Below are positions 1 to 7,102 of a stretch of DNA of 7,102 nucleotides, one piece after another. A program made the translations under genes and the position numbers. How positions within the stretch are numbered: the stretch's first letter is position 1; every line of letters starts with the position of its first letter. The DNA comes from Candidatus Heimdallarchaeota archaeon (GTDB lineage Archaea; Asgardarchaeota; Heimdallarchaeia; Heimdallarchaeales; Kariarchaeaceae). The stretch is from contig JALUTL010000450.1 in the NCBI GenBank assembly GCA_027016475.1, positions 1 through 7,102 of the forward strand. The letters are read 5' to 3'. The notes below the pieces were generated by a model. That model did no database searches. It saw only the letters and a program-made list of their open reading frames with translations, and had not been told where the DNA came from.

Positions 1-114
1 AAATTTAAAGCAATCGAAATGCAAGGGCCAAGTTGCATCAAGTGTTCAACTTTTTTTCAACCCATCATAAAAGTTCAAAATTTTCAAGAAAGAGAAGATT
101 TTGACAGATCAATC

Positions 115-119
115 AAAAA
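115..119 (-). terminator. Oligo-T run (TTTTT on minus strand) 16 nt downstream of the GTPase stop; candidate archaeal intrinsic terminator
   Basis: Plus-strand aaaaa at 115-119 reads as T5 on the coding (minus) strand, just after the TAG at 135-137. Archaeal RNAP terminates at oligo-T tracts. Confidence 0.3.
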
Positions 120-134
120 TCATGTTGGTTCAAC

Positions 135-941
135 CTAACGGGAAAGTCTTAACGCTCGTTCTGGAGTTTCATATATGGGCAATTTTGCCCTTACATGATC
201 TGTCAGAAACTGAATGGCTGCCGCCCTTTCATCAGGAACGCCTCCCTTCATATACCTGTTTCGTGCAATGGCCAAGTTTTTCAGAAATTCAGAAGGTGAG
301 GGATCGATCCCATAATAGGAAGCTACAGCTCCAGGATTAAGTTCTTCTGCCTGCCCATATAAGATCATGGCGGCATAAATTGGATCCTTGAGCTTTGTAA
401 TTGAAGTAAGCCCCAATAGAATATGATGCTTTTCTGGCAGTTGAGCTGGAATAATTCCCGGTGAATCGAACATGTAAAGGCTATTGCTTACACGAATTTT
501 CTGCTCTCCTCTCGTTTTTCCAGGAATTGGTGCAACGCCTGCTGCTGACTTTCCACGGAGTGTATTGATCAAAGAGCTTTTTCCAGTATTGGGAAAGCCC
601 ACAACAGCAACAACTGCCGTTTTTCGTTTCGATGCACGCAAGAGAACCTGTCTAATGCGTGAGGTTCCCAACCGCTGAGTGGCAGAAAATCCTGCCGCAA
701 CCATCCCCCGCTCGTCAAACCAATCAAGCCATTGTTGAAGAAGGTCTCGGGGAATCAGATCAGTCTTGTTGATGCCAATTACCAAGTTGCAGTGATCCAA
801 TGAGTTAACGTACTCTTCCAGTCTTGAGCTTCGACAAATTGAGGGAAACCGTGCATCCACCACTTCCAAAACGACATCAGATCTATCCACGAGGCTATAC
901 ACTATCCCCCAGAATCGGTTCATTGACATGGTCAAATACAT
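135..941 (-). CDS. rbgA: Circularly permuted ribosome-biogenesis GTPase, YlqF/RbgA family (MMR1/HSR1-type, 50S/60S assembly GTPase)
   Basis: 268-aa ORF. The G motifs are in permuted order: G4 NKTD (GINKTDL), G5 SAT (FSATQ), G1 GFPNTGKSS, G2 PGKTRG, G3 DSPG. The N-terminal DVVLEVVDARFP and the C-terminal helical domain (RNRYMKGGVPDERAAAIQFLTD...G/KLP..ETPE) are typical of RbgA/YlqF. The start could be the ATG beginning at 941, 929 or 923 on the minus strand. Confidence 0.85.
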   Translation of the reverse strand: MYLTMSMNRFWGIVYSLVDRSDVVLEVVDARFPSICRSSRLEEYVNSLDHCNLVIGINKTDLIPRDLLQQWLDWFDERGMVAAGFSATQRLGTSRIRQVLLRASKRKTAVVAVVGFPNTGKSSLINTLRGKSAAGVAPIPGKTRGEQKIRVSNSLYMFDSPGIIPAQLPEKHHILLGLTSITKLKDPIYAAMILYGQAEELNPGAVASYYGIDPSPSEFLKNLAIARNRYMKGGVPDERAAAIQFLTDHVRAKLPIYETPERALRLSR

Positions 942-1100
942 ATCAACATGGAAACTTTAGAACTATTGGATTAGCTACACTTACAATAAGAAGTTCAGAA
1001 GATAACTTCCGTTTTACAATATTTTCCCTTGCGGAAGAAGTTTCATTGGGTTCAAAGTATTTACAAAGAAGATAGAGATCTCTTTTGCCAATTTGAGTTC

Positions 1101-1114
1101 AAAACCACGAAAAA
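1101..1114 (-). terminator. T-runs ending the pre-5S transcript (T5 at 1114-1110, T4 at 1104-1101 on minus strand)
   Basis: The minus strand reads ...CCUGUCAGUUUUUCGUGGUUUUGAAC. These oligo-T tracts lie immediately 3' of the BHB/processing stem. I cannot tell which run is used. T5 lies between the inner and outer stems. Confidence 0.4.
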
Positions 1115-1120
1115 CTGACA

Positions 1121-1140
1121 GGTTACCCCATATCCAGGTT
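1121..1140 (-). other. BHB motif, trailer-side strand: h' AAC (1140-1138), H CUGG (1137-1134), 3-nt bulge AUA (1133-1131), h UGGGGUA(A)CC (1130-1121)
   Basis: Base pairing worked out by hand against 1250-1268. See the findings for the pair list. Confidence 0.7.
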
Positions 1141-1253
1141 CGGATGTTACTGGGTGCACACCAACCCTATGACCGTAATCGTGCTACAGCGTGACGCCTT
1201 TCCCGATTGCTCGCGCAAATCAGTACATGGGTCGTCCGGAGTTGGGCTTAACT
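1132..1253 (-). rRNA. rrf: 5S rRNA, circularly permuted gene (helix III 3' strand, II', V, loop E, IV and loop D encoded before helix I 5' strand, loop A, II, III and loop C)
   Basis: On the minus strand the order is as follows. GUUAAGCCCAAC at 1252-1241. Helix V GACG(A)CC 1236-1230 paired with GGCGUC 1198-1193. Loop E AUGUACUG...GGGAAA. Helix IV with a GCGA tetraloop at 1214-1211. Helix I as a hairpin, GCUGUAG 1190-1184 / UUACGGU 1178-1172, with loop CACGA. Loop A CAUAG at 1171-1167. Helix II GGGUUGG 1167-1161 paired with CCAACUC 1245-1239. Helix III CCAG 1153-1150 / CUGG 1137-1134 enclosing loop C UAACAUCCGAAC. The ends are defined by the predicted BHB cleavage sites, giving 122 nt. Confidence 0.8.
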
Positions 1254-1268
1254 CTCTGGTGGGGTACC
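1250..1268 (-). other. BHB motif, leader-side strand: h GGUACCCCA (1268-1260), H CCAG (1259-1256), 3-nt bulge AGA (1255-1253), h' GUU (1252-1250)
   Basis: Complementary to 1121-1140. The two 3-nt bulges lie on opposite strands and are separated by exactly 4 bp. Confidence 0.7.
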
Positions 1269-1310
1269 TTCAACCGTGGTTGTTGTACAATATCATCTAA
1301 AGCTGACAAG

Positions 1311-1317
1311 TATATAA
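1311..1317 (-). promoter_or_regulatory. TATA box (TTATATA on minus strand) for the permuted 5S transcription unit
   Basis: The minus strand reads CCCTTATATACTTGTCAGCTTTAGATGATATTGTACAACAACCACGG. The TATA box lies about 25-30 nt upstream of the first nucleotides of the leader stem. A second AT-rich box (AATTATA) sits just upstream. Confidence 0.5.
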
Positions 1318-1446
1318 GGGTATAATTAGATAACAGGGAGAGGTAATGTAGTTATGTTTGAAAGAATGGTTAGGCAGTTGAAACTTTTTTGAGAAGGTTT
1401 TAGGAAAATTGAGAAGAGTCGAAGGTCGATAGCCAATACAAGTCAA

Positions 1447-1950
1447 TTATTTGGAGGCCTCCTGTTCCCTCAATTTGGTTGAAGAAATTGGAGATCCGTC
1501 AGCATCAAAAACCCATTCAATCGTATAGATATGTAGAGGTTTCAACTCCCTTTCCTTTCTCATTTGGTTTATTTTCTCTGCATTGGGATAAGTTTCTTCG
1601 GACACTACGATAAGATCAGCCTCAGGGTCAGTTGGGGCGGGTCCCCACGGGTCAAGGAGCTCAGCAACAGTCACTACAGAATTAAACTGGTGCATAAACT
1701 CCTGAACGTTTGCGATACGTACTGACGTTGGCTGGATCAGATCATGGTGTTTTTTATTGGGAAAAAGCTTTTTCCCAAGCCTATTTCCTACTACCCCAAC
1801 AAAAACCTCTTGAGCCAATAGCGCAGCGGTTTCAAGGAGCCGCTTGTGTGCGTCATGAAGTCTATCAAAGGTGCCACCCATGACCGCCTTTCGGAACGGT
1901 TTTTGATCTCTAGGAAATTCCTTGGATAAGTATTTCTGCAAATCATTCAT
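1447..1950 (-). CDS. coaD: Phosphopantetheine adenylyltransferase, archaeal/eukaryotic type (cytidylyltransferase-fold, CoA biosynthesis)
   Basis: 167-aa ORF. It has a nucleotidyltransferase signature GGTFDRLHDAHKRLL (an HxGH-type motif, with A in place of G), then DPWGPA, VVSEETYPNAEKINQMRKERELKPL, and a C-terminal DGSPISSTKLR (ISSTxxR motif). This is the pattern of archaeal PPAT (COG1019-like). Confidence 0.8.
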   Translation of the reverse strand: MNDLQKYLSKEFPRDQKPFRKAVMGGTFDRLHDAHKRLLETAALLAQEVFVGVVGNRLGKKLFPNKKHHDLIQPTSVRIANVQEFMHQFNSVVTVAELLDPWGPAPTDPEADLIVVSEETYPNAEKINQMRKERELKPLHIYTIEWVFDADGSPISSTKLREQEASK

Positions 1951-1970
1951 TACGCTTGATTTGCTATAGG

Positions 1971-1978
1971 ATTATTAA
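1971..1978 (-). promoter_or_regulatory. Candidate TATA box (TTAATAAT on minus strand) about 25 nt upstream of the PPAT ATG; implies a leaderless or near-leaderless mRNA
   Basis: AT-rich octamer at the canonical archaeal distance from start codon 1950. No Shine-Dalgarno-like purine tract lies in between. Confidence 0.3.
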
Positions 1979-2069
1979 TCGTTCCGCTTTTGCTTATAGT
2001 CTGAGTTATCAAGAACCAGAACTATACCCTATCTTGAATGCAAGACCATTGAGAACAATCCCATTCCTC

Positions 2070-2077
2070 TTATACCT
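2070..2077 (+). promoter_or_regulatory. Candidate TATA box (TTATACCT) about 24 nt upstream of ATG 2096
   Basis: Position relative to the start codon. The region is a divergent intergenic shared with the PPAT gene. Confidence 0.3.
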
Positions 2078-2095
2078 TTTAGAAAAGTAAACATC

Positions 2096-2554
2096 ATGGA
2101 TAACGCTTGGCCCATTGTGGTACTTCATAATGTCAATTCATCCAGCCGATGCACTGAATTTGTTCGAATAGCGACAGGTCTAGGATTCAAGACATTGGTT
2201 CTTTCACAAGCGCAGGGATCTGCGGCACAGAAAGGGATTCCTGCAGCTCAAAAGTACGCCTACAAGGAAAAGGCAAATTTTCTGGCTCTCTACTCCATTC
2301 AGGATGTTGTCGATTTGTTCAGTCCAGAGGAGTTGATATTAGTTGCCCCCCAACCATATGGAAAAGTGACTTTGGATGAAGAGTTCATACAAAATCTTTC
2401 CAATAAGAAATATGCGATTGTTTTTGGAGGGAATGATCCAGGGTTGACAAGAAAGGAGTTGGATATGGGCACATCCGTTCAGCTTCCGATTCCAGATATT
2501 GGATCAATAGGAACATTGGCGGTCACTTTGGCCAAAATTCGGCAATTGATCTGA
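2096..2554 (+). CDS. Small SPOUT / alpha-beta-knot superfamily-like protein (putative RNA methyltransferase fold; archaeal DUF-type), function unknown
   Basis: 152-aa ORF. The C-terminal half, YAIVFGGNDPGLTRKELDMGTSVQLPIPDIGSIGTLAVTLAKI, follows the SpoU/TrmH knot pattern (hhhG.e..Gl...l...d..v.IP....S....A..h). The N-terminal IVVLHNV...FVRIATGLGFKTLVL resembles SPOUT motif 1. The family assignment comes from motif pattern only. Confidence 0.5.
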   Translation: MDNAWPIVVLHNVNSSSRCTEFVRIATGLGFKTLVLSQAQGSAAQKGIPAAQKYAYKEKANFLALYSIQDVVDLFSPEELILVAPQPYGKVTLDEEFIQNLSNKKYAIVFGGNDPGLTRKELDMGTSVQLPIPDIGSIGTLAVTLAKIRQLI

Positions 2555-2558
2555 GTGT

Positions 2559-5510
2559 TCAAAACTGAAGGTTCCTGAACCTGTAGAACCCTTTGATTAC
2601 TTCAAGGACGAAAATTGGAATTAGAGCCAAACCAATTGCAATTAACCAATCCATAGGGGTTAACCAAATCATATCCACAAAAAGGCCTTGTGATCGAAGA
2701 TATGATTGTATAAATGGGGTGTACATGATTGCAAAATGAAAGACAGGGCCAAGAAGAACCATGAACCAAACAAATTTTGTACTGTTTTTTATTGAGTAAA
2801 CAATGCTTTTGTTGATTCGGCGAATTGAAAAAATAAGGATGGACTCTGTGAGATAAATGATTGTAATCAATATGGTTCTGGCTTTAGCTTGAGGATATGA
2901 TTCAGGTTGGAGTGGATTCCCTTCCGCTTTCAGCACAGGAGTGATACCATTGAGATTGGCTGAGAAGAAAGGGATCAGCTCATGATAAGCATAAAAGTAT
3001 CCCAAAAGAAGCACCGCTGAGAAGGAGATGAAAAAGAAAGCCATTGCAATAAACAATCGATGGTTAATGATTGCATCATGTTGTCGAGGTTTAAGTTTCA
3101 TTATATCTTCAGCATACGTATCAAAGATCAAAACGATCGGTGGAATTCCGTGCATGATGGAAAAAATATAGGCTCGTTGGATGTTGTTCAGAAGTACAAA
3201 CCCAGGAATGAAGGAGGTTGAAAAATATACAATCCCCTCAGCAATGTTTACTGCTATAAAGAAGAAGATAATCATCCTGATTTTGTCAAAGAGGGCTCGG
3301 CCCTGTTCAACTCCTTTGACAAGGCTGACGTAGGAATCATCGGCAAGAATGATGTCGGCCGCTTCTTTGGTAACTTCAGCACCTGTTATTCCCATCGCAA
3401 CTCCAGCGTCTGCAAGAGTTATTGCCAATGAATCGTTTACCCCATCCCCAGTCATGGCAACTACGTCCCCTCTTGCCTGATATTTTTCAACAATGATCTT
3501 TTTGTCTTGTGGCGACACCCGAGCAAAAACAGAGACCTTGAAGAATTCCTCATCAGTCAATTTGGGAATGTCCTTGCCTGAAATAACAATTTCATCGGGA
3601 TCCAATATTCCAACTTGAGCTGCAATTGTTGATGCTGTTTGAGGAGAGTCTCCTGTGATCATAATTGGAAAGATTCCTGCTTCATCAAGTTTGGCAACTG
3701 CATCCTTTGCACCCGGACGTGGTGGATCCAATAGACAGGCAAATCCAATATAAGTAAGTCCAGATTCCATCCAATCCCTCTCTTCTTGAGGGGTTTGAAA
3801 GGAAGGGATGTCTTTGACCGCCTTATATGTGACTGAAACGACTCGATAGCCAAGGTTTGCAAAGCTGTCTATATCCTTTTGAATTGCCGCTTTTTCTTCA
3901 TCACTAATAGGTCTTACCCGATCCATACCTTCGTTGCCGATATGGGTGCATCGTGGCAGAAGCACCTCTGAAGCACCCTTGGAAAAAATCATGTAGTCCC
4001 CTTCTTCAGTATCCTTGAAGAGTTTGGTCATTCTTTTGACGGTTGAACTAAAGGGGTAATCCTTAATCAAGTGGTACCGTTCCGTAATATAATTTCGATC
4101 AAGCGATGACCTATAGGCCAAAACCAAAAACGCGGCATCCGTTGCATTGCCTATTGCTTCCCAAAGAGTGACTCCTTTTTCGCCATAAACCTCATCAATT
4201 ACAATGGTTGCATCATTGTTCAGGGCAGTGGCAGTAAGAATCAACTCAAGGGCAGATCCTCTCCGAATTTGATTCATCTGAGTGAAGACAAATTGTTCAA
4301 TTTCTGAGGAGTCACGCTTCATGGTTTCGTCAATCATGAAAATTGAGACGTCTCCGGTTTCGTTGAACTTAACTGCATAGTAGTTTTCAGTGTCCCATAT
4401 ACGGGAAACTGTCATTTTTGATGTAGTCATCGTCCCAGTTTTGTCTGAGCATAGCACAGAAGTTCTGCCTAATGTTTCAATGACAGACAATTCCTTGACA
4501 ATGACATTTTCCGCAGCCATATGCAATACACCTGTTATGAGGACAATGGTTGTAAGTAGCGGAATGTTGATCGGCATCACAGACATCGCGGTAATTATGC
4601 TTTGAGTAAGATCTTGAGCTATGTTTTCTGCATCCATTGGAAGGTTGTCTGACCAGCGCACATACAGTTTGAATCCTATAGAAGCAATCAGCAAAACGAT
4701 CATGACTGCACCCAATCGTTTGCCAATCATGTTGACCCGCCGCCTGAGAGGGATATCCATTGTTTGCAATTGGGAAATTTCACTTGCTATTTGCCCTAGT
4801 TCAGTTTCATTGCCAATTCTCACTACAATTGCTTTTGCATTGCCAGTTTGGACAAAAGTTCCTAAATAAAGCATATTTTCTCTCTCAGCCAAAGCCGTAT
4901 CCTCTGGAAAAATGATATTGCCATCCTCAACTTTGTTGACTGCCTTGCTTTCACCTGTCAGTGATGCCTCATTAACGGTCAAATTCGACGATCGTATGAT
5001 TCTAAGGTCTGCCGGAATCCTATCCCCCATATTCACCTCAATCAGATCCCCAGGAACAAGGTATTTTGCCTCTATTTCTGAAAAAACACCTTCACGCATC
5101 ACCTTGGCTTTTGGTGGGGATAGCTCCTTAAGGGCATCAAGCTTCTTCTGTGCTCTGAATTGCTGGAAAATGGCAATTCCCATATTCAGTGAAATGATTG
5201 AAAGCCAAAAAATGACCTGACCCATTATTGGTGGATACCAAATGGCAAGGATTATCAAAAATCCAGTCATCACAAGATATATTGTGATGAGAGTATCAAA
5301 TAGCGGAGCCAAATAGATTTTCCAAAAGCTTGGTTTGTATGTGGCAACAGTATTGAGCCCATGTTTTTCCCTTAGGTTTCGCACTGTTTTCAATGGAAGA
5401 CCTTGATTGAGATCAGTACCGAAGAAATGTAAGATATCAGAAATAGGGAAGGTATGTTCTTTCCTCCAAAAGGGTTCCTTCATTTGACTCCAAAGGTCAA
5501 TGAATTCCAT
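2559..5510 (-). CDS. Cation-transporting P-type ATPase, P2-like architecture (10 predicted TM), with a non-canonical transport site
   Basis: 983-aa ORF with all the core motifs: TGES (LTGESKAV), DKTGT (nt 4431-4445), KGASE, DPPR, MITGD, MTGDGVNDS. It has an N-terminal Cation_ATPase_N-like segment (GL..TVRNLREKHGLN) and four C-terminal TM helices after TM6. TM4 reads PINIP (nt 4560-4574) where P2 pumps have PEGLP. Confidence 0.95.
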   Translation of the reverse strand: MEFIDLWSQMKEPFWRKEHTFPISDILHFFGTDLNQGLPLKTVRNLREKHGLNTVATYKPSFWKIYLAPLFDTLITIYLVMTGFLIILAIWYPPIMGQVIFWLSIISLNMGIAIFQQFRAQKKLDALKELSPPKAKVMREGVFSEIEAKYLVPGDLIEVNMGDRIPADLRIIRSSNLTVNEASLTGESKAVNKVEDGNIIFPEDTALAERENMLYLGTFVQTGNAKAIVVRIGNETELGQIASEISQLQTMDIPLRRRVNMIGKRLGAVMIVLLIASIGFKLYVRWSDNLPMDAENIAQDLTQSIITAMSVMPINIPLLTTIVLITGVLHMAAENVIVKELSVIETLGRTSVLCSDKTGTMTTSKMTVSRIWDTENYYAVKFNETGDVSIFMIDETMKRDSSEIEQFVFTQMNQIRRGSALELILTATALNNDATIVIDEVYGEKGVTLWEAIGNATDAAFLVLAYRSSLDRNYITERYHLIKDYPFSSTVKRMTKLFKDTEEGDYMIFSKGASEVLLPRCTHIGNEGMDRVRPISDEEKAAIQKDIDSFANLGYRVVSVTYKAVKDIPSFQTPQEERDWMESGLTYIGFACLLDPPRPGAKDAVAKLDEAGIFPIMITGDSPQTASTIAAQVGILDPDEIVISGKDIPKLTDEEFFKVSVFARVSPQDKKIIVEKYQARGDVVAMTGDGVNDSLAITLADAGVAMGITGAEVTKEAADIILADDSYVSLVKGVEQGRALFDKIRMIIFFFIAVNIAEGIVYFSTSFIPGFVLLNNIQRAYIFSIMHGIPPIVLIFDTYAEDIMKLKPRQHDAIINHRLFIAMAFFFISFSAVLLLGYFYAYHELIPFFSANLNGITPVLKAEGNPLQPESYPQAKARTILITIIYLTESILIFSIRRINKSIVYSIKNSTKFVWFMVLLGPVFHFAIMYTPFIQSYLRSQGLFVDMIWLTPMDWLIAIGLALIPIFVLEVIKGFYRFRNLQF

Positions 5511-5571
5511 GGTTTTTAAGCCTTAAGAGCTATTACTGTTGAATAATAGAATATTTGGAAAAATGATGAAC

Positions 5572-5874
5572 TTAGGAAAAGTGAGTGTTGAACAGCCTGA
5601 TCAAATATGGTGCAATTTGACCAAGCTCTTCAAAATAGTAGTCATAATACCCTAAATAAATGAGATGTAGATAACGCTCTTCGCCACGGTCATAGATTTG
5701 GAGCTCGATCTGGTCTGGATAGAATTCATACATCCAACCTTCCTTTGAATAAATTAGGAAACGGTGATCTGTAAGAAGATATGCTTCGCCATTGACCATA
5801 CCCTCGTCAATGACAAATTCACCGCCATGAAGGAACTCTCGGATTTTATCGAGATGAAGATGCTCCACAACCAA
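5572..5874 (-). CDS. Hypothetical protein, 100 aa (possibly a PH-like/beta-sandwich small domain)
   Basis: ORF with protein-like composition (…GEAYLLTDHRFLIYSKEGWMYEFYPDQIELQIYDRG…). It has no ATG start. The annotated start is TTG at 5874, with an alternative GTG at 5868. I recognise no family. Confidence 0.45.
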   Translation of the reverse strand: MVVEHLHLDKIREFLHGGEFVIDEGMVNGEAYLLTDHRFLIYSKEGWMYEFYPDQIELQIYDRGEERYLHLIYLGYYDYYFEELGQIAPYLIRLFNTHFS

Positions 5875-5909
5875 TATACACGTTTTTGCCTAATAGAGTT
5901 ATGGAAAGG

Positions 5910-5941
5910 TAACAATTCGACGTGGTTTGTCTGAATTGTTA
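5910..5941. repeat. Perfect 9-bp inverted repeat TAACAATTC / GAATTGTTA with a 14-nt spacer in the divergent intergenic region
   Basis: 5910-5918 is the exact reverse complement of 5933-5941. This is either a candidate operator or a hairpin. Confidence 0.3.
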
Positions 5942-6025
5942 GGCACGGAATTTAACAAATGTAATGAAAAGTAGTGATCAAATAGTCATCCGTAAAATGT
6001 TCACTTTGAAATCCCTCTTTCGGTC

Positions 6026-6033
6026 TTTATTAA
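6026..6033 (+). promoter_or_regulatory. Candidate TATA box (TTTATTAA) about 25 nt upstream of ATG 6055
   Basis: It matches an archaeal TATA consensus-like octamer at the canonical distance. An AAGGT 7 nt upstream of the ATG could alternatively serve as a weak SD. Confidence 0.35.
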
Positions 6034-6054
6034 TTCAAACAAGTAAGGTTAATC

Positions 6055-6390
6055 ATGGCCATGGAACTGGATACCAAATTCGAGTATATGAATGAGCATG
6101 ATTTCATGATCGAAATGATTTTGCCCAACAATGTTGCATGGGAATCAAGAACCATTCGTGAAGATCTTCAAATTGCGGAAAAACTTCAAGCTTTCTTGGT
6201 CAACGAATTCATTGAAATTCTTCTTGTGTCCAAATCCTTAGAGGAGAAGATTGAGGCCATTGAAAAATTAAGCGAATGGATTACACCACAGTTCCGTGAC
6301 GAAATACAAACTCTCAAGAGAATTTATGTGCATGAAACAAACCAAGCTGTCAAGAACTCAGTCAAGGATCTAATTGAAGCACTAGTTTAG
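6055..6390 (+). CDS. Hypothetical protein, 111 aa, predicted all-helical and acidic
   Basis: ORF with an ATG start and helical heptad-like composition (…EKLQAFLVNEFIEILLVSKSLEEKIEAIEKLSEW…AVKNSVKDLIEAL). I recognise no family. Confidence 0.5.
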   Translation: MAMELDTKFEYMNEHDFMIEMILPNNVAWESRTIREDLQIAEKLQAFLVNEFIEILLVSKSLEEKIEAIEKLSEWITPQFRDEIQTLKRIYVHETNQAVKNSVKDLIEALV

Positions 6391-6435
6391 GAAAAACATG
6401 GTCTTTTTAATCAGCGAATAGGATATTATGATAGA

Positions 6436-7102
6436 ATGGATGATACACCTCAAATTGACCATGTCATGGAAGTTTTGGGCATAAGTAGAAACCAGTTTGT
6501 TGTTCGCAGGGTCAACGGAAAAATACGTGTCGTTGAGCTGTATCTTCCAGAAATGCGAATGGTTGAAATTCCACCTGCTCTCAAGCTTAATTTCCCTTTT
6601 TTGGAAAAAATAAGTCTAGAATTGAACGATTTGAGTGAAATACCGGAAAATTTGTTTGCAAAGCTTCCTAATTTGAAAGAAGTGAACCTTTCGCGCAATA
6701 GGATAGAGGAAATTCCAAAAAAGCTTTTTTGGCACAATCGCCAGCTACGGTACATCTATTTGGGTGAAAACAGGATAAAACAAATCGAGGAAGGGACATT
6801 CAACCATCTTAGGTATTTGGAAGTTCTGGATTTGCACAGAAACGCAATGCATGAGCTACTTCCAACATTGATTCGAACTTTGGCATTGGAACGGCTTGAT
6901 CTTTCCAACAACGAAATTGGAAACATACCGCCAAACTTTTTCCAAGGTGTTGAGTTAAGTAAACTGAATCTTAAAGGAAACAGGCTTAAGGAAGTTGATT
7001 TTTCAGAATTTCCGTCGATGCTTGATACGGTAATTTTGAGTGAAAACCAGATTCATCGAATTAAGTTTGGGACACCGCAAAAAAAATTTGACAGATTACA
7101 AA
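6436..7102 (+). CDS. Leucine-rich repeat (LRR) protein, N-terminal part; the 3' end lies beyond the window
   Basis: My own translation from ATG 6436 stays open to the window end (222 codons). An in-frame TAG lies upstream at 6388-6390. After about 45 aa there are at least 7 consecutive 23-24-aa repeats of the typical LRR type, LxxLxLxxNxIxxIPxxLF (e.g. LPNLKEVNLSRNRIEEIPKKLFWH, LALERLDLSNNEIGNIPPNFFQG). Confidence 0.85.
   Translation, partial: MDDTPQIDHVMEVLGISRNQFVVRRVNGKIRVVELYLPEMRMVEIPPALKLNFPFLEKISLELNDLSEIPENLFAKLPNLKEVNLSRNRIEEIPKKLFWHNRQLRYIYLGENRIKQIEEGTFNHLRYLEVLDLHRNAMHELLPTLIRTLALERLDLSNNEIGNIPPNFFQGVELSKLNLKGNRLKEVDFSEFPSMLDTVILSENQIHRIKFGTPQKKFDRLQ

What the first reader, a model, noticed from the sequence alone, without database searches (positions are those of the whole stretch)
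1132..1253. Circularly permuted 5S rRNA gene: the 3' two-thirds is encoded upstream of the 5' third
I read the minus strand. The first segment (1252-1191) carries the elements that normally form the middle and end of a 5S rRNA. These are GUUAAGCCCAAC (helix III and II 3' strands), helix V (GACG-A-CC / GGCGUC), the loop E consensus (GUACU...GGGAA), and helix IV capped by a GCGA tetraloop. The elements that normally begin a 5S come only afterwards (1178-1134). These are the helix I 5' strand, loop A CAUAG, helix II GGGUUGG, and helix III CCAG/CUGG around loop C UAACAUCCGAAC. Helix II forms only between the two swapped parts: 1167-1161 pairs with 1245-1239 as 7 bp including one G-U. This shows the two parts belong to a single molecule. 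Re-joining 1132 to 1253 gives ...GAACCUGGAU-AGUUAAGCCC..., which closely matches the canonical archaeal ...GAACCCGGAAGUUAAGCCC.... The flanks carry no further 5S sequence, so this is not the junction of a tandem 5S pair. Related precedents exist elsewhere. Permuted tRNA genes occur in Cyanidioschyzon merolae and Thermofilum pendens, and a permuted 23S occurs in Pyrococcus furiosus. I am not aware of any natural permuted 5S gene. Standard rRNA finders would report this locus as a truncated 5S or miss it entirely.
Basis: partly seen in the sequence, partly recalled or inferred. Interest (0 to 1): 0.95.

Follow-up and report, generated by a model that had tools for sequence, protein, structure and literature searches.

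The report
Permuted 5S rRNA gene, splice-circularised
This Asgard (Heimdall-group) archaeon encodes its 5S ribosomal RNA with the last two-thirds ahead of the first third, flanked by a textbook tRNA-splicing signal that should cut out the RNA and join its ends into a 122-nt circle; this would explain why 5S genes have been "missing" from these genomes.

Summary
On the minus strand, 1253..1132 carries every 5S element in the order beta-3'/gamma, then a capped helix I, then alpha-5'/beta-5'. Rfam finds nothing at its gathering score; the native order scores 15.8 bits.

The same gene, with its own promoter-like block and oligo-T tracts, occurs in six further lineages titled or clustered as Heimdallarchaeota or Kariarchaeaceae. 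The predicted circles are 120-123 nt.

Across nine copies, 96% of 5S-fold cells pair and 19 of 31 pairs show compensatory changes. For the BHB the figures are 95% and 10 of 14.

A model of the rotated family finds annotated canonical 5S genes at full length (57.6 and 38.6 bits). The native-order model gives 24.7 and 13.7 bits.

The authors of two closed Heimdallarchaeum genomes reported that no 5S gene could be predicted.

Not shown: expression, the final topology (circular or re-opened), and absence of a conventional 5S in this genome.

No description of an archaeal permuted 5S gene turned up in the held literature.

The parts
1311..1335 (-). Conserved upstream block TGTTATCTAATTATACCCTTATATA. 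The TATA-like box TTATATA is at 1317-1311. Presumed archaeal promoter of the 5S transcription unit.
   Evidence: The block TGTTAYCTAA...TTAWATA aligns in all seven lineages upstream of the leader. Promoter function is inferred, not tested.
1260..1268 (-). Leader strand of the outer BHB helix h (GGUACCCCA). It pairs with 1130-1121.
   Evidence: Sequence; the MFE fold pairs leader with trailer. All 7 outer-helix pairs scored (1266-1260 with 1130-1124) show compensatory changes across 9 copies.
1256..1259 (-). Leader strand of the 4-bp central BHB helix H (CCAG). It pairs with CUGG 1137-1134 in the precursor.
   Evidence: 100% paired in 9 copies. It co-varies as CCAG/CUGG, CGGG/CCCG and CGGA/UCCG.
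1253..1255 (-). 5' three-nucleotide bulge (AGA). Predicted endonuclease cut between 1254 and 1253.
   Evidence: Three-nucleotide bulge in every copy: AGA, AAA or UAA. The exact phosphodiester is inferred from my recollection of the canonical BHB rule (cut after the 2nd bulge nucleotide); it was not checked in a paper or tested here.
1132..1253 (-). The permuted 5S rRNA itself: 122 nt between the two predicted cut sites. Joining U1132 to A1253 restores the canonical 5S order.
   Evidence: Predicted circles in relatives are 120-123 nt.
1184..1253 (-). Segment 1, the 3' two-thirds of a 5S. It holds the junction A, GU of outer helix III, UAAG of loop B, the helix II 3' strand (1245-1238), helix V, loop E, helix IV with its GCGA tetraloop, and the helix I 3' strand (1190-1184).
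   Evidence: The Rfam alignment of the gamma domain has high posterior probabilities. Helices IV and V each have 5 of 6 pairs with compensatory changes.
1179..1183 (-). Five-nucleotide loop (CACGA) that caps helix I where a normal 5S has its two ends.
   Evidence: The loop is 5 nt in all copies but varies in sequence: CACGA, UACGA, CUUGA, UAUUA. No processing motif was seen.
1132..1178 (-). Segment 2, the 5' third of a 5S. It holds the helix I 5' strand (1178-1172), loop A CAUA (1171-1168), the helix II 5' strand (1167-1161), helix III CCAG (1153-1150), loop C (1149-1138), CUGG (1137-1134) and AU (1133-1132).
   Evidence: Helix II is 100% paired with 4 of 6 pairs compensatory. Helix III is 100% paired with 3 of 4 compensatory.
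1131..1133 (-). 3' three-nucleotide bulge (AUA). Predicted cut between 1132 and 1131.
   Evidence: AUA or AUU in every copy. The MFE fold shows the 3-nt bulge.
1121..1130 (-). Trailer strand of the outer BHB helix h (UGGGGUAACC, with A1123 bulged).
1101..1114 (-). Oligo-T tracts (T5 at 1114-1110, T4 at 1104-1101). Presumed archaeal terminator.
   Evidence: T-rich tracts follow the trailer of every single or last copy. Function is inferred.

Best explanation
This is a working, circularly permuted 5S rRNA gene of a Heimdall-group Asgard archaeon.

Proposed pathway:

1. It is transcribed from its own promoter as a short precursor: leader, then the 3' two-thirds of 5S, then a 5-nt loop capping helix I, then the 5' third of 5S, then the trailer.
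2. Leader and trailer pair into a strict hBHBh' motif. The leader supplies a second copy of the helix III 5' strand (CCAG). This copy pairs with CUGG to make the 4-bp central helix, and the universal 5S sequences GUU and AAC make the inner helix.
3. The archaeal tRNA-splicing endonuclease (EndA) cuts in the two 3-nt bulges, at 1254|1253 and 1132|1131.
4. The RtcB ligase joins the ends. The result is a 122-nt covalently closed RNA in which ...GAACCUGGAU-AGUUAAGCC... restores the normal beta domain. CUGG then switches partner to the internal CCAG to form helix III.
5. Because helix I is closed by only a short, non-conserved 5-nt loop with no processing signal, the mature 5S most likely stays circular in the ribosome.

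Shown here: the gene order, the 5S fold, the BHB and their covariation, the independent transcription-unit signals, and the spread across lineages.

Inferred: cleavage, ligation, circular end state and ribosomal use.
For: 5S identity and permutation
- Native order scores RF00001 15.8 bits.
- The canonical-order reading across a natural tandem pair scores 27.2 bits, E = 0.0014, model 1-120, despite a 44-nt insert. The native order there scores 12.8 bits.
- The rotated window sequence is 90% identical over 39 nt spanning the junction to a Cetobacterium 5S. That locus scores RF00001 75.8 bits.
- Rotated-family model R2 hits that gene at full length with 57.6 bits, and annotated E. coli rrfH at full length with 38.6 bits. 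The native-order model R1 gives only 24.7 and 13.7 bits, over partial spans.

Fold
- In 9 copies from 7 lineages, 96.0% of cells pair and 19 of 31 pairs have compensatory changes. Slid controls give 31-40%.

BHB
- It has 3-nt bulges, a 4-bp H, a 3-bp h' and an outer helix. 95.2% of cells pair and 10 of 14 pairs are compensatory (7 of 7 in the outer helix). Slid controls give 22-55%.
- The motif meets the strict definition quoted in PMC3978253.
- The leader H strand, the internal helix III strand and their shared partner change together: CCAG/CUGG, CGGG/CCCG, CGGA/UCCG.

Tandem loci
- Each copy's leader pairs only with its own trailer: c1 CUCCUA/UAGGAG, c2 GCUUUCU/AGAAAGC.

Other
- Predicted circles are 120-123 nt.
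- A conserved promoter-like block and T tracts are present.
- Rfam misses every copy at gathering score.
- Authors of closed Heimdallarchaeum genomes could not predict a 5S gene (PMC8813620).
- Circular 16S and 23S transcripts have been seen in Asgard archaea, so the BHB pathway is active there (PMC12918454).
Against: - There are no RNA data, so expression, cleavage, ligation and topology are all inferred.
- Only 7.1 kb of this genome is available, so a conventional 5S elsewhere cannot be excluded. The genome scan would miss a copy with a divergent gamma domain.
- I could not check whether the closed Heimdallarchaeum genomes carry this permuted gene.
- The rotated sequence itself could not be scored against RF00001.
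- The inner helix h' is only 3 bp and invariant, so it has no covariation support. The MFE of the full precursor prefers a local hairpin there.
- L003 has a weak outer helix (3 bp, a 3x3 loop, then 6 bp) that does not fold as a BHB in a mini-substrate.
- The literature states that 5S, unlike 16S and 23S, is not processed through circularisation (PMC12918454). The circular 5S species reported in Sulfolobus and Halobacterium are minor and heterogeneous (PMC12558985).
Confidence: 0.85

Rival explanations
1. Same gene and same BHB excision, but the mature 5S is linear. Either the cut ends are left unligated, giving a 5S nicked in loop B, or the circle is only an intermediate that is re-opened in the helix I cap loop, as happens with permuted tRNAs.
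For: Permuted tRNAs are re-opened after circularisation (PMC3978253). Pyrococcus 23S is re-linearised after circularisation (PMC12918454). The helix I cap is exactly where normal 5S ends lie.
Against: The cap is only 5 nt and varies in sequence: CACGA, UACGA, CUUGA, UAUUA. There is no intervening sequence, second BHB or tRNA-like element to guide a nuclease. Circle length (120-123 nt) already equals a normal 5S. From my own knowledge, RtcB ligates EndA products generally. Mature circular 23S in ribosomes has been reported in many archaea (PMC12918454).
Confidence: 0.2
2. A 5S-derived small RNA with some other role, or a redundant variant copy, while a conventional 5S gene elsewhere in the genome serves the ribosome.
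For: Only 7.1 kb of this genome is available. The scan required a specific gamma-domain sequence.
Against: All 5S signature nucleotides are invariant across lineages: CAUAG, AC, CAU.CCGAAC, GUUAAG and the tetraloop. Every helix is kept by compensation. No RF00001 hit at gathering score appears in about 200 kb of related loci. No conventional 5S could be predicted in closed Heimdallarchaeum genomes.
Confidence: 0.07
3. Tandem copies are read through, and the spacer between copy 1 and copy 2 is removed like an intron. This would give an ordinary linear 5S from the 5' third of one copy and the 3' two-thirds of the next.
For: Tandem pairs exist in L005/L006 and in L024-L026. The canonical-order reading across them scores best with Rfam.
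Against: The window, L003 (inside a 669-kb contig), L013, L015 and L018 each have a single copy. In the tandems, copy 1's trailer is complementary to copy 1's leader and not to copy 2's leader. Helix I would still be capped on both sides.
Confidence: 0.03
4. A rearranged 5S pseudogene or an assembly chimera.
For: Rfam scores it below threshold. One related MAG (L002) really is a mis-assembly, a collapsed tandem.
Against: The arrangement is identical in an independent assembly (L001) and in seven lineages from different projects. There are compensatory changes in all helices. The promoter block, BHB and terminator signals are conserved.
Confidence: 0.02

Closest known systems
Circularly permuted tRNA genes (Cyanidioschyzon merolae and other algae; Thermofilum pendens), matured through a BHB-dependent circular intermediate (PMC3978253)
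   Same: The 3' part is encoded upstream of the 5' part. Leader and trailer form a BHB at the junction. Excision by the splicing endonuclease and ligation restore the normal order.
   Different: The RNA here is 5S rRNA, not tRNA. The natural ends are replaced by a 5-nt cap loop, with no intervening sequence and no RNase P or tRNase Z sites, so the circle is probably the end product rather than an intermediate.
[quoted passage not shown]
   Same: A processing stem with a BHB flanks an rRNA, which is excised and circularised. A circular rRNA can be the mature form.
   Different: Those genes are collinear, and any permutation is made at the RNA level. Here the gene itself is permuted and circularisation is needed to rebuild the molecule. 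5S was explicitly regarded as outside this pathway.
'Permuted' mitochondrial 5S rRNAs of brown algae and other stramenopiles (Valach et al. 2014, PMC4267664)
   Same: Helix I is closed by a hairpin instead of carrying the two ends. Standard 5S models under-score the gene.
   Different: In the algae the ends sit at the three-way junction and the domain order is otherwise kept. The product is linear, and no BHB or ligation is involved. Here the break is in loop B next to helix III, two-thirds of the molecule is transposed, and a BHB is present.
Canonical archaeal and bacterial 5S rRNA (Rfam RF00001)
   Same: All five helices, loops A, C and E, and the signature nucleotides are present. Length is 120-123 nt.
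   Different: The gene order is rotated, helix I is capped, and the bulge next to helix III is AUA instead of AA. The locus fails the Rfam gathering score in its native order.

Membership tests
5S rRNA (RF00001) | Three-way junction with helices I-V in the canonical geometry, maintained by base pairing | tested here: met
   31 pairs, 96.0% of cells paired, 19 pairs with compensatory changes; slid controls 31-40%. Helix II follows the canonical 2 bp, 1x2 loop, 4 bp register.
5S rRNA (RF00001) | Signature nucleotides of loop A (CAUA), the AC bulge, loop C (CAU.CCGAAC), GUUAAG, loop E (GUAC...GGGAA) and a GNRA-type helix IV loop | tested here: met
   Present in the window. Mostly invariant in the 9-copy alignment. 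One lineage, L013, has UAUUA.../GAGAA in loop E.
5S rRNA (RF00001) | Reaches the Rfam gathering score (38 bits) | tested here: not met
   Native order scores 15.8 bits in the window. There are no gathering-level hits in any copy. This is the expected result for a permuted gene.
5S rRNA (RF00001) | Full-length fit to RF00001 once the order is restored | tested here: inconclusive
   The rotated sequence cannot be submitted to the Rfam tool. Natural tandem L006 gives 27.2 bits, E = 0.0014, model 1-120, with a 44-nt insert. The reciprocal test is positive: rotated-family model R2 hits annotated 5S genes at full length with 57.6 and 38.6 bits.
5S rRNA (RF00001) | Component of the large ribosomal subunit | not testable with these tools
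   Needs RNA or ribosome data.
Strict hBHBh' substrate of the archaeal splicing endonuclease | Two 3-nt bulges on opposite strands separated by a 4-bp helix | tested here: met
   AGA and AUA around CCAG/CUGG in the window. The same geometry holds in all 9 copies, and H is 100% paired with 3 of 4 pairs compensatory. Definition taken from PMC3978253.
Strict hBHBh' substrate of the archaeal splicing endonuclease | Flanking helices h and h' of more than two base pairs each | tested here: met
   In the window h is 9 bp with one bulge. Over the 7 pairs counted it is 90.5% paired, and all 7 are compensatory. h' is GUU/AAC, 3 bp and invariant. L003 has a weaker h.
Strict hBHBh' substrate of the archaeal splicing endonuclease | Actually cleaved by EndA and ligated by RtcB | not testable with these tools
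   Inferred only. Circular 16S and 23S transcripts in Asgard archaea show the pathway operates there (PMC12918454).
Permuted RNA genes matured via a circular intermediate (permuted-tRNA type) | 3' part encoded upstream of 5' part, with a BHB at the transcript termini | tested here: met
Permuted RNA genes matured via a circular intermediate (permuted-tRNA type) | Intervening sequence at the natural ends that is removed after circularisation | tested here: not met
   Only a 5-nt, non-conserved cap loop is present, with no recognisable processing signal.
Stramenopile mitochondrial 'permuted' 5S (mtPerm-5S) | Ends located at the alpha/gamma junction, with the remaining domain order unchanged | tested here: not met
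   The break lies in loop B beside helix III and 70 nt are transposed.

The most novel reading that the evidence does not exclude
The ribosomes of a broad set of Heimdall-group Asgard archaea (the lineages sampled here carry Heimdallarchaeota or Kariarchaeaceae labels) contain a covalently circular 5S rRNA. It would be made only from this permuted gene by the tRNA-splicing endonuclease and RtcB. On this reading there is no conventional 5S gene in these organisms, which is why 5S has been reported as unpredictable in their closed genomes.
Probability: 0.5. Interest if true: 0.92.

Novelty: new variant of a known kind. Interest (0 to 1): 0.88.

Why it matters
- 5S rRNA is universal and its gene layout has been treated as invariant in cellular genomes. 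A gene that must be cut and circularised by the tRNA-splicing machinery to yield a usable 5S would extend BHB-dependent gene permutation from tRNA to rRNA.
- It predicts the first ribosome with a naturally circular 5S.
- It offers a concrete answer to a stated annotation gap. Authors of two closed Heimdallarchaeum genomes could not predict a 5S gene (PMC8813620).
- It affects MAG quality scoring, because the 5S criterion fails with standard tools for this clade.
- It gives a ready covariance model for finding the gene.
- The lineage is among the closest archaeal relatives of eukaryotes, so its ribosome biogenesis is of direct interest.
- The prediction is cheap to test: junction RT-PCR or RNase R treatment on existing enrichments or isolates.

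Tried and rejected
1. Leader as a decayed copy of the 5S 5' third. By eye the leader looks like one (ACGGUUGAAGG... against ACGGUCAUAGGG...). That would be a scar of a tandem-duplication origin. Local alignment against 500 shuffles gave z = -0.6 to 1.9 in seven lineages. The idea is not supported and was dropped as evidence.

2. Metagenome DNA pattern scan. It returned only a purine-rich false positive, L012.

3. Genome scan. It recovered only the three genomes already found through protein neighbours. The pattern was too specific for the diverged Kariarchaeaceae-type copies.

4. blastn with the window copy. It missed L013, L015 and L018. They were found by eye and with covariance model R1.

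5. L002 first looked like a copy with a broken BHB and an A.C mismatch in helix II. Close relatives L024-L026 show that it is a collapsed assembly of two tandem copies. It was removed from the final counts.

6. Mini-substrate folding. It recovers the BHB in 5 of 8 constructs. My artificial GAAA linker distorted h', so that inner helix is not validated by the test.

7. Thermodynamic folding. The full precursor is not exceptional (z = -1.38). The circular MFE shares 23 of 31 target pairs. Energy alone would not have identified the structure.

8. Scoring the rotated sequence against RF00001 directly is not possible with the tools. Infernal is absent from the script machine.

Full report
**What is in the window**

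Read on the minus strand, the intergenic space between a GTPase gene (135-941) and a pantetheine-phosphate adenylyltransferase gene (PPAT, 1447-1950; Pfam, source name) holds these parts in order:
- a TATA-like block
- a leader of roughly 35 nt (the transcription start is presumed, not mapped)
- AGUUAAGCCCAACUCCGGACGACCCAUGUACUGAUUUGCGCGAGCAAUCGGGAAAGGCGUCACGCUGUAG (1253-1184)
- the loop CACGA (1183-1179)
- UUACGGUCAUAGGGUUGGUGUGCACCCAGUAACAUCCGAACCUGGAU (1178-1132)
- a trailer, followed by T tracts

The first block has the sequences that normally end a 5S rRNA: the helix II 3' strand, helix V, loop E, helix IV with a GCGA tetraloop, and the helix I 3' strand.

No ORF of 50 aa or more overlaps the region. 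Rfam at gathering score reports nothing in the window. In E-value mode the only hit is RF00001 at 15.8 bits, E = 1.4, and only the gamma domain aligns with confidence.

**The flanks form a splicing signal**

In the leader, GGUACCCCA (1268-1260) pairs with UGGGGUAACC (1130-1121). Leader CCAG (1259-1256) pairs with CUGG (1137-1134). GUU (1252-1250) pairs with AAC (1140-1138).

Between these helices lie two 3-nt bulges on opposite strands: AGA (1255-1253) and AUA (1133-1131). This is the strict hBHBh' motif as defined in PMC3978253: two 3-nt bulges, a 4-bp central helix, and flanking helices of more than 2 bp. In both strands the bulge lies 3' of the central-helix strand, which from my recollection is also the polarity in tRNA introns.

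The canonical cut after the second bulge nucleotide is my recollection of the established rule, not something tested here. The MFE fold of 1290..1100 pairs leader with trailer and shows the central helix and the 3-nt trailer bulge.

**Relatives**

The window is a 7,102-bp NCBI/ENA contig. An independent Logan assembly of run SRR10312498 carries the identical 191 nt (L001).

I found related loci through homologues of the neighbouring PPAT gene. The same permuted gene lies near PPAT in these loci:
- L003 (GCA_030149205.1, inside a 669-kb contig)
- L005/L006 (GCA_964645535.1 and GCA_003696825.1)
- L002 and L024-L026 (Brothers-volcano assemblies)
- L018 (GCA_016839545.1)
- L013/L014
- L015/L016

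A covariance model of the permuted order (R1) was built without L013 and L015. It found both at full length with 105.7 and 101.7 bits.

Two of the genome records are titled Candidatus Heimdallarchaeota archaeon. The PPAT cluster of L018 includes a protein labelled Candidatus Kariarchaeaceae archaeon, a family NCBI places in the Asgard kingdom. The window's own lineage is therefore inferred from its closest relatives.

Predicted circles are 120-123 nt in every lineage. Rfam at gathering score misses all copies.

**Covariation**

The final alignment has nine copies from seven lineages (A5).

| Structure | Cells paired | Pairs with compensatory changes | Slid controls |
|---|---|---|---|
| 5S fold, 31 pairs | 96.0% | 19 of 31 | 31-40% |
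| BHB, 14 pairs | 95.2% | 10 of 14 (7 of 7 in the outer helix) | 22-55% |

Within the 5S fold, helix II, which joins the two swapped segments, is 100% paired with 4 of 6 pairs compensatory. Helices IV and V each have 5 of 6 pairs compensatory.

The most telling detail concerns three strands: the leader strand of the BHB central helix, the internal 5' strand of helix III, and their shared partner. They change together:
- CCAG, CCAG, CUGG in the window group
- CGGG, CGGG, CCCG in L013 and L018
- CGGA, CGGA, UCCG in L015

This means the same 4 nt are selected to pair first with the leader and then with helix III.

**Is it really a rotated 5S?**

The rotated sequence cannot be given to the Rfam tool, so I used three surrogates.
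- In tandem locus L006 the canonical-order reading from copy 1 into copy 2 scores RF00001 27.2 bits, E = 0.0014, model 1-120, despite a 44-nt insert. The native order scores 12.8 bits.
- The rotated window sequence matches a Cetobacterium somerae megaplasmid at 90% over 39 nt spanning the junction. That locus is a canonical 5S at 75.8 bits.
- A model of the rotated family (R2) finds that gene at full length with 57.6 bits (E = 6e-12). It also finds annotated E. coli rrfH at full length with 38.6 bits (E = 1.7e-7). The native-order model R1 reaches only 24.7 and 13.7 bits over partial spans.

**Tandem copies and an assembly artefact**

L005/L006 and L024-L026 carry two head-to-tail permuted copies about 44 nt apart. 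Several contigs end inside the gene (L004, L007, L008, L017).

L002 has one copy whose leader does not match its trailer and which has a mismatch in helix II. Its close relatives show it is a collapsed tandem, with copy 1's front and copy 2's back.

In the tandems each copy's leader is complementary only to its own trailer. This argues for one circle per copy and against intron-like splicing between copies. Within one genome the two copies differ by a compensatory A-U versus G-C pair in helix II.

**Transcription signals**

A block TGTTAYCTAA...TTAWATA aligns upstream of the leader in all seven lineages. T-rich tracts follow the trailer of each single or last copy. Their function is inferred.

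**Mechanism**

The proposed route is transcription, leader-trailer BHB formation, EndA cleavage, RtcB ligation, and a 122-nt circle with a restored beta domain and a capped helix I.

The cap loop is 5 nt in every lineage, is not conserved in sequence, and carries no recognisable processing signal. A circular mature 5S is therefore the most economical reading. Re-opening at the cap, or an unligated nick, remain possible.

Circular 16S and 23S transcripts have been reported in Asgard archaea, and circular 23S in mature ribosomes of many archaea (PMC12918454). The same paper states that 5S is not processed this way.

**A conventional 5S elsewhere?**

This is not resolved for this genome. A gamma-domain pattern scan of 185,579 species genomes found one locus in each of three related genomes and no second copy. 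About 200 kb of related loci hold no RF00001 hit.

[quoted passage not shown] I could not check whether those genomes carry this permuted gene.

**Literature**

Searches for permuted or circular 5S in archaea and Asgard lineages found no description of this gene. The nearest precedent for 5S is the brown-algal mitochondrial 'permuted' 5S. There only helix I is replaced by a hairpin and the product is linear (PMC4267664).

**Verdict**

It is strengthened by the BHB, the covariation and the phylogenetic spread.

It is a new variant of a known kind, BHB-dependent permuted RNA genes, applied to 5S rRNA for the first time as far as the held literature shows.

The open points are expression, final topology, and whether this is the only 5S gene.

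Noticed in passing
L005 8954-9347; L006 1-245; L024 4120-4512; L026 1442-1734: Some relatives carry two head-to-tail permuted 5S copies about 44 nt apart. Only the first has a promoter block, so they are probably co-transcribed. Scaffold gaps (runs of 100 N) and contig ends (L004, L007, L008, L017) fall inside the repeat.
   Followed up: yes
L002 11120-11250 (GCA_015523565.1, WAKA01000061): The single copy in this public MAG is a collapsed tandem, with copy 1's leader and 5' part fused to copy 2's 3' part and trailer. This gives a non-pairing BHB and an A.C mismatch in helix II.
   Followed up: yes
L026 1442-1572 versus 1604-1734: The two paralogous copies in one genome differ by a compensatory pair in helix II (A-U versus G-C) and in the helix I hairpin. 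Both copies therefore appear to be under selection for the fold.
   Followed up: partly
window 135-941 (-), 1447-1950 (-), 2096-2554 (+); same genes in L002, L003, L005, L013, L015, L018: The 5S gene stays next to a PPAT gene and a DUF2122/SPOUT-like gene across all lineages. In several it also sits next to an RsgA/MMR_HSR1-type '50S ribosome-binding' GTPase. Whether the ribosome-related neighbours are functionally linked is unknown.
   Followed up: no
window 1447-1950 (-): The public annotation of the PPAT gene (P0001, 144 aa) starts 23 codons downstream of the longest ORF (167 aa). The Logan gene call uses the 167-aa form.
   Followed up: no
L003 10735-10789 (= L010 2661-2715), inside the DUF2122 gene: Borderline Rfam hit to the C/D-box family SNORD36 (31.4 bits against a gathering score of 30, E about 0.6-0.75). 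It may be an archaeal C/D-box sRNA overlapping a coding region, or noise.
   Followed up: no
window 1254-1290; leaders of L015 and L018: Leaders contain short 5S-like words (ACGGUUGAAGG in the window; UCAUAG and CAUAGGAGA in L015 and L018). These hint at a decayed upstream half-copy, but alignment scores are no better than shuffles.
   Followed up: yes
window 5572-5874 (-), 6055-6390 (+), 6450-6755 (-), 6756-6926 (-): Four ORFs of 56-111 aa have no Pfam match. Unannotated ORFs of similar size (98-120 aa) occupy the region beside the P-type ATPase in L002, L005 and L008.
   Followed up: no
L012 2698-2745: The only metagenome hit to the junction pattern is a purine-rich, G-run sequence with no 5S features. 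It is a chance match.
   Followed up: yes

What the first reader, a model, noticed from the sequence alone, without database searches (positions are those of the whole stretch)
1121..1268. Canonical bulge-helix-bulge motif brackets the permuted 5S and predicts a 122-nt excised or circularised product
Leader and trailer pair as follows. Helix h is A1260-U1130, C1261-G1129, C1262-G1128, C1263-G1127, C1264-G1126, A1265-U1125, U1266-A1124, (A1123 bulged), G1267-C1122 and G1268-C1121. A 3-nt bulge AUA (1133-1131) follows on the trailer strand. The central 4-bp helix H is C1259-G1134, C1258-G1135, A1257-U1136 and G1256-C1137. A 3-nt bulge AGA (1255-1253) follows on the leader strand. Helix h' is G1252-C1138, U1251-A1139 and U1250-A1140. 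Two 3-nt bulges on opposite strands separated by exactly 4 bp is the recognition structure of the archaeal tRNA-splicing endonuclease (EndA). The same enzyme excises and circularises pre-16S and pre-23S rRNA and processes permuted tRNAs. Any symmetric pair of cleavage positions within the bulges releases exactly 122 nt. Using the usual bond between bulge nucleotides 2 and 3, the product is A1253..U1132. Ligation of its ends, as RtcB does for BHB products, would restore a continuous helix III 3' strand with a 3-nt AUA bulge in place of the usual AA. Finding a BHB at exactly the one place that restores 5S topology is very unlikely by chance.
Basis: partly seen in the sequence, partly recalled or inferred. 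Interest (0 to 1): 0.92.

Follow-up and report, generated by a model that had tools for sequence, protein, structure and literature searches.

The report
Permuted 5S rRNA flanked by BHB
A Heimdall-group (Asgard) archaeon encodes its 5S ribosomal RNA with the two halves in swapped order, bracketed by a conserved cut-and-rejoin signal of the tRNA-splicing enzyme. The enzyme probably stitches the RNA into a 122-nt circle, which may be why 5S genes could not be found in closed genomes of this group.

Summary
These form h (9 bp plus a bulged A1123), a 3-nt bulge, a 4-bp helix, a 3-nt bulge, then GUU/AAC. This structure brackets a 5S rRNA gene whose 3' half precedes its 5' half, with helix I capped by a 5-nt loop.

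A generic BHB of this quality is not rare: the scan found 14 in the window, against about 17 in shuffles. The evidence lies in its position and its conservation.

I found 14 homologous permuted copies in independent Heimdallarchaeial assemblies, including a Kariarchaeum cluster, a 'Hodarchaeota' MAG and other Heimdallarchaeota MAGs.
- All 14 keep the 4-bp helix.
- All 10 tested h pairs and 3 of the 4 central pairs show compensatory changes.
- 94% of cells are paired, against 67% in shuffles.

Re-joined at the predicted junction, the sequences fold into a canonical 5S, with 22 of 34 pairs compensatory. A covariance model built from them recovers a genuine bacterial 5S (E about 1e-15).

Most likely mechanism: EndA cuts both bulges and RtcB ligates the ends, giving a 122-nt circular 5S. 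This is inferred, not shown; no RNA data were available. I found no published description. Verdict: a new variant of a known kind, of high interest.

The parts
1311..1329 (-). Putative archaeal promoter: a BRE-like CTAATTATA followed by the TATA-like CTTATATA (1318-1311). The inferred transcription start is near 1288 +/- 3.
   Evidence: Read directly. The same CTAATTTAAnnCTTAwATA block lies at the same distance upstream in L002/L029, L003 and L005. No tool here scans for archaeal promoters, so this is inferred.
1271..1282 (-). Leader hairpin CAAC-CACG-GUUG, upstream of the processing stem.
   Evidence: Read. It is kept with compensatory changes in L003 (GAACU-UACG-AGUUC) and in L005/L029 (UCAAC-UACG/CACG-GUUGA). 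It forms in the MFE folds of L002, L003 and L005a.
1260..1268 (-). Leader strand of the outer helix h (GGUACCCCA).
   Evidence: pair probability 0.91-1.0; 10 of 10 h pairs show changes on both sides across 14 copies.
1256..1259 (-). Leader strand of the central 4-bp helix H (CCAG). It mimics the 5' strand of 5S helix III.
   Evidence: 4 of 4 pairs in all copies; 100% paired, 3 of 4 pairs covary.
1253..1255 (-). Leader 3-nt bulge AGA. The predicted EndA cut is between G1254 and A1253.
   Evidence: One search gives the geometry. The exact bond is inferred from the canonical BHB rule (my own knowledge). Cleavage leaving a 2',3'-cyclic phosphate is described in PMC12397907.
1132..1253 (-). Predicted excised 122-nt permuted 5S rRNA, the body of the circle.
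   Evidence: Re-permuted, it folds as a 5S with helices I-V. Model R1 built from it hits a genuine 5S.
1184..1253 (-). 5S 3' half: the helix III 3' strand after the junction, loop B, the helix II 3' strand, helices V and IV with loops E and D, and the helix I 3' strand GCUGUAG (1190-1184).
   Evidence: The Rfam 5S model aligns this half (15.8 bits).
1179..1183 (-). 5-nt cap loop CACGA joining the native 3' and 5' ends of 5S across helix I.
1132..1178 (-). 5S 5' half: the helix I 5' strand UUACGGU (1178-1172), loop A, the helix II 5' strand, the helix III 5' strand CCAG, loop C with CCGAAC, and the helix III 3' strand CUGG plus AU.
1134..1137 (-). Trailer-side strand of H (CUGG). The same four bases form the helix III 3' strand in the mature fold.
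   Evidence: columns 141-144; columns 48-51.
1131..1133 (-). Trailer 3-nt bulge AUA. The predicted EndA cut is between U1132 and A1131.
1121..1130 (-). Trailer strand of helix h (UGGGGUAACC, with A1123 bulged).
1101..1114 (-). Oligo-U tracts (U5 at 1114-1110, U4 at 1104-1101). These are the probable archaeal transcription terminator.
   Evidence: Read. Every homologue has a U5-U8 run 10-35 nt after its trailer strand. Inferred.

Best explanation
Window 1329-1101 (minus strand) is a stand-alone transcription unit for a circularly permuted 5S rRNA gene of a Heimdallarchaeial (Asgard) archaeon. The transcript starts with a leader of about 35 nt. It then carries the 5S 3' half, a 5-nt loop closing helix I, the 5S 5' half and a short trailer.

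The leader and trailer pair into a processing stem. At its inner end is a bulge-helix-bulge. The leader supplies a copy of the helix III 5' strand (CCAG), which pairs with the real helix III 3' strand (CUGG). A 3-nt bulge flanks this helix on each side.

The proposed pathway has four steps.
1. The tRNA-splicing endonuclease EndA cuts in both bulges and releases the 122-nt piece A1253..U1132.
2. CUGG switches partner to the internal CCAG, forming helix III. This brings the 5'-OH and 2',3'-cyclic phosphate ends together in the helix III bulge.
3. RtcB joins the ends.
4. The product is a covalently closed 5S rRNA in which helix I is a hairpin and the usual AA bulge reads AUA.

Shown here: the permuted gene, its selection as a 5S, and the conserved, co-varying BHB at the junction.

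Inferred: transcription limits, EndA cleavage, RtcB ligation, and that the circle is the mature form rather than an intermediate.
For: Sequence and pairings.

Evidence that it is a 5S:
- The Rfam 5S model matches only the 3' half in genomic order (15.8 bits).
- It aligns full length (27.2 bits, E 0.001) where a 5' half is followed by the next copy's 3' half in a tandem locus.
- Re-permuted sequences give the five-helix 5S fold, with 22 of 34 pairs compensatory.
- Model R1, built from them, hits a bona fide bacterial 5S at 61.9 bits, E 1.2e-15. Rfam scores that same RNA at 93.7 bits.

Homologues were found by nhmmer or by pattern in 12 further loci from independent assemblies. None of the eight loci scanned with Rfam at gathering threshold gave a 5S call.

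Conservation of the BHB:
- H is 4 of 4 in every copy. h has at least 6 contiguous pairs in most copies.
- On 14 copies, 94.1% of cells are paired, against 67% in shuffles (0 of 500 reach the observed value).
- 10 of 10 h pairs and 3 of 4 H pairs change on both sides.
- Sliding the partner by 1-3 columns drops pairing to 25-52%.
- The one apparent exception, L002, is a collapsed tandem. L029 has identical flanks but two copies, each with its own matched leader and trailer.

Thermodynamics: h has probability >0.8 in 11 of 13 copies and H >=0.47 in 7 of 13.

Position-specific chance: 7.7e-5 with GU allowed, 5e-7 with Watson-Crick pairs only.

Pathway context:
- Circular 16S and 23S transcripts were observed in Asgard archaea (PMC12918454).
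- EndA leaves a 2',3'-cyclic phosphate (PMC12397907).
- Products excised at BHB motifs are circularised in vivo in Haloferax (PMC7714728).

Some helix I caps are stable UUCG-type tetraloops. This argues against the cap being a processing site.
Against: - No transcript, end-mapping or junction-read evidence was available.
- h' (GUU/AAC) is invariant, so covariation is uninformative, and its predicted probability is below 0.1 in every copy.
- In the L008/L012/L014/L016 clade the leader bulge is only 2 nt, H contains one or two G-U pairs, and H is not predicted by folding. A strictly hBHBh'-dependent EndA might not cut those copies.
- L003 has a weak h: 3 bp, an internal loop, then 5-6 bp.
- Generic BHB-like matches are as common as chance in this window.
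- I could not verify that EndA and RtcB genes are present in this genome, or that a conventional 5S gene is absent. Only loci of up to about 16 kb were readable.
Confidence: 0.7

Rival explanations
1. Circular intermediate only. EndA and RtcB make the circle, but a second endonuclease then opens the helix I cap loop. The ribosome would receive a conventional linear 5S. Permuted tRNA genes of Cyanidioschyzon and most circular pre-16S/23S rRNAs behave this way.
For: Known precedents re-open the circle (PMC3978253, listed; PMC10515664). The caps of L019, L021 and L024 are A/U-rich (UAUUAU). Methanococcus pre-5S is cut at A/U-rich motifs.
Against: The cap has no conserved sequence or length (4-7 nt). 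There is no second BHB. In several lineages the cap is a stability-optimised tetraloop: cUUCGg in L016, UUCG in L008. Helix I plus cap behaves like an ordinary covarying hairpin. Some archaeal 23S rRNAs are reported to stay circular in ribosomes (PMC12918454).
Confidence: 0.17
2. Cut but not ligated. EndA, or another nuclease, trims the precursor at the bulges. The mature 5S is then a linear permuted RNA whose ends sit in the helix III bulge, held together by helix III. Brown-algal mitochondrial 5S is likewise permuted in the final product.
For: A permuted 5S that stays permuted exists in organelles (PMC4267664). After refolding, the break would be only a nick in a bulge between paired segments.
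Against: EndA products carry 2',3'-cyclic phosphate and 5'-OH ends, which are RtcB substrates by my own knowledge of that ligase. Products excised at BHB motifs are reported as circles in Haloferax, and circular 16S/23S transcripts are reported in Asgard archaea. Only 2 bp (AC/GU) would hold the 5' end beyond the nick.
Confidence: 0.1
3. The leader-trailer stem is a generic processing or folding helix used by another nuclease or chaperone, and the BHB-like geometry is incidental.
For: Leader-trailer helices are widespread around rRNAs (PMC11404451). BHB-like matches occur at chance frequency in the window. H is not thermodynamically favoured in the L008 clade.
Against: An incidental geometry would not keep exactly 4 bp between two bulges in 14 of 14 copies. 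It would not keep 3+3-nt bulges in 10 of 14 copies, or a register that regenerates the 5S helix III bulge in all of them, while the h sequence turns over completely.
Confidence: 0.03
4. Artefact, pseudogene, or an intron-containing normal 5S. On the artefact reading, the permuted order comes from mis-assembly of tandem 5S repeats. On the intron reading, the functional gene is the 5' half of one copy plus the 3' half of the next, with the spacer acting as an intron.
For: Tandem copies exist in L005 and L029. One assembly (L002) collapsed them and others carry N gaps. Rfam aligns 5' half + 44 nt + 3' half as a full-length 5S.
Against: The window, L003, L008, L012, L019, L021, L024 and L026 are single copies between unique protein genes, so no downstream 3' half is available. 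Helix I is closed by 4-7 nt rather than by a spacer with promoter and terminator. All five helices show compensatory evolution. In the tandems each copy's leader pairs with its own trailer, not with its neighbour's.
Confidence: 0.01

Closest known systems
Circularly permuted tRNA genes processed through a BHB and a circular intermediate (Cyanidioschyzon merolae; review PMC3978253)
   Same: The 3' half is encoded upstream of the 5' half. The native termini are joined by a short linker. Leader and trailer form a BHB-type motif, so cleavage and ligation restore the normal connectivity.
   Different: The RNA here is a 5S rRNA rather than a tRNA, and the host is an archaeon. No RNase P or tRNase Z-type signals are present to re-open the circle at the native ends. 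The junction lies in the helix III bulge.
[quoted passage not shown]
   Same: A leader-trailer helix contains a 3-4-3 BHB. EndA excises the rRNA and a ligase circularises it. The pathway is documented in Asgard archaea for 16S and 23S.
   Different: Those genes are colinear with the mature rRNA, and the circle joins spacer sequence. Here the gene is permuted, the H helix borrows mature rRNA residues, and ligation is needed to create a mature helix. The cited literature states that this pathway applies to 16S/23S 'but not 5S'.
Circularly permuted 23S rRNA of Pyrococcus and Thermococcus (PMC7758197; bioRxiv 10.64898/2026.03.23.713588)
   Same: An rRNA whose mature connectivity differs from the gene order, through BHB circularisation.
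   Different: In that case the gene is normal and the product is permuted (circularisation plus excision of H98). Here the gene is permuted and the product is predicted to have normal or circular connectivity.
Permuted mitochondrial 5S rRNA of brown algae (the mtPerm-5S model of PMC4267664)
   Same: A 5S rRNA with helix I replaced or closed by a hairpin and the termini moved elsewhere.
   Different: Those termini lie at the junction of the alpha and gamma domains. There is no BHB, no ligation is proposed, and the final RNA stays permuted. No Rfam family other than 5S_rRNA matched the region; whether the mtPerm-5S model is in the Rfam copy searched was not checked.
Heterogeneous circular 5S reads in Sulfolobus and Halobacterium (PMC12558985)
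   Same: Circular molecules containing 5S sequence have been seen in archaea.
   Different: Those arise from normal, colinear genes, have variable junctions and lack a BHB. They were interpreted as degradation-related.

Membership tests
5S rRNA (Rfam RF00001) | Three-way junction with helices I-V supported by covariation. | tested here: met
   After re-joining at the predicted junction and opening the cap, RNAalifold recovers helices I, II, III, IV and V. 22 of 34 pairs are compensatory.
5S rRNA (Rfam RF00001) | Sequence and structure homology to accepted 5S rRNAs. | tested here: met
   Model R1, built from the re-permuted sequences, hits a bacterial 5S in L015 at 61.9 bits, E 1.2e-15. Rfam scores that RNA at 93.7 bits. 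The Rfam 5S model aligns full length across the tandem junction in L006 at 27.2 bits, E 0.001.
5S rRNA (Rfam RF00001) | Reaches the Rfam gathering score (38 bits) as a colinear gene. | tested here: not met
   There is no hit at gathering threshold in the window or in eight homologous loci. The best hit in the window is 15.8 bits, over the 3' half only. The gene order is permuted, so it is a 5S by homology but not by the colinear model.
Archaeal hBHBh' motif (EndA substrate) | Central helix of exactly 4 bp. | tested here: met
   4 of 4 pairs in the window and in all 14 copies. 3 of the 4 pairs covary.
Archaeal hBHBh' motif (EndA substrate) | Two 3-nt bulges on opposite strands, each 3' of its H strand. 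| tested here: met
   In the window these are AGA (1255-1253) and AUA (1133-1131). 10 of 14 copies have 3+3 nt. The L008 clade has 2+3 nt, a relaxed form.
Archaeal hBHBh' motif (EndA substrate) | Outer helix h adjoining the motif. | tested here: met
   In the window there are 7 contiguous pairs plus 2 more after a bulged A. 10 of 10 aligned pairs show double-sided changes, and 90% of cells are paired.
Archaeal hBHBh' motif (EndA substrate) | Inner helix h'. | tested here: inconclusive
   GUU/AAC can pair in all 14 copies. The residues are invariant 5S residues, so there is no covariation signal, and the pair probability is below 0.1 in every fold.
Archaeal hBHBh' motif (EndA substrate) | Actual cleavage by the splicing endonuclease in both bulges. 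| not testable with these tools
   This needs an in vitro assay or end mapping.
[quoted passage not shown] | The 3' half lies upstream of the 5' half, with the native ends joined by a short linker. | tested here: met
   The linker is 4-7 nt in all copies.
[quoted passage not shown] | A circular RNA is detected, through junction reads or RNase R resistance. | not testable with these tools
   No transcriptome data were accessible.
mtPerm-5S (brown-algal permuted mitochondrial 5S) | Match to the family's covariance model, with termini at the alpha/gamma junction. | tested here: inconclusive
   The Rfam scans of the region returned only 5S_rRNA, even at E<=10. I did not check that the mtPerm-5S model is in the Rfam copy searched. 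The break point here is in helix III (beta domain), not at the alpha/gamma junction.

The most novel reading that the evidence does not exclude
The permuted gene is the only 5S rRNA gene across much of Heimdallarchaeia, the archaeal class from which eukaryotes are thought to have emerged. Its mature form inside the ribosome would be a covalently closed circle that is never re-opened. 5S biogenesis in these organisms would then depend obligatorily on the tRNA-splicing endonuclease and on RtcB.
Probability: 0.4. Interest if true: 0.93.

Novelty: new variant of a known kind. Interest (0 to 1): 0.88.

Why it matters
1. It offers a concrete explanation for a reported annotation gap. 5S rRNA genes 'could not be predicted' in closed Heimdallarchaeum genomes (PMC8813620), and standard models miss every locus found here. 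It also yields a search model that would fix this.

2. As far as the searched literature goes, it would be the first rRNA gene that must be cut and re-ligated by the tRNA-splicing machinery to gain its functional connectivity. It would extend BHB processing to 5S, which current reviews and papers explicitly exclude.

3. It predicts a circular, or at least topologically unusual, 5S rRNA in the ribosomes of the closest archaeal relatives of eukaryotes. Junction reads in existing metatranscriptomes or enrichment cultures could test this directly.

4. The leader's mimicry of helix III implies a built-in conformational switch that couples processing to folding.

Tried and rejected
- Rfam at gathering threshold and ARAGORN on the window found nothing. 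The feature is invisible to standard annotation.
- A generic BHB scan of the whole window gave 14 matches, against about 17 expected. I dropped 'a BHB exists' as evidence and relied on register and conservation.
- The collection scans also returned L013 and L017, which are chance matches in GC-rich coding DNA, and L015, which is the end of one normal bacterial 5S followed by the start of another. I rejected all three as permuted genes and used L015 as a positive control.
- L002 at first looked like a counter-example, with no h pairing. It proved to be a collapsed tandem once L029 was read.
- The 'normal 5S with a BHB intron' reading of the tandem loci was rejected, because most loci, including the window, are single copies.
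- Loci L018 and L023 start at the neighbouring genes and contain no 5S, so they are uninformative.
- I could not test for a conventional 5S gene, or for EndA and RtcB genes, elsewhere in these genomes. The family is therefore larger than the five genome hits.
- Eight successful literature searches found no description of a permuted or BHB-flanked archaeal 5S.
Full report
**Observation.** The RNA lies on the minus strand. Reading 1290 to 1100 gives the following:

...UUGUACAACAACCACGGUUGAAGGUACCCCA-CCAG-AGA-GUUAAGCCC...GCUGUAG-CACGA-UUACGGUCAUAG...CAUCCGAAC-CUGG-AUA-UGGGGUAACCUGUCAGUUUUUCG...

- Both 3-nt bulges lie 3' of their strand of the 4-bp helix. From my own knowledge of the hBHBh' model, this is the handedness of tRNA-intron and pre-rRNA BHBs.
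- The piece between the second and third bulge nucleotides, A1253..U1132, is 122 nt.
- The MFE fold and partition function of the precursor contain h (p 0.91-1.0) and H (p 0.54-0.72). They do not contain the three h' pairs.

**Is the enclosed RNA a 5S rRNA?**
- Rfam at gathering threshold and ARAGORN find nothing in the window.
- In E-value mode the 5S model aligns only the 3' half (15.8 bits).
- By eye the region is a 5S 3' half (AGUUAAGCC..GUACUG..GGGAAAGG..GCUGUAG), a 5-nt loop, then a 5S 5' half (UUACGGUCAUAG..CCGAACCUGG).
- I cut the homologues at the predicted bonds, opened them in the cap loop and folded them together. RNAalifold returned the canonical helices I-V, with 22 of 34 pairs showing compensatory changes.
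- A covariance model built from that alignment (R1) finds a genuine bacterial 5S in L015 full length at 61.9 bits, E 1.2e-15. Rfam scores that RNA at 93.7 bits.
- In a tandem locus, the 5' half of one copy is followed by 44 nt and then the 3' half of the next. There the Rfam 5S model itself aligns positions 1-120 at 27.2 bits, E 0.001.

The gene is therefore a real, selected, circularly permuted 5S.

**Relatives.**
- The flanking genes are a GTPase, a phosphopantetheine adenylyltransferase (PPAT), a DUF2122 protein and a P-type ATPase.
- PPAT homologues come from Heimdall-group Asgard MAGs. One cluster carries the name Candidatus Kariarchaeum pelagius.
- I fetched the contigs of PPAT homologues. 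I also ran one pattern scan each of the genome and metagenome collections, demanding the permuted order.
- This gave colinear homologues of the permuted gene in L002/L009, L003/L010, L005/L006/L011 (two tandem copies), L008 ('Hodarchaeota' DZ1B.339), L012, L014, L016, L019/L020, L021/L022, L024, L026 and L027-L029 (two tandem copies).
- None of the eight loci scanned with Rfam at gathering threshold gives a 5S call.
- Each unit has its own TATA-like box upstream and an oligo-U run after the trailer. These were read and are inferred.

**Is the BHB more than chance?**
- A scan of the whole window for any hBHBh' (h>=6, H=4, h'>=3, G-U allowed, span 40-400) finds 14 matches. Shuffled windows average 16.8. 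The motif alone carries no weight.
- At the single register that restores 5S connectivity, shuffled leaders satisfy H 4/4 plus h>=7 in 7.7e-5 of trials. With Watson-Crick pairs only, as observed, the figure is 5e-7.
- The same architecture is found at the same register in every homologue, with different sequences (and for L029a):

| Copy | h (leader/trailer) | H (leader/trailer) |
|---|---|---|
| window | ACCCCA/UGGGGU | CCAG/CUGG |
| L005a | CUCCCA/UGGGAG | CCAG/CUGG |
| L029a | CUCCUA/UAGGAG | CCAG/CUGG |
| L005b, L029b | GCUUUCU/AGAAAGC | CCAG/CUGG |
| L021 | GACUCAUCAAC/GCUGGUGAGUC (one mismatch) | CGGA/UCCG |
| L019 | AUCUUGGG/CCCAAGAU | CGGG/CCCG |
| L024 | AUCUUGAG/UUCAAGAU | CGGG/CCCG |
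| L026 | GCUCUUAGAA/UUCUAAGAGC | CGAG/CUCG |
| L008, L014, L016 | CAACGCCUG/CAGGCGUUG | CUGG/UCGG |
| L012 | GAUCCUG/CAGGAUC | CUGG/CCGG |

- On a 14-copy alignment kept in register (A4), 94.1% of cells form standard pairs, against 67.0% in column shuffles (0 of 500 reach the observed value).
- All 10 h pairs and 3 of the 4 H pairs show changes on both sides. H is paired in 100% of cells.
- Sliding the 3' partner by 1-3 columns drops pairing to 25-52% (a 13-copy version is).
- The leader strand of H always copies the 5' strand of that lineage's own helix III. H and helix III are therefore mutually exclusive pairings of the same four trailer-side bases.

**Exceptions and how they resolve.**
- L002 had a leader and trailer that do not pair. 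L029 is an independent assembly with identical flanks, but it has two tandem copies. The first leader matches the first trailer and the second leader matches the second trailer. L002 is exactly 'leader 1 + one 5S + trailer 2', a collapsed repeat. The N gaps in L005, L027 and L028 show the same assembly difficulty.
- L003 has a weak h: 3 bp, a 3x3 internal loop, then 5-6 bp.
- In the L008/L012/L014/L016 clade the leader bulge is 2 nt if GUU pairs with AAC, H has one or two G-U pairs, and folding does not predict H. This is a relaxed BHB. Relaxed BHB-like forms (for example bulge-helix-loop) are cut by some archaeal endonucleases (PMC12397907). The (alpha-beta)2 type accepts bulges of various lengths (PMC7714728).
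- h' is available in all copies but consists of invariant 5S residues and is never predicted thermodynamically. It remains unsupported rather than contradicted.

**Mechanism.** These steps are inferred.
1. EndA cuts in the two bulges, leaving 2',3'-cyclic phosphate and 5'-OH ends (PMC12397907).
2. The released body refolds so that CUGG pairs with the internal CCAG.
3. RtcB seals the nick.

The junction reads ..CUGGAU-AGUUAAGCC.. in the window, an AUA bulge. In the L008 clade it reads ..CGGAA-GUUAAGCC.., which is the usual AA bulge.

Products excised at BHB motifs are circularised in Haloferax (PMC7714728). Circular 16S and 23S transcripts have been seen in Asgard archaea (PMC12918454).

Whether the circle is final is open. 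The helix I caps are short, unconserved in sequence, and in some lineages are UUCG tetraloops. There is no second BHB. I therefore favour a circle that is not re-opened. Re-linearisation in the cap, as happens with permuted tRNAs, and an unligated nicked form both remain possible.

**What is known.**
- The only paper in the library containing the phrase 'permuted 5S' concerns organelles. The brown-algal mitochondrial 5S is permuted in the final RNA, has no BHB, and has its termini at a different place (PMC4267664).
- Circular 5S reads in Sulfolobus and Halobacterium come from normal genes, have variable junctions and are considered degradative (PMC12558985).
- A 2026 paper states that circularisation applies to archaeal 16S and 23S 'but not 5S rRNAs' (PMC12918454).
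[quoted passage not shown] The present finding would explain this.
- Further searches found no prior description.

**Verdict.** The parts of the mechanism are all known: BHB, EndA, RtcB, permuted RNA genes and circular pre-rRNAs. Their application to a 5S rRNA gene, and its distribution in Heimdallarchaeia, appear to be new. I rate it a new variant of a known kind and of high interest.

**Main limits.** There are no RNA data. I did not check for a conventional 5S gene or for EndA and RtcB genes in the same genomes. h' is unsupported. One clade has a relaxed motif.

Noticed in passing
window 1282-1271 (minus strand); also L003, L005 and L029 leaders: A small leader hairpin with a YACG tetraloop (CAAC-CACG-GUUG) lies between the putative transcription start and the processing stem. 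It is kept with compensatory changes in L003 (GAACU-UACG-AGUUC) and in L005/L029 (UCAAC-UACG/CACG-GUUGA). It is absent from the short leaders of the L008 clade. Its function is unknown.
   Followed up: partly
window 1280-1274 with 1109-1103 (minus strand): The leader-trailer complementarity continues beyond helix h: AACCACG pairs with CGUGGUU. This gives a stem of about 25 bp in the MFE fold. The distal part lies downstream of the first U5 run and competes with the leader hairpin, so it forms only if transcription reads through.
   Followed up: no
L005 3381-2941; L029 1278-1766; L027/L028; L002 5084-5274: Some lineages carry two tandem permuted 5S copies, each with its own matched leader and trailer. 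Assemblers collapse the pair into one chimeric copy (L002, WAKA01000061) or leave N gaps inside the second copy (L005, L027, L028).
   Followed up: yes
L012 3220-3278: A degenerate extra fragment lies about 350 nt upstream of the intact gene. It contains only a leader-like stretch and a 5S 3' half (..CUCUGCUGGAAGUUAAGUUAGGCUCCGUUUCGAUCUGUAUUG..). It is probably a decaying duplicate.
   Followed up: no
window 135-2554; L002, L003, L005, L019, L021, L024: The permuted 5S gene tends to sit next to the same genes: PPAT, a DUF2122/SPOUT-like protein and an RsgA/MMR_HSR1-type GTPase. This neighbourhood persists down to about 50% PPAT identity, although gene order and orientation shuffle.
   Followed up: partly
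L008 3294-3379; L016 5517-5418: The Rfam tRNA hits directly upstream of the permuted 5S are 86 and 100 nt long. This suggests intron-containing tRNA genes, which would be further EndA substrates next door.
   Followed up: no
L003 4735-4789: A borderline SNORD36 (C/D box) hit, 31.4 bits against a gathering score of 30 with E 0.59, lies inside the DUF2122 coding region. It is probably a false positive.
   Followed up: no
L024 470-1339: A heliorhodopsin gene lies about 0.8 kb from the permuted 5S in the Kariarchaeum-like contig. This fits a sunlit marine host.
   Followed up: no

Follow-up and report, generated by a model that had tools for sequence, protein, structure and literature searches.

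The minus strand of a 7,102-nucleotide stretch of Asgard archaeal DNA (contig JALUTL010000450.1, hereafter the window) encodes a 5S ribosomal RNA back to front, with the two strands of helix I joined by a small hairpin and tRNA-intron-like cutting signals on both flanks. The mature 5S is probably a closed RNA circle made by the tRNA-splicing endonuclease (EndA) and the RtcB ligase; in the absence of RNA-level data we put the probability that such a circle is the final ribosomal form at about 0.6. We found no published description of this arrangement. Standard gene finders miss such a gene, which may explain why 5S genes have not been found in some Asgard genomes.

A permuted 5S rRNA gene with a capped helix I

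The gene is encoded in the order 3′ half, cap, 5′ half. The 3′ part (1253–1184) contains (A)GUUAAGCC on the loop B side, the helix II 3′ strand, helices V and IV with GUACUG...GGGAA, and the helix I 3′ strand. The 5′ part (1178–1132) contains the helix I 5′ strand, loop A (CAUAG), the helix II 5′ strand, the helix III 5′ strand CCAG (1153–1150), loop C with CCGAAC (1143–1138) and the helix III 3′ strand CUGG (1137–1134). Between the two parts, at 1190–1172, the seven pairs of helix I (G1190.U1172, C1189-G1173, U1188.G1174, G1187-C1175, U1186-A1176, A1185-U1177 and G1184.U1178; GCUGUAG with UUACGGU) enclose the loop CACGA (1183–1179), exactly as the sequence-only reading had placed them. The free, paired 5′ and 3′ ends of an ordinary 5S are thus absent here, as in every homologue. 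The hairpin alone is not more than chance: the window holds 92 hairpins of 7 bp (G.U allowed) with loops of 3–6 nt, against about 64 in shuffles, and its own energy, with three G.U pairs, is only −4.0 kcal/mol. It is the context, the conservation and the variation in the cap that make it real.

Rfam at its gathering score detects neither the window nor any of 18 homologous loci tested. The 5S model (RF00001) aligns only the 3′ part, at model positions 48–120 with 13.7–15.8 bits against a cut-off of 38, and the 5′ part alone is not scored, so Rfam cannot by itself certify the window. The cause is the permuted order rather than divergence. The motifs CAUAG, CCGAAC, UAAG and GUACUG...GGGAA are all present in the window and invariant in the alignment, and the 3′ part of one family member (L019) scores 25 bits (E = 9e-4) against RF00001 positions 50–120.

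A motif order that only a permuted gene can have (GTACTG-N16-GGGAA-N22-40-CATAG-N20-30-CCGAAC) found 23 genuine loci among 26 in the species-representative genomes and 14 among 17 in the metagenomes; the false positives of these scans are coding or unrelated sequence. The arrangement occurs in about 37 loci giving 31 distinct sequences, and nearly all named records are Asgard (Heimdall-, Jord-, Hel-, Njord- and Frey-archaeota). A covariance model built from 18 of these, excluding the window's clade, hits window positions 1260–1130 on the minus strand full length at 80.6 bits (E = 2.9e-18). Synteny through the neighbouring GTPase holds only for the closest relative (L002); two other loci carrying the GTPase gene (L003 and L004) have no permuted 5S within the 8–9 kb of sequence fetched around it.

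Helices I to V covary. After in silico splicing of 19 representatives, RNAalifold recovers helices II to V, with compensatory changes in 19 of 26 pairs. The seven pairs of helix I are 100% paired in 15 distinct homologues, with 26 cells changed on both sides; none of 500 shuffles reached this and all slid registers collapse. The register of each stem was taken from that sequence's own fold, so the 100% leans towards the structure and the slide control is the fairer test. The cap varies in sequence and length but is 3–6 nt in every homologue and a UNCG-type tetraloop in most lineages (UUCG, UACG, CUCG), which bears out the sequence-only reading that no spacer or re-opening motif is present. A dead, rearranged pseudogene or an assembly artefact with an incidental hairpin is very unlikely. 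The contig is short, Rfam does not call the gene, and one related record (L016, excluded from the analysis) looks like a collapsed assembly of two tandem copies; however, the same architecture occurs in independent assemblies from many samples and lineages, every helix shows compensatory changes, the locus has its own promoter-like and terminator-like signals, and an independent Logan assembly carries the same sequence over the whole gene and its flanks (about 290 nt). That the locus is a functional permuted 5S gene is close to certain, although with only 7.1 kb of the genome available a canonical 5S gene elsewhere cannot be excluded.

A bulge-helix-bulge motif in the flanks

The sequence-only reading missed the flanks. 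A TATA-like box (TTATATA, 1317–1311) lies about 29 nt upstream of a leader hairpin and about 43 nt upstream of the outer helix of a processing stem; in the homologues, A/T-rich TATA-like boxes lie 22–40 nt upstream of the outer helix. The leader hairpin (CAAC-CACG-GUUG, 1282–1271), whose role is unknown, is conserved in the window's clade (with a UACG loop in the relative L017) and forms in the unprompted minimum-energy fold. A run of five T (1114–1110), a likely transcription stop, follows the trailer strand, as T-runs do in most homologues, and a second run lies at 1104–1101. Both the promoter and the terminator functions are inferred. A further outer pairing, AACCACG (1280–1274) with CGUGGUU (1109–1103), lies beyond the first T-run and competes with the leader hairpin, and was not counted as part of the system.

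Leader and trailer form a bulge-helix-bulge motif, the substrate of the archaeal tRNA-splicing endonuclease. The outer helix, between AGGUACCCCA (1269–1260) and UGGGGUAACCU (1130–1120), has 7 contiguous bp plus 4 more after a 1-nt bulge. It is followed by the trailer bulge AUA (1133–1131), the 4-bp central helix of CCAG (1259–1256) with CUGG (1137–1134), the leader bulge AGA (1255–1253) and an inner helix of GUU (1252–1250) with AAC (1140–1138). Each bulge lies 3′ of its central-helix strand, as in the canonical tRNA intron at 37/38. The unprompted minimum-energy fold of the precursor forms the outer and central helices with the AUA bulge, although the whole precursor does not fold better than shuffles (z = −0.11), so thermodynamic stability is not an argument here.

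Across the family, the outer helix is 100% paired with very strong covariation and the central helix has 92% of cells paired (0 of 2000 shuffles as good). In all 19 representatives outside the AB_125-like clade, the motif with the longest outer helix (5–16 bp) has a 4-bp central helix and 3-nt bulges, although in six of the 19 the fourth pair of the central helix is G.A, A.A or A.C. In a free search over bulge sizes 0–7, 3 nt is the best trailer bulge in 18 of 19 representatives. The leader bulge is well delimited in the window by the 3-bp inner helix, but poorly delimited in several other lineages; the inner helix is weak across the family, with only 47% of cells paired, and in several lineages the motif therefore resembles the relaxed, bulge-helix-loop type. 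Cognate leader and trailer give such a motif in 19 of 19 cases, whereas non-cognate pairs do so in 5 of 318 and shuffled leaders in 5.4%.

Predicted maturation of the transcript

If cleavage follows the second nucleotide of each bulge, as would be expected of this enzyme, EndA would cut at 1254|1253 and 1132|1131; the length of the product does not depend on that rule. Ligation of the new ends would give a 122-nt circle (1253–1132) with the junction ...CCGAACCUGGAU|AGUUAAGCC..., which folds into the 5S Y-shape both as a circle and when opened at the cap. The CUGG element (1137–1134) pairs with the leader CCAG in the precursor and with the internal CCAG (1153–1150) in the excised RNA, and the two pairings are mutually exclusive. 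Loss of the leader would thus let CUGG switch partner and helix III form with a 3-nt bulge at the ligation point. This restores a near-canonical helix III strand, although the bulge is AUA instead of the usual two A. In the 19 representatives the predicted product has the canonical spacing CCGAAC-N8-YAAG (N9 in the window's clade). The cut point differs between lineages, with offsets from CCGAAC and from YAAG of −1/5, 0/4 and +1/3, so that their sum is constant. L002 and L017 carry two tandem copies with no T-run between them; each copy has its own, different outer helix, yet both give the same predicted product, and endonucleolytic release is therefore needed. We consider excision at the motif likely and ligation to a circle somewhat less so. 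A scan of metagenome contigs for a sequence running through the cap and across the predicted junction found nothing, but this is uninformative, as 120-nt circles rarely survive assembly.

The sequence-only reading had proposed a genuinely permuted 5S gene, a helix I closed by a short cap, and a mature RNA that is either a circle or a linear molecule with ends in the helix III bulge. All three claims hold up against the comparative data, and the two 3-nt bulges sit exactly at the helix III bulge, where cutting and ligating restores a near-canonical helix III strand, which favours the circle. A linear permuted 5S, either cut by EndA but left nicked in the helix III bulge or not cut at all, with the leader–trailer helix retained as a terminal stem in the role of helix I, is in our view unlikely. 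In its favour, in several lineages a TATA-like box lies about 22–25 nt upstream of the outer helix and a T-run follows it, so the primary transcript would already be a tidy molecule with paired ends; the helix III bulge tolerates natural insertions of up to 46 nt in some bacteria (PMC7812874); and brown-algal mitochondrial 5S is a stable linear permuted RNA (PMC4267664). However, a mere terminal stem needs neither two 3-nt bulges exactly 4 bp apart nor a leader segment that pairs with, and so blocks, the 3′ strand of helix III, both of which are conserved. The compensating shifts of the cut point have no meaning without ligation, tandem copies without a terminator between them need cutting, and RtcB circularizes excised introns and pre-rRNAs in archaea, including Asgard 16S and 23S.

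It is also possible, but in our view unlikely, that the circle is only an intermediate that another nuclease opens in or next to the cap loop (1183–1179), giving the ribosome a conventional linear 5S that needs no change to the ribosome. Permuted tRNA transcripts are circularized and then cut to recover the standard form (PMC10085705), and archaeal circular pre-16S and pre-23S RNAs are generally thought to be re-linearized (PMC12918454). Against this, the tight cap loops are stable closures rather than spacers, nothing around the cap is conserved in sequence apart from the helix itself, no RNase P or tRNase Z type signal is present, and opening the window's cap would leave only the weak 7-bp helix I to hold the ends together.

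Relation to known permuted and circular RNAs

5S rRNA is described as a universally linear, independently encoded ribosome component with its ends in helix I, and a recent survey states that archaeal 5S does not take part in the excision-and-circularization pathway used by 16S and 23S (PMC12918454). If our reading is right, this would be the first permuted, and probably circular, 5S rRNA of a cellular (non-organelle) ribosome. It would explain why no 5S gene could be found in closed Heimdallarchaeum genomes (PMC8813620), would give EndA and RtcB an essential role in making the large ribosomal subunit in the archaea closest to eukaryotes, and would provide a simple sequence marker for tracing when the arrangement arose relative to the origin of eukaryotes. 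More tentatively, many and perhaps most Asgard archaea, including the Heimdallarchaeia lineages nearest to eukaryotes, may build their ribosomes with a circular 5S from a gene whose permutation predates the split of the major Asgard lineages. If so, the linear 5S gene of eukaryotes would be a reversion or a re-copy from the circle, and the 'missing' Asgard 5S genes an annotation blind spot.

The permuted SRP RNA gene of Thermoproteus tenax and T. uzoniensis (PMC4731332) likewise encodes its 3′ part before its 5′ part, with leader and trailer forming a bulge-helix-bulge motif that EndA cuts to give, after joining of the ends, a stable, functional circular RNA, and there too the canonical gene had been reported missing. 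Here the RNA is a ribosome component, the arrangement is spread over many Asgard lineages rather than a few species of one genus, and cleavage and circularity, shown experimentally for the SRP RNA, are only predicted. Permuted tRNA genes (Cyanidioschyzon merolae and others; PMC4267664, PMC10085705) also have inverted halves and form a circle through a motif recognized by the splicing endonuclease, but their circles are re-opened at the native ends by RNase P and tRNase Z, whereas here the native ends are replaced by a 3–6 nt cap with no spacer or processing signal. Circular 23S rRNA in archaeal ribosomes and the post-transcriptionally permuted 23S rRNA of Pyrococcus and Thermococcus (PMC12918454, PMC7758197) are excised at such a motif and circularized, the circle or a re-opened permuted form being the ribosomal species, and circular 16S and 23S transcripts have been seen in Asgard archaea. 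Those genes are collinear with the canonical rRNA and the motif sits at the native ends, whereas here the gene itself is permuted and the motif sits inside helix III.

In the permuted mitochondrial 5S rRNA of brown algae (PMC4267664) the open helix I is likewise replaced by a closed hairpin, but the new ends lie at the three-way junction between domains alpha and gamma, the RNA stays linear, there are no flanking processing motifs, and the RNA is organellar and highly derived; here the break lies in the helix III bulge and the flanks carry a splicing-type motif. The remark in the sequence-only reading that engineered 5S with linked native ends functions in Escherichia coli is correct: a 4-nt connector was used and the ribosomes work (PMC7283268), although that man-made RNA was opened in loop C or loop D and fused into the 23S rRNA, and is neither free nor circular. 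Finally, the 5S expansion segments of Thermoanaerobacterium and others (PMC7812874) are rooted at the same conserved helix III bulge, at the top of the central protuberance and described as one of the least obstructed insertion sites. Those are insertions in ordinary linear 5S genes rather than permutation break points; the AB_125-like Heimdall clade may combine both features.

The helix I hairpin and the permuted gene

On the minus strand the window reads ...GGGAAAGGCGUCAC-GCUGUAG (1190-1184)-CACGA (1183-1179)-UUACGGU (1178-1172)-CAUAGGG..., and the seven base pairs proposed in the sequence-only reading are correct. A hairpin of this kind is not remarkable in itself; the window holds 92 hairpins of 7 bp with loops of 3-6 nt, compared with about 64 in shuffled sequence, and this one is worth only -4.0 kcal/mol. 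Its meaning comes from what it connects. Upstream lies (A)GUUAAGCC...GUACUG-N16-GGGAA, the 3' two-thirds of a 5S rRNA, to which the Rfam model RF00001 aligns its positions 48-120 at 13.7-15.8 bits, far below the gathering score of 38. Downstream lies CAUAG...CCGAAC-CUGG, the 5' third (loop A, helix II, helix III and loop C), which is not scored when presented alone. The gene is therefore circularly permuted, and the hairpin joins the two strands of helix I. Rfam at its gathering score reports nothing in the window.

The neighbouring genes encode an RbgA/Nug2-type GTPase, a cytidylyltransferase-like protein (Pfam CTP_transf_like), a DUF2122 protein and a P-type ATPase. The GTPase (135-941, minus strand), a circularly permuted member of the RbgA/YlqF/Nug2 family, lies directly downstream of the 5S gene on the same strand; this family consists of large-subunit assembly factors. 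Among its closest homologues, those that carry a name are from Heimdallarchaeota or Kariarchaeaceae MAGs. The closest relative with a contig (L002, 79% identical GTPase) has two tandem permuted 5S copies at the same place, whereas the linkage is not kept in the 8-9 kb stretches around the GTPase gene in two further contigs (L003 and L004). The DUF2122 protein (2096-2554, plus strand), which has a weak SpoU-methylase-like match, lies next to the cytidylyltransferase-like (possible PPAT) gene, and the same pair occurs in L002 and L003; no link to the 5S locus was seen.

An Asgard-type family of permuted 5S genes

A scan with a motif order that only a permuted gene can have found 26 loci in the species-representative genome collection and 17 in JGI metagenomes, of which 23 and 14, respectively, are genuine. 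The named records are Heimdallarchaeota (at least two clades), Jordarchaeia/Freyarchaeota, Helarchaeota, Njordarchaeota and unclassified Promethearchaeati (the Asgard kingdom). Two records labelled otherwise, L008 (Candidatus Deferrimicrobium) and L027 (Thermoproteota), carry sequences nearly identical to Asgard ones and are probably mis-binned. L008 is identical to the metagenome locus L032 over the gene and its flanks and resembles the Helarchaeota gene L015; the permuted 5S could serve as a marker for such errors. Rfam at its gathering score misses every permuted gene tested, namely the window and 18 of these loci. HMM-based tools may report partial hits, which may be why some Jordarchaeum MAGs are described as having a 5S gene (PMC9723677), whereas the authors of two closed Heimdallarchaeum genomes state that 5S genes 'could not be predicted' (PMC8813620).

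A covariance model built from 18 permuted genes, leaving out the window's clade, matches window 1130-1260 (minus strand) full length (80.6 bits, E = 2.9e-18). The 3' part of the Njord member L019 matches RF00001 positions 50-120 (25 bits, E = 9e-4) in a mode where none of the pairs to the missing half can score. After in-silico splicing (described below), 19 representatives align with all universal 5S motifs invariant, and RNAalifold recovers helices II, III, IV and V with compensatory changes in 19 of 26 pairs. Helix I is paired in 105 of 105 cells over 15 distinct sequences, with 26 cells changed on both sides; none of 500 shuffles reached this value and every slid register collapses. The register was taken from each sequence's own fold, which leans towards the structure. 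The cap that closes helix I is 3-6 nt everywhere and is a UNCG-type tetraloop in most lineages. These tight caps argue against the main rival to a mature circular RNA, in which the circle is re-opened at the cap, although without RNA data they cannot exclude it.

A bulge-helix-bulge motif formed by leader and trailer

The sequence-only reading did not notice the flanks of the gene. In the window the leader reads ...AGGUACCCCA-CCAG-AGA-GUUAAGCC... and the trailer reads ...CCGAAC-CUGG-AUA-UGGGGUAACCU... Together they form an outer helix (1269-1260 with 1130-1120), a 3-nt bulge on the trailer, a 4-bp helix (CCAG:CUGG) and a 3-nt bulge on the leader, followed by a 3-bp inner helix (GUU:AAC). Each bulge lies 3' of its central-helix strand, the topology of the bulge-helix-bulge motif of archaeal tRNA introns and rRNA processing stems, if the arrangement of the canonical 37/38 intron is taken as the reference (for the general definition see PMC4731332). 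The unprompted minimum-energy fold of the 182-nt precursor forms the outer and central helices with the AUA bulge. The leader hairpin CAAC-CACG-GUUG (1271-1282, minus strand) is conserved in the clade. Its bases AACCACG could alternatively pair with CGUGGUU (1103-1109, minus strand) beyond the first T-run, and in L002 and its fellow relative L017 a similar CAAC...GUUG element follows the last copy; this may be an outer, operon-level stem.

An automatic search for the motif was run on all 31 distinct sequences. In each of the 19 representatives outside the AB_125-like clade, the solution with the longest outer helix (5-16 bp) has this architecture, and in a free search over bulge sizes 0-7, with no constraint on the product, a 3-nt trailer bulge wins in 18 of 19. 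The outer helix differs completely in sequence between lineages but always pairs (100% paired; covariation 1.41, compared with 0.29 in shuffles). The central helix is 92% paired, whereas the inner helix is weak, at 47%. Cognate leader and trailer give a motif with at least 5 bp of outer helix in 19 of 19 cases; leaders combined with trailers of other clades do so in 5 of 318, and shuffled leaders in 5.4%.

The AB_125-like Heimdall clade (L007, L009, L011, L012, L023, L024, L025, L028, L030, L035, L036, L040 and L043; for example L012 1040-1240) carries an extra covarying hairpin (for example CAUUUGGA-UGCGU-UCCAAAUG; the loop is UGCGU or GGAAU) between the outer helix and the 5S body, and offers two alternative 4-bp partners for the trailer, UCAG:CUGA and CAGG/CGGG:CCUG. 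The best motif predicts a 151-153-nt circle that keeps a hairpin insertion of about 30 nt in the helix III bulge, although the hairpin may instead be removed in a second step.

Close relatives of the window have at least two tandem permuted 5S copies in one transcription unit (L002 3560-3975; L017 1270-1690), and in both assemblies the second copy is broken by a scaffold gap of Ns. There is no T-run between the copies. Each has its own outer helix (CUCCUA:UAGGAG and UGCUUUCU:AGAAAGCA), and both give the same predicted product; endonucleolytic release is required there. A third relative, L016 (3080-3215), combines the leader of copy 1 with the trailer of copy 2; its flanks do not pair, and it looks like a collapsed assembly. 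Each lineage has a TATA-like box upstream of the leader and, in most homologues, a T-run after the trailer.

Predicted circular product and known systems

Cutting in both bulges and joining the ends gives, in every lineage, CCGAAC-N8-YAAG (N9 in the window's clade), the canonical 5S spacing through the 3' strand of helix III and its bulge. With the junction marked by a slash, examples are ACGGA/AGUCAAG (Jord), ACGGAA/GCUAAG (Njord-like) and ACGGCAG/UUAAG (Hel); the window's clade gives CUGGAU/AGUUAAG. The cut point is not the same in all lineages. The central helix starts at -1, 0 or +1 relative to CCGAAC and the distance from the leader strand to YAAG is 5, 4 or 3 accordingly, so the sum is constant; product length does not depend on where exactly in the bulges the cut falls, as long as the cuts are symmetric. 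This compensation is what one expects of a splice junction and would not be predicted by a mere terminal stem. A second rival, a linear permuted molecule that is either unligated or uncut, does not explain the conserved motif geometry or the constant product. The predicted circles are 121-123 nt (129-134 nt in the Njord-like group). That of the window is 122 nt (1253 to 1132) and folds into the 5S Y-shape. In the precursor the leader CCAG occupies CUGG, the 3' strand of helix III; after excision the internal CCAG (1153-1150) can take over, and we infer that excision is also a folding switch.

The proposal from sequence alone, that helix I of a permuted 5S is closed by a short loop and that the mature RNA is either a circle or a linear molecule with its ends in the helix III bulge, is thus supported. 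In the absence of direct RNA evidence, the best explanation (probability roughly 0.6) is a permuted 5S gene whose transcript is excised at a bulge-helix-bulge motif and ligated into a circular 5S rRNA that keeps its helix I cap. A scan of metagenome contigs for the predicted junction was negative, a result that is uninformative, and it could not be shown that these genomes lack a canonical 5S gene, beyond the published statement for Heimdallarchaeum.

No description of a permuted or circular archaeal 5S rRNA was found in the literature searched, which did not extend to subscription-only papers. A 2023 list of natural RNA permutations names only the organellar 5S case (PMC10085705). A 2026 paper states that 5S does not take part in rRNA circularization; the same paper shows circular 16S and 23S transcripts in Asgard archaea and circular 23S rRNA in ribosomes (PMC12918454). 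Engineered Escherichia coli 5S with its native ends joined by a 4-nt connector is functional (PMC7283268), and the helix III bulge is one of the least obstructed sites of 5S (PMC7812874). The closest analogue is the permuted SRP RNA of Thermoproteus, which is cut by EndA at a leader/trailer bulge-helix-bulge motif and functions as a circle (PMC4731332).
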